A stretch of 64,000 bases of DNA from Phycisphaerae bacterium. GTDB taxonomy: Bacteria > Planctomycetota > Phycisphaerae > UBA1845 > Fen-1342. Under the pieces are notes generated by a model. It saw only the letters and a program-made list of their open reading frames with translations. It had not been told where the DNA came from and did not search any database. Shown here in pieces: positions 1 to 64,000 of this stretch. The position numbers and the translations under genes were made by a program. The DNA is taken from positions 64,001-128,000 of the forward strand of contig JASFQK010000001.1 in assembly GCA_050115495.1 (NCBI GenBank), in the 5' to 3' direction. The first letter of the stretch is position 1; every line of letters starts with the position of its first letter.

Positions 1-264
1 GGCGGCCCGCAGCCTTACGAATAACCAGTGACTGAACATCGCAACCCTCGAGCTCCGGTCACCACGACGGGACGGACCGCATTCTAGCCGCAAACGTCGG
101 CCGCCCGGCCCAACGCCCCGCCCTGGGCGCGGCCTGTGTCCGGCACAGACGTATTCACCCGCAACGGGCGGTTATTCACGCATTCCCCCCCACGCGGGGC
201 CAATGGCCGCTTGGTCCACTCCAGGTGCCAGAACCTGCCCAGTGCGAAAGAGAATGGTGCCTGC

Positions 265-390
265 ATGTCAAGTAACACCGTGGTCATCGAGTTGCTGCAG
301 ATTCTGACGCAGCCCTGTGAGTACGTCACCCTGGGGGTCGAGGAACAGACATGTCCTCGCCTCTCAGATCGGCTGCCGGCGGGCAGCTGA
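265..390 (+). CDS. Small peptide A1 (41 aa), paralog of 1117..1197
   Basis: MSSNTVVIELLQILTQPCEYVTLGVEEQTCPRLSDRLPAGS; 12 of 18 core residues identical to the peptide at 1117; GTG at 280 is an alternative start. Confidence 0.5.
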   Translation: MSSNTVVIELLQILTQPCEYVTLGVEEQTCPRLSDRLPAGS

Positions 391-569
391 CCGCAGCATA
401 TGGTAGTTCAGGCCTACCCATCCCCATTTAGTAGTACATGCCGTCCGGCCGACGCGCAAAAACTGCGCGACCAGCGATCGCGGTTGACAAACGCTTATCA
501 CCGACCGGTAAAAGGTCGATGCCCTGGATGTGGCGCACGGATTGCGCTGGCGAAAGTCGGAGTCATGCC

Positions 570-920
570 ATGAGATCCGCCCACGCTTGGTACCTGCTCT
601 TCGCCGCCCTGCTGTTGCTGGGCGTGCTGGCGGTCCTGCTCATCGGCCTCGGTATCCTGCGCAGCCCGGCGGAGACACGTTGGATCGGCGTCGCACTCGT
701 GCCGGTGATCGGCCTGGTCGTGAAACTGCTCGGCCAGGAGTTCCAGCGCTTGGGCGAACGACGGCGTCCCCTGAGCCCCCCACAACCCCCGCCCGTCCCA
801 ACTTTCCGTTCTGACGAGCGCAATCTTTGCGCCGCGCCCGGCGCAACGCAGCGAGAAGAACCGCCCGCGCCAAGCCCGCCGCAAACAAACCTCCAGGATC
901 CTTACCCATTGCTCCAGTGA
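570..920 (+). CDS. Small two-TM membrane protein with Pro-rich tail, hypothetical
   Basis: ATG 570 in the 438..920 ORF; hydrophobic WYLLFAALLLLGVLAVLLIGLGIL and WIGVALVPVIGLVVKLL; GGAG just upstream. Confidence 0.6.
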   Translation: MRSAHAWYLLFAALLLLGVLAVLLIGLGILRSPAETRWIGVALVPVIGLVVKLLGQEFQRLGERRRPLSPPQPPPVPTFRSDERNLCAAPGATQREEPPAPSPPQTNLQDPYPLLQ

Positions 921-1116
921 CCGCGATAATCGCAAGGTTCTGCAAAATAGAGATTTACGCTCCAGATTGTGTCGCAAAGCCAGAAACGCGATACCGCGCG
1001 GAAATAATCTCTCGATTGCCTCAAGCCACACTCACACTCAACCGATGTCCAATGCCAGCCAACCGCGCCCGTACCGTTTCTTTGGTGGAGTTTTCGAGAG
1101 AAGCGGAGGCTGCAGG

Positions 1117-1197
1117 ATGTTGCCCTGGTGGTTGTGGGAACTCCTCAGAACACTGTCCCAGATGTGCGATTACGTATGCCTGGGGGTGGAGCTCTAG
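1117..1197 (+). CDS. Small peptide A2 (26 aa), paralog of 265..390
   Basis: MLPWWLWELLRTLSQMCDYVCLGVEL; GGAGG ribosome-binding site upstream of the ATG. Confidence 0.55.
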   Translation: MLPWWLWELLRTLSQMCDYVCLGVEL

Positions 1198-1199
1198 CC

Positions 1200-1316
1200 A
1201 TGGACGGCTGGCCGCTCGAAACCTGTTTCTCGCCTCGTGAGCAGCGGTGGGGCCGCTACATGGAAACCGCCATGTGGCTGGTTAGCGCAGCCTTGTTGGC
1301 AGCCCTCTTCGCCTGA
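1200..1316 (+). CDS. Small single-TM peptide (38 aa), hypothetical
   Basis: MDGWPLETCFSPREQRWGRYMETAMWLVSAALLAALFA; starts 2 nt after the A2 stop, with GGAG inside the end of A2. Confidence 0.4.
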   Translation: MDGWPLETCFSPREQRWGRYMETAMWLVSAALLAALFA

Positions 1317-1388
1317 CGCCGGCTGTCAACCGCAGAACCTTCGCGACACCGGGGACGGCGGATGACCGCCCGCTGACGGTCCTCTCGC

Positions 1389-3779
1389 TCACCCGCCGGG
1401 CGCATTCGCCCCCCGGGATCTTTCATCCCTCTTCCCGCCGGCCAGCAGCGTGCTAGACGCAGCCTCGCCGTCGGCGAGCCAGACCGGTCCGGGCCCCAAC
1501 TGCATCTGCCGCACGCGCAACGCGTTGACCAGGTACACCACACTCCCGCTCACCAGCAGCGTCCCCAGCGCCAGGAACACGTGCACCTGCCACAGCGCGA
1601 CCGACCAGCGCGCCCCCAGCGCCACCGTCACGATACCCCCGGCCAGCGCCAACAGACACACGCCCCCCAGCAACCGCCGCGGCCATGTCGGTGCCGCCGG
1701 CAGTAGCCCCACCAGCACCGCCGCCAACGCCGCCCACAGCACGATCGTCGCCCCCAGCATCTTCCACTCGATCTTTCCCTGCGACGCCCCGCCCAGCAGC
1801 GCCCGCAGCGCCTGCACGTGCACTTCACACCCGTAGACCCCCTCGCCTGCCGCTGTCCGGTAGTAGTCCATCAGCGGCAGCGTGTGCCCCACCAGCACCA
1901 CCTGCCCCGCAAACCACCGCCGCACCTGTTCATCGTCCGCGGCGAGCACTTGCTCCAGCGACAGTCGGCGCGTCGCCTCCGGCGGTCCCGGGTCGATCCG
2001 CACGTGCATCCGGTACACGACGTCACCCGCCCGCAACATGCCGTCGCCCGAATTCCGGCCGATCCGGTCGACCTCCCATACGGGAATGCGGTCGGTGCCC
2101 GTGTGCCAGCGCTGTTCGCCCCGGGCCACCTGCCGCTTCCGGTAGCTGAGCATGACCTCCCCCGGCTCCACGTTCAGTTGCAGCGCCGCGTCCGGATAGC
2201 GGGCCGCCGCGAAACCGGCCACGGCCAGCCCCGGGACCGGTGGAGCCAATCCGCGCGACACGCACACCGGCACGATCCACTCGTGGCCGCGCTCGTCCGG
2301 ATCCGCGGACAGCAGCGTCCCCCAGCTATGCACGCGCGAGCGAATCTCCGCGCACATCACCGGCTCGCTGTTCAGATCAATCTCACGCGTCCCCATCACC
2401 ACCGGCACACCGCTGTTCCGCAACGCATCCAGACCGCGCAACAACTCCGCGTCGTAATCCGGCTTGCACTGCGGCAGGAAGTAGTCGCAGATGACCACCT
2501 GCGGCTGCACCGTGGCCAGCCGCTGCAAGAGCAGGCCGAGCACCACTCGCCACGTGCCCGAGTCCCTCGCCTTCATCCCCGCCGCCTGCTCGATCTCCCC
2601 GCGCGCCAGCGTCTCGATCGTCCCCGGCGTGAACGCCACCAGCGAGATCGGCGGCACGTCCACCGCCGCCCCGAACCAGCGCGCCTCTGCCCGCCAGGCC
2701 AGCACCGTCAGCAGCACGGACACGACCATCACCAGGAAGACGCGCACCGCCAGCGGCCGCGTGCGCAGCACGTACGACGCCGACCGCGCCAGTTGATAGC
2801 CGAGCGTCGGATTGCGATATGCGCGAATGACCCGCCCGGCGAGGTAATGGTCGAGATCGTCGATGAGCTCGGCGCAGTTGGCGTAACGCTGCTCGGGCAA
2901 GGGGGCCACGCAACGGCTGATGATCGCCGCCAGATCCTCGGCCCGGGCCACACCACGAGCCTGCAGCGTCCGCAGCAGCCGGTCCGGCCACGTGGCCAGC
3001 CGGGCCGCCTCCCCGGTCACGCAGTGGTACAGCAGCGCCCCCAGGGCGTAGACATCCGCCCGCCCGTCCACGTTCTCACCTGCCATCTGCTCCGGCGCGA
3101 TGTAGCCCAGCGTGCCCAGCGCCCCCTCAGACACCGGCATCGGCGTGCGCTGCGCGTCGTCACGCAGCTTCAGCCGAGTGGCGATGCCGAAATCGAGAAT
3201 GTGCGGCTCGCCATCCGCATCAATGAGAATGTTCTGCGGCTTGATGTCGCGGTGCACGACGCCCTGGGCATGGGCGTAGCCCACGGCGGCGGCCACCGTC
3301 TTGATCAGCTCTATGCGCTTCGCCAGCGACAAATGCCGCCGGCGGATGTGCTGGTCCAGTTGCTCGCCGGCCACGAAGTCCATCGTGTAGTACAGCGGCG
3401 GCTTGCCCAGATGGGCCTCGTACAGCGTGGCGATGTTCGGGTGCCGCAGCCGGGCGATCAGGTGCACCTCGTTCTGGAAGTAGCGGGCCCGCACCGGCGT
3501 CTTGCCGAAGAGAATCTTCAGCGCCTCGGTCCGCTGCTTGGCATGGTGCACGACCTTGTAAACCACCCCGAACCCCCCCTCACCGATCCGCTCCACCACC
3601 GTGTAGTGGGGCAGACGCGGCAGCCGACCGAGCGTCGCCTCGCGATAGCGCCGCCGGCAGGCGTCACACGTCTCAAGGTGCTCCTGGGCCTCCTCGTGCT
3701 CGCGGCCCGCCAGGGTCCCGTGCACCAGGCTGTCGGTCACCGCGTCCCGCGGGCAGCGCTGGCCCAACCGTTCCATCAT
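1389..3779 (-). CDS. Membrane Ser/Thr protein kinase with N-terminal zf-HC2-like motif and C-terminal CHASE2-like sensor domain
   Basis: HLETCDACR; kinase motifs IGEGGFGVVY, ALK, HRDIKPQN, DFG, GTLGYIAPE; TM; CHASE2-like VVICDYFL...DAELL and GQVVLVG...YGCEVH; three C-terminal TMs. Confidence 0.85.
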   Translation of the reverse strand: MMERLGQRCPRDAVTDSLVHGTLAGREHEEAQEHLETCDACRRRYREATLGRLPRLPHYTVVERIGEGGFGVVYKVVHHAKQRTEALKILFGKTPVRARYFQNEVHLIARLRHPNIATLYEAHLGKPPLYYTMDFVAGEQLDQHIRRRHLSLAKRIELIKTVAAAVGYAHAQGVVHRDIKPQNILIDADGEPHILDFGIATRLKLRDDAQRTPMPVSEGALGTLGYIAPEQMAGENVDGRADVYALGALLYHCVTGEAARLATWPDRLLRTLQARGVARAEDLAAIISRCVAPLPEQRYANCAELIDDLDHYLAGRVIRAYRNPTLGYQLARSASYVLRTRPLAVRVFLVMVVSVLLTVLAWRAEARWFGAAVDVPPISLVAFTPGTIETLARGEIEQAAGMKARDSGTWRVVLGLLLQRLATVQPQVVICDYFLPQCKPDYDAELLRGLDALRNSGVPVVMGTREIDLNSEPVMCAEIRSRVHSWGTLLSADPDERGHEWIVPVCVSRGLAPPVPGLAVAGFAAARYPDAALQLNVEPGEVMLSYRKRQVARGEQRWHTGTDRIPVWEVDRIGRNSGDGMLRAGDVVYRMHVRIDPGPPEATRRLSLEQVLAADDEQVRRWFAGQVVLVGHTLPLMDYYRTAAGEGVYGCEVHVQALRALLGGASQGKIEWKMLGATIVLWAALAAVLVGLLPAAPTWPRRLLGGVCLLALAGGIVTVALGARWSVALWQVHVFLALGTLLVSGSVVYLVNALRVRQMQLGPGPVWLADGEAASSTLLAGGKRDERSRGANAPGG

Positions 3780-4051
3780 CACGCACTCTGACGATGAAGG
3801 CCGCCGCCGGCGTCCGCGCCGCGCGGCCGGACTCGCAACAACCATTCTAGACCCCCGCCCCAACCTTTGCACGCCCGCCACCGCCGCGCGCATCTTCTCT
3901 TGAAATCGCCGCCGGCGATTCGGTACAATCGCCGCATGGCGCGAGAATCGCGCTGAGAGCCACCTCTTTCGGGTCTTTGGCCTACCGCAAGCAGCGATCA
4001 TTCCGGCATCGCTTGCGAGTGACCTGCCCATCCCCAAGTCAGGAACACAGA

Positions 4052-5173
4052 ATGTCTGCGCCCAGCCCCCGCACGTGCGCCTCCTGCTTCGTCTCCGATA
4101 AGTTCCCCGCGGCCGCTGTCACCGACGACGGCCGCTGCTCACTGTGCCACAGCGACACCGCCCCCATCAACCAGCGCGGCCGGACGACCTCGAACCTCGC
4201 CGAGCTCCGGCGCATCGCCGACGACCTCAAGGCCCAACGCCCCGGCGGACCCCATTGCCTCGTCGGCGCCTCCGGCGGCCTCGACAGCTCCTACCTCGTC
4301 TACATCGCCCGCCGGGTGCTCGGCCTCACACCGCTCGTGCTCCACTACGACCACGGCTTCAACAACGAGGTCTCCCAGGAGAACCTGAGGCGCATGTGCC
4401 GTGCACTGGACCTCGAACTGCGCATCGTCCGCAGCCCGAAATCCAGAGACCGCAAGTACGTCCGCTCGACCGTGCGCGCCCTTCGCAAGGTCGGGCTCTA
4501 CTGGGGCGTGTGCAGCTTCTGCCAGTTCATCGTCCCGGCCGTCATCATCAAGTGCGCCCGCGAAGAGAACGTCCCGGTCATCCTGACGTCCTCCAATGGG
4601 TACGAAGGACGCCTCCGTCTGACGAGGCGCTTCAAGATGGGCGCCATGCTGCGCGGCGTGCGCAGGGCCGGCCTCGCCAACCTGCCCGCCACGGCCCTGC
4701 ACCTGCTCATCGCCCAGTACCACCTGCTGCGGCTCAAGCTGGAGTTCTACACACCCCCGCTGAGCAACCTGTACGACGGCCACCCCAGGGTCCCCACCGA
4801 CAAGATGCTCAACTTCACCAAGTACGTCCCGTGGGACATCGACACCATGGTGGAGACCCTGCAGCGCGAAGTGGGCTGGCAGCCGCCGGCGGCCTCGGCA
4901 GCGCTGCCCATGCGCTTCGACTGCAAGATCGAGGAAGGCCTGCTGAACTCCACCTTTCAACAGGCGACCGGCACGACCGTCCACGGCATCATCTGCAACA
5001 ACATGATCTACGATGGCGTCCGGACCAAGGACGAGCTGCGGGGCGTGGTCGAACACTACGAGGAGATCATCGAGCCGCGGTTGAACGAAACGATGCAGCA
5101 GCTTGGGCTGAAGCCGAGCCAGCCCGCCCCCGCAGCAGACAACCGCTCGCCCCGGATTTCCCCAACCGCCTGA
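4052..5173 (+). CDS. PP-loop ATP pyrophosphatase, N-acetyl sugar amidotransferase (WbpG/PseA)-like
   Basis: N-terminal CxxC...CxxC (CASC, CSLC), CLVGASGGLDSSY PP-loop, YDHGF, later CSFC. Confidence 0.7.
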   Translation: MSAPSPRTCASCFVSDKFPAAAVTDDGRCSLCHSDTAPINQRGRTTSNLAELRRIADDLKAQRPGGPHCLVGASGGLDSSYLVYIARRVLGLTPLVLHYDHGFNNEVSQENLRRMCRALDLELRIVRSPKSRDRKYVRSTVRALRKVGLYWGVCSFCQFIVPAVIIKCAREENVPVILTSSNGYEGRLRLTRRFKMGAMLRGVRRAGLANLPATALHLLIAQYHLLRLKLEFYTPPLSNLYDGHPRVPTDKMLNFTKYVPWDIDTMVETLQREVGWQPPAASAALPMRFDCKIEEGLLNSTFQQATGTTVHGIICNNMIYDGVRTKDELRGVVEHYEEIIEPRLNETMQQLGLKPSQPAPAADNRSPRISPTA

Positions 5174-5197
5174 TGCGCGGGCCCACCATGCGTCGCG

Positions 5198-5617
5198 TCA
5201 CGGCCGCGCCGACAGCTCCGCCTCGTCGGACGCCGGCTCGTCCATCGGCAGTTCCCCCAGCACGGGCACGTCCGCCTGTTCACTCTCTGCCTCTGCCGCG
5301 GCTCCGTTGCGCTGCGCCCGCCGGGCCCGCACGCGCCACTGCCGCTGGTAGATCAGCATCAGGTTGCGCACGTAGATCGCCACGCCCAGAAGCTGCCCGG
5401 CCATGAACACAACGTCCTCGCGAATCGTCGCATAGACGAACAGCATCAACCCGCCCAGCAGGCTCAACCACCAGAAGGCCACCGGCACGTGGCTGCGCCC
5501 CCGCTGCTCTGACACGAACCACTGCACGACAAAGCGCATCATGAACACGGCCTGCGCGGCGAAGCCGAACAGGGCCAGCGGATTGAAAAAGTCGTCCAGC
5601 GAAAATGCCGCCAGCAT
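5198..5617 (-). CDS. Lipid A biosynthesis N-terminal (LAB_N) domain membrane protein
   Basis: GFAAQAVFMMRFVVQWFVSE...SHVPVAFWWLSLLGG...VFMAGQ...IYVRNL. Confidence 0.85.
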   Translation of the reverse strand: MLAAFSLDDFFNPLALFGFAAQAVFMMRFVVQWFVSEQRGRSHVPVAFWWLSLLGGLMLFVYATIREDVVFMAGQLLGVAIYVRNLMLIYQRQWRVRARRAQRNGAAAEAESEQADVPVLGELPMDEPASDEAELSARP

Positions 5618-5638
5618 GTGCGCCCTGCGAGCAGGAGC

Positions 5639-6463
5639 CTACTTGTTGCAGTAGTCGATGATCCGCGCAATCTCGCTGCGCAGATCCTTGCGGTGCACGA
5701 TCCGATCCACGAAGCCGCGCTCCAGCATGAACTCGGCCGTCTGGAACCCTTCCGGCAGCGTCGCCTTGATCGTGTTGGCGATCACCCGCGGGCCGGCGAA
5801 ACCGATCAATGCCCCCGGCTCCGCCAGCGTCACGTCGCCCAGAAAAGCGAAGCTCGCCGCCACGCCCGCCGTCGTCGGGTCGGCCATCACCACGATGTAC
5901 AGCCCGCCGGCCTCGTCCAGCCGGGCCACCGCCGCCGCCGTCTTGGCCATCTGCACCAGCGAGATCATGCCCTCCATCATCCGGGCCCCGCCGCTGCACG
6001 TGACCATCACCAGCGGCAGCTCCTCCTCGACGGCCCGCTCGGCCGCCGCCGCCACCTTCTCCCCCACCACGGCGCCCATCGAGCCCATGATGAAGTCCGG
6101 ATTCATCACGCCCATGATCACCGGGCGACCCTTGATGAACCCCTTGCCCACGATGATCGCTTCCGGCTCCCCCGACTCCTTCTTCACCTGCGCCAGCCGC
6201 TCCTTGTAGCCCAGGCGATCCTTGAACTTCAGCGGGTCCGTCGACTCCAGGTTCGGCAGAAACTCCTCGAACGTCCCCGGATCGTTGAGCTGCGCAATAC
6301 GCGTCCGCGCGTCCACCCGGTAGTGGTACCCGCAATCCGGACAGACGTGGAGCTGCTCCTCCAGAATCCGGCGGTAAATCATGTTGCCGCAGCGCTTGCA
6401 GCGGATCCACAGCCCCTCGGGGACGTCAACGTTGCGGCGCGGCTGGATCGAATTGTCCGGCAT
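5639..6463 (-). CDS. accD: Acetyl-CoA carboxylase carboxyltransferase beta subunit
   Basis: VPEGLWIRCKRC zinc ribbon, DPLKFKD, FIMGSMG, SGGARMMEG, FAGPRVI, FQTAEF. Confidence 0.96.
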   Translation of the reverse strand: MPDNSIQPRRNVDVPEGLWIRCKRCGNMIYRRILEEQLHVCPDCGYHYRVDARTRIAQLNDPGTFEEFLPNLESTDPLKFKDRLGYKERLAQVKKESGEPEAIIVGKGFIKGRPVIMGVMNPDFIMGSMGAVVGEKVAAAAERAVEEELPLVMVTCSGGARMMEGMISLVQMAKTAAAVARLDEAGGLYIVVMADPTTAGVAASFAFLGDVTLAEPGALIGFAGPRVIANTIKATLPEGFQTAEFMLERGFVDRIVHRKDLRSEIARIIDYCNK

Positions 6464-6471
6464 GCGTACTC

Positions 6472-7071
6472 CTACGACGGCCGGGCCGGCCGCTTCTTCT
6501 TCGTCCCCGCGAGCGCTTCCCCCGCGTCGAGCACGACCGGCTCCCGCCTCTGCTTCGCCGTCTCCCACAGCGCCGACGGTGCCCGCCCCTCCAGCGCACA
6601 CTGCGCCATGGCGAACGACACCGGCCGTAGCACCAGCCCCACCACCGCCTCGCCGTTTCGCTTCGCCTGCTTGCGCAGAAATGCCTTCAACCGCTCGTCC
6701 GCCTCCCCCAGATTCTCGCCCCCCGGCGGGCTCACGTTCAGCGGCGCCTCGCACAGCTCCCGGTGCGCCGAGGCATACCGCGACTTCAAATCGTCTTCTG
6801 TAAGCCCCGTCCACAACCCGACGTCTACCTCCGCCAGCCCATCCGCCGACCGCGTTGGCACGACCAGCTTCCGCCCGAGCTGCCGGGCCGTCCGCGTCGC
6901 CAGCTCATCCGGCGCGTGGTAGATCTCTTTCAGACCCAGGCCAGCGAGCGTGGTCGCCCACTGGGTGGTCTCCTGCTCCAGGGCGGGACCAGCCGATAAC
7001 TCGACCCGGCCCATCAGCCGCCCCTTCTCCACCCATTCGGTCGCGGCGCAGGGTATCAGCACGACCTTCAT
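6472..7071 (-). CDS. Histidine phosphatase (phosphoglycerate mutase) superfamily protein, catalytic motif degenerate
   Basis: LAEVDVGLWTGL and PPGGENL match the fold; the N-terminal RHG motif is replaced by PCA. Confidence 0.7.
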   Translation of the reverse strand: MKVVLIPCAATEWVEKGRLMGRVELSAGPALEQETTQWATTLAGLGLKEIYHAPDELATRTARQLGRKLVVPTRSADGLAEVDVGLWTGLTEDDLKSRYASAHRELCEAPLNVSPPGGENLGEADERLKAFLRKQAKRNGEAVVGLVLRPVSFAMAQCALEGRAPSALWETAKQRREPVVLDAGEALAGTKKKRPARPS

Positions 7072-7760
7072 GCCCGCCGCTCCACCCCCGTCGCCAGCGC
7101 CGTCATCCCCGCGTGGCGCAACGCCACCACCGCCGCTCCGGGATCCTTCTGACCGAAGACCGCCGAGCCGGCCACCAGCGTATCGGCGCCCGCGGCCACC
7201 ACTTCCGCCGCCGTCTCCACGTCAATCCCGCCGTCCACCTGCAGCCACTGGTCCGCACGCATCCGCTGGGCGATCGAGTAGATCTTCGACAGACACTCCC
7301 GCATGAACTTCTGCCCGCCGAAGCCCGGCCAGACGCTCATCACCAACACCAGGTCCACCTGCTCCAGCCACTCAGAAACCGCCTCGGCCGGTGTGCCCGG
7401 GTTGAGCGAGATACCCACCTTCGCGCCCAGCGCCCGAACCTGCTCGATCAACGCCGCTGGATCCTTCGTCGCCTCGACGTGAAACGTGATGAGCCCGGCC
7501 CCGGCCTCGACAAACGCCGGCGCATACCGCGCGGGATCGTCGATCATCAGGTGTGCATCGAGCAGCAGATCCGTGTGCTGCGAGATGCTCGCCACCACCG
7601 GCACGCCGAACGACAGGTTCGGCACGAAATGCCCATCCATCACGTCCAGGTGCAGCATGTCCGCCCCACCCGCCTTGACCGCTGCAATCTGCTCGGCCAG
7701 CCGTCCGAAGTCGGCGGCCAGCACCGACGGTGCCACCCGGATTGTCCGCGTACTGCTCAT
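7068..7760 (-). CDS. rpe: Ribulose-phosphate 3-epimerase
   Basis: APSVLAADF, HLDVMDGHFVPNLSFG, DAHLM, MSVWPGFGGQ, QVDGG. Confidence 0.97.
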   Translation of the reverse strand: MSSTRTIRVAPSVLAADFGRLAEQIAAVKAGGADMLHLDVMDGHFVPNLSFGVPVVASISQHTDLLLDAHLMIDDPARYAPAFVEAGAGLITFHVEATKDPAALIEQVRALGAKVGISLNPGTPAEAVSEWLEQVDLVLVMSVWPGFGGQKFMRECLSKIYSIAQRMRADQWLQVDGGIDVETAAEVVAAGADTLVAGSAVFGQKDPGAAVVALRHAGMTALATGVERRA

Positions 7761-7769
7761 ACCCTCGTC

Positions 7770-9020
7770 CTACGCGTTGTCCAGCACTTCCAGTGACTCG
7801 AAGCGCTTGCCCTCCAGAAACTCCAGCGAGGCACCGCCGCCCGTGCTGATGTGCGTCATCCGCTCGGCCAGGCCGGCCTGCTCGACCGCCGCCGCCGAGT
7901 CACCGCCGCCGATCACGGTCACCGCCCCGCGGTCCGTCGCCTCGGCGATCGTGTGGGCCAGGGCGTACGTCCCCGTCTCGAACGGCCGCGTCTCGAACGC
8001 GCCCAGCGGTCCGTTCCAGACCACCGTCCGGGCCGTGCTCAGCCGCGCCCGGAACTCCTTGAACGTCTTCGGACCGATATCCAGACCCATCAGGTCGTCT
8101 GGCAGGTCACCGTCGAGGATCTTCGTGGCGACGCCCGGCGCCAACTCCGCCGCCGCCACCGAGTCCGTCGGCAGGACGATCTTGTCGCCGCCCTCTTCGA
8201 GCAGACTGCGGGCCAGGTCCAGCTTGTCGCGCTCACAAAGGCTCTTGCCGACCGCCTTGCCCTGCGCCGCCCAGAACGTGTACGTCATCGCTCCGCCGAT
8301 CAGAATGCAATCCACTCGCTGCAGTAAGTTCTTGATAACGTTGATCTTATCGCTGACCTTCGCCCCGCCCAGGATAGCCACGAAAGGGTGCTTGGGCGCC
8401 TGGAGCGCCTCGCCCAGGAACCGCAGCTCCTTCTCCACCAGGAAGCCGACCGCCCGGCCGCCCGCCAGCAGCAGCCGCGGCACGTCGTACATGCTGACGT
8501 GCTTGCGGTGGCAGGTGCCGAAGGCGTCATTGACGTACATCTCGCCATGGGCCGCCAGGGCCGTAGCGAAGGCCGACCGCTGGGCCTCCTGCTGAGGCGT
8601 GAGCTTCTTGTCCGGGTTCTTCTTCGCCTTGTCGATGACGTTCTCGCCCTTGTGGAACCGGAGGTTCTCCAGCAGGAGCACCTCCCCGTCCCGCAAGGCC
8701 CCGACCGCCTCGGCGATCTCCGGCCCGATGCAGTCCGTAGTGAAGCGGACCTCACGCCCGAGCAGCTCCGTCAGCCGGGTCGCCACCGGCCGCAGGGAGA
8801 ACTGGGCATCCGCCACCGGATCCCCCTTCGGCCGGCCCAGGTGGCTCATGACGATGGCCCGCCCGCCGGCGTCGACCACGTGTTGCAGCGTCGGCAGGAA
8901 CATCCGGATCCGCCGATCGTCCGTGATCTGCTGCCCGTCATCCAGGGGGACGTTCAGGTCCGCGCGGATCAGCACCCGCCGACCGCGCACCTCGAGCTCG
9001 CGCACCGTCTTTTTCGCCAT
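7770..9020 (-). CDS. pgk: Phosphoglycerate kinase
   Basis: RADLNVP, SHLGRP, LLENLRF, NDAFGTCHR, GGAKVSDK, GGGDS, HISTGGGASLEFLEG. Confidence 0.98.
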   Translation of the reverse strand: MAKKTVRELEVRGRRVLIRADLNVPLDDGQQITDDRRIRMFLPTLQHVVDAGGRAIVMSHLGRPKGDPVADAQFSLRPVATRLTELLGREVRFTTDCIGPEIAEAVGALRDGEVLLLENLRFHKGENVIDKAKKNPDKKLTPQQEAQRSAFATALAAHGEMYVNDAFGTCHRKHVSMYDVPRLLLAGGRAVGFLVEKELRFLGEALQAPKHPFVAILGGAKVSDKINVIKNLLQRVDCILIGGAMTYTFWAAQGKAVGKSLCERDKLDLARSLLEEGGDKIVLPTDSVAAAELAPGVATKILDGDLPDDLMGLDIGPKTFKEFRARLSTARTVVWNGPLGAFETRPFETGTYALAHTIAEATDRGAVTVIGGGDSAAAVEQAGLAERMTHISTGGGASLEFLEGKRFESLEVLDNA

Positions 9021-9102
9021 TCGCGCACCCGACCGTTACGCGCACGGCCCATCCGCAGGGACGGGCCGTGACGCTGAAGCTATATCCTATGCCCGGCACA
9101 GC

Positions 9103-10218
<1,116 letters not shown>

Positions 10219-10316
10219 TCAACCCCGCCGCCGCCCCGCCGGCCACCTTCCCGCCAGCGCAATTTCGGCATACCCTATCCCCTGCACAGAGAGCCGTATC
10301 CGGAGTCGTCCTCGAT

Positions 10317-11093
10317 ATGCGTACCATCAGCGAAACCGAAGTCTCCCAGGCCATCATCCGGGCCTACCACGAGAAACTGTCCGCCTGCCTCACCAGCGAC
10401 GTCATCATCGTCGGCGCTGGCCCCGCCGGCCTCGTCGCGGCCTTCCGCCTCGCCTCCCAGGGCCGCAGCGTGACCGTTCTCGAAAAACGCCTCGCCGTCG
10501 GCGGCGGCATCTGGGGCGGCGGCATGGGCATGAACGAGGCCGTCATCCAGGACGAAGCCCTCCCGCTCGTCGACGAATTCGGCGTCCGCCACCAGCCCGG
10601 CTACGAAGGCCTGCATACCGTCGATACCGCCGAGCTCACCTGCGCCCTCTGCCTCAAGGCCCTCCAGGCCGGCGCCCGCGTCCTCAACCTCACCACTGTC
10701 GAGGACGTTGGCGTCCGCGCCGGTCGCGTCACCGGCGTCGTCATCAACCGCACCATGATCGTCGGCGCCCTGCCCGTCGATCCGCTCACCCTCGCCGCCA
10801 AGGCCGTCATCGACACCACCGGCCACGAGGCCATCGTCGTCGCCGCCCTCCGCAAACGCGGTCTGCTGCCCACGCCGGCGGCGGGTGCTTTCGGCGAGGG
10901 TCCGATGGACGCCACCGCCGGCGAGGCCTTCGTCGTCGAGCGCACCAGCGAAATCTACCCCGGCCTGTGGGTAGCGGGCATGAGCGTCTGCGCCGCCCTC
11001 GGCGGGCCGCGCATGGGTCCGATCTTCGGCGGCATGCTCCTCTCCGGCGCCCGCGCCGCCGACCTCATCACCCCCACCATCCGCGAAACGTAA
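10317..11093 (+). CDS. thi4: Thi4-family thiazole synthase (non-Cys, sulfide-dependent type)
   Basis: DVIIVGAGPAGL, GGGIWGGGM, PVDPL, DTTGH, GPRMGPIFGGMLLSG. Confidence 0.92.
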   Translation: MRTISETEVSQAIIRAYHEKLSACLTSDVIIVGAGPAGLVAAFRLASQGRSVTVLEKRLAVGGGIWGGGMGMNEAVIQDEALPLVDEFGVRHQPGYEGLHTVDTAELTCALCLKALQAGARVLNLTTVEDVGVRAGRVTGVVINRTMIVGALPVDPLTLAAKAVIDTTGHEAIVVAALRKRGLLPTPAAGAFGEGPMDATAGEAFVVERTSEIYPGLWVAGMSVCAALGGPRMGPIFGGMLLSGARAADLITPTIRET

Positions 11094-11234
11094 CCCCCGG
11101 CTGTGTGGCATGCCGAAGCGCAGCGCCGGCATGTCCTCCGCGCGCATCAAGGACAACGTGCCCGCGCCACCCGGGGCATAACCCCGTCCCTTGCCAACAC
11201 GCCCCCGACCTCGCCGCTTCTGACTCCTCTCTGC

Positions 11235-12407
11235 TCACTCGATCCAGCTCTCGTGATACCGCGCATCTTCCACCCCCGCCGCCACCGTCGTCATCCGAAA
11301 CGGCGTATACGCATCGCACATCACCGCCAGCTCGTCCGTCCGCTTGGTCCCGATGGACTTCTCGTACATGCCCGGATGCGCCCCGTGCGTCACGCCCAGC
11401 GGGTGCAGACTGATCGACTCGGCGTCGATCCCCTTGCGAGACGTAAAATTCCCCTGAACGTAATACAGGATCTCATCCATATCCAAGCTGGCGTGATCGT
11501 ACGGACACGGGATGGCCTTCTCGTGGTAGTCCACCAGCCGCGGCACGAACGAGCAGATCACGAACCGTTCGCCGGCGAACGTCGTGTGGATCGTCGGCGG
11601 CAGATGCACCAGTCCCGTCTTTGGTTCGTAATCGTGGATGCTGAACGCCACCGGATACAGCACGCCGTCCCATCCCACCACCTCGAACGGAAAATGCGCA
11701 TACCGGCGCAGCGTCAGCTCGCCGCCACATTTGACCACCAGCTCGTACGGCGGCCCGCCGTGGCGATCCGGGTCGGCGACGAGTAGCTCGGTCGGGACCC
11801 GGAAATCACGATGCGAGTAAGGCGCGAAGTCCGATAGCTGCCCCCACGAATTGCGATACGCCCCGGGAACGCCCAGCCACGGGCGGCCCTCGAACACCAG
11901 CAGGGTTGCCCGGTCGTTATCGAACACCAGCCGGTAAGGCGTCCCCTTGGGAATGAGCAAATAATCGTGGGTACGGAAAGGCAGGACGCCGTACAGGCTC
12001 TCCACGCGACCCGCACCCTCCGTCACGAAATAGCACTCGTCACCGTCGCCGTTGCTGAAGAACCGCCGCGTGGGCTGGCACGGCTTGCAGACGCCCACGT
12101 CGACGCCCTCGCTGACGCAGAGCGTCCGTCGGCCGCTGAGAAAATCGCCGGCCGGAGCAAGATTCTGCGTCCGTATATGGCGACGGCGCAATGGTTGCTC
12201 GCCAAGCAGCTCGTGCGGGCAGAACCCGGGCAGCTCCAGCCGCTCGACCGCCGTCTCTGCCGTCGGCGAATTGCGGTAGTACAGCATGGTGAAGGGACCC
12301 TCGAAGCCCTGTCGCGTGATCATCTGCTCGCGGAGTAGTCGACCATCCTCGTACATGGCCGTGTGCGGCTTGGCGGGAATCCGGCCGAGGCTCAGGCGGT
12401 GGATCAT
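11235..12407 (-). CDS. hmgA: Homogentisate 1,2-dioxygenase family protein
   Basis: IPAKPHT, FFSNGDGDE, PFEVVGWDG, VHLPPTIH, CSFVPR, DEILYY, LHPLGVTHG, ELAVMCD. Confidence 0.9.
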   Translation of the reverse strand: MIHRLSLGRIPAKPHTAMYEDGRLLREQMITRQGFEGPFTMLYYRNSPTAETAVERLELPGFCPHELLGEQPLRRRHIRTQNLAPAGDFLSGRRTLCVSEGVDVGVCKPCQPTRRFFSNGDGDECYFVTEGAGRVESLYGVLPFRTHDYLLIPKGTPYRLVFDNDRATLLVFEGRPWLGVPGAYRNSWGQLSDFAPYSHRDFRVPTELLVADPDRHGGPPYELVVKCGGELTLRRYAHFPFEVVGWDGVLYPVAFSIHDYEPKTGLVHLPPTIHTTFAGERFVICSFVPRLVDYHEKAIPCPYDHASLDMDEILYYVQGNFTSRKGIDAESISLHPLGVTHGAHPGMYEKSIGTKRTDELAVMCDAYTPFRMTTVAAGVEDARYHESWIE

Positions 12408-12491
12408 GACGTGTGCTCCTGCGGGCGAGGACGCGAGCGGCTCTTTTTGAATTATAAGGCACGCACAGGCGATCCAACATGCGTCAGCATC

Positions 12492-12520
12492 TTGACGGAG
12501 CGCGCGCGCCGCGGCATGAT
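12492..12520 (+). promoter_or_regulatory. Sigma70-type promoter for the Rrf2 gene
   Basis: TTGACG-N17-CATGAT. Confidence 0.55.
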
Positions 12521-12704
12521 ACGTGCCGACTGATCGGTGCGTTCGGGCTGAAGCGCGTCTGGCGCGGGTTGTGGGGGTTACCCGTCCAACGTCGGCTGTA
12601 CGTGGGAGTTTGACGACGGCCCGGCGAAGCGAGCCGAGGAACCTACCGAGCGGTCAGACAACGGCCGCTGCACGGGCCGCGAGCGACTGGAGGTACACGA
12701 AGTA

Positions 12705-13103
12705 ATGCGACTCGGACGTGCCGCGGCGTATGCCATCTTTGCCGTAGTTTACATTGCCAGAAGCGGGAAGAAGGGGCCCGTCCAAGGCAAGGACATTGCC
12801 GGCTCCTGCGACATGCCGCCCGGACGCCTGCTGAAGATTCTGCAGCAGCTCGTGCGGGCCCGTATCCTGGCCAGCGAGCGCGGACCGGCAGGGGGATTCC
12901 AGTTGCGCCGACCTCCTTCGGAGATCAGCGTCCTCGACATCGTCGAGACCGTCGAAGGTCCCATCGATGGCGACCTGCTGGCGGGAAACGGTGTCGCCAA
13001 CATGGAGCGGGCGCGCACCAAGGTCGGCGCCGTCTGTAGCCAGGTGGCGCACTTTGCCCGCGAGAGTCTCGGGGCGCTGACGGTCACCGACCTGGCGTCC
13101 TGA
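12705..13103 (+). CDS. Rrf2 family transcriptional regulator without the IscR Cys triad
   Basis: LLKILQQLVRARILASERGPAGGFQL, ISVLDIVETVEGP; GGAGG RBS. Confidence 0.92.
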   Translation: MRLGRAAAYAIFAVVYIARSGKKGPVQGKDIAGSCDMPPGRLLKILQQLVRARILASERGPAGGFQLRRPPSEISVLDIVETVEGPIDGDLLAGNGVANMERARTKVGAVCSQVAHFARESLGALTVTDLAS

Positions 13104-13313
13104 GTCCAGCCGTTGTGGGGGGGCAACGAGTCTGAGTTTCGCAGGCCTTCGGCAATGCGCGGGCTTCGTGCGCCCGCCGGCCGACGATTACGCGCCGTTG
13201 TCCGCCCGCCACCCCCACCATAGAATCACGATGTTCGGCCGTGTAGAACGGCGGCCCGAGCGCGGGGGCTGCGCGCGTCGGCCACGAGCTGAGGGGCTGC
13301 CGAGGGACCCGAC

Positions 13314-16300
13314 ATGAGCGACGCTCGCAAGACGAGAGCACAGCTTTTCGAGGAGCTGCGCGCGTTGCGCGAGCGGCTGGCCGCCGCCGCCGAAGTACGG
13401 GCCCACCGGGCCGCGGCGCCCGGCCGCCCGCTGGAGCCCGCCGACTGGCCACGCCTCGTCCCGCTCGCCGTCCAGCAGAGCAACAAAGGCATCGCCATCA
13501 CCGAGCCGGACGGCCGCCTGCTCTTCGTCAACGCGGCGTTTGCCGCCGGCCACGGCTACACCGCCGAAGCCCTCGTCGGCCAACCGCTGTCGTCGGTCTA
13601 CCCTGCCCCCGAGACCGCCGCCGCCGCCGAGCACCTGCGCTTCGTCCGCGAAACCGGCGCCTTCGGAGGGCCGGTGCAGCACGCCCGCCACGACGGGACG
13701 ACGTTCTCCGCCTACATGCACGGCACACTCATCCGTGAGGAGTCCGGCCAGCCGCTGGCCGTGTTCATCGCCATGAGCGACGTGCCGGCCCTCCAGCAGG
13801 CCGAAGAGGCCCTGCGCCGCAACGAGCGCTTCCTGCAGGACATCTTCGAGGGCATCCAGGACGGCCTGTGCGTCCTCGACCGCGACCTCGCCGTTCTGCG
13901 CGTCAACGGCTGGATGGAGCGCCGCTACGCCGGGCGAATGCCCCTCGTCGGCCGCAAGTGTTACGAGGTGTTTCTGCAGCGCGACACGCGCTGCCCGGAC
14001 TGCCCCTGCCTGGCAGCGCTCGAAAGCGGACAGGTGCAAACGGCCATCCTGCCCTCTTCCCGCGCGACCGGCGTGACCGGCTGGGTCGAGCTCTCCGCCT
14101 TCCCGCTCCAGGACGCCGCCGGCCGCCCCTTCGGCATCATCCAGCATGTAAAGGACGTCACCGACCGCGAGCGGGCCCAGGCCGCCCTGCACGACAGCGA
14201 GCAGCGCCTCCGCAGCCTGTTCGACGGCCTGCCGGTCGGCCTCTACCGGGCCACGCCCGCTGGCCAAATCCTCGAAGCCAACCCGGCCATGGCCGCCATG
14301 TTCGGCTACGACGACCGGACGGAGCTGATGGCCCAAAACGTCGAAAGCCTCTACGTCGACAGCGACGAGCGAGCCCGCGCGCTGCGGGAGCTCGGGCAGG
14401 GGGACGGCCCGTACACTGCTGAAGCCCGCATGCGCCGCCGAGACGGCCGCATCATCTGGGTCAGCGACTGCGCCCGCGTCGTGCGCGACGACGCCGGGCG
14501 CGTCCTGTATTGCGAGGGAGCCCTCGAGGACATCAGCCTCCGCAAGGAAACGGAGCTCGAGCTGGCCCGCTATCGCGGCCACCTCGAGGAGCTCGTCCAC
14601 TCCCGCACCGAGGAGCTCACCCGAGCCAAGGAGCGGCTCGAAGCCGAACTCGCCGAACGCTCCCGCGCCGACGCTGCCCTGCGCGACCAGGAGCAACAGC
14701 ACCGCCAGCTCTTCCAGAACGCCCAGATCGGCATCTTCCGCTCCAAGCTCGACGGCTCCCGCCTCCTCGCCGCCAACCAGAAAATGGCCGAGCTCATCGA
14801 GCGCCCGCTCGCCGAGATCCTCGCCCTGCCGGCCACCGCGCACTGGGCCGACCTCCGCGACCGCGCGGATATGCTGCGTCGCCTCAGCCGCGAAGGCGTC
14901 GTTACCAACTTCGAGTCTCGCCTCGTTACCGGCGGCGGCAAGCAGAAAACCTGCCTGTTCTCCGCCTCCCTCTACGCCGACCGCGGCTACCTCGAAGGAA
15001 CCGTCCTCGACATCAGCGACCGCAAGCAGGCCGACGACCTGCTGCGCATGCAGCGCGACCTCGGCGTAGCCCTCAGCGCCGCCAACAGCCTCCAGGAGGC
15101 CTTCACGCACTGGCTCGACACCGCCATGCGCATCGAGGGCATCGACGCCGGCAGCGTGCACGCCGTCGACGAGCAGCGCCGCCACCTGACCATGGTCGTG
15201 CACCGCAACCTCACGCCGCACTTCGCCGCCCTCGCCCAGCAGCTGGACCTGACCATGCCACCGGCGCGCGCGGTCCTCGACGGGCAGCCGCTCTACTGGC
15301 GGGTCGGCACGTTCGGCTACCTCGACGACCACGCCCGCCGCGACGGCTTCCGCATCGCGGCCGCGTTCCCCGTGCCGTACGCCGGCGACGTCGTCGCCGT
15401 CCTCGTCGTCGTCTCACGCTCCCTCGACCGCATTCCGGAAAGCGCCTGCCAGGCCCTCGAATCCATGGCGGTCCGCCTCGGCGGTCTGGTCGCCCACTTC
15501 CGCGCCCGCGAGGCCCTGCGCGAAAGCGAAGAGCTCTTCCGCACCATCGTCACGTCCAGCATGGACGCCATGCTGGCCATCGACCAGAACGGAAACATCT
15601 CCATCTTCAACCCCGCCGCCGAGCGCATGTTCGGCTGTCGTGAGGCCGAGGTGCTCCACCAGCCGCTCGACTGGCTGATGCCCGCTGAGCAACGCGCCCG
15701 CCACGGAGACTACGTCCGCCGCTACTTCACGACCGGCGACCCGCAAAACGCCATCGGCCGCACCGCCGAACTCACCATCATGGATCGTTCCGGCCGGGAG
15801 TTTCCGATCGAGGTTTCGCTCTCCGCCGGCCAGCGCAGCGGCGAGCCCTTCGTACTGGCCGTCATCCGCGACATCACCGAACGCAAGCGGGCCGAGGCCG
15901 AAAGAGCCCGCCTTCAGGAGCAATTGTACGAGGCCAAGCGCATGGAGACCGTCGGCCAGGTCGCCGTCGGCATCGCCCACGACTTCGGCAACCTGCTCGC
16001 CGTCGCCCGCAACGGCGTTCGCCAGTTGCAGAGCCACCCCGCGGCCACCGAGCTCCGGGCCGGCCTCGAAACTGTCGCCCAGGCCGTCGACGAGGCCAGC
16101 AGCAGCATCCAGTCGCTACTGCTGTTCAGCCACAAGCTGCCCGTCGAGCGTGTCCCCCTCAAGCTTTGCCGGCTCGTCGAAGAATCCGCCCCGATGCTCC
16201 GCCATCTCCTCCCCGACGACGTCGACCTGTGCGTCTCCGTCCACGAGGGCGGCGGCTGCCTGATCAACGGCGATCCCGGCCAGTTACAGCAGGTCCTCAT

Positions 16301-17066
16301 GAACCTCGCCCTGAACGCCCGCGACGTCCTCCTCGATGGCGGCGTCCTGAACATCGACGTCCAGACGCTCGGCGACGACGCCTCCCCGGAAACACCTCGC
16401 GCCGTCTGCCTCACCGTCCGGGACAGCGGCCCGGGCATCCCACCGGAAGTCCAGCCGCGCATCTTCGAGCCCTTCTTCACTACGAAAAGCGCCGGCCGCG
16501 GCACCGGCCTCGGCCTGGCGACCGTCCGCAGCATCGTCCGTGATCACGGCGGACACATCGCCGTCGCCTCAACGCCCGGCCAGGGCGCCACCTTCACCAT
16601 CGTCCTGCCCACCATCGCCGCCACGCCCAGCGAGGTCATCCCCATCCCCGACGGCCGTGGCCGCCTCGTGCTCCTGACCGAGCCCAACCGCCACGCTCGC
16701 CGGCTGATGCTCTCCACGCTCCGCTCGTGGAACTACGACGTGCGCACCCCGGCCAGCGCCGATGAACTCCGCGAAACCTACACGCAGGTGCAGCCACCAT
16801 CCGCCCTGCTCATCCTCAGCGTCGATACCCCCGCCGACCCCAGCCTCGCTTGCCTCGAGGAAATCCGCGCGGCCGGCGGCCCGCCCGTCATCTTGATGTG
16901 CGGCCAGCCCGACACCGATCTCGCCGCCCACCTTGACGAACGAACGCTACTGCTGCACAAGCCGTTCCAGATGTCTGAACTGGGGCGCACGCTGGGCAGG
17001 TTGCTCGAACGACCTCGTCCCGAGGGGCAAACCGCCGATGAACCCGATCAAGATCCTGATCGCTGA
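13314..17066 (+). CDS. Multi-PAS/GAF hybrid sensor histidine kinase
   Basis: About five PAS/PAC repeats, a GAF-like segment, H-box IAHDFGNLL, N-box MNLALNARD, DSGPGI, FEPFFTTK, GTGLGL, C-terminal receiver-like domain ending KPF. Confidence 0.93.
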   Translation: MSDARKTRAQLFEELRALRERLAAAAEVRAHRAAAPGRPLEPADWPRLVPLAVQQSNKGIAITEPDGRLLFVNAAFAAGHGYTAEALVGQPLSSVYPAPETAAAAEHLRFVRETGAFGGPVQHARHDGTTFSAYMHGTLIREESGQPLAVFIAMSDVPALQQAEEALRRNERFLQDIFEGIQDGLCVLDRDLAVLRVNGWMERRYAGRMPLVGRKCYEVFLQRDTRCPDCPCLAALESGQVQTAILPSSRATGVTGWVELSAFPLQDAAGRPFGIIQHVKDVTDRERAQAALHDSEQRLRSLFDGLPVGLYRATPAGQILEANPAMAAMFGYDDRTELMAQNVESLYVDSDERARALRELGQGDGPYTAEARMRRRDGRIIWVSDCARVVRDDAGRVLYCEGALEDISLRKETELELARYRGHLEELVHSRTEELTRAKERLEAELAERSRADAALRDQEQQHRQLFQNAQIGIFRSKLDGSRLLAANQKMAELIERPLAEILALPATAHWADLRDRADMLRRLSREGVVTNFESRLVTGGGKQKTCLFSASLYADRGYLEGTVLDISDRKQADDLLRMQRDLGVALSAANSLQEAFTHWLDTAMRIEGIDAGSVHAVDEQRRHLTMVVHRNLTPHFAALAQQLDLTMPPARAVLDGQPLYWRVGTFGYLDDHARRDGFRIAAAFPVPYAGDVVAVLVVVSRSLDRIPESACQALESMAVRLGGLVAHFRAREALRESEELFRTIVTSSMDAMLAIDQNGNISIFNPAAERMFGCREAEVLHQPLDWLMPAEQRARHGDYVRRYFTTGDPQNAIGRTAELTIMDRSGREFPIEVSLSAGQRSGEPFVLAVIRDITERKRAEAERARLQEQLYEAKRMETVGQVAVGIAHDFGNLLAVARNGVRQLQSHPAATELRAGLETVAQAVDEASSSIQSLLLFSHKLPVERVPLKLCRLVEESAPMLRHLLPDDVDLCVSVHEGGGCLINGDPGQLQQVLMNLALNARDVLLDGGVLNIDVQTLGDDASPETPRAVCLTVRDSGPGIPPEVQPRIFEPFFTTKSAGRGTGLGLATVRSIVRDHGGHIAVASTPGQGATFTIVLPTIAATPSEVIPIPDGRGRLVLLTEPNRHARRLMLSTLRSWNYDVRTPASADELRETYTQVQPPSALLILSVDTPADPSLACLEEIRAAGGPPVILMCGQPDTDLAAHLDERTLLLHKPFQMSELGRTLGRLLERPRPEGQTADEPDQDPDR

Positions 17067-17691
17067 CGACCACGCCATGTTCGCCTCAACCCTGTCGGGT
17101 TGGCTCCGCGGGCAGACCGATATCGAGGTGCTCGGCATCGCCGCCAGCGCCGAAGAAGCCATCAACCAAGCCGTCGATCTCCAGCCCGACGTCGTCCTCA
17201 TGGACATCGACATGCCCGGCCTGGCCTGCTTCGCCGCCGCCCGCATCCTCTCCGACCGCTGCCCCGACTGCGCCGTCATCTTCGTCAGCGCCTACACCCA
17301 CGACCACTACATCGAACAGGCCCTCGCCGCCGAGGCCGCCGGCTACGTCACCAAGAGTGAACCCCCCGAATCCGTCGCCGCGGCGATTCGGGCCGTCGTC
17401 TCCGGCGGAGCCTACTTCTCGCCCGAAGTCCAGTCCCGCATCATCGTCGACGACAGCGGCGCCCGCCTCGCCGAGTCCGCCCGCACGCGCCTCTCGCTGC
17501 TGACCCCCCGCGAACTGGACATCCTCCGCTACATCGCCCGCGGCCTCACCAAAAGGCAGATCGCCGACACGCTCAGCGTCGCCGTCAAGACGGTCGACTC
17601 CCACACCGCCAATCTCATGCTCAAGCTGGATATCCACGACCGCGTCGGCTTGGCCCGCTTCGCCATCCGCGAGGGTCTCGCCGAAGCGTAA
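17038..17691 (+). CDS. NarL/LuxR family DNA-binding response regulator
   Basis: ILIADDH, VVLMDIDMP, LTPRELDIL...KTVDSHTANLMLKL; overlaps the kinase end. Confidence 0.95.
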   Translation: MNPIKILIADDHAMFASTLSGWLRGQTDIEVLGIAASAEEAINQAVDLQPDVVLMDIDMPGLACFAAARILSDRCPDCAVIFVSAYTHDHYIEQALAAEAAGYVTKSEPPESVAAAIRAVVSGGAYFSPEVQSRIIVDDSGARLAESARTRLSLLTPRELDILRYIARGLTKRQIADTLSVAVKTVDSHTANLMLKLDIHDRVGLARFAIREGLAEA

Positions 17692-17698
17692 CCCCGAC

Positions 17699-18202
17699 TC
17701 AGGCCGGAACCGGCTCTGGATCAGCCGAAACCGCCGCCGGCCGGCGACGACGACGAAGCCACTCCAGGCTCGCCTCGAGCACCAACAGCAGCAGCAGCAC
17801 GACATTCGTGCCCACGCCAATCCAGCCGTCAAAGAGCACGTGCAGGAAGCTCGACGTCGGCACGCAGCCACAATCGAACACGTGACCCTGCGCCAACAGA
17901 TACCCCTTGGCCGCCGTGAAGACGATCAGCATGCCGGCGATCACCAGCCGCGCGTCGCGCCGCCAGAGGTCCAGCACCAGCAGCGCCGCCACGATCACCT
18001 CCAGCCACGGCAGCACGTACGCCACCGCGTTGCTCCACAGCATCGGCACCATCTCGTACGCCCGCACCTCCTTGATGAAGGTCTCCGGGTCGAGAATCTT
18101 CGTGATGCCCGTGTACGCGAACAGGACCGCCACGAGCAGGCGCGGCACCCACTCCAGCACCCGCCGTCCCGCCGACCCCTTTGGCAACGTTGAAGCTGAC
18201 AT
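17699..18202 (-). CDS. MauE/DoxX family redox-associated membrane protein
   Basis: LFAYTGITKILDP..F...VRAY, LPWLEV, FDCGC. Confidence 0.85.
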   Translation of the reverse strand: MSASTLPKGSAGRRVLEWVPRLLVAVLFAYTGITKILDPETFIKEVRAYEMVPMLWSNAVAYVLPWLEVIVAALLVLDLWRRDARLVIAGMLIVFTAAKGYLLAQGHVFDCGCVPTSSFLHVLFDGWIGVGTNVVLLLLLVLEASLEWLRRRRRPAAVSADPEPVPA

Positions 18203-18823
18203 CTAGCCTCCGCCGGAATCGTCCGGGATCTCGTCGAGCGGCTCGTCCCCCATCTCATCCCCCGTCTCGTCCCATTCGCTCTCGTCCGGGCTGATGGACC
18301 CGTCGTCGGTGTACTCGTCGGCCGGATAGCCGTACGGATCCGGCCCCGTCGTCGCCGGCAAACCGGCCGCCACCATCCCCGCCCATCCCGCGTGAAACAC
18401 GCGCACCTCGTGCGAGAACCCCCAGCTCTGCAGCACGTTCCAGAGATCCTCAGCGTCCTCACACAGGTCCGACGAGCAATACACCACTACCGGCAACCCG
18501 ATGTACGCACTGACCCGGTCGTAGTGGTAACCATCCTGCGCCTCGCCCGCCGGGATGTTCATCACCAGCGGCGCGTTGAGGTGCCCCTCCTCAAACGCCT
18601 CCCGCGAACGGGCGTCGATCACCAGCGAGCCTACCTCGTAGTGAGCGATCAGCTCCTTCAGCGAGATCCCCGTCTCCGCGAGCCAGCGCTCGTGCTCCGT
18701 CTGCTCCTGCTCGATCTGCTGCAGATTCGGCACCAGCGGCCGGCCCTGGCTCCACGCCAACCCCAGGCCCACGCTCGCCGAGAACAGCACGATCAACAAG
18801 ACGCGTACAGCCATCCACTTCAT
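18203..18823 (-). CDS. Membrane-anchored rhodanese-like domain protein with acidic tail
   Basis: N-terminal TM, IDARSREAFEEGHL, VVVYCSSDLC, FHAGWAG. Confidence 0.85.
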   Translation of the reverse strand: MKWMAVRVLLIVLFSASVGLGLAWSQGRPLVPNLQQIEQEQTEHERWLAETGISLKELIAHYEVGSLVIDARSREAFEEGHLNAPLVMNIPAGEAQDGYHYDRVSAYIGLPVVVYCSSDLCEDAEDLWNVLQSWGFSHEVRVFHAGWAGMVAAGLPATTGPDPYGYPADEYTDDGSISPDESEWDETGDEMGDEPLDEIPDDSGGG

Positions 18824-19896
18824 GGACTCTGCGGCCCCTCCTCCGGCTGGGCGGCCGGCTTCTTAACCGGCTCCACCACCTGAATGCGGATCGTCAGCTC
18901 CCGGTACTGCTCGTCCCGGGCATCCGTACGCAACGTCACCCACGCGTCGCCCGGCGGCAGCTCCGCCCCCGGCGGCAACGTGATCTGCACCGTCTGATCC
19001 ACCCAGCCCCCTCGCGGACTCGACGGTTCACGAATCTCACACTTGATGCTCGGATCGCTCGGCCGCGCCTCCAGCACCTTCACCGGCATGTCTTCCCGGC
19101 TCGTGACCTTCACCCGCTTCGGCATCGGGTACATCGCCTGCCGCGACAGCGGCAGCGTGCTCGGACTGCACTCCACGTCCGGCCGCACGTACGCCTGAAT
19201 CGGCACGCGGAACATCGGCGAGTGGTCCAGCCCCGTCTCCACCTCCACCTCGATCGCGTTGTACCCCTGCTTCATCGGCGGCTTCGTCCGGGCCGTCAGC
19301 TCGAACTCCATCCCCGGCTTCGTCTCCTTCAGCTCGACCGCGAATACGCCGAAGTCCTGCCCCTCCTTCAGCCGGAAGTGCACGGGTCCGTCGTACTTGC
19401 TCTTGAAGACGATCGTCTTCGACTCCTCCGCCGACCGATGCAGCCGGTAGAAGCCGATCCCGCCGTTAGGCTTCACCTCGTACAGCGGCTTGACGTTGCC
19501 GGTCACCTCGATGGGCACGCGCGGCTGCGCCGGATCGTTCGTGAGCAGCGTGATCGTCTGCCGGGCGGCCCCCTGCCGCTTGAGCGTGTCGTACGTGATC
19601 GTCATGGTGTCCGCCTCGCCGGGCGGCAACGGGCTCTTTGGTTTCGTCGGCGCCGTGCAGCCGCACGACGTCTTCACCGAGATCGTCAGCGGCGCCGTGC
19701 CGATGTTCTTGATCAGAATCTCCTTCGATACCGGCTCGCCCTGCCAGACCTCGCCGAATTCGAAAGACGTGGCGCTCAGCTCCATCTCCGGCGTGCCCGC
19801 CGGCTGGCTCTGCGGTACCTGCGCCACGGCCACGCCAGTCGCCACCAGCAACCAGAACAGTACAGACCCGATCAAACACTGATGCATCATGTCCAC
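18820..19896 (-). CDS. Secreted DUF1573 (Ig-like) domain protein
   Basis: Signal peptide, FEFGEV, IKNIGTAPL, TSCGCT, LPPGE, TNDP. Confidence 0.8.
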   Translation of the reverse strand: MDMMHQCLIGSVLFWLLVATGVAVAQVPQSQPAGTPEMELSATSFEFGEVWQGEPVSKEILIKNIGTAPLTISVKTSCGCTAPTKPKSPLPPGEADTMTITYDTLKRQGAARQTITLLTNDPAQPRVPIEVTGNVKPLYEVKPNGGIGFYRLHRSAEESKTIVFKSKYDGPVHFRLKEGQDFGVFAVELKETKPGMEFELTARTKPPMKQGYNAIEVEVETGLDHSPMFRVPIQAYVRPDVECSPSTLPLSRQAMYPMPKRVKVTSREDMPVKVLEARPSDPSIKCEIREPSSPRGGWVDQTVQITLPPGAELPPGDAWVTLRTDARDEQYRELTIRIQVVEPVKKPAAQPEEGPQSP

Positions 19897-19976
19897 CTCT
19901 TTCAGGTCGCGGGAAGCGTCTCCCTGTTATTCGCGGCGACCCACGCCGCGCACGAAGCTCGGCCGGGCGCGCCCGG

Positions 19977-21071
19977 TTACGGGACCGGACGCCGCTGGCT
20001 GTGCGCCTCCGCAAACCGCCGAGCCTCTTGGTATACCTTTACATCCGAGGTAACAAGCATGGTGATCTCGGGGAACTCCGGGTCGTTCGTGAAGATGGTC
20101 AGCTTCACACCCTCCGCCGGCACCGTCACGCTCGCGGCTAGGTCCACCAGGATCCGCACGTTCCGGGTCGGCACCGCCGTGTCCAACGCCACCTGCCGGG
20201 CCTCCTCGGGCTCGCCCACCGTCAGCTTCATCCCCGGCTGCCCGCACTCCGCCCGCGTCACCCGAAATGACGCATCGTCCCCGAAGTAACGAACCACGAT
20301 GACCCGCCGCAGCAAGTCCGGCGACTCCGGCATATACAACGCCATGGGGTACAGCTCGACCCGATCCACAACCTGTGCCCGAACCAGAATCTCGATCCGC
20401 GGCTCCTGCTCCAGACCCGTCGTGAAATAGACCTTCTCCTCCACCGGAATCCGTTCGAACGGCGGCCGCGTCGTCACCGTCAGCTCGTACGCCCGCCCCT
20501 CCTTCAACGTCTTCAACTCCGCCACGAACTTGCCCGTCTTCAACGGACGCATCTCCAGCCGCATCGGCTCCTTTTCCTGGTTCACCAGCCGGATCTTCTG
20601 CGTCTGCGTTTTGTTCGGTTCCAGCGTGTTGAAACGCAGGCCGTGCGCCGGCGTGAGCTCCACCGACCGCTTCACGATGCCGGTCACCGCGAACAGCACC
20701 GCCGGCCGCTGCGGATCGTTCGACTTGATCGTCACCCGCGCCTGCGATTTCCCGCTCTTCAAGCGAACATCAAAGCTGATCTTCGCCGTCACCTGCTCCC
20801 CCGGCGCCACCTCGTACTTCTCCAGCGGCGTCACCGTGCACCCGCAACAGCCAAACACGCGACTCAGCCGCAGCTCCCCATCCCCGGTGTTCGAGATCGT
20901 CAGCTCGAACTGCACCTGGTCCGTGGGATGCACCGTCCCGAAATCCCAGAACGGCTGCGACAGCGCGATGCGTGGCGTGCCGTCGGCCAGCGCCGCCGGC
21001 GAGACCACCGCCAACACCACAACCATCCCGAGTCCGAATAACCAGAATATCCTTGGCTGCATGGAATTCAC
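19977..21071 (-). CDS. Secreted DUF1573 (Ig-like) domain protein
   Basis: Signal peptide, WDFGTV, ISNTGDGEL, GCCGCT, VAPGE, SNDP. Confidence 0.8.
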   Translation of the reverse strand: MNSMQPRIFWLFGLGMVVVLAVVSPAALADGTPRIALSQPFWDFGTVHPTDQVQFELTISNTGDGELRLSRVFGCCGCTVTPLEKYEVAPGEQVTAKISFDVRLKSGKSQARVTIKSNDPQRPAVLFAVTGIVKRSVELTPAHGLRFNTLEPNKTQTQKIRLVNQEKEPMRLEMRPLKTGKFVAELKTLKEGRAYELTVTTRPPFERIPVEEKVYFTTGLEQEPRIEILVRAQVVDRVELYPMALYMPESPDLLRRVIVVRYFGDDASFRVTRAECGQPGMKLTVGEPEEARQVALDTAVPTRNVRILVDLAASVTVPAEGVKLTIFTNDPEFPEITMLVTSDVKVYQEARRFAEAHSQRRPVP

Positions 21072-21230
21072 CTCGGCAAGTCTGCGTGGATCCCGCCGGA
21101 AAGCGAACTACGCCCCGGCGCTGGTCCCCCAGCCAGATCCGTGCACTCCTGACGGATTTGCGATTCTATCGCCCGCGACATGGAGTAGCCAGCGCCGCCC
21201 GCCCGCGGCGCCGGCTGAGTCGTCCGGTAA

Positions 21231-22175
21231 TCAGTTCAGCGTGGGGTTGTCCCGCAGTGCCGCCAGCATCTTCAGCGCCGCCGGCCCCGCCAGCACCACG
21301 CCCATCGCCGGGAAGATGAACAGCACCAGAGGGATCATCAGCTTGACCGCGGTCTTCTGGGCCCGCTCTTCGGCGGCCTGGTGCCGCTTCGTGCGCAGCG
21401 TGTCCGCCTGGTTGCGCAGGGCCTTGGCGATGCTCGTGCCGAACTTCTCCGCCTGGAGCACCACCGTCACCAGGCTGCGCATCTCCTCCACGCCGCAACG
21501 CCGGGCCATGTTCTCCAGCGCCTCCCCGCGCGGAATGCCCATCTGCGTTTCCATGGTGGCGATGCGCATCTCTTCCGACAGGTCGTGATGCACCAGGGCC
21601 ATCTCTTCGCCGACGCGCTTGATCGCCGCATCCAGCGCCAGGCCCGACTCCACCGACACCACCAGCAGGTCCAGCGTGTCCGGCAAACCGTGGCGGATCT
21701 TCTGCTTGCGCCCGCCCGAAGCCACCGACAGCCAGAAGTTCGGCAGCATGAAGCCCGCCCCGGCGCCGAAGGCCACGAGGCCCAGCAGCGTCGTCAACTG
21801 CGCGTTCACCGACAGGGCGACGAACGCCGCCACCAGCAGCCCGACGATCGCCAGCACGCTCTTGCTGGCCAGGAAGATGGTCTGCGCCCCGGCCTGCCGA
21901 TAGCCGGCGTTGGCCAGCTTCAGGCGCAGCATATTCTGATCCTGGTCCGACGAAGGCAGCACCAGCTTCGACAGCATGGGCGTGGCCCGCTTGACCAGTT
22001 GGGCCGTCGCCGTGCTGCGGGCTCTTTCGCGGATTTCCGCGATCTCATCCACGCCCCGCCCGCCGGCCAGCCGGCGTTTAACCGCGTCGCGCCCGTCGCG
22101 CTTGCGCGGCATCAGGCTGTACAGCACGAGGCCGATGGAGACCGCTAACAGGATGCCGAGCGTCCACAGGTTCAT
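21231..22175 (-). CDS. tadC: Tad pilus inner-membrane protein TadC (T2SS F family)
   Basis: LPDTLDLLVVSVESGLALDAAI, QAEKFGTSI, AEERAQKTAVKLMIPLVLFIFP. Confidence 0.92.
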   Translation of the reverse strand: MNLWTLGILLAVSIGLVLYSLMPRKRDGRDAVKRRLAGGRGVDEIAEIRERARSTATAQLVKRATPMLSKLVLPSSDQDQNMLRLKLANAGYRQAGAQTIFLASKSVLAIVGLLVAAFVALSVNAQLTTLLGLVAFGAGAGFMLPNFWLSVASGGRKQKIRHGLPDTLDLLVVSVESGLALDAAIKRVGEEMALVHHDLSEEMRIATMETQMGIPRGEALENMARRCGVEEMRSLVTVVLQAEKFGTSIAKALRNQADTLRTKRHQAAEERAQKTAVKLMIPLVLFIFPAMGVVLAGPAALKMLAALRDNPTLN

Positions 22176-22186
22176 TGGCCGCCCTC

Positions 22187-23200
22187 CTACACCTTGATGT
22201 TCACAATCTTCTTGATCATGGCCCAGCCCATGAGCTGCATGACGATCGCCACCGTCAACATCATCTTCCCCGCCGGCTCGGTCAGCAGCATCATCGCATA
22301 CTCACGGTTCACCTGGAGCATGACCACGAACACGACCACCGGCAGCGCCAGCAGCACGTAACCCGACAGCCGGCCCTCGGCGGTGAGCGCCTGCACCGTC
22401 CCGAACAGCTTGATGCGGTCGCGAATCACCGTGCCGATCTTGTCCAGCACCTCGGCCAGGTCACCACCGGTCTGCCGCTGGATCAGCACGGCCGTCACAA
22501 AGAACCGCACGTCGAGCATCCCCACCCGATCCGCCATGTTCTTCAGGGCGTCCTCGATCTTCAGACCCAGGTTCTGCTCGTGGAACACGCGCCCGAATTC
22601 CGTCCCCGCCGGATCCGGCATCTCCTTCGCCACGAGCTGCATCCCGCTGGCCAGCGAGTGCCCGGCCCGCAGCGCCTGGCTCAGCAGCTCGAACACGTCC
22701 GGCAACTGGTCCACCATCTTCGCCAGCCGCTTCTTCCGCCGCCGGAACAGGTACAGAATCGGCAGGATGAACGTGCCCGCCGCCGCACCCAGGGCCACCA
22801 GCAGCGACACCTGGAACATCAGCAGCACCGCCAGCAGCACGCTGGCCGCGGCCGTCAGCCGCACCATCACCTGCGGTGCCGACCAGGCCACGTTCGCCTG
22901 GTCCAGCGCCCGCTGTAGCTTCGCCGTGAAGCTCAGCTTGGCGAAGGCCTGGGCCAGGATGCCCGTGGCCTCCACCGTCTGCCGGCGAAAGTCCTCGAAT
23001 CCCGCCGTCGCCGTCGCTGCCTTGCGACGCCCCCCACCCTTCAACCGGTCCATTACCCGCTTGCGCGTGTTCGAGCGGAGGTCATACACCGCCTGAAACA
23101 CGCCGTAGGCGAGCATGACCGAACCGGCCAGGGGCGCCAGGATCAACAGGATCCCCTGTACGCTGCCGATGCCCTGAAGGGCCAGGATCGCGCTGCACAT
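22187..23200 (-). CDS. tadB: Tad pilus inner-membrane protein TadB
   Basis: QLPDVFELLSQALRAGHSL, IQRQTGGDLAEVL, ALTAEGRLS. Confidence 0.92.
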   Translation of the reverse strand: MCSAILALQGIGSVQGILLILAPLAGSVMLAYGVFQAVYDLRSNTRKRVMDRLKGGGRRKAATATAGFEDFRRQTVEATGILAQAFAKLSFTAKLQRALDQANVAWSAPQVMVRLTAAASVLLAVLLMFQVSLLVALGAAAGTFILPILYLFRRRKKRLAKMVDQLPDVFELLSQALRAGHSLASGMQLVAKEMPDPAGTEFGRVFHEQNLGLKIEDALKNMADRVGMLDVRFFVTAVLIQRQTGGDLAEVLDKIGTVIRDRIKLFGTVQALTAEGRLSGYVLLALPVVVFVVMLQVNREYAMMLLTEPAGKMMLTVAIVMQLMGWAMIKKIVNIKV

Positions 23201-23203
23201 GGC

Positions 23204-24712
23204 TCAGTCGTCCACTACCAGGTCACGTTGTTCAAACCACGCCGGATCCAGCACGCATCCGGCGGCCCTCAGACGGTCGACGAACTGCGGACGCACACCC
23301 GTGGCCACGATCCGACCACAGGCCTTGCCGTCCGCCGTCACCCCGTCCTGCTCAAACTTGAAGACGTCCTGCATCGTAATCACGTCCCCCTCCATGCCCT
23401 GCACCTCGGTGACGCTGACGATCTTGCGCGGCCCACCCGTCAGACGGGCGGCCTGCACGATCAGGTTGATCGCCGAGGCGAACTGCTGGCGAATGGCCTT
23501 CGTCGGCAGCTCGAACCCCGACATCATCACCATCGTCTCCACGCGCTGCACCGCGTCACGCGTGTTGTTCGCGTGAATCGTCGTCATCGAGCCTTCGTGG
23601 CCCGTGTTCATCGCCTGCAACATGTCCAGCGTCTCGCCGCCACGGCACTCACCGACCACGATCCGGTCCGGCCGCATACGCAACGAGTTGATCAGCAGGT
23701 CGCGAATCGAGATGCGCCCCTTCCCCTCGATGTTCGGCGGCCGCGTCTCCAGCCGCACCACGTGCGGCTGCCGCAGTTGCAGCTCCGCCGCGTCCTCGAT
23801 CGTCACGATACGCTCGTCCTCGGGAATGAACGACGACAGGTTGTTCAGCAGCGTCGTCTTGCCCGAGCCCGTACCGCCGGCGATCAGAATGTTCAGCCCG
23901 GCCGCCACGCACGCCTTCAGAAAATCCACCATCTGCGGCGCGCACGACTTGAACCGCACGTAGTCGTCCCACGTGATCGGATCCTTGCCGAAACGCCGAA
24001 TCGACATCGATGGCCCGTCAATCGCCAGCGGCGGAATGATGGCGTTCACACGGCTGCCGTCCTTCAGACGGGCGTCCACCATCGGGCTGGTTTCGTCACA
24101 GCGCCGGCCCAGCGGCGCCACGATCTTGTCAATCACGTGCAGCAGGTGCTGGTTGTCCTTGAACTTCACGTCCGTGAGCGTGAGCTGCCCTTTGCGCTCC
24201 ACGTACACCTGCTTCGGCCCGTTGATCAGAATGTCCGACACCAGCGCGTCGGCCAGCAACGCCTCCAGCGGCCCCAGCCCGAACGTCTCGTCCAGAATCT
24301 CCTGCGCCAGCCGCTCCCGCTCGCTGAAGTTCAGCAGCGTGTTCTCTTCATCACACAGCGCCTTCACCACCTGCCGGACCTGCTCGCGCATCTCCGGCGT
24401 GGCCTCCCGCTCCAGCTTGGTCATGTCGAGCTGCTCGACCAGCTTGCGGTGAATACGCCCCTTCAGCTCCTGAAACCGCTGCGCCCGCTCATCGGCCAAC
24501 CGGTCGTCCTTCGACCGCGCCGGCTTCGGCGGCACGGGCGCCACGGCCGGCACCGGTACCGGCACCGGCGCCGGCGCCGGAGTCTTCGCCGCCGGCGCTT
24601 CCGCCGCCGCGGCCGGCTCAGCCGGCGCCGGCTCGCTCACGGGTCGCTCTTCCGCCACTGGCGGCGGTGGCGCCGTCGCCGTGTTGTTCTGCTTGCGAGA
24701 AAACAAAGCCAT
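23204..24712 (-). CDS. cpaF: Tad pilus assembly ATPase TadA/CpaF
   Basis: Walker [46 protein letters not shown]; Pro/Ala-rich N-terminus. Confidence 0.95.
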
Positions 24713-24800
24713 ACCTGGCTCCACAACAAAGTCCTGCGGCGCTTCCGTGCCCGATCACCGGCATCCCTGTCCGGGGCCCACGCCCCGCCCCTCCGGCGGA

Positions 24801-26048
24801 CTACTTCTGACCGGCGAAGAGCGAGAACAACCCCTTCTTCTGGGGTTCGGCGCCCTCGCCGTCCGGTGCGTCCTTGCCCTCCTCGCCGCCGACAGCGCCG
24901 GCCAGCGCTTGCGCGATCTGCCGATACGCCGCCCGCAGCTTCGATTTCGGTGCCCACTCCAGCAGCGGCGTCCCCACGTTCACCGCCGTGCTGCTCGTCT
25001 TCCAATCGTCCGGCATCACCCAGTCGAGCTTCCGCCCCAGCGTCGCCTCGACGTCCGCCTGCTCGAGGTACCCCGCCTCCCGCCCGAAGCGATTGCACAC
25101 CAGGCGGATGCGATCCATGTTGTAGCCCTTCCGCGCCAGGTCGGTCAGCAGACGATCCGTGTTGCGCACCGACGGCACCACGAGCTGCAGCACCACCAGG
25201 CACGCGTCCGCCATGTCCAGCACGGCCCGCGCCGTCCGGTCGAACCGGATCGGCCCGTCCACCATCACAAAGTCGTAGTGCTCCTGCAGCGCCGCCAGCG
25301 CCCCCGCCGTCTGCGCTGCGCTGATCTGCTCCGCCCGCTCCAGGTCGTTCGGCTGCGCCAGCACGTGCACACCGGTCGAGTGCTTCACCACCACGCGCTC
25401 GATCATCTGCGCCTCAATGCGCTCCGGCGTGTCACACAGGTCCGCGATCGTGTAGGAGGCCTGCGCATCCAGGAACATGGCCACCTGCCCGAAGCGGAAG
25501 TCCAGGTCCACTACCGCCACGCGCGGCGGACCCGCCACCCCGCTCGGACCGATCCAGCTCTTGAGCTGCGCCAGCTCCACCGCCAGGTTCGTCACCAGCG
25601 TCGTGGCCCCCACGCCACCGCACGTTCCCAGCACCGGAACCAGCCGCCCCACCCGCCGGCCCGAACCCGCACTCTCTCCGCCCACCCGGTGCAGAATCTC
25701 GCTGAGCTGCTCCGGTGGGAACGGCTTCCAGAGGAACTCCCGCATCCCGGCCCGCATCGCCCGCACCACCAGCTCCGCGTCGCGATCCTCGGTCATCGCG
25801 ATCGCCGCGAGGTGCTCCTTCCGCGCCTCGATCAGCGGCGCCACCACGTCCATCATCGCCGTCGGATTCGGATCCAGGTGGATCAGCAGTGCTTCGGCGG
25901 GGAATTGGTCGAGGGCCTGGGCCAGGAAGACGGGTTCGTCGATCTCGGCGACGATTTTGACGTGCTCAATGCTCAGCAGATAATTGCGCAGCTCCGCGGT
26001 GGCTTCCTCGTCGCTGTTGACCACGATGACGCGGATAACCTGGCTCAC
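24801..26048 (-). CDS. cpaE: CpaE/TadZ (receiver-like plus MinD-like ATPase)
   Basis: AMRAGMREFL, GTCGGVGATT, VDLDFRFG; GTG start; position in the tad cluster. Confidence 0.88.
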   Translation of the reverse strand: MSQVIRVIVVNSDEEATAELRNYLLSIEHVKIVAEIDEPVFLAQALDQFPAEALLIHLDPNPTAMMDVVAPLIEARKEHLAAIAMTEDRDAELVVRAMRAGMREFLWKPFPPEQLSEILHRVGGESAGSGRRVGRLVPVLGTCGGVGATTLVTNLAVELAQLKSWIGPSGVAGPPRVAVVDLDFRFGQVAMFLDAQASYTIADLCDTPERIEAQMIERVVVKHSTGVHVLAQPNDLERAEQISAAQTAGALAALQEHYDFVMVDGPIRFDRTARAVLDMADACLVVLQLVVPSVRNTDRLLTDLARKGYNMDRIRLVCNRFGREAGYLEQADVEATLGRKLDWVMPDDWKTSSTAVNVGTPLLEWAPKSKLRAAYRQIAQALAGAVGGEEGKDAPDGEGAEPQKKGLFSLFAGQK

Positions 26049-26214
26049 CGCTGCTGTGTGTCCTTCCGTGCGGCCGGCCTTGGCCTACGGACCGGAGCGC
26101 GGACGGCGACCTCGCGGGTCACGCCGCTCATACCAGGCTCGCCGCCTGCGCTCCGCGACCGGTCCGGCCGGTGGACGCCCACCTGCCGGCCCGGCCCGTC
26201 CGTTGCCTACCGGA

Positions 26215-28452
26215 CTACTCGAATAAGGCCACCGGGCGCTTACCGCCCAGCGTCCGGAAAATCTGCTCCAACTGCTCGGTGTATTCCTCCGGCGTGCCGA
26301 CCGCGTAGAACTCCTGTCCGTTCGCCGTGGCCGCAATCGCCTGCATCAGTTCACGATCCACGTTGTAGCCGACACTCACCGCGTAGATGCGGAAGCCGGC
26401 GTCCGCCGCAATCTCCGCCTGGTCCAGGGCGAAGTTCTTGGCGGCCTCCGACCCGTCACCGGTGGAATGCCCGTCCTCGTCGATGTTCGGCACACCGTCC
26501 GACATCAGCACGATGACCTTCGCCGACGCCGAGCGCGCCCGATCCGATCGCAGCTCCGCAATCGCCTTCTGCAAACCGCCGCCCAGGTTCGTGCTGCGGT
26601 CGTAGTGGCCCGACTGCCGGGTATACAGCGTCTGCGAGATCGACTGGAGGTCGTCCGTCAGGTTCACCTGGTGCCGGGCGGTCGACGCAAAGATCTCCAG
26701 CGACATGTGATCCAGGCTGTCCAGCGACTCGATCACATTCACCATCGTCTGCACCGCGTCCTTGATGGCCCGTAGCGGCTGCTCCGGCGTCGCCCACAGG
26801 ACTTCCGTCGAGTACGACTCCGGCTGCTTCTCCATCAGGTAGTCGGTGTACGTCTTCAGCCCGTAGCGGTACCTGAACCCGCTGCGCGAATAGTCAATGT
26901 ACTGGTACCACTGCCAGTCCAACGCATACTCCGGCATCGGTATCCAGGTTATCTCTCCGTAGCTGTCGTCCACGTAACTGTCACCGTTGCCGCCCGGGTG
27001 CGAACCCATGCCACTGGCCCAGTCGGCCAGCCCCAGCACCGTCGCCACCCGGTACCGCCAACGCCAGGTCGACGCCGACCCGTAACCGTCCGGCGGCGGG
27101 TTGATGTAATGACTGACCGGCGACCACTGCGGACTCGCCTTGCACACGATGTCGACGTCGCTGACGTACGAGCTGGCCGGCACGTCGAAGGCGAACCACT
27201 CCGTCTCCGACACACCGTCTTCACCCAGCGTCGTATCCTCAAACTTGATGCCGACCAGCCCGGTCTGCGGGTCTGGATTCACAATGCTGTGTGGATGGTT
27301 GTTCATGCTGCCTGCGGTGGAGTTGGCCAGCGACAGCGCCGACGCCGGCAACGAGATCTGGATGTTGCTCAGCGCCGGAGTATGCGTATCGGCATCGCTC
27401 GTCACGTACACGACGATCCAGTCGCGGTAGCTGGTGCTGCCATACACGCGGCTGTACCGCGTCTTGTGCACCACGCGCGTGGTGAAGCCCAAGCCGTCGG
27501 TTGCCGCCGCGCTCATGTAGCCCTGCTGCTCGTTCGACAGCACCGACCAGCGCTCGAAGACGTCGTAACCGCCGTCCACCAGCATGTCGTTCGCTCTGCT
27601 GTCGTTCCACGGCCCCAGCACGTTCTCCGGGTTCAGGTCCGTCGCCCACACGTACGAGCCCTTCGGCAAGTACACCAGCCCCGGATCGCTCGACGCGCTG
27701 TACGCGCCCGGCAACAGCGGATCGCCCCACTCGGACATCCGCCCGACGGTCGGTCCGAGGTCTCCGGCGTACTCCGTCTCCAGCTCCGAACCGGGGATGT
27801 ACGGCCGCGACGGCTCCGGCCCATCCAGCGCGCACCAGACGTCGCGCAGATTGGCATAGCCGCCATCGTTGCGGTTCCAGTAACGAAGCTGGCTGTCCCA
27901 GCACATCGAGTTCGACAGGTCGATCACGACCGCCACGTCACGCGGGGTCAGCACTGCCGACGCCTGCGCCCACATGTCCTTCTCCGCCGCTCCATAGATG
28001 TTCGCGAACATCAGCGGAATCGGACCACTCGGCGACTCGGACGTCCGCTTCACGGTCACCCGCACCGAGTCGTACGTGCTGCCCCCTGGCTGGAACTCGA
28101 ACTTCTCCGTCGCCGGGTTGTACACCGCCTTGCCCAGCTCCACGTCGCTGTACTGGTCGAGATAGACCGGATCCCCGGCGACGCGATGCTTCATCGCGTA
28201 CTCTTGCGCCGCTTCCCGGGCCAACTGCTCCGGATCCCCCTCCGTCTCACCGCCCAACTGGGCGGCCCCGGCCAGCGCCGCGGCATCCGCCGCCGCCTGT
28301 AGCTCGGTCTTGCTCGTGTACAGCATCCCGACGTCGACCGCCAGGGCGCCGAAGCCCATGATCAACGTGGACATTACCGCCACCTGCACGATGACGGCCG
28401 CACGCCGCATGTGACGTCGGCGATACGCCTTTCTCATTCTCCGCATGCGCAT
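26215..28452 (-). CDS. tadG: TadG-like pilus tip protein with vWA domain
   Basis: AVDVGMLY..ELQAAADAAALAGA, MIDAS-like VIDLSNSM, C-terminal STNLGGGL and VIVLMSDG; GGAGGG RBS. Confidence 0.8.
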   Translation of the reverse strand: MRMRRMRKAYRRRHMRRAAVIVQVAVMSTLIMGFGALAVDVGMLYTSKTELQAAADAAALAGAAQLGGETEGDPEQLAREAAQEYAMKHRVAGDPVYLDQYSDVELGKAVYNPATEKFEFQPGGSTYDSVRVTVKRTSESPSGPIPLMFANIYGAAEKDMWAQASAVLTPRDVAVVIDLSNSMCWDSQLRYWNRNDGGYANLRDVWCALDGPEPSRPYIPGSELETEYAGDLGPTVGRMSEWGDPLLPGAYSASSDPGLVYLPKGSYVWATDLNPENVLGPWNDSRANDMLVDGGYDVFERWSVLSNEQQGYMSAAATDGLGFTTRVVHKTRYSRVYGSTSYRDWIVVYVTSDADTHTPALSNIQISLPASALSLANSTAGSMNNHPHSIVNPDPQTGLVGIKFEDTTLGEDGVSETEWFAFDVPASSYVSDVDIVCKASPQWSPVSHYINPPPDGYGSASTWRWRYRVATVLGLADWASGMGSHPGGNGDSYVDDSYGEITWIPMPEYALDWQWYQYIDYSRSGFRYRYGLKTYTDYLMEKQPESYSTEVLWATPEQPLRAIKDAVQTMVNVIESLDSLDHMSLEIFASTARHQVNLTDDLQSISQTLYTRQSGHYDRSTNLGGGLQKAIAELRSDRARSASAKVIVLMSDGVPNIDEDGHSTGDGSEAAKNFALDQAEIAADAGFRIYAVSVGYNVDRELMQAIAATANGQEFYAVGTPEEYTEQLEQIFRTLGGKRPVALFE

Positions 28453-28633
28453 TCTCAACCCTCCGCTTTCCTCCGCACCGCAGTGCATCCTTCCCCGCAA
28501 ACCCGAACGCGATCTATGCTCCTCACCCCGGCAGCCCCGCTCGCCGCCCGACGCTGCGCAGCGCCCGACGCGGCCGCCCACGGCGACCGCGACCACGCCC
28601 CGAACAACGCCGGACGGGTCCACACCCTCACGT

Positions 28634-30175
28634 CTAACCTCCTTCTCCCGCTCCGGCCGGTCCCACCGGCCCACGTAACCGACAAATCCCCGTCCCATAT
28701 AGCTCACCCGGTTTCACCGGCCACGCTGTCCGCGGCGACTCGTCCACCGGTTTCTCCGCGCGCCGCCCCTCCAATTCGCCGTTCATGAACAGCTCCGCGT
28801 CGTTCGGCGACACGAGGTCCGAACCCGGTACATAGGCCACCTGGTCCGGAGTCAGCGGTTCCACCAGCTCCGGCGTCACCAGCACGACGAGTTCGGTCTC
28901 GCTCGACTGGTACTCCACCGAGCTGAACAGCGCGCCCAGCACCGGAATGTCGCCCAGCAGCGGCACCTTCCGGCTCACGCCGCGCGTCCGCTCGCTGAGC
29001 AGCCCGCCCAGCGCAAACGTCTGGCCCGGGCCCAGCTCCACCACGGTGTCCACCTTCCGCTGAATCAGACCCGGCACGACGAAACCGCCCAGCGTCACCG
29101 CCGAGCTGTAGTCCGGCTCGCTCACTTCCGGCGCCACGTGCAGCCGGATCGTGTTGTCGCTCAGCACCGTCGGCGTGAACCGCAACTGCACGCCGAACTC
29201 GCGGTACTCGATCGTGACCGAGTCCCGTTGCGGCACCGGCACCGGAAACTCACCGCCCGCCAGGAAGCTCGCCTCCTGCCCGTTCACCGACACCAGGTTC
29301 GGCTCGGCCAGGATCTTCAGCAGCCCGTTCTCCCGCAGCGCCTGGATGAACACCTGCATCTGCACGCGCGGGAAACCGATGCTCAGCGTCGGCGTTTCCG
29401 TCAGGTTCAAACCGTTTTGATCCGTCGCGAACGGGATTGTCCCCGCGGCGTTCACCGCGCCGGCGGCCCCGATGTTCACCGGGTTGAGCCCGCCCAACTG
29501 GCTCACCGCGAACGCGTCGCGGAAGTGATCGCCAGCCATCCAGCCGTTGAAGCCCAACTGCCGCGTGGCCGTCTTGTTCACCTCCGCCACCGTGCAGCGC
29601 AGCAGCACCTGCTGCACCCCGGCGACGCGCATATGGTTCACCACGTTCGACGAGTAGATGTTCGCCACTTCCATGATTCGCAGCGCCGCTTCGGCGTCCG
29701 GCACGTGCCCGCTGAGCACCACCGTGTCCAGCACGCTCCGCGCCTCCACCCGCGCTCGCGGCACCGTCGAGCGAATGCTCGCCTGCAACCGCTCCAGGTC
29801 GATGTCCACCGCCACGTCGAACAGCGCCTGCTGGTCGCCGTCCACCCAGGCCACCAGTTGCGTCGTCCCGAAGGACTTCCCGCTCACCAGCACCTGCCGC
29901 GGCCCGGTCACGCGGAAATCCGCGATCTCCGGATTGGCCATCTGCACCTCGCGCACCGGTACGTTGAAGTCCACCAGCACGCTCTTGTTTACCGGCACAC
30001 AGATCAGCTTCCCCTGGTCGGGAAGCGCACTCACCGTGAAATCCACCGCCGGCGGTGCCGGCGCACTTTCCTGGGCGCACGCCAACGGCGCCGCCACGGC
30101 CAGCACACCGAACAGGGCGGCGGCGGCCCATAGCAATCGGCGATGAGGTTCGGCGATGTAAGGCTGCGGGGTCAT
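28634..30175 (-). CDS. cpaC: Tad secretin CpaC/RcpA
   Basis: LAEPNLVSVNGQEASFLAGGEFPVP, EFGVQLRFTP, PLLGDIPVLGALF, ETELVVLVTP. Confidence 0.93.
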   Translation of the reverse strand: MTPQPYIAEPHRRLLWAAAALFGVLAVAAPLACAQESAPAPPAVDFTVSALPDQGKLICVPVNKSVLVDFNVPVREVQMANPEIADFRVTGPRQVLVSGKSFGTTQLVAWVDGDQQALFDVAVDIDLERLQASIRSTVPRARVEARSVLDTVVLSGHVPDAEAALRIMEVANIYSSNVVNHMRVAGVQQVLLRCTVAEVNKTATRQLGFNGWMAGDHFRDAFAVSQLGGLNPVNIGAAGAVNAAGTIPFATDQNGLNLTETPTLSIGFPRVQMQVFIQALRENGLLKILAEPNLVSVNGQEASFLAGGEFPVPVPQRDSVTIEYREFGVQLRFTPTVLSDNTIRLHVAPEVSEPDYSSAVTLGGFVVPGLIQRKVDTVVELGPGQTFALGGLLSERTRGVSRKVPLLGDIPVLGALFSSVEYQSSETELVVLVTPELVEPLTPDQVAYVPGSDLVSPNDAELFMNGELEGRRAEKPVDESPRTAWPVKPGELYGTGICRLRGPVGPAGAGEGG

Positions 30176-31362
30176 TCCTTGGGCTCCTCGGGGTCCTGGT
30201 CGCTCTCGTCTACCGTCTCGTCCCCCTCCGGATCCGTCGCCGGCACGGCCACCGCCGGCGCCGACGAACTACCAAAGCTCTTGAACATGCGGCCGAGCAG
30301 ACTGCTCGCCGGCGTGGCCTTCTGCGGGGCCGGCACCGGGTTCGTCCCATCCGCCACCGCCGCCGTGGCCGGCGCGGCCACCGGCTGCGCGGGCGCAGGC
30401 GCCGGCACATAGCCGTCGCCCCTCGGCCAACCCTGGGCCGTGCCCGGGTTCCGTCCCTTGTCCTCAACCACGCGCTCGCGCGAATCCCGGTTCTTGAACC
30501 GCACCACTTGCAGCTCACCCCCACGCCACTCGTAGACCACCCACTCCGGCTCCACCGGCGGCGCCGCCACCGGCTCGGGCGTCGGCTCAACCGCCACCAC
30601 CGCCGGCGTCACTTCCACGACCTGCGGTTCCTCCGGCTCTTCCGGGCGCCGCCCTTCCCGTACCTCCTCCGCGGTGATCGGCCGCGACTCCCCCATCGAC
30701 TCGCCGTCGTCCTCACCGCGCATGCTCAGCTTGATCTTCCCCGTCTGCTCCGCCATCAGCAGCACCGGCACCTTGTCCGGCTTGACCAACAGCGTCACGG
30801 CCCGCGTCGGCCGCGTCGACTTCTCTTCGCCTTCGGCCGTCACGACGCTGAGCCGCGCCCCCACCGCCGCCACCTCGACGTCCTCGAGCACCGTGCGGGC
30901 CACCGTCTCGTCGCGCCCGCCGACGCGCAGCTTGAAGTACCCCACCACGTCCACGTGACAGCCGGGCTCGAGGTGATAGTCCACACCCGAGCTCTCATCG
31001 ATCTTCACCGCCACGGCCCGATAGCCGGTCGGCACGTGCACACCCGCGGGCTGACCCTCGGGCAATAGCATGTTCTCCAGAACCGGAAGCCCCGCCGGCG
31101 CGTCCATCCGCGGCACACGCCCCAACAGCTTGTCCTTCTCCGTGAAAGCCCCGGTCGGCACCAGCTTCGCCGGGAACGACACCGCGCTGAGCATCTCCTC
31201 GGAGATCCGGCTGCCCCGCGGAATGTCCTGCTGGGCCGCCCAGACCTGTTTCGTTGCTGCCGGCGTTCCCTTCGCCTTCTGCAACGTATCCAGACCCATC
31301 TTCAGCGCAAAACCACCAATGGCCAGGCCGGCAACCAGCGGGATGAGTGCCTTCACGTTCAT
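30172..31362 (-). CDS. cpaB: Flp pilus assembly protein CpaB/RcpC
   Basis: SAF-like region, GYRAVAVKID, LEPGCHVDV, TVLEDVEVAAVG, AVTLLV. Confidence 0.88.
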   Translation of the reverse strand: MNVKALIPLVAGLAIGGFALKMGLDTLQKAKGTPAATKQVWAAQQDIPRGSRISEEMLSAVSFPAKLVPTGAFTEKDKLLGRVPRMDAPAGLPVLENMLLPEGQPAGVHVPTGYRAVAVKIDESSGVDYHLEPGCHVDVVGYFKLRVGGRDETVARTVLEDVEVAAVGARLSVVTAEGEEKSTRPTRAVTLLVKPDKVPVLLMAEQTGKIKLSMRGEDDGESMGESRPITAEEVREGRRPEEPEEPQVVEVTPAVVAVEPTPEPVAAPPVEPEWVVYEWRGGELQVVRFKNRDSRERVVEDKGRNPGTAQGWPRGDGYVPAPAPAQPVAAPATAAVADGTNPVPAPQKATPASSLLGRMFKSFGSSSAPAVAVPATDPEGDETVDESDQDPEEPKE

Positions 31363-31564
31363 CGCTACCGTCCTTCGTACCCGATACTGGGCGCGCGCTC
31401 GGGCCGTCTCACCGCTGGAGACGGCCACCGTCCGATTCCCGGCGCGAACGTCCGCGCCGTTGCGAGCTCCTCGCCCCGCACCTGCGGCCGGGGCCGGCAA
31501 CTCCGCTCACCCTGTATCATCGTCTAGAGAGCGACCGGCCTTATTTTCTGGGGCGGTCCCCCGC

Positions 31565-31978
31565 TTAACCGCCCAGAGCCTCCTTCCTCATTGAGCACGT
31601 GGCCCCCAGGTCGTAATCCGTGCTCCCGAAGAAGCTGCCGATCAAAGTCACGTCCGCATAAGGAATCGTGACGTGCACCGTTTCCGTCGGATCCTGCGGC
31701 GTTGAACGGGTCAGTTCCAGGTTATAGGTCGACAGACCCATCGGCGTCAGGTAGTTCGCCACCCGCTCCTGAACGTCCTCTTCCGTCGAACCCGGCAGTG
31801 CCGCCGTCCGGGCGCCCTCACGGGCGGCCGTCACGAGCGCCTGCTTCACCGAGAAGACCCAGCCATACTCGATGATGCCGAACAGCATCGTCAGCAGTAG
31901 CGGCGTTACAACGGCCAGTTCCACCGTCGCCGCCGCCCAGCGCTGCTTCTTTCCCTTTCTGCGTATCACGACAACCAC
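31565..31978 (-). CDS. tadE: TadE-like pseudopilin
   Basis: AATVELAVVTPLLLTMLFGIIEYG...AAREGARTA. Confidence 0.88.
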   Translation of the reverse strand: MVVVIRRKGKKQRWAAATVELAVVTPLLLTMLFGIIEYGWVFSVKQALVTAAREGARTAALPGSTEEDVQERVANYLTPMGLSTYNLELTRSTPQDPTETVHVTIPYADVTLIGSFFGSTDYDLGATCSMRKEALGG

Positions 31979-32523
31979 CCTCCGAAGTAGTAGGTCAGCA
32001 GAACTCCAATCGTGCCCACGGTCAGCGGCACGCCGTACGGCAGAAGCTGGCTGGTCACCCCAAACGTTCGTGCCCCGCCATACTCACCGAAGGCCGTGTC
32101 CAGCCGACGGACCTTCTCCAGAATCGTCTGCATGTTCGTCAGGGCATGCACGGTCCGGCCCGTCGCCGTGATCATCACCACCGCGACCACACCGCCGATA
32201 ATCGCGCCCGCCGCGAAGCTGATCAGCGTCAGCCACGGCCCCAGCCACACCCCGATCGCCATCATCAGCTTCACGTCGCCCGCACCCATGCCGTGCATCA
32301 GCCAGGGCACGATCAGCACCGCGAAGCCCACGAGCAGACCCAGTGCCCCCACGCCCAATCCTCCCCAGCCATGGTAAATCGCCTGGACGGTGAAGCCCGC
32401 CACAGCGATGGCGGCGTTCAGCCAGTTCGGCACCCGTCGCTGCGCGTAGTCAATCCACGACGCATACAGAATGCCCGGAACCAGCAGCGCCAGCGTGATT
32501 TCCCAGTAGCCAACGTTCGTCAT
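31966..32523 (-). CDS. cpaA: Prepilin peptidase CpaA/TadV (A24 family)
   Basis: IDYAQRRVPNW, MGAGDVKL, LPYGVPL. Confidence 0.9.
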   Translation of the reverse strand: MTNVGYWEITLALLVPGILYASWIDYAQRRVPNWLNAAIAVAGFTVQAIYHGWGGLGVGALGLLVGFAVLIVPWLMHGMGAGDVKLMMAIGVWLGPWLTLISFAAGAIIGGVVAVVMITATGRTVHALTNMQTILEKVRRLDTAFGEYGGARTFGVTSQLLPYGVPLTVGTIGVLLTYYFGGWLS

Positions 32524-32611
32524 ACCGGCTGCTCCAGTCGTGTCCCATCGGAAATGGGGTCGCGGCAGGCCGCGGCCCTTCCCTTTCATCGGTCCTTCGG
32601 AAGCTGCGGAG

Positions 32612-32659
32612 AAAAAACACGCGGACGGCGGCGAGCCGCTTGCGACCGCCGCCGTCCGC
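32612..32659 (-). terminator. Rho-independent terminator or stabilising hairpin after flp
   Basis: 13-bp stem GCGGACGGCGGCG/CGCCGCCGTCCGC, followed on the minus strand by GTGTTTTTT. Confidence 0.7.
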
Positions 32660-32690
32660 TGGCTTTCAATAGCGACGACGTCGCCGCCGT

Positions 32691-32864
32691 TTACGTACCG
32701 TCGGGCAGCGCGGTCTCAACGTTGCTGAAGATGGTGCTGACCTTGTTGCCCAGCAGGGTAATCGCCGCCAGGGCAACAATGATGATCAGGGCGAGCATGA
32801 CCGCGTACTCAGTCGCGGTCGGGCCGTCTTCGTTGACCAGGAAACTCTTGATGCGATTCATCAT
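32691..32864 (-). CDS. flp: Flp family type IVb pilin
   Basis: MMNRIKSFLVNEDGPTATEYAVMLALIIIVALAAITLLG; AAGGAG RBS. Confidence 0.93.
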   Translation of the reverse strand: MMNRIKSFLVNEDGPTATEYAVMLALIIIVALAAITLLGNKVSTIFSNVETALPDGT

Positions 32865-33209
32865 GGACTTCTCCTTCCTTTCGCGTGCTTGCGGCAAGAC
32901 AACCCTGCCAGGTTCCACCGCTTCCCTGCCAAACCTGCCGCTTTTCCGCTTCCCACTCCGGACAGCACTGGCAGGAACGCCCTGCCATGTGGATTTCGCT
33001 CGCGTGCCTCGAACGGCAAATGATGCCCCCATTGCTTCTCCACCCCGGCCTTCGCGCCGGTCAGCAGACACCCGAAATGTTCAAAACGGTGTCAGCCTGG
33101 GCAAGTCCGCCCCGAAATTTGGACCGGCAAATTCAAACCCCCCGCCACCCCTTTCCACTCCAGGGGCGATAACCCGCGCAAACCACCCGTTGGAGAATGC
33201 CCCCGCGCC

Positions 33210-34730
33210 CTAGACCTGCGCCGCGAGCGCCCGCCGCATCACCTCCCGCGGCGCCGTCTGACCATGCCACAACCCAAACTGCCCCGCCGCCTGCCCGATA
33301 AACAGCGCCTCACCCCCAACCACCCGCGCCCCCGCCGCCCGCGCCTCGCGCAACAACCGCGTTTCCGCCGGCGTGTACACCGCGTCCACCACCACCATAT
33401 TCGGACCGAGCGCCGCCGCCGGCATCGGCGACGCCTCCACCGCCGGCGTCATCCCCACACTAGTACAGTTAATAGCGACATCCGCCCCGCGCGTCGTCCG
33501 CGACGACCACTCGCCCCAGTCACAACCGAGTTCTCGGGCCAACGCCTCCGCCCGCACCGCCGTCCGGTTATACACCGTCACCTGCCCCCCATCCGCGAGC
33601 ACCGCGCTCACCACCGCCCGCGCCACGCCACCCGCCCCCAAAACCGCCACGCGCCTGCCCGCTGCAACGACGCTCGCTCCCGCCAGCGCCGCACGCACGC
33701 CGGCCACATCGGTGTTGTCCCCCGCCCAGCCGCCTTCCGTCCACGTCAAAGTATTTGCCGCCCCCGCCCGCTGGGCCGCCTCAATGACCGATAACCCGCG
33801 TTCGAGCAGCCACCGCCGGGCGTGCTCCTTGTGTGGTACCGTCACGCTCAGACCGCGCACGCCCAACTCCGCGTGCGCGTCTAGATAATCAAGAAGGGCC
33901 GCCAGGTCCTCGTACGTCGGTCGCACCGGCATGGGCACATACACCCCGTCGATCCCGCACGCCGCCATCGCCGCATTGTGCACGTGCGGACTGCGCGAAT
34001 GCGCCACCGGCCAACCGACGACGCCATACACGGCTGTATCCGCGCCAATCTCGTCCCACCGGTACAGCGTCCGCAGCTCCTCGACCGTCGGCTGTCCCGG
34101 CGCCGACTCCGCCCCGCGCCGCCCGCTGGCAAACGTCAGGAACGCGCCGAACTTCTTCGCCAGCACCCGGCTGGCCAGACCAGCCTCGCCCATCGTCAGC
34201 GCGATCACGTCCCGCCGCGCCGCATGCCGCCGCACGAACGCCAGCACCCGCCACGCGTCCGTCACATCCCCCGCCCGAAACACCAGCTTCACCACATCCG
34301 CCGACGAGGCCAGCAGCGGCGCCGCCTGCGCCTCCAGATCCGCCGGCGTTTCCCGCCAGTCGTGATGCGACAGGATCAGCCGATTCGCCCCGCCGGCGCG
34401 CAGCGGCTCCCACAATGCCGCGTTCTGCGCCCAACTGGCGTATTCCACGTCCACGAACCCCGGCCGCGCCGCCGCCAGCCGCCCCAGCCGCGCCGCCCGC
34501 TCCGCATCCGTCTCCTCACAAGCTCCCCCCTCCCCAGCGGTGCGCAGCGTCAGAATCATCGGCAGCAGCCGCGGCCCGCGCAGCAGCTCTGCCACGGCCG
34601 CATCATCCCCCAGCAAGTCCAGCCGCAACTCAACCAGATCCGCCCCCGCCGACGCCGCGGCCTCCACCTGCTCCGCCAGTGGCGGATCCACGCCCACCAC
34701 CGGCACCGCCACCAACGTCCGCCCAGACAT
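33210..34730 (-). CDS. aroDE: Bifunctional type I 3-dehydroquinate dehydratase / shikimate dehydrogenase
   Basis: ADLVELRLD, ILSHHDW, SAPGQ; then HSRSP, SVTVPHK, AANTL, DNTD, LGAGGVARA, INCTSVGM. Confidence 0.92.
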   Translation of the reverse strand: MSGRTLVAVPVVGVDPPLAEQVEAAASAGADLVELRLDLLGDDAAVAELLRGPRLLPMILTLRTAGEGGACEETDAERAARLGRLAAARPGFVDVEYASWAQNAALWEPLRAGGANRLILSHHDWRETPADLEAQAAPLLASSADVVKLVFRAGDVTDAWRVLAFVRRHAARRDVIALTMGEAGLASRVLAKKFGAFLTFASGRRGAESAPGQPTVEELRTLYRWDEIGADTAVYGVVGWPVAHSRSPHVHNAAMAACGIDGVYVPMPVRPTYEDLAALLDYLDAHAELGVRGLSVTVPHKEHARRWLLERGLSVIEAAQRAGAANTLTWTEGGWAGDNTDVAGVRAALAGASVVAAGRRVAVLGAGGVARAVVSAVLADGGQVTVYNRTAVRAEALARELGCDWGEWSSRTTRGADVAINCTSVGMTPAVEASPMPAAALGPNMVVVDAVYTPAETRLLREARAAGARVVGGEALFIGQAAGQFGLWHGQTAPREVMRRALAAQV

Positions 34731-34803
34731 GCCAACCTCTCTACTGCTCAACTCTCTCGCGCAGCGTGCCTCCGGTCGCTCTCTCGCCAGCACTGCTCAC
34801 AGT

Positions 34804-34926
34804 GTGCCACTGCTCTTGAGCAGTGCTCTTCGTCCGCCGCAAGAACAAACAGACCTCGGCAACCGACGGCCGACACGGAGGTCGGCCGCTACCAGACGGG
34901 TGCCACTGGTGGCTTGCCCACCAGTG
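34804..34926. repeat. Cluster of REP-like palindromes
   Basis: GTGCCACTGCTCTTGAGCAGTG (34804), reverse GTAGCGGCCGACCTCCGTGTCGGCCG (34867-34892), GGTGCCACTGGTGGCTTGCCCACCAGTG (34899); related copies at 44142, 59837 and 61191. Confidence 0.7.
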
Positions 34927-34942
34927 CCCCTCGTCCACCAAC

Positions 34943-35548
34943 CTACAGGCCTTCGAGCAACGTCGCCGGCCGCGTCTGCAGCGCCGCACACACCCGCGCG
35001 AACGTCCACGTCGTCGTGCCCGTCTTGCCCGTCTCGATCTGTGAGAGTTGGGCCGGGCTCAGCCCGCTGGCCGCCGCCACGTCGTTCAGTGTCCGTTGCG
35101 CCGCCGTCCGCGCCTCGCGCAGCAGCGCCCCCAGGCGTTGGTTGTACTCCTCCTCGGTACGCACCGCGACGCCCATCTGCACCAGCAGGCGTTCGAGCGC
35201 CGCCAGCACGGTCGGTCGCTGGATAGGCTTCTCCAGGATATCTCGCGCCCCGGCCCGCACGGCGGCGATCACGTGCGACACCTCGGGGAACGCGGCCATG
35301 ACGATGACCTCTGTCCGTGGCGAAACGCGCCGCAATTCCGCAATCAACGCCGGCGCATCCGTCTCCGGCAAGCGCAGGTCCACCAGGGCCAACGGCGCGA
35401 ACACCCGCCCCGCATACTCCACCGCCGCCGCCGCCGTCGTAAACGGCACGACGTCGTACGCCGCCTCCGTCAGCCACGCCCCCACCTTCCGGCACACCTT
35501 GTCGTCGTCGTCGACCAGCAGCACCCGGACAGGTATCAAATGAATCAT
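34943..35548 (-). CDS. Response regulator with C-terminal XRE HTH domain
   Basis: VLLVDDD, LVDLRLP, ILEKPI; LREAR...LNDVAAASGLSPAQLSQIETGK. Confidence 0.85.
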   Translation of the reverse strand: MIHLIPVRVLLVDDDDKVCRKVGAWLTEAAYDVVPFTTAAAAVEYAGRVFAPLALVDLRLPETDAPALIAELRRVSPRTEVIVMAAFPEVSHVIAAVRAGARDILEKPIQRPTVLAALERLLVQMGVAVRTEEEYNQRLGALLREARTAAQRTLNDVAAASGLSPAQLSQIETGKTGTTTWTFARVCAALQTRPATLLEGL

Positions 35549-35835
35549 GGCGTCATTGTCCCTGGCTGTGGCCCCCGGTCCAGGGAGGGCTCCGCTGCGG
35601 TCTGCTCCGCCCCCGGATCGCCCCCCGGCTCTTCATAGGTGAACACCTCGTCCACCCGCCGGCCGAAGACGCGGGCAATGCGGAAGGCCAGGGCGAGTGA
35701 CGGGACGTGCCGGCCGGCCTCGATCGCCAGGATCGTCTGCCGCGTCACGCCCACCCGCCGAGCGAGCTCGTGCTGCGTCATCTCCCCCGTTTCGAACCGC
35801 AGCCGCCGCACGCCGTTACCAATCCCGGCCGCCAA
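35545..35835 (-). CDS. Small XRE family transcriptional regulator
   Basis: MTQHELARRVGVTRQTILAIEAGRHVPSLALAFRIARVF; probable TTG start after GAGGAGG. Confidence 0.85.
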   Translation of the reverse strand: MAAGIGNGVRRLRFETGEMTQHELARRVGVTRQTILAIEAGRHVPSLALAFRIARVFGRRVDEVFTYEEPGGDPGAEQTAAEPSLDRGPQPGTMTP

Positions 35836-35887
35836 TCGCCACCTCCTCACCGCCGCCTCGCACGCCGAGAGCGGCCTTCACGGCCAA

Positions 35888-35929
35888 AAAGTAAAATATA
35901 CTTTACTTTATGTCTAGTACATTTTACAT
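35888..35929. promoter_or_regulatory. Tandem palindromic operator boxes in a divergent promoter
   Basis: AAAGTAAAATATACTTTACTTT and GTCTAGTACATTTTAC, 21 bp apart; AT-rich island in GC-rich DNA. Confidence 0.6.
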
Positions 35930-36108
35930 TTTCGGCCCGCGGCCGGCCGCGCCTGTCAGGACTTGTCCACCGGCGCAGGAAGTGCCCCAGGGGTGCAGCC
36001 GCCGTAGACACTGCATGTACAATAGAGGGGTTTACCGGACTGACGGCGTCGGCAGGGCTGCACAGGGGCGGCCCCGGCCGGCCAGGCGACCGTATGAAGG
36101 AGTCCCGC

Positions 36109-37200
36109 ATGACCCGCGTCGCCCTTCTGGCGTTGTTTGTCATCGCGCTGCTGGTGGCCCCCAGCGCCACCGCCCAGATCTACGACGAGGAAGAGGACCA
36201 GCCCGCCAAGCGCCACGAGCCGTATCCCGACGGCCCCTGGCCCACCCAGAAGATGATGGAGCTCGTCATCGACCGCTTCACCGAGGAGGTCGGCCACTCC
36301 CTCAATCTCGACGAGGACCAGCTCTACAACATGCGCGAGATCTACAAGGAGCGCGTGCCCACTTGGCTGAACGACAATCGGGCCGCCGTCCAGACCGTGT
36401 TCAACCAATATCTCGAGACACTGCTGGAGCGCGACGCCCCCGACCCGCTCGACGTGGCCGACTGGGCCACCCGGGCCAAGCCGCTCCTCGAAGAATTCAG
36501 CGGTCTGATCAGTGACACGGTCGTCGACATGGAGCCCTACCTCACCGAAGAGCAACAACTCATGTACGAAGCCCAGATGGCCTCGTTCCAGAGCGCCACC
36601 GGCTACCTCAGCCACCGGCTCGAAGGCTGGAGCGAGGGCAACTTCGATGCGGAAACCGAATGGCACCGCAGCCCGAACTTCGGGGCCGCGGAAAGCCAAC
36701 GCCTGCACGATTATCACAACCAACAGGCGCAGGCCCGGGGCGAAGTGCTCGGCTACGACGAACAGGCGGCCGGCGGCGCGGGGCCGGTCGGGCAGCAGCC
36801 GAAGACCGAGCCACGCACCGCAAACCCCAAGGTCGCCGCAGCCGCCGACGAGTATGCCCGCTACGTCGAGAGTTTCATCCGCCGCTACCAGTTGAACGAG
36901 GACCAGCAGGCCCAGGCGGCCAAGTACCTCACCATGGCACAGGAGGGACGCGACAAGTACCTCCGCCGTAGCGGTGATCGCCTCGCCGCCGCCCGCGCCC
37001 GCGTGCAGGCCGCCACCGACGAACGAACCCGAGCAGCCGCTCAGCAGGCCTGCGCGCAGCTCGAACGCCCGCTGAAGCGGTATTTCCAGCAACTGAAGGA
37101 CCGGTTGAACAAGCTACCTACATCGGCCCAGCGCTTGGCCGCCGGGCAACGTGGCCTCGACCGTGACGACGCGGCCGTGGAGAAGGCCAGCGGACCCTGA
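36109..37200 (+). CDS. Secreted helical hypothetical protein (paralog 1)
   Basis: Signal peptide ending ATA-Q; AAGGAG RBS; shares motifs with 37262..38401. Confidence 0.8.
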   Translation: MTRVALLALFVIALLVAPSATAQIYDEEEDQPAKRHEPYPDGPWPTQKMMELVIDRFTEEVGHSLNLDEDQLYNMREIYKERVPTWLNDNRAAVQTVFNQYLETLLERDAPDPLDVADWATRAKPLLEEFSGLISDTVVDMEPYLTEEQQLMYEAQMASFQSATGYLSHRLEGWSEGNFDAETEWHRSPNFGAAESQRLHDYHNQQAQARGEVLGYDEQAAGGAGPVGQQPKTEPRTANPKVAAAADEYARYVESFIRRYQLNEDQQAQAAKYLTMAQEGRDKYLRRSGDRLAAARARVQAATDERTRAAAQQACAQLERPLKRYFQQLKDRLNKLPTSAQRLAAGQRGLDRDDAAVEKASGP

Positions 37201-37261
37201 GCGCCCGCCACACCCGTCGCTCCCGCCCGTTGACCACGACAGCCCCTGGAGGACACGCAAC

Positions 37262-38401
37262 ATGAGCCGCATCAGCATTCTGGCCCTGTTGAGCCTGCTC
37301 GGCCTGGCGCTCGCGCCGGTTCGCGCCCAGAATTACATGGACGAAGACCAGGACCGGCCCACCCGCCGCGAGGCCGTCCCGAGCGCCGGCCTCTTCCCGA
37401 CGCAGAGGATGATGGAGCTGTTCATCGATCGCCTCGTCGAGGATGACCTAGCCGACACGTACGGTCTTGACGAAGACCAGATCTACAACGTCCAGGACAC
37501 CCTCCGTGGCCGCTTCCCCGCCTGGCTCCAGGAGCATCGCGGCGAGATCATGCAGTTGAGCAACGAGTACTTCGAGGCCCTGCTCAACAACGAGCCCCCG
37601 AGCGCCGAACAGGTCGCCGTCTGGGCCCAGCGCGTCCTGCCGCTGATGGACGGGTTCATGGACCAGTTCGAGGGCTCGGCCGAGGACATGCGCCAGTTCC
37701 TGACCGACGACCAGCAGATCATCATGGACGGCCAGTTGGCCGCCTTCCGCGTGGGCATGAACTTCATGACGCAACGGGTCGGCGAGTGGAGCGAGGGCGG
37801 CTTCGACCCGGAGATCCACTGGATCCACAACGCGTCGGCGCAGCAGTACCAGCGTGATCAGGAAGTCCATATGCAGCAGCAGATGGACGAGGCCAAGCGC
37901 GAGGCGATGGGCGAAGCCGCGTACCAGGAATTCGAAGTCATCCGTGTGCAGCAACGCCACGCAGACCGGACCGCCACACCCCGTCCGGCGAACGACCCCA
38001 AGCTGCCCCAGGATGAATGGACGCGCTACACCGAGGACTTCATCCGCCGGTACGACCTGAACCAGGACCAGCAGAACCAGGCCCACCGCATCCTGTTCGC
38101 GCTCCAGGAGCAGCGCAACAACTACCTCCGCCGCGAGACGGTCCGCAAGCGCATCGACGAAGCCGAGAAGCTGCTCAAAGCCGCCGAGACCGACGAGCAG
38201 CGGGCTCAGGCTCAGGCCACGGTCGAGAGCCTCAAGCGCCCGCTCGAGCGCATGTTCAAGTCGCTCAAGGAGCGTCTGGACAAGCTGCCCACCCGCGCCC
38301 AGCGCGCCGCCGTCCTCGCCAAGGAAAAGGAAAAGTCCCCGACCACCCAGCCCGCCGACGACGAAACGGGCGCAAAAAGAGAGAGTCCGAGCTCGCCGTA
38401 A
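37262..38401 (+). CDS. Secreted helical hypothetical protein (paralog 2)
   Basis: Signal peptide ending VRA-Q; GGAGG RBS; shares motifs with 36109..37200. Confidence 0.8.
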   Translation: MSRISILALLSLLGLALAPVRAQNYMDEDQDRPTRREAVPSAGLFPTQRMMELFIDRLVEDDLADTYGLDEDQIYNVQDTLRGRFPAWLQEHRGEIMQLSNEYFEALLNNEPPSAEQVAVWAQRVLPLMDGFMDQFEGSAEDMRQFLTDDQQIIMDGQLAAFRVGMNFMTQRVGEWSEGGFDPEIHWIHNASAQQYQRDQEVHMQQQMDEAKREAMGEAAYQEFEVIRVQQRHADRTATPRPANDPKLPQDEWTRYTEDFIRRYDLNQDQQNQAHRILFALQEQRNNYLRRETVRKRIDEAEKLLKAAETDEQRAQAQATVESLKRPLERMFKSLKERLDKLPTRAQRAAVLAKEKEKSPTTQPADDETGAKRESPSSP

Positions 38402-38584
38402 CTCGGACCCTCAAGCCAGGCTGTCCGCTCGTCGGAGCGGAGACCCACAGCCTCAACCAACGTATCGTTCGCCGCCGCCCGGGCCTTCACGAAGCCGGCC
38501 AAGGCGGCCCGTCGGCTTGTCAGCCGGCTGGCGACAGCACCGACGCCGACCTTTTCTCGGCCCCCGCGGCGCGGCTGGTTCCGA

Positions 38585-39247
38585 TTACGGACAATCGAAC
38601 TGGCTGTACACCCGCCGATCGTAGCCGTCGGTCCCATCATCGGACGCCGCTTCGTCCTCGGCCCGCACGCGCAGCTTGTCCCCGCTGAGCGTCATCCAGT
38701 AAGTGCGCTCCCGGCCCTCGTCTCCCGCCGCCAGCGTCTCCGTGTGAATCTGCCCGGTGTACGGGTCGAAGTACACGACCGTGTCCCAGGTCACCTGGAT
38801 CCGCTGCGTGTCGAGCACCGTGTACGTACCTTCATACGACGCGAAGATCGACAGCTCCGTGCTGAGCGCATCCTGGTAGATCTGGTACGCCGCCGCTCCC
38901 GTCGCCGCGTCGAACTGAAACGCCTCGTACCCGTTGAGCACGGGCGTGCCGGTGGTCGCCCCGGCCGCCGGCTCCGTCGTCAGCACGTAGTATGTGCCCC
39001 AGCAGCTGTCGAGGCCGTTCAGGTCGTCCATCTCGGTGCCCGCCGCCACCTCCGCCAGCGCGTCGTTCCCGGCCTCCGCGAACGTCGTCCGATTCGTCTC
39101 CACGTACGCGACCGCCTGCGGCAGCGCGCTCGCGGGAACGCGGTACGTCTGCGCCGCACTATCCGAGTTCACACAACCCGCCAGTACCGCCAGGCCACCG
39201 GCAGCCACCAGAATCCACGTGTAACGGCGATTGGCCATAGCCACCAT
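38585..39247 (-). CDS. Hypothetical lipoprotein
   Basis: Lipobox LAVLAGC; AAGGAG RBS; beta-rich mature part. Confidence 0.7.
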   Translation of the reverse strand: MVAMANRRYTWILVAAGGLAVLAGCVNSDSAAQTYRVPASALPQAVAYVETNRTTFAEAGNDALAEVAAGTEMDDLNGLDSCWGTYYVLTTEPAAGATTGTPVLNGYEAFQFDAATGAAAYQIYQDALSTELSIFASYEGTYTVLDTQRIQVTWDTVVYFDPYTGQIHTETLAAGDEGRERTYWMTLSGDKLRVRAEDEAASDDGTDGYDRRVYSQFDCP

Positions 39248-39308
39248 GAATCTCCTTCTCACAAGCCCACGTCTCCGGTCCCGGCCGCGTCAACGGCCAC
39301 TGCTTCGC

Positions 39309-40055
39309 CTACGATCCGCGGCGTCGCCAGGCGTCGTCGATCGCCGTCAGCGCCTCGCGACACCCGCCGCGGACGATCACGTCCGCGAGGTACGATTGTT
39401 CTGTCTGGTTCGGATTAACCTCGATCACCGTCGCCCCCAGCGCCTTGGCCGCGTCGGCGAGTGACGCCGCCGGCTGCACCACGCCGCTCGTGCCGATGAC
39501 CAGGAACACGTCGCAGCGCTGGGCGGCGCTGAAGGCCGTTTCGATCGCTCCCGCCGGCAGCGGCTCGCCGAACCAGACCACCGCTGGCCGCAGCCGCTTC
39601 ATGCACACCGGGCAGGACGGGTCGGGCCCGAGGTCCTCCAGCCCCTGCACCTCGTAGTCACAGAACGTGCACCGCGCCATATCCAGCCGGCCGTGCAGCT
39701 CGACGATCTTCTTCGAGCCGGCCCGCTCGTGCAGCCCGTCGATGTTCTGCGTCACCAGCGTGAAGTCGTCGATGCGCTGCTCCCACTCCGCCAGCAGCCG
39801 ATGTCCCTCGTGCGGCTCGATTTCCAGCAGCTTCTGCCGCCGCCAGCGGTACCAGGACCAGAGCTTCTCCGGATCCCGGCGGAACCCCTCCGGCGTGGCC
39901 AGCTCCTCGGCATTGAACTTCGACCACAAGCCGGTCTCATCGTCGCGGAACGTTTCGATCCCCGACTCTTTCGACATCCCGGCCCCGGTCGAGACGCAAA
40001 CGCTCCGCGCCGCGTTCAGAAGCTCCGCCGCTCGTCCGATCGCTCGCTCATCCAT
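39309..40055 (-). CDS. cobB: NAD-dependent protein deacylase (sirtuin, CobB type)
   Basis: TGAGMSKESGIETFR, YRWR, TQNIDGLH, ELHG, CxxC...CxxC, RPAVVWFGE, GTSGVV. Confidence 0.93.
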   Translation of the reverse strand: MDERAIGRAAELLNAARSVCVSTGAGMSKESGIETFRDDETGLWSKFNAEELATPEGFRRDPEKLWSWYRWRRQKLLEIEPHEGHRLLAEWEQRIDDFTLVTQNIDGLHERAGSKKIVELHGRLDMARCTFCDYEVQGLEDLGPDPSCPVCMKRLRPAVVWFGEPLPAGAIETAFSAAQRCDVFLVIGTSGVVQPAASLADAAKALGATVIEVNPNQTEQSYLADVIVRGGCREALTAIDDAWRRRGS

Positions 40056-40125
40056 GCCGCCAGTGTACGCGTCCGCCCCCGGACGGCAACACGAGCCACG
40101 CTAGGCCTGCCAGACCGCCGCCGTG

Positions 40126-40758
40126 TCAGCGCTTCGTTTCGACCAGGCTGTTCAGGTAAGTGACGAGAACATCGGCCGACGTGGAGGGGTTATCGGTCGG
40201 CGCGCGACCATTCCGCTCGTGCGATTTCCGCAACGCCTCCGCCCGCTTCACAGCCTTGTCCTGGCGGCCGGCGAGCAGGTCGAAAACGTCGGCCGACTTC
40301 GTGTAATTCGTCATGTGCTTCTTCAGCTCGCGCAATGCCTCGACGCTGGTGAGCGACGCCCGCTGTTCGGCGAAGTGCAGGAGATACCAGAGCTCGAAAC
40401 ACGGGTTGGAGAAAGCGATGCGGATCTTCTCCCGGCGCATCTCGGCGAGCACCTCCCCTATTCTCGGCCGAGCGTCGTCGTCCAAGACGCACCAGATCTG
40501 GCTGAACCGTTGACCATACCGGCCCCGCCACGCATGCCCCGCCGCGACGGAGCGTACCAAGGCAGCGCAGCTCGGCTCGTGGTCAACATTCACATTGCTC
40601 AGCCGCAGTTCGCGCTTGATGGCCCGAAAGTAGTTCGGCTCCGTCTTCCGGCCTTCGCAGACGATACGCACAAGTGGGCGCGGTTCGCGATGCGGCCTGC
40701 CCCTGCTGGGAAGACGCTGCCTTCTGCGGCCACCGGCACGTCCACCCCCATCCGTCAT
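40126..40758 (-). CDS. rloB: RloB family protein (AbiLii-like)
   Basis: IVCEGRKTEPNYF, WCVLDDD, SNPCFELWYLLHF, NPST. Confidence 0.9.
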   Translation of the reverse strand: MTDGGGRAGGRRRQRLPSRGRPHREPRPLVRIVCEGRKTEPNYFRAIKRELRLSNVNVDHEPSCAALVRSVAAGHAWRGRYGQRFSQIWCVLDDDARPRIGEVLAEMRREKIRIAFSNPCFELWYLLHFAEQRASLTSVEALRELKKHMTNYTKSADVFDLLAGRQDKAVKRAEALRKSHERNGRAPTDNPSTSADVLVTYLNSLVETKR

Positions 40759-42047
40759 TCCGCCGGTCCCTCCACCAGCGGGATCGCCCCGTAGCGACCA
40801 GCCAGATATCCCCTCATCAGGTTCTCACTCTTTCTCGGCAGCTTCTTGTAGTCCCACAGCGAGTAGAGAGTAGACGCGCCATCCCGGTCCTTCTCCGTGA
40901 ACCAGACTTGATCGCGACGAAGCAAATCGGACTGAAGCAAACTGGCGTCATGCGTCGCGAACACAAGTTGCGCGCCTTTGGGATTCGTTCGCTCGTCGTG
41001 GAACATCCGCACCAACCACGTCGTAAGCAATGGATGGAGCCGCGCCTCCAACTCGTCGATGAAAAGCACGCAACCGTGCTCCAGCACATACAGCCACGGT
41101 CCCGCCAAAGCGAACAGCTTCTGCGTACCGTCCGATTCATCCTCGAAAAGGTCGAGTGTCACGGATCCGCGCCCCGCCGCGCCGGCCCGATGCAGGGTCC
41201 GGACGCGCGCAGCGCTTGCGTCCTCGGGCAACTCGCGAAACAGCTCCTCTCGAAGCGGACCGGGGATATCGCGCCAGCTAGGGCTCTCTCGGATCGGCAT
41301 CTCGATGATCTCCAGCTCATCGATGCCGATATCTGCCTCCCGCAGAAACTGAAGGCACGATCTCAGCATCTCCTTGCTGCGCTTCGCGTTCGCAACGGTG
41401 AACTGCATTTCGCCCCCAGCCACCGGAAACCAGGACACCTCCCGAAACCTCTCATCAAACCAGTCGTGCACGGTCATTGCCACCGGATGGGCGAACTGCG
41501 CGGCAACCGAGATGAAGAGTGCGTCATCTCTGATGAGGTGCACGAGACTCCGACCGGCCCCCTGCCAGTGGGTACCAAAACGCACGTCAGGCGATGCCCC
41601 ACGGCCGCTCGCAGTGCGCTTGAAAAGCAAACGCGGTTGGCCGCGCGGGAAACTGCGCAACGATTCCTCATGGACGCGCCCGCTGTCAACAGCAAAGCCG
41701 TACTCATGCGGCACACCCTCGTGCACAAACATCACCTCAAACCGGCTGGGACGCGAGCGCGTGTGCTGGTCAAACTTGAACGGCGTCACGCCGATGCGCG
41801 ACCCCGGCCGCTTCCCGGTGCCCGACTCGAGAACGAAGTCGCGCATGAACGCCATCGCCCGCAGGAGATTGGACTTCCCCGACGCGTTCGGCCCGAAGAC
41901 CCCCACGCTGCGCAGCAGCCGGAGGTTCGTTCCCTGCGCCTTCTCAATCACGTTTCCGGGCATCGACTTGTCAGCCGACGCCACCAGACTCAACGTGACA
42001 CGGTCTCTAAATGACCGATAATTCTCAACAGAAAACTCAACCAGCAT
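40755..42047 (-). CDS. rloA: RloA-like AAA ATPase (AAA_21, AbiLi-like)
   Basis: FSVENYRSF, GPNASGKSN, ESDGTQK, IDELEARLHP, QLVFATHD, RRDQVWFTEK, YLAGRYGAIP. Confidence 0.9.
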   Translation of the reverse strand: MLVEFSVENYRSFRDRVTLSLVASADKSMPGNVIEKAQGTNLRLLRSVGVFGPNASGKSNLLRAMAFMRDFVLESGTGKRPGSRIGVTPFKFDQHTRSRPSRFEVMFVHEGVPHEYGFAVDSGRVHEESLRSFPRGQPRLLFKRTASGRGASPDVRFGTHWQGAGRSLVHLIRDDALFISVAAQFAHPVAMTVHDWFDERFREVSWFPVAGGEMQFTVANAKRSKEMLRSCLQFLREADIGIDELEIIEMPIRESPSWRDIPGPLREELFRELPEDASAARVRTLHRAGAAGRGSVTLDLFEDESDGTQKLFALAGPWLYVLEHGCVLFIDELEARLHPLLTTWLVRMFHDERTNPKGAQLVFATHDASLLQSDLLRRDQVWFTEKDRDGASTLYSLWDYKKLPRKSENLMRGYLAGRYGAIPLVEGPAE

Positions 42048-42259
42048 CCCGGCACTCCCGGTATGACCTGCCGAAATAATACACCCATGCAACAAAATTA
42101 ATGCATACTATGCACATAATCGGCAGGAATTCAGATTATTTATGTTTGTCCGCCGAATATTGCCAGGGGGCCAGATAAGCGCCACAAACAGCCAACTACC
42201 ACACCTGGGGTCCATTTCGCGCAGCCACCCCCAGTAGGAGCATACCCCCCCGCGGCCCA

Positions 42260-43399
42260 TCACCGGCGAATCGGACGATACAACGTGTCCCGCTCCACCG
42301 GCTCACAGCCTGCCTCGCGAATCAGCCGCTGAATCTGCGGCACCGTCAGCTCCTGCCGGTTCGTGCCGCGGCCCTCCCGCTTCGTGATGTCGTACTGCAC
42401 CACCGTCCCGTCGAAGTCATCCACGCCCCAGTTCAACGCCACCTGGGCCAGTTTCGGCGACAGCATCGGCCAGAACGCCTTGATGTGCGCGAAGTTGTCC
42501 AGCATCAGCCGCGCCACCGCCAGCGTGCGCAGGTCATCCAGCCCCGTCGGCCCCGGCAGATGCGCCAGCGCACTGCCCTCCGGAATGAACGACAGCGGCA
42601 CGCAGCACTGAAACGCCGCCGGCCGCTCGGCCAGCGACACATCCTGATGCGCCCGCAGCTTGAGCAGATGCCCCAGCCGCTCCTCGACCGTCTCGACGTG
42701 CCCGTACAGCATCGTCGCGTTGGTCGGAATGCCGAGGGCATGCGCCGTGTCGTGCACGTCGAACCACTGCGCTTCGCCGACCTTGTTGCGAAACGCCTCA
42801 TCGTGCACGCGATCGTCAAAGATCTCCGCCCCACCGCCGGGCATGGCGTCCAGACCCGCCGCCCGCAGTTCCGTCAGCACCTCCGCGACGCTCAGTCGTG
42901 GCCGGCTGATCCGCGTGAAGTGCACGATCTCAATCGCGGTGAACGCCTTGATCATCAGCCGCGGACACGCCCGCCGAATCTCCCGGCACATCTCCACGTA
43001 GTACTCGAACGGCAGCCGCGGATGCAGTCCGCCGACGATGTGCACCTCGGTTGCCCCTGCGGCCTCCGCCTCGGCGGCCATCTGCACGATCTGCTCGACG
43101 GTGTACTCGTACGCGCCGTCGACGACCCCGCCCCGCGCGTCATACGGCCGATAAAACGAACAGAACTTGCAGCGCAGCACGCAGAGGTTCGTGTAGTTGA
43201 TGTGCCGGTTGATGTTGTACCACGCCCGCCGGCCGTGTTGCCGCTCGCGCACCACGTTGGCCAGCTCGCCGACGGTCAGCAGGTCGCGTGTGCGCAGCAG
43301 CGTCAGGCCGTCCGCCTCGCTCAGCCGCCCACCGGCGCGGACCTTCTCCGCGATCGGCACCAGTTCCGGATCCACTGCCGTCTGAGACGCCGCCGGCAT
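42260..43399 (-). CDS. mqnE: CofH/MqnE family radical SAM protein, probably aminofutalosine synthase
   Basis: INYTNLCVLRCKFC, EVHIVGGLHP, MPGGGAEIF, TNATMLYGH, HIKAFW, DDFDGTV, VERDTLY. Confidence 0.75.
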   Translation of the reverse strand: MPAASQTAVDPELVPIAEKVRAGGRLSEADGLTLLRTRDLLTVGELANVVRERQHGRRAWYNINRHINYTNLCVLRCKFCSFYRPYDARGGVVDGAYEYTVEQIVQMAAEAEAAGATEVHIVGGLHPRLPFEYYVEMCREIRRACPRLMIKAFTAIEIVHFTRISRPRLSVAEVLTELRAAGLDAMPGGGAEIFDDRVHDEAFRNKVGEAQWFDVHDTAHALGIPTNATMLYGHVETVEERLGHLLKLRAHQDVSLAERPAAFQCCVPLSFIPEGSALAHLPGPTGLDDLRTLAVARLMLDNFAHIKAFWPMLSPKLAQVALNWGVDDFDGTVVQYDITKREGRGTNRQELTVPQIQRLIREAGCEPVERDTLYRPIRR

Positions 43400-43521
43400 T
43401 CGACCAATCTCCGTGACATGCTGGCCGCGGCCCGCGCCGAGGAACTTCCCCGGCGGCTGCCCGCGTCCGAAAGTTGCCCTAGAATTGTAGCGAGCCAGGA
43501 CGTGCCGGCGGAGACTGCCTC

Positions 43522-44088
43522 ATGAACAAGAACATCCAGCGTTACACTCCGGCCCTGCTGCTGCTGGGGGCAGCGCTGTTGATCATCCTCGCCCGCGAGT
43601 ACGTGACCGACCGGACCGGTGCCGGCGAACGTCCGCCCGGCGCGCCGCTTCCCGGGCAGGTCGTGCCGTCGTTCGACGTCCGCTCCCTGGCGGACAACCG
43701 CATCAAGTTCCCCGACGCGTACCACGGCAAGATCGTCCTGCTCGATTTCTGGGCCACCTGGTGCCCGCCCTGCGTGGCCGAGGTCCCCCATCTCGTCGAG
43801 GCCTACGAGAAGTACCACGACGCCGGCCTCGAGATCATCGGCGTCTCGCTGGACAAGGGCCGCACTTCCGCCGGCACCGTACGGTCGTTCATCCAGGACC
43901 GCCACATGCCCTGGGAGCAGATCTACGACGAAGCCGAGGGGATCGCCGGCGACTATCGCGTCGTGGGCATCCCCACGATGTTCCTCATCGACGGCGACAC
44001 CGGCCGCCTCCTCGCCGACGGCAACGACCTGTACGGCTCCGCCCTCCCTGCCACAATCGCCAAACACCTGCCCAACCGCAACCCGTAG
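43522..44088 (+). CDS. TlpA-family thiol-disulfide reductase
   Basis: N-terminal anchor, LLDFWATWCPPC, IIGVSLD, GIPTMFLID. Confidence 0.9.
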   Translation: MNKNIQRYTPALLLLGAALLIILAREYVTDRTGAGERPPGAPLPGQVVPSFDVRSLADNRIKFPDAYHGKIVLLDFWATWCPPCVAEVPHLVEAYEKYHDAGLEIIGVSLDKGRTSAGTVRSFIQDRHMPWEQIYDEAEGIAGDYRVVGIPTMFLIDGDTGRLLADGNDLYGSALPATIAKHLPNRNP

Positions 44089-44253
44089 CGTCGGCCCCCC
44101 GTGGCCGACGTCGATTGCCAACGGGACGCACGACCCGCAACGTAGCGGCCGACCTCCGTATCGAACGTCGCTGGCCAACACGCACTCGATCTCGCGAATT
44201 CTGCCCCCGACTCCCTTCTTCCCACTCGCTGCCGCTCGGGGCTCGGACGGACA
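44085..44253. repeat. REP-like cluster between convergent genes
   Basis: GTAGCGTCGGCCCCCCGTGGCCGACG (copy at 63541), GTAGCGGCCGACCTCCGTATCG (copy at 34867, reverse), CCACTCGCTGCCGCTCGGGGCTCG (copy at 63495). Confidence 0.7.
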
Positions 44254-44276
44254 CAACGACGCCGCGCACGCGCCTG

Positions 44277-45842
44277 TCACGCCGCTTCCGCGCGTCCCCG
44301 CCGGGCCGCCACGAACAGCGCCCGCCGCGCCCGCCAGCCCAGCCACGTCGCCCCCAGCGCAATGACGCCCTGCCCGATCAGCCCCGGCCATGGCTTCCCG
44401 TCCTCCGCCATGCACAGCACGAGCGTGCCGATCGGCGAGTAGCCGGCGAACCACAGATCCACGAACTTGCACTCCTCCCCCGAGTGCTCGATCGAAAACG
44501 CCAGCACCAAATCGAGCACCAGCGGCAGCACCTTGAACACCAGCAGCGACAACAGCAGCCAGCGGAACAGCTTCATCCCGCGGGCCACCGCGAAATACAC
44601 CACGTTGTAGTCCACCCAGAACGAGGCCAGCAGCGCCAGCAACATGGCCAGCCGCAGATCCCACCGCCCGAAGGCCAACTCGAGGACCGGCCTCCCGCGC
44701 GACGTCACGTCTCGCAGCACGAGCGCCGGATCCATGCGCTCGTACATCGCCGCCAGCGTGAGCACGACGAGCAGGGCCAGCACCACGGGTATGAGCCTCT
44801 GCGTGCCGTCCAGCAGGCCGCCGGCCGGTTCCCCGAACGCCGCCCCCCGGTCGCGGCGGAACTGCTCCGCGGCCGCCCCGACCAGCGGGAACAGGGCCAC
44901 GATCAGACAGATCGACGTGGACATCACGAGCTGCACAGCGGCGAGGTTATCCAGGTCATAGTTCACGATCAGCCAGTGCCGCGCCGACAGCGCGTTCATC
45001 CCGGCCACCGCCGTCGCCGACCACAGCGCCGCCAGCAGCAGTCCCAGACCCACGCCGAACATCGGCCGCTCCGGCGCCCGCACCTTGCGACAGGCCGCCC
45101 AGGCGAACACCAGCCCAAAGGCCACCTGTCCCGCGATCGTCATGGCTATTTCCGCCGCGTTACCCGGCATGGCCGTCGGCACGCCCCCGCCGAACAGCGC
45201 GCGAACGAGCGTCCCGCCGCCGATCACGCCCGAGATCAGGGCCAGCCCTGGCACAAACGCCACGGCGAAGTAGCCGCCGAAGATCCCCACGATGATGGCC
45301 ACGCCGACGATGTTCGTCTTCCCCGCCGAGCCCAGCGCCAGCAGCAGCGCCAGGCTGCCGACCATGAACGCCGTGCAGATCAAACAGGCCTGGAGGCTGT
45401 ACCAGCCGATGAACAGCATCGACCCGAGGCGCGGCATGTTCATGCCGCTCGCCACCCGGGCCACGAAGAACGCCCCCAGCAGCAGACCCATGCCGAACAG
45501 CCAGAACGACTGCACCGGCGGCCCGGTCAGGTAGCCCGCGACGATCTTGACGCCGCTCATCGGCGACAGCCGGTGCGACTCGATCATGCCGGTTTGATAG
45601 TCGCGCAGCACCGCCTTGCGAATACCGCTGGGCGCGATCAACAGCAGGAAGAGACCCTGAAGCAACGTCACGAAACCGAGACACGCGGAGCTGATCCCCC
45701 CCGCATCGCTCGCCGATCCCAACTGGTACAGCATCGCCGATCCCAACAGCACCAGCACGCCGTAAGCGATGGCGATCGCCACGTTGTTGCGCCACGCGCC
45801 CGTCAGGCGGAAATGCACCCAGAACAGAGGGTTCGCACTCAT
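44277..45842 (-). CDS. Polytopic membrane protein, probable ABC exporter permease
   Basis: About 12 TMs, NPLFW start; directly after the ABC ATPase. Confidence 0.7.
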   Translation of the reverse strand: MSANPLFWVHFRLTGAWRNNVAIAIAYGVLVLLGSAMLYQLGSASDAGGISSACLGFVTLLQGLFLLLIAPSGIRKAVLRDYQTGMIESHRLSPMSGVKIVAGYLTGPPVQSFWLFGMGLLLGAFFVARVASGMNMPRLGSMLFIGWYSLQACLICTAFMVGSLALLLALGSAGKTNIVGVAIIVGIFGGYFAVAFVPGLALISGVIGGGTLVRALFGGGVPTAMPGNAAEIAMTIAGQVAFGLVFAWAACRKVRAPERPMFGVGLGLLLAALWSATAVAGMNALSARHWLIVNYDLDNLAAVQLVMSTSICLIVALFPLVGAAAEQFRRDRGAAFGEPAGGLLDGTQRLIPVVLALLVVLTLAAMYERMDPALVLRDVTSRGRPVLELAFGRWDLRLAMLLALLASFWVDYNVVYFAVARGMKLFRWLLLSLLVFKVLPLVLDLVLAFSIEHSGEECKFVDLWFAGYSPIGTLVLCMAEDGKPWPGLIGQGVIALGATWLGWRARRALFVAARRGRAEAA

Positions 45843-45845
45843 CGC

Positions 45846-46787
45846 TCAATCCACCTGTTTGATGCCGCTGCGCAGATAAGCCTGCTCGAGGTCGGGCCGC
45901 TCCGGACCGAACTCCGCCACCGGCAGCCCCGCCGTCAGCAGCGCCGCCAGCAGCCGCGCCGCCGCCGCCCGGCCCTCGTCATATTCCAGCGTCACGAGGT
46001 CCCCGTCGGCCTCGATCTCGGTGATCCCGGCCACGTCGGCCAGCCGCGTGGCCACGTCGCCCACCCGCTGGACCAGCATGATGCGGTACCGGCTCCGCTG
46101 CCGGTTCGATCCGCCGGCCACTTCGGCGACGGTTCCGAACGAGCGCAGCCGCCCGTGCTCCATCATGGCAATATGCGTGCAAACCTCGCTCAGATCCGCC
46201 AGGATGTGCGAGGAGACGATCAGCGCCTTGCCCTGGTCCCGTAGCGACGCCAGCAGCCGCCGAAACTGCACCCGCCCCGCCGGATCCAGCCCCGCCGCCG
46301 GCTCGTCCATCAGCACCACGTGCGGATCGGGCAGCAGCGTGCGCGCTACGGCCAGCCGCTGCTTCATCCCGCGTGACAGGCTCCCCACCCGCTCCCGCCG
46401 CTTTTCGCTCAGCCAGAGCTGCTCCAGCCAGTGATCGATCCGCTCGCTCGTCAGCCCCCGCGGCAACCCGTAACAGCGGGCGATGAACTCTAGGTACTCA
46501 TCCACCTTCAGGGCATCGTACAACGCCGGCGTGTCCGGCGCCAGCGCCAGATGCTGACCCACCTCGGTGGCGTGCTCGAAAACATCGTGCCCCAGGACGG
46601 TCACGTGCCCGGTACTGATCGGTTGCAGACCCGTCGCCGCCCGCAGCGTCGTCGTCTTGCCCGCTCCGTTCGGCCCGATCAGCCCGAGCAACTCCCCGCC
46701 CCGCAGGTCGAAGCTCAGATCGTCCACCGCCAGAAATCGGCCGTACTGCACGCGCACATGGCGCAGGCTCAGCAGCGGCTCACTCAT
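45846..46787 (-). CDS. ABC transporter ATP-binding protein
   Basis: GPNGAGKTT, LSRGMKQR, MDEPAAGLDP, SSHIL. Confidence 0.93.
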   Translation of the reverse strand: MSEPLLSLRHVRVQYGRFLAVDDLSFDLRGGELLGLIGPNGAGKTTTLRAATGLQPISTGHVTVLGHDVFEHATEVGQHLALAPDTPALYDALKVDEYLEFIARCYGLPRGLTSERIDHWLEQLWLSEKRRERVGSLSRGMKQRLAVARTLLPDPHVVLMDEPAAGLDPAGRVQFRRLLASLRDQGKALIVSSHILADLSEVCTHIAMMEHGRLRSFGTVAEVAGGSNRQRSRYRIMLVQRVGDVATRLADVAGITEIEADGDLVTLEYDEGRAAAARLLAALLTAGLPVAEFGPERPDLEQAYLRSGIKQVD

Positions 46788-46900
46788 CGCTGCGCCCTCC
46801 AGCGGGTCGCCCCCTGGACGCCCGGGCCGTATCATGACCGTGGCCCGCCGGCGACTCAAGCACCGAGTCCCGCGGCGCCCGGACAACGTCAGGATTGCTT

Positions 46901-47146
46901 ATGCTCATCTGGCCCCCACAACCCGACGCCTTCCGGGGCTACTGGCTCACGCCCGGCGTCTTCGGCCTGGTCCTCATCTTGGCCGGCATCCTCATCTACC
47001 TGGACCCCGACCTGCTGGCCTACTTCTTCGCCGCCATCTTCATTCTCGTCGGCATGGGCCTGATCGGCGTAGCCTGGAAGATGCGCCAGCGCGTCACCTT
47101 CCGGCGACTGGACGACCCGCCACCCGACGATCGTTTTGACGCGTAG
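46901..47146 (+). CDS. Small two-TM membrane protein
   Basis: FGLVLILAGILIYLDPDLLAYFFAAIFILVGMGLIG. Confidence 0.7.
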   Translation: MLIWPPQPDAFRGYWLTPGVFGLVLILAGILIYLDPDLLAYFFAAIFILVGMGLIGVAWKMRQRVTFRRLDDPPPDDRFDA

Positions 47147-47156
47147 CCGCCGCCCG

Positions 47157-47381
47157 CTACGCGAAGATGCGGGCAACCGAATCGGCGATCACGGGAGCCG
47201 CCGACGCCGACTGCTCGCCGACCAGCCCGATAATCGCCTGCATTAGCGCGGTGAGGAACCCACTCGACACATTAATGATGCCGTCTTCCACGGCCGCCCG
47301 CGTCTCCGTATCGCAGCCGTTCAGGAAAAACGCACCGCCCATCGCGAGCATCGCCAGCCGATACCAATACACCCTACGCAT
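47157..47381 (-). CDS. Small hypothetical lipoprotein (74 aa)
   Basis: MRRVYWYRLAMLAMGGAFFLNGC lipobox; AGGAG RBS. Confidence 0.65.
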   Translation of the reverse strand: MRRVYWYRLAMLAMGGAFFLNGCDTETRAAVEDGIINVSSGFLTALMQAIIGLVGEQSASAAPVIADSVARIFA

Positions 47382-47587
47382 AGTCTGCTCCTGCCGGCGA
47401 CCGGCGACCGCCACACAACCCGCGCGTAGCGCCCGGGCTCCGCACCGGACGTCTACCGCTAGCGATCGGCGACCACCTCGTCGTCCATAGTACGCCCACG
47501 CCAGCCGCCCGGCCAGCACGGGCGCAGACCAAGACCCTCCTTGTGATACACCCCCACCCAAGACTCGGATGCACCTCTCCCCGCCCC

Positions 47588-48640
47588 TCAGCTCCGCCGC
47601 CGGGCGTCCTTCCGCCCCTCCTCCTGCCCGGCCCCGTGCGGGTGACAGCGGGCGTGAATTTCCTTCAACCGCCGCGTCTGCACGTGCGTGTAGATCTCCG
47701 TCGTCCCGACGCTGACGTGCCCGAGCAGCTCCTGCACCACGCGCAGATCGGCCCCGCCTTCGAGCAGGTGTGTCGCAAAACTGTGCCGCAGTGTGTGCGG
47801 GCTCACCTTCCCCGGGATCCCCCGCTTCACCGCTTCCCGCCGCACCAGCCGCCACACCGCCGTCCGCTCCAACGCCCCGCCGGTGCGCGTCAAAAACAGC
47901 GGCAGGCCGGCGACCGCCTTCGCCGTCAGCGGCCACGCCCAGCGCCCGCGCTCCTGCCCCCGCCGCAACAGCACCGGCCGCAAATGCTCCAGGTACGCCT
48001 CCAGCGCATCCCGCGCCGCCCGCCCCACCGGCACCACCCGCTCTTTCCGCCCCTTCCCCATGCACCGCACATACCCCCCCTCAAGCTGCACATCCCCCTC
48101 CGCCAGCCCGCACAACTCACTCACGCGCAAACCCGACGAATAGAACAGCTCCAGAATCGCCCGGTCCCGCAGCCCCAATTCCTCCTCCTCGTTCGGCAAC
48201 GTCACCAGCTCCACCGTCCGCTCCAGGCTCAGCGTCGGCGGCAACGGCTTGCCCCGCTTCGGCGACTCCAGCAAGCTCGCCTTGTCCTCGGCGATCTGCT
48301 TCGTCTCATGCAGCCAGCGCAGCCACATCCGCATGGCCACCACGTGCCGGGCGATCGTCGTCTCGCGATACCGCTCGTCCGTCAGCTCGACCAAGTACGC
48401 CTGAAAGATCTGCCATGTCAGCGTGTTCCAGTCGTCGATCCCCCGCCGCCGGAGAAAGTCCCCCAGCCGGCGCAGATCGCGCCGATACGCCGCCATCGTG
48501 TTCGCCGACAACCCCAGCTCGACGTTCTGATACGTGCGAAACGCCGTCAGCGAACGCTCAAACGCGGGCGTACACGTGTAGACGCCCCCCTCCGCTTGTC
48601 CGTCCGGCCTCCTGCCTGGACCCTTCGCGAGTCGTGTCAC
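47588..48640 (-). CDS. xerD: Tyrosine recombinase XerD-like (start uncertain)
   Basis: GLSANTMAAYRRDL, RDRAILELFYSSGLRVSEL, GKGRKERVVP, PHTLRHSFATHLLEGGADLRVVQELLGH, TTEIYTHV. Confidence 0.88.
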   Translation of the reverse strand: MTRLAKGPGRRPDGQAEGGVYTCTPAFERSLTAFRTYQNVELGLSANTMAAYRRDLRRLGDFLRRRGIDDWNTLTWQIFQAYLVELTDERYRETTIARHVVAMRMWLRWLHETKQIAEDKASLLESPKRGKPLPPTLSLERTVELVTLPNEEEELGLRDRAILELFYSSGLRVSELCGLAEGDVQLEGGYVRCMGKGRKERVVPVGRAARDALEAYLEHLRPVLLRRGQERGRWAWPLTAKAVAGLPLFLTRTGGALERTAVWRLVRREAVKRGIPGKVSPHTLRHSFATHLLEGGADLRVVQELLGHVSVGTTEIYTHVQTRRLKEIHARCHPHGAGQEEGRKDARRRS

Positions 48641-48743
48641 GCCGGTTCCTCGCCTCCATGCGAAACCACGGCGCGGGCGTCCGGTCACGCCTCGGCCACC
48701 GGACACCTTACCCGACCCGCTGGCTTTCGGAAACGGCGGTTCG

Positions 48744-49853
48744 TCAGGGAATCACGGTCCCCGGATCCGCGTGCGTCATCCCGATGTCGTCGTTCACCAC
48801 CGACCCCGTCGGGTACCACAGGCTGATCTCGCGCGACGCCTGGTCGGTCAACGAAGCGACGTGCCCATCAAAGAACACCGCGTTGATCGCGCCGCTATTC
48901 GTCTGGGCGCTGCCATCAGGCCTCGGCGCCGCCATAGGCGGCCCCGCCTCCGGCCAGTGGCGGTACGACAACAACAGGTTGCCACCCTCTGCCGGGCTGC
49001 CGTACGGCACGACCTCATCGTCCCACGTCAGCGAACCCGTGCGCACGCCATAGGCGCTGCTCCCCGACCACCAGCCGCCACTGCCAGAAAGCGCGCCGAA
49101 GATCGAGGGGTCGGGATCGACATCAATGCTTACGTACCCGTCGCCGACGTAGCGCGTGCCGTCAGCCAGAAACACCTTGCTCGCCGGGGGGCCGACCTCT
49201 GTGAGGCGCGAGACGAAGTCTTCGTTTGCAACCTCCCACGAACTCGGCAACGCGCGGGCGCGAACCGGCAACTGCGGGAACCCTTCCATCTGCGACAGCA
49301 CGTCGCCCGCGTGCGCCTGACCCCAGTACGAGAAGTACGCCGGCATCAGGTAGCTGCACGCCGGCCACGTGAACGCTTCGAAATCGTCCCCATCTGGCGA
49401 GCCGACGCCGTACACCTGGGACGTCGCCCGCTGCTGCGGGCACCGGAACCTCGTCCAGAGCTCGTGCCAGCGCTCGGCCCGGTTGTCCGGCAGTGTATCC
49501 ACACCGATGTACCCGGCGACCGGCCTCATCCAGTCGAAGCTCTGCACAGGCAGACTGCTGTCGTGCAACACCGACGGGTCAGAGCCCCACAACATTCGCT
49601 TGGCCCGCACCGCGACGCCGGACGTGTTGACGCCTGGGAAGTAATCCTCGTGATCAACCGTGTACGCGAGCATCCCAAGACTGAGATTGTGCAGCGTATC
49701 CGCGCACGTCGTACCCCGGGCGCGCACGCGGGCCTGCTGCACCGCCGGCGCTGCCACCAGCCCCAGAACCACGATCGCCGACGACGCTGCCAGCAACTCA
49801 ACCAACGTAAGCCCCCGCCGCCCACTCACCGCCGAACCAGCATACCTGAACAT
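48744..49853 (-). CDS. Prepilin-type N-terminal / DUF1559-like protein (paralog 1)
   Basis: GLTLVELL, PAVQQARVRAR..C, C-terminal YRH...NAVFFDGHV. Confidence 0.8.
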   Translation of the reverse strand: MFRYAGSAVSGRRGLTLVELLAASSAIVVLGLVAAPAVQQARVRARGTTCADTLHNLSLGMLAYTVDHEDYFPGVNTSGVAVRAKRMLWGSDPSVLHDSSLPVQSFDWMRPVAGYIGVDTLPDNRAERWHELWTRFRCPQQRATSQVYGVGSPDGDDFEAFTWPACSYLMPAYFSYWGQAHAGDVLSQMEGFPQLPVRARALPSSWEVANEDFVSRLTEVGPPASKVFLADGTRYVGDGYVSIDVDPDPSIFGALSGSGGWWSGSSAYGVRTGSLTWDDEVVPYGSPAEGGNLLLSYRHWPEAGPPMAAPRPDGSAQTNSGAINAVFFDGHVASLTDQASREISLWYPTGSVVNDDIGMTHADPGTVIP

Positions 49854-50248
49854 GTTGGTACCCTCCGCACGCTCTCGCCGCATGAACCCGCCCGCCGCGC
49901 CCCAACCACGGCGCACGGCAACCATTGTCAGTATAACGCCTGGTCAGCCCAATGTGTAGAAAAGCGTTGCCAGCACACGGCCCGGCGGCGATTCCAGCCT
50001 CTCAGGCCGCACCGGCACGACGAGAATTAACACAATCTCCACAGCGGCCACCCGGCAAACGCCGTCTCACGGAGTGACCCAACTCACCATCGTTGTCCTG
50101 ACACACACCCAACTCTGCACCGGCCGGCCCACCAACGTGCCCGCCCTTCCGGGGCGCGGTACGATGGGGCCCTGCGGCCCGACAGGGGAACCGGGCCACG
50201 CCAAATGCGGAATGTCGGACGGCCAACACACCGTGAACAGGCCGGCTC

Positions 50249-52444
50249 ATGTGTGCAGATTCGCCAACGCCGGATGAGAGCGCGACCAGTCGAGCGCCGG
50301 CTACCAAGCGCTGGCGCGGGTTCCTCTGCGGCGCGCTGCTCGTGCTCGGCGTCGTTGTCCTCGTTAGCGTTGTCTTCGGCTTCGGCCCCAGCGGCCTCCT
50401 CTACAACTCATACGACTACCGCGAGATTTTCACGTACCACAAGGCCTTCTGCCGGGACGCCGTGCAACAGGGCCGGCTGCCGCTCTGGACGCCGTACACC
50501 TTCAGCGGCTGGCCGTTCGCCGCCAACCCACTGACACAGACGTTCTACCCCCTGGCCTGGCTGACGCTCCCACTGCCGCAACCGCTGGCCGTCAATGCCG
50601 ATCTGATCCTGCATCTGTCGCTCGCGGCGGTGGGCACGTACCTGTTGCTCCGCCAGGTCTTCCGCGTGGGGCGCGGGGCAGCGTCGCTCGGCGCGCTGGT
50701 GTACACGTGCCAGGGGGCGAATCTCGGCAACGTGTTCGCGGGACACATCCAGTTTTATGCGGCGGCCGGCCTGCTGCCGTTCGTGTTGCTGGCGATCGAA
50801 CGGGCCTGCGGCGCGCTGAGCCAGCCATCACCCGGCGGAGACGAGAGCCCGCCATCGAAGCGCGGGCCGCTGAAGCGAACCGGCCCGTGGGTCTGCCTGG
50901 GCGCTTTGCTGCTGGGGCTGCAACTGCTCAGTGGCGGGCTGCCGTATGTCTGGCTGACGCTCGTGTTGGCCGGGCTCTGGCGGGTCGGGAGCGTTTTGTG
51001 CCGCGCGCCGCTCGCCGGCCGCACCTGGGTTCGCGAATTGGGCGTCCTCGCCATCGTGACCGTAGCGGGCATCGGCATGGCGCTCGTGCAGCTTCTACCG
51101 AGCTACGAGCTGGCGTCGTTGTCGAACCGGCGGCAGGCGGGTTACGAGTATGCCGCGACCGGCTCGCTGCCCCCGAAATACCTGGGCCTGCTCGTCGATC
51201 CGTTCATGCACAGCGATCCGCAGGAGTCAATCTGGGAGTACTACGGCTACGTGGGCATGCTGCCCGTGTTGCTGGCCGCCGTCGGCCTGACGCAGCTTCG
51301 CCGGGAGCGACGCGTGATCGTTCTCGTCGCCCTGGCCGGGCTGGTGATTCTGTTCGCGCTGGGGCGCTACAGCTTCCTGTTTCCGTTGCTGTGGAAGTAC
51401 GTACCCGGCTTCGACCTCTTCCGTGTCCCGGCGCGGGCGCTGCTCCTGGTGGGGCTGGTCATCGGCGTGCTCAGCGCGCTCGGGCTGGATGCGATCGGGA
51501 CGTGGCTCCGCCGTAGCCGGGCCACCGCTGCCCAATGGGGCGTTCTCCTGGCGGGCCTCGTCTGCGTCGCCACGCTAGCCGACACCACGGTCTGCGCGCG
51601 TTTGAACCGCGACCGCCTGATCCTCTCGGACCACGGCTTCATGGATGAACCGATACGCCGCCATCTCGCGGATGCGCTGGCGCACGACCGCTCCTGGTAC
51701 CGCTTCTGGATGCCACGGGCTCTCCTCCGCGAAAACCACGCGTACGCGGTCCACGCCCGCAGCCTCACCGGCTACGACAACATGATCCCCCTCCGATACA
51801 GCCGCTTCGTCCACGCGATGACCGATACGGCGATCAAGCCCGAACTCGTCAACATCATTACGCAGGCCACGTTCAGGAACATGCCCGGGCCGTTCCCGTT
51901 CAAGATCCTCGGCGTGAAATACGCGGCGTACAGGAACGACCTGCCGACGCGCCCGGAGCCCGTGCGCCGGGCGTGGTTCGCCAGGCGCACCGTGTGTGTG
52001 CCGGACGAGCACGCCGCTTTGCAGTACATGCGCAGCGACGCTTTCCAACCCGACGGGGAGGTCGTGCTCGAGCCCGCGGAAGCAGAGTTGCTCGGCATCG
52101 AAGCCAAAGCCGCCGCCGCGCAAGCGAGCCCGCCGGCCGAACCGGTCGAAGTGAAGATCGAGGAGCCCTGTCCGGAACAGCTCGATATCACCTTCGGTCC
52201 GCACGGAGACGGTTACCTCGTGCTCTCCGAGACCTACTACCCCGGCTGGAAAGCACAGGTGAACGGCACGCCCGTGCCCGTCTGCCGCGCTGATTCAATC
52301 CTTCGCTGCGTGCCGCTCAAGGCCGGCGACCAGCACGTGCGCATGACGTACGCACCGGCCAGCCTGCGCTACGGCGCGCTCGGCTCGGCGATGACGTTGC
52401 TGTTGCTTGTCGTCGTGCTGTGGCGATGTCGCCGGGCGACCTGA
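50249..52444 (+). CDS. YfhO family polytopic membrane protein (GT-C-like)
   Basis: LPLWTPYTFSGWPFAANP...FYP, PGFDLFRVPAR, LVLSETYYPGWKAQVNG. Confidence 0.85.
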   Translation: MCADSPTPDESATSRAPATKRWRGFLCGALLVLGVVVLVSVVFGFGPSGLLYNSYDYREIFTYHKAFCRDAVQQGRLPLWTPYTFSGWPFAANPLTQTFYPLAWLTLPLPQPLAVNADLILHLSLAAVGTYLLLRQVFRVGRGAASLGALVYTCQGANLGNVFAGHIQFYAAAGLLPFVLLAIERACGALSQPSPGGDESPPSKRGPLKRTGPWVCLGALLLGLQLLSGGLPYVWLTLVLAGLWRVGSVLCRAPLAGRTWVRELGVLAIVTVAGIGMALVQLLPSYELASLSNRRQAGYEYAATGSLPPKYLGLLVDPFMHSDPQESIWEYYGYVGMLPVLLAAVGLTQLRRERRVIVLVALAGLVILFALGRYSFLFPLLWKYVPGFDLFRVPARALLLVGLVIGVLSALGLDAIGTWLRRSRATAAQWGVLLAGLVCVATLADTTVCARLNRDRLILSDHGFMDEPIRRHLADALAHDRSWYRFWMPRALLRENHAYAVHARSLTGYDNMIPLRYSRFVHAMTDTAIKPELVNIITQATFRNMPGPFPFKILGVKYAAYRNDLPTRPEPVRRAWFARRTVCVPDEHAALQYMRSDAFQPDGEVVLEPAEAELLGIEAKAAAAQASPPAEPVEVKIEEPCPEQLDITFGPHGDGYLVLSETYYPGWKAQVNGTPVPVCRADSILRCVPLKAGDQHVRMTYAPASLRYGALGSAMTLLLLVVVLWRCRRAT

Positions 52445-52487
52445 GAACGAACACAGCCTCCACGGCGGTCACCTGACAACCGCCAAC

Positions 52488-53624
52488 TCACGGAATAACC
52501 TGACCCACCGTCTCCGTCGTCATTCCCACCGGATCACCCGCGATCACCGAGCCCGTCGGATACCACAACGACACCGTCCGTGACTCCTCGTCATTCAACA
52601 ACGCCACGTGCGCATCGAAGAACAACGCGTGGATCCCGCCGTCGTTGTCCTGGCACGCGCCCGAATCCCCCGCTCCGTGTGGCGGAAGCGGACTCCGCGC
52701 ATCCGGCAACACGTGCCGGTACGAGAACAACAGGTTCAGCCCGCCTGACTCACTTCCCGCCGGCAGCACCACCCCGTCCCAGTTCTCCGTCCCCTCGCGC
52801 ACACCGTACGCATTCGAGATCGGCGACCACGGCCCCTCCGTCGCGAAACCGCCGTACCAACCCGGCGCAATCCGCACGTCCACCTGCGCGTCGCCATTGG
52901 TGTCCACGTACCGCGTGCCGTCCGCCGCGAACACCTTCGCCGCCGGCGGTCCCACGCGGTCCAGGCGCGACACGTAGTCCTCGTTCACCACGGGCCAGTT
53001 CGACGGCGGCACCTCCGCATACACCGGAATGCTCGGGAAGCCATCGAGCACGGCCAGCACCGTACCGCTGTGCTGCTGCCCCCAGTACGAGAAATACATC
53101 GGCGACAGGTAGCTGCCGGCCGGCCACGTGAACTCCTCGAAATCCGCCTTGTCCGGCGCTCCCGCCGCAGACCACACTTCCGCCGACCGCCACTGCTGCG
53201 GACACTTCAGCTCGGTCCACAGCGTGTGCCAGCGTTCCGCCCGGTTGGCCGGCAGCTCGTGCGCATAGCGGGCCAGCGGCGTCATCCAGTCCGCCGTCTG
53301 CACCGGCAGCGCGGGGTCGTGCAGCACGTCCGGGTTCCCCTGCCACAACAACCGCTTGGTCCGCAGTGCCACCGCCGACGTATTGATGCCCGGCAACCAG
53401 CCCCCGTGATCCTTCGCGTACATGTGCAGCGCCGCCCCCAGCGCCCGCAGGTTCCGCTGACACGAAACACGCCGCGCCCGCCCGTTGGCATAGCTGGCCG
53501 CCGGCCACAACAACAGACCGAGCACGCCGACCACCAACACCAGAACCAACACCTCAACCAGCGTAAACGCCCGACACCCTCGCCCAGTCCCGACACTCAC
53601 CACAAGATGGTACTTCCTGGACAT
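52488..53624 (-). CDS. Prepilin-type N-terminal / DUF1559-like protein (paralog 2)
   Basis: AFTLVEVLV, ARRVSCQRNLRALG, YRH...HALFFDAHV; colinear with 48744..49853. Confidence 0.8.
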   Translation of the reverse strand: MSRKYHLVVSVGTGRGCRAFTLVEVLVLVLVVGVLGLLLWPAASYANGRARRVSCQRNLRALGAALHMYAKDHGGWLPGINTSAVALRTKRLLWQGNPDVLHDPALPVQTADWMTPLARYAHELPANRAERWHTLWTELKCPQQWRSAEVWSAAGAPDKADFEEFTWPAGSYLSPMYFSYWGQQHSGTVLAVLDGFPSIPVYAEVPPSNWPVVNEDYVSRLDRVGPPAAKVFAADGTRYVDTNGDAQVDVRIAPGWYGGFATEGPWSPISNAYGVREGTENWDGVVLPAGSESGGLNLLFSYRHVLPDARSPLPPHGAGDSGACQDNDGGIHALFFDAHVALLNDEESRTVSLWYPTGSVIAGDPVGMTTETVGQVIP

Positions 53625-53751
53625 GTCGACACCCTCCACATCTGCACCCCCATGCCCCGATCCACCACACCAGGAACCAGCCGCGGAACACCCGGACTGC
53701 GACCTGCCCCGGCCCGTGTGCCCCCGATAACCCCCACGCCCGCCGCCAGCG

Positions 53752-54153
53752 TCACTCCCCCGCCGGCAGCTTGATTCCATGCGGCACCGCCTGCCGCTGC
53801 TCGTCCACCGCCACGTACGTGATCATCGCCTCCGTCACCGCGACGCACTCACGCGGCGCCGAGAACCGCTCCGCCACCACCCCCACGTGCACCGTCAGCG
53901 ACGTCCGCCCCACCCGCCGCACCGCCGTGTAGAAACTCAACACATCCCCCACAAACACCGGCTCATGGAACTCCACACTGTCCATCGCCACCGTCACGAA
54001 ATGATGCGGCCCCAGCTCCTGAGCCGCCACCGCGCCCGCCTGGTCGATGTAGCTCAACAACACCCCGCCGAAAATCGTTCCCTGCGGATTCGTGTCCCGC
54101 GGCATCATGATGACGCGAATCGCCGGCGCCGGCTGTTCCGCTACATCACCCAT
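53752..54153 (-). CDS. Acyl-CoA thioesterase (hotdog fold, YciA-like)
   Basis: MPRDTNPQGTIFGGVLLSYIDQAG, FHEPVFVGD, VGRTSL. Confidence 0.92.
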   Translation of the reverse strand: MGDVAEQPAPAIRVIMMPRDTNPQGTIFGGVLLSYIDQAGAVAAQELGPHHFVTVAMDSVEFHEPVFVGDVLSFYTAVRRVGRTSLTVHVGVVAERFSAPRECVAVTEAMITYVAVDEQRQAVPHGIKLPAGE

Positions 54154-54175
54154 CGCACCACTCCCTCGCGCCCCC

Positions 54176-55174
54176 TCAACCCTCGTCCAACGCCGCGACC
54201 GCAGCCGTCACCACCGCCGGCACGACCTCGTCCCACCGCCCCGCCACGCGCGCCCCCGCCGCCCGGGCATGCCCACCTCCGCCGAACTGCCGCGCCAGCG
54301 CCGCCACATCCAACGCATTGCGACTGCGGAAGTTAATGCGGATCACTCCCGGCTGCTCCGTGCACAACACCGTCGCCTCAATCCCCCCCAGCCGACCCGC
54401 CTCGTTGACCAGGTCCTCCGTCTCGTTCGGGTCCGCGCCGGCGGCCACGAAATCCGCCTCCCGCAAACCCATCACTGCCAGCTTCCCGCCCGCATGCAGC
54501 TCCAGCGAATCCAGCATCCGCGCCACCAGCCGCAGCTTCGCCGGCGGATCCTGCTGATACACCGCTCCGTAGATCCCGTTCGGCGACGCCCCCGCTGCCA
54601 CCAGCTCCGCCACCACCCGTAGCGTCCGGGCGTCCGTGTTCGGAAACCGGAACCACCCGCAATCCGTCGCGATCCCCGTGAACAGCGCCGTGGCCATCAG
54701 CGGCGAACAGGCCACCTGCGTCGCCCGCACCCACTCCGCGATCAGCAGGCAAACCGCACTGGCACTCACATCGATCAGCCGCAGATCTCCCGGCCGCTCC
54801 CCGATCGCATCCCGCGTCGTGTGATGGTCGATCACCAGCGTCCGCGGCGCCTGCGGCAGCCACTCCGCCACCGGCTCGAGCTGGGCCAGCGCGCACGTGT
54901 CCACGACGATAACCGCATCGCACTCCCGCCGCAGGCGCTCTCCCTCCGTCTTCCAATCCGTCCAGCGGGCCGCCTCCTGGAAGTACGTGTACCGCCAGGG
55001 AAACGGTTCGTACAGCGCCGCCGCCGGCCGGGCCCCCCGCTGCCCCAGGGCCAGGGCCAGTCCGCCCATCGCTCCGAGCGCATCACCGTCCGGCCGCTGG
55101 TGGGTCAACAGCAGCGGACGTTGACACTCCGACAGCCACTCCATCACGTTGTGATAATCCTGCTCGGCGATCAT
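54176..55174 (-). CDS. nrnA: DHH family phosphoesterase (NrnA-like)
   Basis: HQRPDGDALG, VVD, IDHH, TDCGWF, GGGHARAAG. Confidence 0.88.
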   Translation of the reverse strand: MIAEQDYHNVMEWLSECQRPLLLTHQRPDGDALGAMGGLALALGQRGARPAAALYEPFPWRYTYFQEAARWTDWKTEGERLRRECDAVIVVDTCALAQLEPVAEWLPQAPRTLVIDHHTTRDAIGERPGDLRLIDVSASAVCLLIAEWVRATQVACSPLMATALFTGIATDCGWFRFPNTDARTLRVVAELVAAGASPNGIYGAVYQQDPPAKLRLVARMLDSLELHAGGKLAVMGLREADFVAAGADPNETEDLVNEAGRLGGIEATVLCTEQPGVIRINFRSRNALDVAALARQFGGGGHARAAGARVAGRWDEVVPAVVTAAVAALDEG

Positions 55175-55227
55175 GATGTCCCGGATTGTAACCGCCGAGC
55201 CGGCCACCCGCAGCCGAGGACATTGTT

Positions 55228-56301
55228 GTGCCCACGCTCCCGCAGCTCATCGACCCCGAGCACTACCGACCCTGCTCCTGGGATCTCGCCGCCGAACCGC
55301 GCGACCTGGCCTACTGGATCGACCTCTTCTGCCAGCACCTGCACCTGCTCGTCGAGCTCATCCACGCCGAGTATCCCGACACTCCCGCCGACCGCGTGGC
55401 CGCCTTCGAGCGCGACTATCTCGACACCATGCACGCCGTCCAGGCCAACCAGCCCCCCCGACCCCGCCGCGATGTCCTCCTGTTGACGCACCTCCGCCGG
55501 CTGCTCTGCGAGCGCTGGGGCTTCCCCGACCCCTTCCTGGGCATCAAGCGCCGGGAAAGTGCCGCCGCCCTGGAACTGCTCCCGGAACTCCTGGCCGAGC
55601 TCGATGCCACCCCGCCCGCCGAAATCGCTCCCCTCCTCGCCCGGGGCCTGATGGCCGGAAACGTCTTCGACCTCGGCTCCATGCCCACGATTGAGCGTTA
55701 CCGCTCCCGGAACCACATCTTCCAGCAGGCCCGCGCCGACCAGCCGCCCCGACCCTGGCACGTCGACCACCTCGACCGCTGGCTCGCCGGCGGCTCCGTC
55801 CCCCCGACCTACCGCCACGCGATCTTCTTCGTCGACAACGCCGGCAGCGACATCTGCCTCGGCTGCCTGCCGCTGGCCCGCTGGCTCGTCGCCGGCGGAG
55901 CACGCGTCACCTTCGCCGCCAACACCGGCCCGGCCCTGAACGACGTGACCGCGGAGGAATTGACCGATCTGCTCCGCACCCACCCCGTCACCACCGACTC
56001 CGTCCTCGGCCCCGCCCTGGCCGCCGGCACACTGGATGTCGTCCCCTCCGGCTGCATAGTGCCTCTGCTCGACCTCACCGCCCTCTCGCCGGCCTGCGTC
56101 GCCGCCGCCGAGGACGCCGACCTGATCATGCTCCACGGCATGGGCCGCGCCATCGAGAGCAACTACCACGCCCGCCTGACCTGCGACACGCTGCGCACGG
56201 CCGTCCTCAAAGACCCCGCCGTAGCCGCTCATTTCGGCGGCCGGCTGTTCGACTGCGTGTTCGACTTCGCCCCTGCGGGCGCAACCCGCCTTCTGGGTTG
56301 A
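55228..56301 (+). CDS. DUF89/ARMT1-like damage-control phosphatase
   Basis: DPFLGIKRRE, AGNVFDLG, FVDNAGSD, PALNDVT, GMGRAIESN. Confidence 0.82.
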   Translation: MPTLPQLIDPEHYRPCSWDLAAEPRDLAYWIDLFCQHLHLLVELIHAEYPDTPADRVAAFERDYLDTMHAVQANQPPRPRRDVLLLTHLRRLLCERWGFPDPFLGIKRRESAAALELLPELLAELDATPPAEIAPLLARGLMAGNVFDLGSMPTIERYRSRNHIFQQARADQPPRPWHVDHLDRWLAGGSVPPTYRHAIFFVDNAGSDICLGCLPLARWLVAGGARVTFAANTGPALNDVTAEELTDLLRTHPVTTDSVLGPALAAGTLDVVPSGCIVPLLDLTALSPACVAAAEDADLIMLHGMGRAIESNYHARLTCDTLRTAVLKDPAVAAHFGGRLFDCVFDFAPAGATRLLG

Positions 56302-56413
56302 CTTTGGCGGGGGAGGCGGTTATCACACAGGTCAATCGGCAAGCGGGAAAGGGTCCGATCACGTGCTGCGCGCCGGGGCGTGCGCTCCGTTCTTTCGTCA
56401 GTGAGGCAATCCA

Positions 56414-56965
56414 ATGGCAGACCAGTCCAAGGCACCCAAAGAACGCATCAATATTACTTATCGCCCGGCGACGAACACCAAAGAGCAGAAGGAACTGCCT
56501 TTCCGGATGGCCATGCTCGGCGACTTCACACTCAAGCCGGACGATACGCCGCTCGAAGAGCGCAAGACCATCCGCGTCGACAAGGACAACTTCAACGACG
56601 TGATGAAGAGCCAGGACCTCGGCACCACCATCAACGTCGCCAACAAGCTCTCCGGCGAAGAAGGCGCCGAGATGGGCGTCCAGCTCAAGTTCTCGACGCT
56701 CAAGGACTTCGAGCCCGAGCAGATCGCCCGCCAGGTTCCCGAGCTCAACCAGCTTCTTCAGACGCGCGAGGCGCTCAACGCGCTCAAGGCGCCCCTCGCC
56801 AACAAGCGCGCCTTCCAGAAGCGTATCGCCGAGATCGTGCAGGACGAGGCGACCCGACAGAAACTCATGGAGATCTTCCAGCAGACCGCCGGCTCAGGCG
56901 AAGAGGGCTCTGCTCCCGCTCCCGACGCCGGCGGTGGCGAGGGCGGCGAAGGCGGCGCCCAGTAA
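56414..56965 (+). CDS. tssB: Type VI secretion contractile sheath small subunit (VipA type)
   Basis: APKERINITYRPAT, ELPFRMAMLGDF, VDKDNFNDVM, DFEPEQIARQVPEL. Confidence 0.95.
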   Translation: MADQSKAPKERINITYRPATNTKEQKELPFRMAMLGDFTLKPDDTPLEERKTIRVDKDNFNDVMKSQDLGTTINVANKLSGEEGAEMGVQLKFSTLKDFEPEQIARQVPELNQLLQTREALNALKAPLANKRAFQKRIAEIVQDEATRQKLMEIFQQTAGSGEEGSAPAPDAGGGEGGEGGAQ

Positions 56966-57049
56966 CGCCGCTTTCCACCTATACCCAGCGCTCCGCGCAG
57001 ACACCACGCCGGCCCGGCCGGCCGAACGACATGCTCTTGGAGGTTTGTC

Positions 57050-58525
57050 ATGGCTGATGCACCGCAGGCTCAGGAAGCCGCTCGTGAGTACCCCGAAGAT
57101 GTGTCCTCTCTCCTCGACGAACTAACCGTCGCCACGGGGATCAAGGACAAGGAAGCCGCCCGCATCGCCCGCCGCGGCGTCGAGCAGTTCCTGGCCAACC
57201 TGGTCACCTCCCCGGCCGAGAAGATCGACAAGGCCCTCATCGACGCCTACATCGCCGAGCTCGACCACAAGCTCAGCGCTCAGGTCGACGAGATCCTCCA
57301 CAACCAGGACGTCCAGAAACTCGAATCCGCTTGGCGCGGCCTGAAGTTCGTCATCGACCAGACCAATTTCCGCGAGAACATCAAGATCGACATTCTCAAC
57401 GTCTCCAAGGACGAGCTCCTCGACGACTTCGAGAATTCGCCCGAGATCCCCAAGTCCGGCCTCTATCAGCACATATACACCGCCGAGTTCGGCACCGCCG
57501 GCGGCGAACCCTTTGGCGCCATGGTCGCCAACTACGAGTTCGGCCCCGGCCCCCGCGACGTCGCCCTGGCCCAGCGCGTCTCCGCCGTGGCCGCCATGTC
57601 GCACTGCCCCTTCATCGCCGCCACCGGCCCGGAGATGTTCGGCATCGAGGACTTCCAGGAATTGCCCAAGCTCAAGGACCTCGAGAGCGTCTTCAGCGGC
57701 CCGCAGTACACCAAGTGGAACTCGTTCCGCGACTCCCCCGATTCGCGGTACTTCGCCCTGACCATGCCGCGCTTCCTGCTGCGGCACCCCTACGACCCCG
57801 ATGCCAACCCGGTCAAGGCCTTCAACTACGAGGAAAAGGTCACCGACAACCACGGCAAGTACCTGTGGGGCAACGCCGCCTTCGCCTTCGCCACCCGCCT
57901 GACCGACGCCTTCGCCGGCACCCGCTGGACGATGAACTGCACCGGTCCCCAGGCCGGCGGCATGGTCGAAAACCTCATCCTCCACCAGTACAAGACCCTC
58001 GAAGGCATCGAGACCAAGATCCCCACCGAGGTCATGATCAGCGACCGCCGCGAGTTCGAGCTCGCCGAGTGCGGCTTCATCGGCCTCACCATGTACAAGA
58101 ACACGGACAAGGCCTGCTTCTTCAGCGCCAACTCCGTCCAGAAGCCCAAGAGCTTCCCCAACACCGAAGAGGGCATGCGCGACCAGACCAACTACAAGCT
58201 CGGCACGCGCCTCCCCTATATGATGATGATCTCCCGCCTCGCCCACTATCTGAAGGTCATCCAGCGCGACAACCTCCAGACCTGGCAGACCCCGACCAAG
58301 ATGCAGACCGAACTCAACGAGTGGATGCGGCAGTACGCGGCGGACATGGACAACCCCACCGCCGAAGTCGCCAACCGCCGCCCCATCCGCAAGTTCGCCA
58401 TCAACGTCGCCGAGGTCCCGGGCGAGGTCGGCTTCTACAAGGTCGATCTCCAGGTCATGCCCCACATCAAGTTCGAGGGCGCCAACTTCACGCTCTCGCT
58501 CGTGGGCAAGCTCGACGCGAGCTAG
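57050..58525 (+). CDS. tssC: Type VI secretion contractile sheath large subunit (VipB type)
   Basis: LSAQVDEILH, LESAWRGL, EFGTAGGEP, PRFLLR, YLWGNAAF, RLAHYLKVIQR, LSLVGKLD. Confidence 0.96.
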   Translation: MADAPQAQEAAREYPEDVSSLLDELTVATGIKDKEAARIARRGVEQFLANLVTSPAEKIDKALIDAYIAELDHKLSAQVDEILHNQDVQKLESAWRGLKFVIDQTNFRENIKIDILNVSKDELLDDFENSPEIPKSGLYQHIYTAEFGTAGGEPFGAMVANYEFGPGPRDVALAQRVSAVAAMSHCPFIAATGPEMFGIEDFQELPKLKDLESVFSGPQYTKWNSFRDSPDSRYFALTMPRFLLRHPYDPDANPVKAFNYEEKVTDNHGKYLWGNAAFAFATRLTDAFAGTRWTMNCTGPQAGGMVENLILHQYKTLEGIETKIPTEVMISDRREFELAECGFIGLTMYKNTDKACFFSANSVQKPKSFPNTEEGMRDQTNYKLGTRLPYMMMISRLAHYLKVIQRDNLQTWQTPTKMQTELNEWMRQYAADMDNPTAEVANRRPIRKFAINVAEVPGEVGFYKVDLQVMPHIKFEGANFTLSLVGKLDAS

Positions 58526-58729
58526 TCGGCGGACCGCCGCGGGCCCGCCGGCCCCGGTTCCGCCACCCGATGAGTGGGTACACAATTGCCCCGCTGGGCA
58601 GGCCCGATGCGGAACGCTCTGCCCAGCGGCCAGACCGGTTTCGGCCGGCTGCGCAGGTCTGTTTCGCTAAGCCGTTAAGCCCAAAGCAGTTAGCGAGGGC
58701 AGTCGATCGATAGCCATCCGGGACCCCCG

Positions 58730-58747
58730 CTGGAACGGAGCGTGCAA
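58730..58747 (+). promoter_or_regulatory. Putative sigma54 (-24/-12) promoter for hcp
   Basis: CTGGAACGGAGCGTGCAA, exact GG-N10-GC spacing, about 120 bp before hcp. Confidence 0.55.
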
Positions 58748-58868
58748 GTACCCGTCTCGGACACCTGACTGAATGCTCCCGACGCCGTAAAGGGAAAGGG
58801 GCCTGCTGCGGGCCGTGCGGCGCCGGTCGCTGTCGAGAGAAACCACCCAAACCAAGGAGACACGAACT

Positions 58869-59354
58869 ATGCCTATGCCAGCCCACATGAGCCTCGATGG
58901 CCAGAACCAGGGTTCGATCCTCGGTTCCTGCGAGATGCAGGGCCGCGAGGACACCATCCTCGTCGAAGCCTTCAACCACGAGGTGCGTATCCCGCGCGAC
59001 CCGCAGAGCGGCCTGTCCACCGGCAAGCGCATCCACAACGCCCTCTCCATCGTCAAGGTCTACGACAAGTCCTCGCCCAAGCTCTACCAGGCCCTCTGTA
59101 CCGGCGAGCACCTCAAGAACGTCACCATCAAGTGGTACCGCATCGACCCCTCGGGCCAGGAAGAGCACTACTTCACACACACCCTCGAGGACGCCATCAT
59201 CGTCAGCATCCGCCCCTGGATGCCCAACTGCCTCGATCCCAAGACCGAGAGCTACACCCACATGGAAGAGGTGATGTTCACCTACAAGAAGATCCGCTGG
59301 ACGTGGGAAATTGACGGCATCGAGTCCGAGGACAGCTGGATCGTCCCGAAGTAG
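58869..59354 (+). CDS. hcp: Type VI secretion tube protein Hcp
   Basis: HEVRIPRDPQSGLSTGKRIH, DKSSPKLYQAL, GQEEHYF, HMEEV.FTYKKIRW; AAGGAG RBS. Confidence 0.95.
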   Translation: MPMPAHMSLDGQNQGSILGSCEMQGREDTILVEAFNHEVRIPRDPQSGLSTGKRIHNALSIVKVYDKSSPKLYQALCTGEHLKNVTIKWYRIDPSGQEEHYFTHTLEDAIIVSIRPWMPNCLDPKTESYTHMEEVMFTYKKIRWTWEIDGIESEDSWIVPK

Positions 59355-59455
59355 TCCCCCGGGCCACCAGGTAACACGCCGGCGGCGACCGCGGCCCAGC
59401 CGCCTCCCGCCGCCGTCGTGCCCGACCCATGAACCCAGGCCCCAGGAGAACCACC

Positions 59456-59761
59456 ATGGAAATGATCAGCCGTCCCGGAAGCCCCGCTCGCATCCACCTC
59501 GGCGGCAACTACGCACAGCCTGCGGTCTCCTTCGAGGCCATCCCCGGCGGAAACGATCTCGACCGCCTCGAATCCTACCTCGGTAACCGCAACTGTGGCG
59601 CACCTTACCACCCCGACGAAGAACGCCGCTCCGAGAATGTCCAGGAAGCCGGCGAGCGAAAGGGAGGCAGCGGCGTCGCTGAGCTCGAGATGCTCAAGCG
59701 CTTCTACGCCGTCCGCGATTCCCTCACCGACGTCTTCGTCCCCGGCAGCAGCAAGGTCTGA
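59456..59761 (+). CDS. Hypothetical protein (101 aa) probably co-transcribed with hcp
   Basis: AGGAG RBS, GC-rich third positions, lies before the terminator. Confidence 0.7.
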   Translation: MEMISRPGSPARIHLGGNYAQPAVSFEAIPGGNDLDRLESYLGNRNCGAPYHPDEERRSENVQEAGERKGGSGVAELEMLKRFYAVRDSLTDVFVPGSSKV

Positions 59762-59785
59762 CGACCAGCACCAGCCGGTAACCAC

Positions 59786-59828
59786 AACCGCCGATCGCTA
59801 CACCCCTCCAGCGATCGGCGGTTTTCTT
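59786..59828 (+). terminator. Rho-independent terminator closing the hcp unit
   Basis: 14-bp stem AACCGCCGATCGCT/AGCGATCGGCGGTT followed by TTCTT. Confidence 0.75.
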
Positions 59829-59836
59829 ATGCGCCC

Positions 59837-60080
59837 GGTGCCACTGGTGGCTTGTCCACGAGTGCCTCAACCCGTATCTCTCCGCAACTGCCGTTCGCCC
59901 CCACCGAACGCCAATCGGAAATCTCGAATTTCCCCCCGGTCCCCTCAGCCGGCGCCCGCAGCGCAGCTTCCGTCTTCTCCCCCATTCAACCCGCGCAGCG
60001 GGTGCCGGAATCTAGCCCCGGGTGAAACCCGGGGAAGCGCCGCCTCCCCACCCGGGAGCCCGCGCAGCGGGCGGCGGAAC
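59837..60080. repeat. REP-like cluster
   Basis: GGTGCCACTGGTGGCTTGTCCACGAGTG (59837) and an element of about 94 bp (59987-60080) repeated at 63373-63465. Confidence 0.75.
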
Positions 60081-60179
60081 ACATCGCGGCCCGCCAACAG
60101 ACACCCGGCTGCTTGTTCCACCTCTGCTACTCCACGCCCATTCCCGCATAGAATAGCACCAGCCCTTGGGGACGAACCC

Positions 60180-60680
60180 ATGGAATGCAGAACGGACCGA
60201 TCAAAGCAACTTGCCCTCCTCCTCGGCGCATCACTGCTCCTGGCGGCATGCTACGTGTGCGTGTTCGTCAACCGCAAATACGTTCCCATCGTGGTGGGCT
60301 GGTTCGGCTTCGTCTTCTTCGGCTACGTCCTTCTCAGGATTCTCTTCAATCTGCTCCGCCCGACGACGATGGTCATCGTCAACGACGAGGGGATCGAGGA
60401 CCGGCGCTGGGGTATCGGCGTTATCCCCTGGCACGACATCACCGCCATCAGTCTGCGTCGAATCCGATCCTCGATATTCCTCTGCGTGGAGGTGAGCGAC
60501 CCGTCCGAGTACATCAGCCGCATGTCGGCACTCCGCCGTTTCTCCGTCTGGGCCAACGGCCTGCTCGACTTTCCACCCATCACCGTATCCTTCTCCGGCC
60601 TCAGCCCATCCATCCACGAAGCGTGGGACTACATCAGCGCGCATTGCAGGCTACTCGCCGACGAGGACTGTGGACCGTGA
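60180..60680 (+). CDS. STM3941-family-like membrane protein
   Basis: Two N-terminal TMs, then VIVNDEGIEDRRWGIGVIPWHDI...DPSEYISR. Confidence 0.7.
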   Translation: MECRTDRSKQLALLLGASLLLAACYVCVFVNRKYVPIVVGWFGFVFFGYVLLRILFNLLRPTTMVIVNDEGIEDRRWGIGVIPWHDITAISLRRIRSSIFLCVEVSDPSEYISRMSALRRFSVWANGLLDFPPITVSFSGLSPSIHEAWDYISAHCRLLADEDCGP

Positions 60681-61153
60681 CCAAGAGACGACTGCTCGCG
60701 GTAGGCGCCGCTCTCCTCTTCCTCGGCAGCGCGGCGGGTCTCTACCTCACGGCCGACATGCGCCGTCACAACCGATTCCTGGTCGCCCTACAGCGCTCGC
60801 TCGCTGCCCTCCCTCTGCCGGAGGGAACCACCCGACTGGCCGCCGACTCGCGCGTGGGTCTGCTCGCCGGCAATGGCAACCACTGCGACTACATCGTCGC
60901 CGAGGCCCACGCCACGACACAGACGCCCGACCAGATCACGGCGCACTACGCCCACCTCGCCATCCCGAACCCGAACGGGCAGAACAGCTTCAACGTCGAA
61001 ATCGCATTTTTCAGAGACGATGAACCCCCCGACCTCGACGTGCACGCAGCGTTGAACCTGCGCGTCGCCGACCACGCAGACCGAACCCGCTACGTCCTCT
61101 TCATCCGCCTCATCGGCTACGAGGCCTCCGGCCTCGACCCCCGCTGCCACTAA
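60677..61153 (+). CDS. Hypothetical exported protein
   Basis: GTGA start/stop overlap, N-terminal hydrophobic helix, GNGNHCDY, C-terminal DPRCH. Confidence 0.65.
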   Translation: MTKRRLLAVGAALLFLGSAAGLYLTADMRRHNRFLVALQRSLAALPLPEGTTRLAADSRVGLLAGNGNHCDYIVAEAHATTQTPDQITAHYAHLAIPNPNGQNSFNVEIAFFRDDEPPDLDVHAALNLRVADHADRTRYVLFIRLIGYEASGLDPRCH

Positions 61154-61190
61154 ACCCCCGCTCAGCGTGACCCACGGCCGGGCACCGCTG

Positions 61191-61283
61191 GGTGCCACTG
61201 GTGGTCTGCCCACCAGTGTCCCCTACCCTCAACCAGCGCCCGACCTCGCAACTTCTATCTTCTGACTCCTGACTTCTGACTCC
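61191..61283. repeat. REP-like palindrome plus heptamer tandem repeat
   Basis: GGTGCCACTGGTGGTCTGCCCACCAGTG and TTCTGACTCCTGACTTCTGACTCC (also at 63659). Confidence 0.65.
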
Positions 61284-61288
61284 CCTCT

Positions 61289-61720
61289 TCAATCTTCTTC
61301 CGCAAAATCCCGCACCGCCGTCACCGAGCTCCAGATGTACACCACCAGCATGACCGCCGCGCTCGCCCCACCGGCGACCGCCAACCCCGTCGCCAGCGGC
61401 CCCGCCGACTCCAGCGCCATCAGTCCCGCCGCCGAACCCAGCCCCAGCGCCGCCAGCAGCAGCACGCCTGTCGCCACCGCCGCCGGCCCGCGAACCGTTC
61501 GCCCTCGCGGCACCGGCATCACTTGCGCAAACGCCCCCTGCGCCCCCACCATCACCAACTGGCACGCCACGCCCGCCCCCAGCGCCACCATCCCGACAAA
61601 CGCCCACTGCGCCGATTGCAGCCCCGCCGGACAGTAATCCAGCACCGACGTGTACAACGACGCCACCAGCGCCATCCCCAGCAGCACCGGCGAGTAATAC
61701 GCAAAACGGCCCATATCCAT
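61289..61720 (-). CDS. Hypothetical four-TM membrane protein
   Basis: Hydrophobic segments, GAQGAFAQVMPVPRGRTVRG. Confidence 0.65.
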   Translation of the reverse strand: MDMGRFAYYSPVLLGMALVASLYTSVLDYCPAGLQSAQWAFVGMVALGAGVACQLVMVGAQGAFAQVMPVPRGRTVRGPAAVATGVLLLAALGLGSAAGLMALESAGPLATGLAVAGGASAAVMLVVYIWSSVTAVRDFAEED

Positions 61721-61840
61721 CTCCCATACCGCCGACCCCGGCGCAACATCCCGGCGCCGTCGGCGGCGAAGCACCGCACATGGTACCATGCCCCACGGCC
61801 CGCCCGAAACCGGGCCGGCCCAGACGCGGAGTACGCCAGC

Positions 61841-62848
61841 ATGAAACACATCGCGATTGTAGGTGCCACCGGAGCCGTCGGCCGCGAGCTGCTCACCCTG
61901 CTCGCCGAACGCGCCTTCCCGGCCGCCTCCTGTCGCCTGTTCGCCTCCGCCCGCTCCGCCGGCCAGCAGCTCCCCGGCCCCACCGGACCACTCACCGTCG
62001 AAGAGCTCGGCCCCGACGCCTTCGCCGGCGTCGATATCGCGTTATTCTCAGCAGGCGGCGCCATTAGCCGCCAATTCGCGCCAATCGCCCAGGCCGCCGG
62101 CACCCTCGTCATCGACAACTCCTCCGCCTTCCGCCTCGTCGCCGGCGTGCCGCTCGTCATCCCCGAAATCAACGGCCACACCGCCCGCCAGCACCACGGC
62201 CTCATCGCCAACCCCAACTGTTCGGCCATTATCCTGACCATGGCCCTCTGGCCACTGCACCAGCTCTGCTCCATCCGCCGCATCGTCGTCGCCACGTATC
62301 AGGCCGTCAGCGGCGCCGGCGCCCGTGCCCTCGCCGAACTCGAAACGCAAACCCGTGCCGTCCTCGCCGGCGAGCCCGCCGCACCGTCCGTCTTCCCCGT
62401 CCCTTGCGCGTTCAACGTCTTCAGCCATAACACCCCCATCGCCGAGGACGGCTACAACATCGAGGAGCGCAAGGTCATCGCCGAGACGCGCCACATCCTC
62501 GGCGCCCCCGACCTCGCCATCGCCCCGACGTGCATGCGCGTCCCCGTTCGGCGGGCGCACACGGAGGCCGTCAGCATAGAATTCACCGCTCCCGTCACCG
62601 AGGACCAGGCCCGCGCCGCCCTCAACGCCGCCGCCGGCGTAACCGTGGTCGACGACCGCGACAATAACCGCTTTCCCACGCCACTGGACGCCAGTGGACG
62701 CGATGACGTGCTCGTCGGCCGTATCCGCCGCGACCCGAGCGTCGCCGACGGCCGCGGCCTCCAACTGGTCTGTTGTGGCGACCAGCTCCGCAAAGGCGCC
62801 GCCCTCAACGCCCTCCAGATCGCCGAACTCCTGATGACCGGAGAATGA
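61841..62848 (+). CDS. asd: Aspartate-semialdehyde dehydrogenase
   Basis: VGATGAVG, IDNSSAFR, ANPNCS, TYQAVSGAG, CMRVPV, DQLRKGAALNA. Confidence 0.96.
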   Translation: MKHIAIVGATGAVGRELLTLLAERAFPAASCRLFASARSAGQQLPGPTGPLTVEELGPDAFAGVDIALFSAGGAISRQFAPIAQAAGTLVIDNSSAFRLVAGVPLVIPEINGHTARQHHGLIANPNCSAIILTMALWPLHQLCSIRRIVVATYQAVSGAGARALAELETQTRAVLAGEPAAPSVFPVPCAFNVFSHNTPIAEDGYNIEERKVIAETRHILGAPDLAIAPTCMRVPVRRAHTEAVSIEFTAPVTEDQARAALNAAAGVTVVDDRDNNRFPTPLDASGRDDVLVGRIRRDPSVADGRGLQLVCCGDQLRKGAALNALQIAELLMTGE

Positions 62849-62850
62849 CC

Positions 62851-63384
62851 ATGTCCTTCGGCTGGCCCGGCGAAAAGATCCAGCTCGTCCCGCTCGAACG
62901 CGGCAAGCACTTCGACAACTGCGTACGCTGGCTCAACGATCCGCAGATCACGCAGTGGCTGCTCGTCGGCGACTTTCCCATCACGCGACTGGCGGAGAAG
63001 GAGTTCTTCGACCGCGCCGCCCGCGAGAACGACAAGCTCGTCGCCTTCGCCATCGAGACACTCGAAGAGGAGCACATCGGCATCTGCGGCCTGAGCGACA
63101 TCGACTTCCGCCACGGCACGGCCACCGTCGGCCTCGTTATCGGCCGCGAGAAGCTCTGGAACCACGGCCACGGCACCGACACCATCCGCACGCTGACCGA
63201 CTACGCCACGCGCGTCCTCGGCCTGCGCCTCCTCTTGGCGGAGGTCTTCGCCGAAAACGACCCCTCCCGCCGCGTCTTCGAGAAGTGCGCCTACGAGCAG
63301 GTCGGCCGCATCCCTCAGCGCTGGTGGAAGCGCGGCGCCCACCGCGACATCCTCCTCTATGCCACCCACCGCCAACCCGCATAG
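62851..63384 (+). CDS. GNAT N-acetyltransferase (RimJ/RimL-like)
   Basis: WLNDP, HIGICGL, IGREKLWNHGHGT, ENDPSRRVFEKCAY. Confidence 0.88.
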   Translation: MSFGWPGEKIQLVPLERGKHFDNCVRWLNDPQITQWLLVGDFPITRLAEKEFFDRAARENDKLVAFAIETLEEEHIGICGLSDIDFRHGTATVGLVIGREKLWNHGHGTDTIRTLTDYATRVLGLRLLLAEVFAENDPSRRVFEKCAYEQVGRIPQRWWKRGAHRDILLYATHRQPA

Positions 63385-63682
63385 CGGGCGCCGGAATCTA
63401 GCCCCGGGTGCAACCCGGGGAAAACACCGCCCCCTCCCTCAAGCCCGCGAAGCGGGCGGCGGAACGCTTCCACGAACCAAACACCCTCAAACCACCCGCT
63501 CGCTACCGCTCGGGGCTCGAACAGACAGCGCGCCCCGCGCGTAGCGTCGGCCCCCTGTGGCCGACGTCGAACACCGAACAGATCGTCCCCCCGCGCTCAA
63601 TCTGAAATCTCAAATCTGACATCCCCAATCTCCCCCAACCCGCCCGCGTCCCCGCGACTTCTGACTCCTGACTTCTGACTCC
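63373..63682. repeat. Mosaic cluster of REP-like elements and heptamer repeats
   Basis: Copies of the 59987, 44221 and 44085 elements, plus AATCTGA/AATCTCA and TTCTGAC/TCCTGAC heptamers. Confidence 0.75.
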
Positions 63683-63756
63683 TCTCTTCCGCCCCGCCAA
63701 CTCCCCCGGTACATTCACACACCGACCGCCACCCAACCGAGGAGATTCCGCAACCC

Positions 63757-64000
63757 ATGCCCTTGCCGCGACTACTCGCCGACCTCGAACCCGCTCCCGG
63801 CCTCATCAAAGAGGACTACGAGGACTTTCTGGTCGAGGAAATCCCGCTTTACCCCATGGATGAACGCGGCACGCACACGTTCTTCCTCATCGAGAAAGCC
63901 GGCCTGACGACCCTCCAGGCCGTCGCCGACCTCGCCCGGGCCCTCAACGTCCGGCGGCAGGCCATCGGCTTCGCCGGCATGAAGGACGCCCGGGCAGTCA
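63757..64000 (+). CDS. truD: tRNA pseudouridine(13) synthase, 5' part (runs off the window)
   Basis: Read directly: MPLPRLL...IKEDYEDFLVEE...IEKAGLTT...IGFAGMKDARAV. Confidence 0.9.
   Translation, partial: MPLPRLLADLEPAPGLIKEDYEDFLVEEIPLYPMDERGTHTFFLIEKAGLTTLQAVADLARALNVRRQAIGFAGMKDARAV

Follow-up and report, generated by a model that had tools for sequence, protein, structure and literature searches.

The window analysed here is a stretch of 64,000 nucleotides from a Phycisphaerae bacterium, and its left end hosts two small coding sequences, called A and B, lodged between a divergent FHA-domain gene and a convergent kinase gene. The features of the region are the following, in window coordinates.

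1-39, minus strand: start of the divergent FHA-domain gene, followed by a Ser/Thr kinase gene outside the window
265-390, plus strand: upstream paralog of A (41 aa) that keeps the core but has lost the conserved Trp, with a Pro in the helix and a tail of 15 aa
570-920, plus strand: near-orphan two-helix membrane ORF, outside the conserved A/B module
1020-1048, plus strand: predicted sigma28 (FliA/WhiG)-type promoter; -35 box at 1020-1025, 15-nt spacer, -10 box at 1041-1048
1066-1440, strand not assigned: stretch under one RNA-library contig (run X1), which spans A and B with no differences
1105-1109, plus strand: Shine-Dalgarno sequence of peptide A, GGAGG inside a purine-rich leader conserved in the family
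1117-1197, plus strand: peptide A, syntenic copy, 26 aa (52-sequence family alignment A3)
1200-1316, plus strand: peptide B, 38 aa, a short polar N-terminus followed by one membrane helix (alignment A4)
1389-3845 (start putative), minus strand: convergent gene for a zf-HC2 / Ser-Thr kinase / CHASE2 membrane sensor (Pfam), the candidate target

The first-pass annotation of this DNA had singled out the ORFs 265-390 and 1117-1197 as paralogous peptides shaped by selection. Re-reading of the sequence confirmed the coordinates of both, the identity of the 18-residue cores at 12 positions, the use of different codons at 6 of the 12 identical residues (the same list was obtained), and the GGAGG ribosome-binding site of the second peptide, located at 1105-1109. 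The selection claimed is borne out by the cores (pS 0.72, pN 0.25; Fisher P=0.003), in which synonymous sites are near saturation and non-synonymous sites are not. An A profile built solely from 50 sequences not derived from the window assigns 38.4 and 20.5 bits to the two window copies. The pS/pN contrast and the recognition of both copies by a window-free profile indicate that the likeness is real, and results from selection on the peptide. No further occurrence of the A core motif was found in the 5.97-Mb genome. The expectation that gene callers would miss both peptides was right for 1117-1197, which is absent from the called-protein collection, and wrong for 265-390, which is present there together with 570-920 and 1200-1316. 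The annotation was correct in proposing an unannotated, conserved small-protein family, which is documented below by profiles, loci and substitution rates. It was mistaken in giving the two copies equal rank, and in taking the cysteine of the shared motif as a family feature, as any Cys occurs in just 9 of 52 A peptides. The supposed repetition of a peptide followed by a membrane ORF does not hold either, since ORF 570-920 bears no relation to B, and neither the sigma28 promoter nor the partner accompanies 265-390. Overlooked in the annotation were the standing of 1200-1316 as the obligate, conserved partner of A, and the sigma28-type promoter of the operon. The B profile gave no match to ORF 570-920, for which a protein search returned one outside relative (84% identity over 53% of the length) and the 71 family genomes one weak match (E 0.002).

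A peptides range from 22 to 32 aa in the 52 sequences aligned. All carry a negative net charge (mean -2.3), the hydrophobic moment is 0.63, and the amphipathic pattern is kept over the full length; A is predicted to form an anionic amphipathic helix, and has no signal peptide. Residues conserved among the A peptides are W, E, Y, V, L, G and E. The C-terminus conforms to [LM]-G-x-E-x-stop, with the Gly found in 51/52 and the Glu in 44/52 peptides, and the stop codon falls one residue past the Glu in most members; the same last four residues recur at 21 of 59 loci. B proteins are 38-59 aa long, and share one membrane helix and conserved Glu, Trp and Trp positions; a 19-aa segment exceeding 1.6 on the Kyte-Doolittle scale is present in 49 of 52 members. 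Pooled over 9 close pairs, dN/dS is 0.29 for A (P 1e-6) and 0.16 for B (P 2e-19), values indicative of purifying selection on both. Judging from these sequence features, 1117-1197 is the functional, syntenic copy of A. In the window B starts 2 nt past the stop of A, and the distance between the two ranges from -4 to +13 nt at 59/59 loci counted, and is 1-4 nt at 46 of them, a spacing that fits translational coupling. ORF 1200-1316 is the conserved partner of A, and the unit is a two-gene operon. The window B stops at TGA 1314-1316, where most members have a conserved Trp and a short tail; the B peptides of G018, G034 and G031 (C10) end at the same place. Profile comparisons revealed no homology between A and B, or between B and the first membrane helix of the kinase (probability 0.8%).

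The unit was found by reading the DNA beyond the orthologs of the convergent zf-HC2/protein kinase/CHASE2 gene, and its distribution was determined by searching the complete set of 72 family genomes with profiles and inspecting the loci. Adjacent, intact A+B pairs reside in 59 of the 72 genomes (58 plus G052), and A and/or B, mostly in single copy, in 66. G082 hosts a pair with a longer gap, G066 and G067 carry A plus a degenerate B, G053 and G054 only A, and in G060 B lies at a contig edge. A frameshift fuses A to B in G001 (L017:3029-3232), where the fusion is called as a protein of 68 aa (P0058); the frameshift may be real or an assembly error. Neither A nor B was detected by these searches and inspections in G015, G033, G035, G044, G045 and G055. 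Weak A-profile matches in long ORFs were set aside, as the two inspected, from G055 and G044, correspond to the same unrelated housekeeping protein. We take this to be glycyl-tRNA synthetase. A B match in G035 was dismissed as a wrong-frame artefact. No A+B pair was found outside the family in the planctomycete genomes sampled: the A profile matched 0 of 400 genomes of the phylum, weak and partial matches to the B profile, never preceded by an A, occurred in 9 of the 329 other genomes of the class, and no A/B was found ahead of the FHA gene at 20 FHA loci of other families. At L190 and L192, from two other families, the region upstream of FHA is occupied by a co-directional gene for a membrane-anchored protein of ~290 aa, not by A/B. 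A search of 1.84 billion representatives with the B profile returned 131 matches, nearly all of 29-60 aa, and one homolog carries the source label Phycisphaerae bacterium; a eukaryotic repeat protein among the 131 is spurious. A protein of 351 aa (P0109) has a B-like segment at its start, resembling a signal peptide.

The 5-mer most enriched upstream of A is CCGAT, found in 39 of 61 regions against 9.9 expected. A two-box model, YT(C/A)AAG-N15-(G/T)CCGAT(G/A), yields leave-one-out scores above the 95th percentile of shuffles at 46/61 loci, and the window site scores 16.7 bits. As an independent check, the model finds a site upstream of 25 of 30 flagellin orthologs; the spacer of the flagellin-upstream sites is 15 in 29/30, and the A/B promoter has the same spacing as the family's own flagellin promoters. 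The boxes match, with equal spacing, the WhiG2 consensus T(A/C)AA-N16-GCCGATAA reported in the accessible part of PMC12871210, and are like those of the E. coli FliA sites given in the accessible part of PMC4183435, the A/B spacer being one base longer. Unlike A/B, none of the sigma28 regulon members in the available portions of these two reports is a two-peptide operon. By its motif, the promoter of the A/B operon is of the sigma28 type, and is kept across orthologs. The genome encodes FliA (above cut-off) and a second FliA/WhiG-like paralog. The second gene lies outside the flagellar cluster (G000:C2:27035-27844; L230/L311), and has a close ortholog in 70 of the 72 family genomes. The promoter model finds a site, mostly with a spacer of 16, upstream of 26/30 of these second genes, and a two-tier or autoregulated cascade is possible. 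A genome-wide count of promoter matches showed no excess at spacers 15-16, and so singled out neither a regulon nor one of the two sigma factors. Strong sigma28-type sites (G000:C24:60048-60974; C5:146876-147296) also lie upstream of two paralogous ORFs of ~95 aa and of one further gene, presumably, from inspection by eye, encoding a STAS anti-anti-sigma factor. TATTC is enriched as well in the intergenic regions of orthologs (26/61 regions vs 5 expected; positions 130-200 in the window), mostly at a distance of 60-125 nt ahead of the sigma28 site, and may belong to the promoter of the divergent FHA operon.

Besides the X1 contig, a contig from run X2 covers 1138-1342. RNA contigs denote presence alone and carry no information on strand, ends or level; DNA may be present in RNA libraries, and run X1 may share its source with the assembly. 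Contig depth is 108 over A+B and 2-6 nearby, though contigs cannot rank genes; 265-390 has no RNA contig cover, an absence which proves nothing. Taken jointly, the following can be regarded with high confidence as demonstrated: A and B are coding, are conserved and under selection, have a promoter of the sigma28 class, and are present in RNA libraries. A strong predicted hairpin (-41 kcal/mol, calculated without a shuffle control) spans 1340-1440, and extends over the 3' terminus of the kinase gene. The RNA contig ends at this hairpin, which might be a shared terminator.

Kinases, FHA proteins, an ECF sigma factor, TIM and SpoIIE are encoded by the conserved neighbours of A/B, among which no modifying enzyme, transporter, protease or RRNPP/Rgg regulator was found. 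Beyond the FHA gene itself, the FHA operon comprises a Ser/Thr kinase gene, joined in some relatives by one for an ECF sigma factor. At 67 A loci (one genome is counted twice, and several loci are at contig ends), both FHA and the CHASE2 kinase are adjacent in 25 cases, FHA only in 19, the kinase only in 15, and neither, within the fetched DNA, in 8. FHA adjoins A as often as the kinase does (44 vs 40 of 67), and synteny therefore does not single out the kinase. Kinase orthologs are present in 67 of the 72 family genomes; they are missing in 3 of the 6 genomes which lack A/B, against 2 of the 66 which host A and/or B (naive P 0.003), a signal weakened by linked loss, kinship and incomplete assemblies. 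G044 (96% complete) has kept FHA, and lacks both A/B and the kinase ortholog. G015 has no FHA match either, and its shared absence may thus correspond to one deletion or one assembly gap.

The reading we prefer, and hold as tentative, is that A/B are a sigma28-induced small-protein regulator of the neighbouring CHASE2 kinase, analogous to MgrB. According to this view, a sigma28-family factor would switch on the coupled A/B operon together with flagellin, late in the motile-cell programme. B would insert into the inner membrane as a single-pass protein, and A would associate with the membrane as an amphipathic helix. Through its conserved, acidic C-terminal motif, A would bind to the membrane/CHASE2 half of the neighbouring Ser/Thr kinase, altering kinase activity, with B positioning or stabilising A, and the kinase/FHA/ECF signalling cluster would be coupled in this way to the cell stage. 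In this scheme we infer the acting sigma28 paralog, the kinase binding, what B does, and the direction of the regulation. The occurrence of intact pairs, selection, the promoter, adjacency to the kinase, shared absence and the complex score reported below count for the preferred reading. The same is true of G044, and of G031, G051 and G052, which have a second kinase copy along with additional A loci; in G031 and G052 one A+B pair lies beside one of the two kinase copies. Other genomes count against it: the kinase is present, and A/B were not found, in G035 (92% complete), G033 and G045, and extra A copies are not accompanied by a second full kinase copy in G037, G078 and G079. The lack of a signal peptide, which leaves the route of A to a periplasmic domain without an explanation, likewise counts against it.

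Binding of A to the sensor half of the kinase is weakly suggested by complex prediction. The C-terminal half was modelled at pLDDT 91, and a fold search with it matched no structure in the PDB, which makes the recall of a known complex unlikely. With the G040 orthologs as three chains (the C-half of the kinase and B, with A as the partner), the predicted complex scored 0.51, against 0.00 for the best of 3 controls, among which one with the kinase replaced and B kept; such a value falls in the range (<=0.60) where, by the prediction tool's own statement, a pass is more often wrong than right unless the complex was likely beforehand. Contacts agree at >=82% among runs, and the partner pLDDT is >=58. 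The score mark is reached by 116/157 solved complexes and 2/215 mismatches, but only 18 of the 157 passed with scores <=0.60, as did both passing mismatches; a three-chain job with custom alignments moreover differs from the calibration, and the score comes without an interface. The link to the convergent CHASE2 kinase, raised as a possibility in the first-pass annotation, looks plausible in the light of synteny, shared absence and this weak score. To our knowledge, no ligand has been established for the CHASE2 sensor domain. A bolder proposal, and a doubtful one, makes A a genetically encoded CHASE2 ligand or modulator, through which, with B as a membrane helper, sigma28 would set the activity of a Ser/Thr kinase-ECF cascade according to the cell stage.

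The same data lend themselves to other explanations. The promoter class common to A/B and flagellin, and the presence of flagellin in 70 of the 72 family genomes, would also suit peptides acting not on a kinase but as accessories of a late sigma28-dependent structure or process, such as the flagellar motor or export, the pole or the swarmer envelope. Synteny would be merely historical, in line with the eight A loci, some of them at contig ends, that are flanked by neither gene within the fetched DNA. We deem this unlikely, yet worth serious consideration: flagellins are retained in G015, G035, G044 and G055, which lack A/B, flagellar clusters are not seen as conserved neighbours, and A/B are limited to one family although flagella are widespread. 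The adjacency of FHA could in turn signify that the target of A, alone or together with B, is not the CHASE2 kinase but the divergent module of FHA, Ser/Thr kinase and ECF sigma factor, and the A-only copies of G037, G051, G052, G053 and G054 all adjoin FHA. However, FHA genes occur throughout the order (138 of 151 genomes) and A/B in one family only; the 20 FHA loci of other families have no A/B, and G044 has kept FHA in their absence. Such a target is quite improbable.

Streptococcal SHP and XIP pheromones offer a further model, though their receptor is not a membrane kinase. A might be the precursor of a peptide pheromone, with its last 8-9 residues released and sensed outside the cell by CHASE2, and B aiding export or processing. 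The small size of A, the concentration of conserved residues at a free C-terminus which mostly ends one residue past the Glu, and the dependence of the weak complex score on the kinase half agree with this idea. Like the precursors of the SHP/Rgg and ComS/ComR systems, A is short and hydrophobic, and has a conserved C-terminal segment starting at an acidic residue. In contrast to them, A has an anionic rather than basic N-terminus and no Rgg-type regulator nearby, and belongs to a different phylum. As neither a transporter nor a protease is a conserved neighbour, the amphipathic pattern extends along the whole of A, and C-termini identical over many genera ill suit a species-specific signal, a pheromone is improbable. 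TisB and PSM are small amphipathic peptides as well, and the resemblance of A to them in size and amphipathicity evokes a membrane-active toxin with its antidote, of the type I toxin, PSM-like or two-peptide bacteriocin kind. This we consider highly improbable, along with a RiPP precursor. The unit is near-universal, mostly single-copy and at a fixed locus, not patchy and multicopy; A and B have no PADLOC match and, apart from one chance hit, no Rfam match, and export genes are missing nearby; an antisense RNA of a novel kind is conceivable. The RiPP-like precursor put forward in the first-pass annotation is not supported, as neither Cys nor another modifiable core residue (Ser, Thr) behind a leader is conserved and the conserved neighbours include no modifying enzymes.

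MgrB is a small membrane protein which acts on the sensor kinase PhoQ, according to the accessible part of 10.1101/2022.12.22.521624, and a membrane sensor kinase approached at the membrane/periplasm interface is what we propose for A/B too. A/B differ from MgrB-PhoQ in consisting of two peptides, in having a Hanks-type Ser/Thr kinase with CHASE2 as the candidate target, and in the sigma28-type promoter. Homology to MgrB was not detected for 11 A sequences in Pfam and 52 in NCBIfam, or for 52 B sequences in Pfam and 9 in NCBIfam. The neighbouring FHA-kinase-ECF operon fits the theme of the kinase-associated ECF groups (ECF43, ECF59-62, ECF217, ECF267 and ECF283) described in PMC7826278, the available part of which, unlike the A/B locus, features no small peptides. 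B is similar to the Streptomyces morphogenic membrane protein MmpB (PF26627), a single-helix protein of ~42 aa, with an Atlas feature score of 0.81, a level reached by shuffled proteins a third of the time. The MmpB profile did not match B in NCBIfam or Pfam, though the Pfam copy may predate PF26627. This lead excepted, A and B returned nothing consistent in Pfam, NCBIfam, PADLOC, Rfam and Atlas, and no description of them was found in literature searches mostly restricted to papers free of subscription, without supplements. A and B are new families, and their action is likely a variant of known small-protein regulation. Near-universal in one family of Phycisphaerae, they add two entries to the catalogue of small proteins, and the shorter A peptides escape gene callers. 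In this lineage a sigma28 promoter class is conserved, and a second paralog of sigma28 itself bears a promoter of this class. If A does bind the CHASE2 kinase, it would serve as an inexpensive synthetic probe of the signals to which CHASE2 domains respond, and would exemplify a bacterial Ser/Thr kinase controlled by a small protein in connection with the motile stage.

The upstream copy at 265-390 has no sigma28 promoter (score 1.9), no good sigma70 site upstream, and no B. CAG 346-348 and ATG 351 align in register with the A stop codon and the B start codon, respectively, and the DNA past ATG 351 bears no likeness to B; the stop codon has plausibly been lost. A comparable upstream duplicate of A, without stop and B, is found in G079. 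A decaying duplicate is the somewhat better bet for 265-390. Yet, intact A-only copies reside beside FHA in G037, G051, G052, G053 and G054, and leave room for a working A-only variant, which has a reasonable though lesser chance of being the case. Sigma70-like sites with 9-11/12 matches precede the A-only copies G051:C117, G052:C4, G053:C87 and G054:C12, two of which have no sigma28 site; >=9/12 matches are also found at 10 of 64 other loci. A split into constitutive A-only copies and stage-specific A+B copies is possible.
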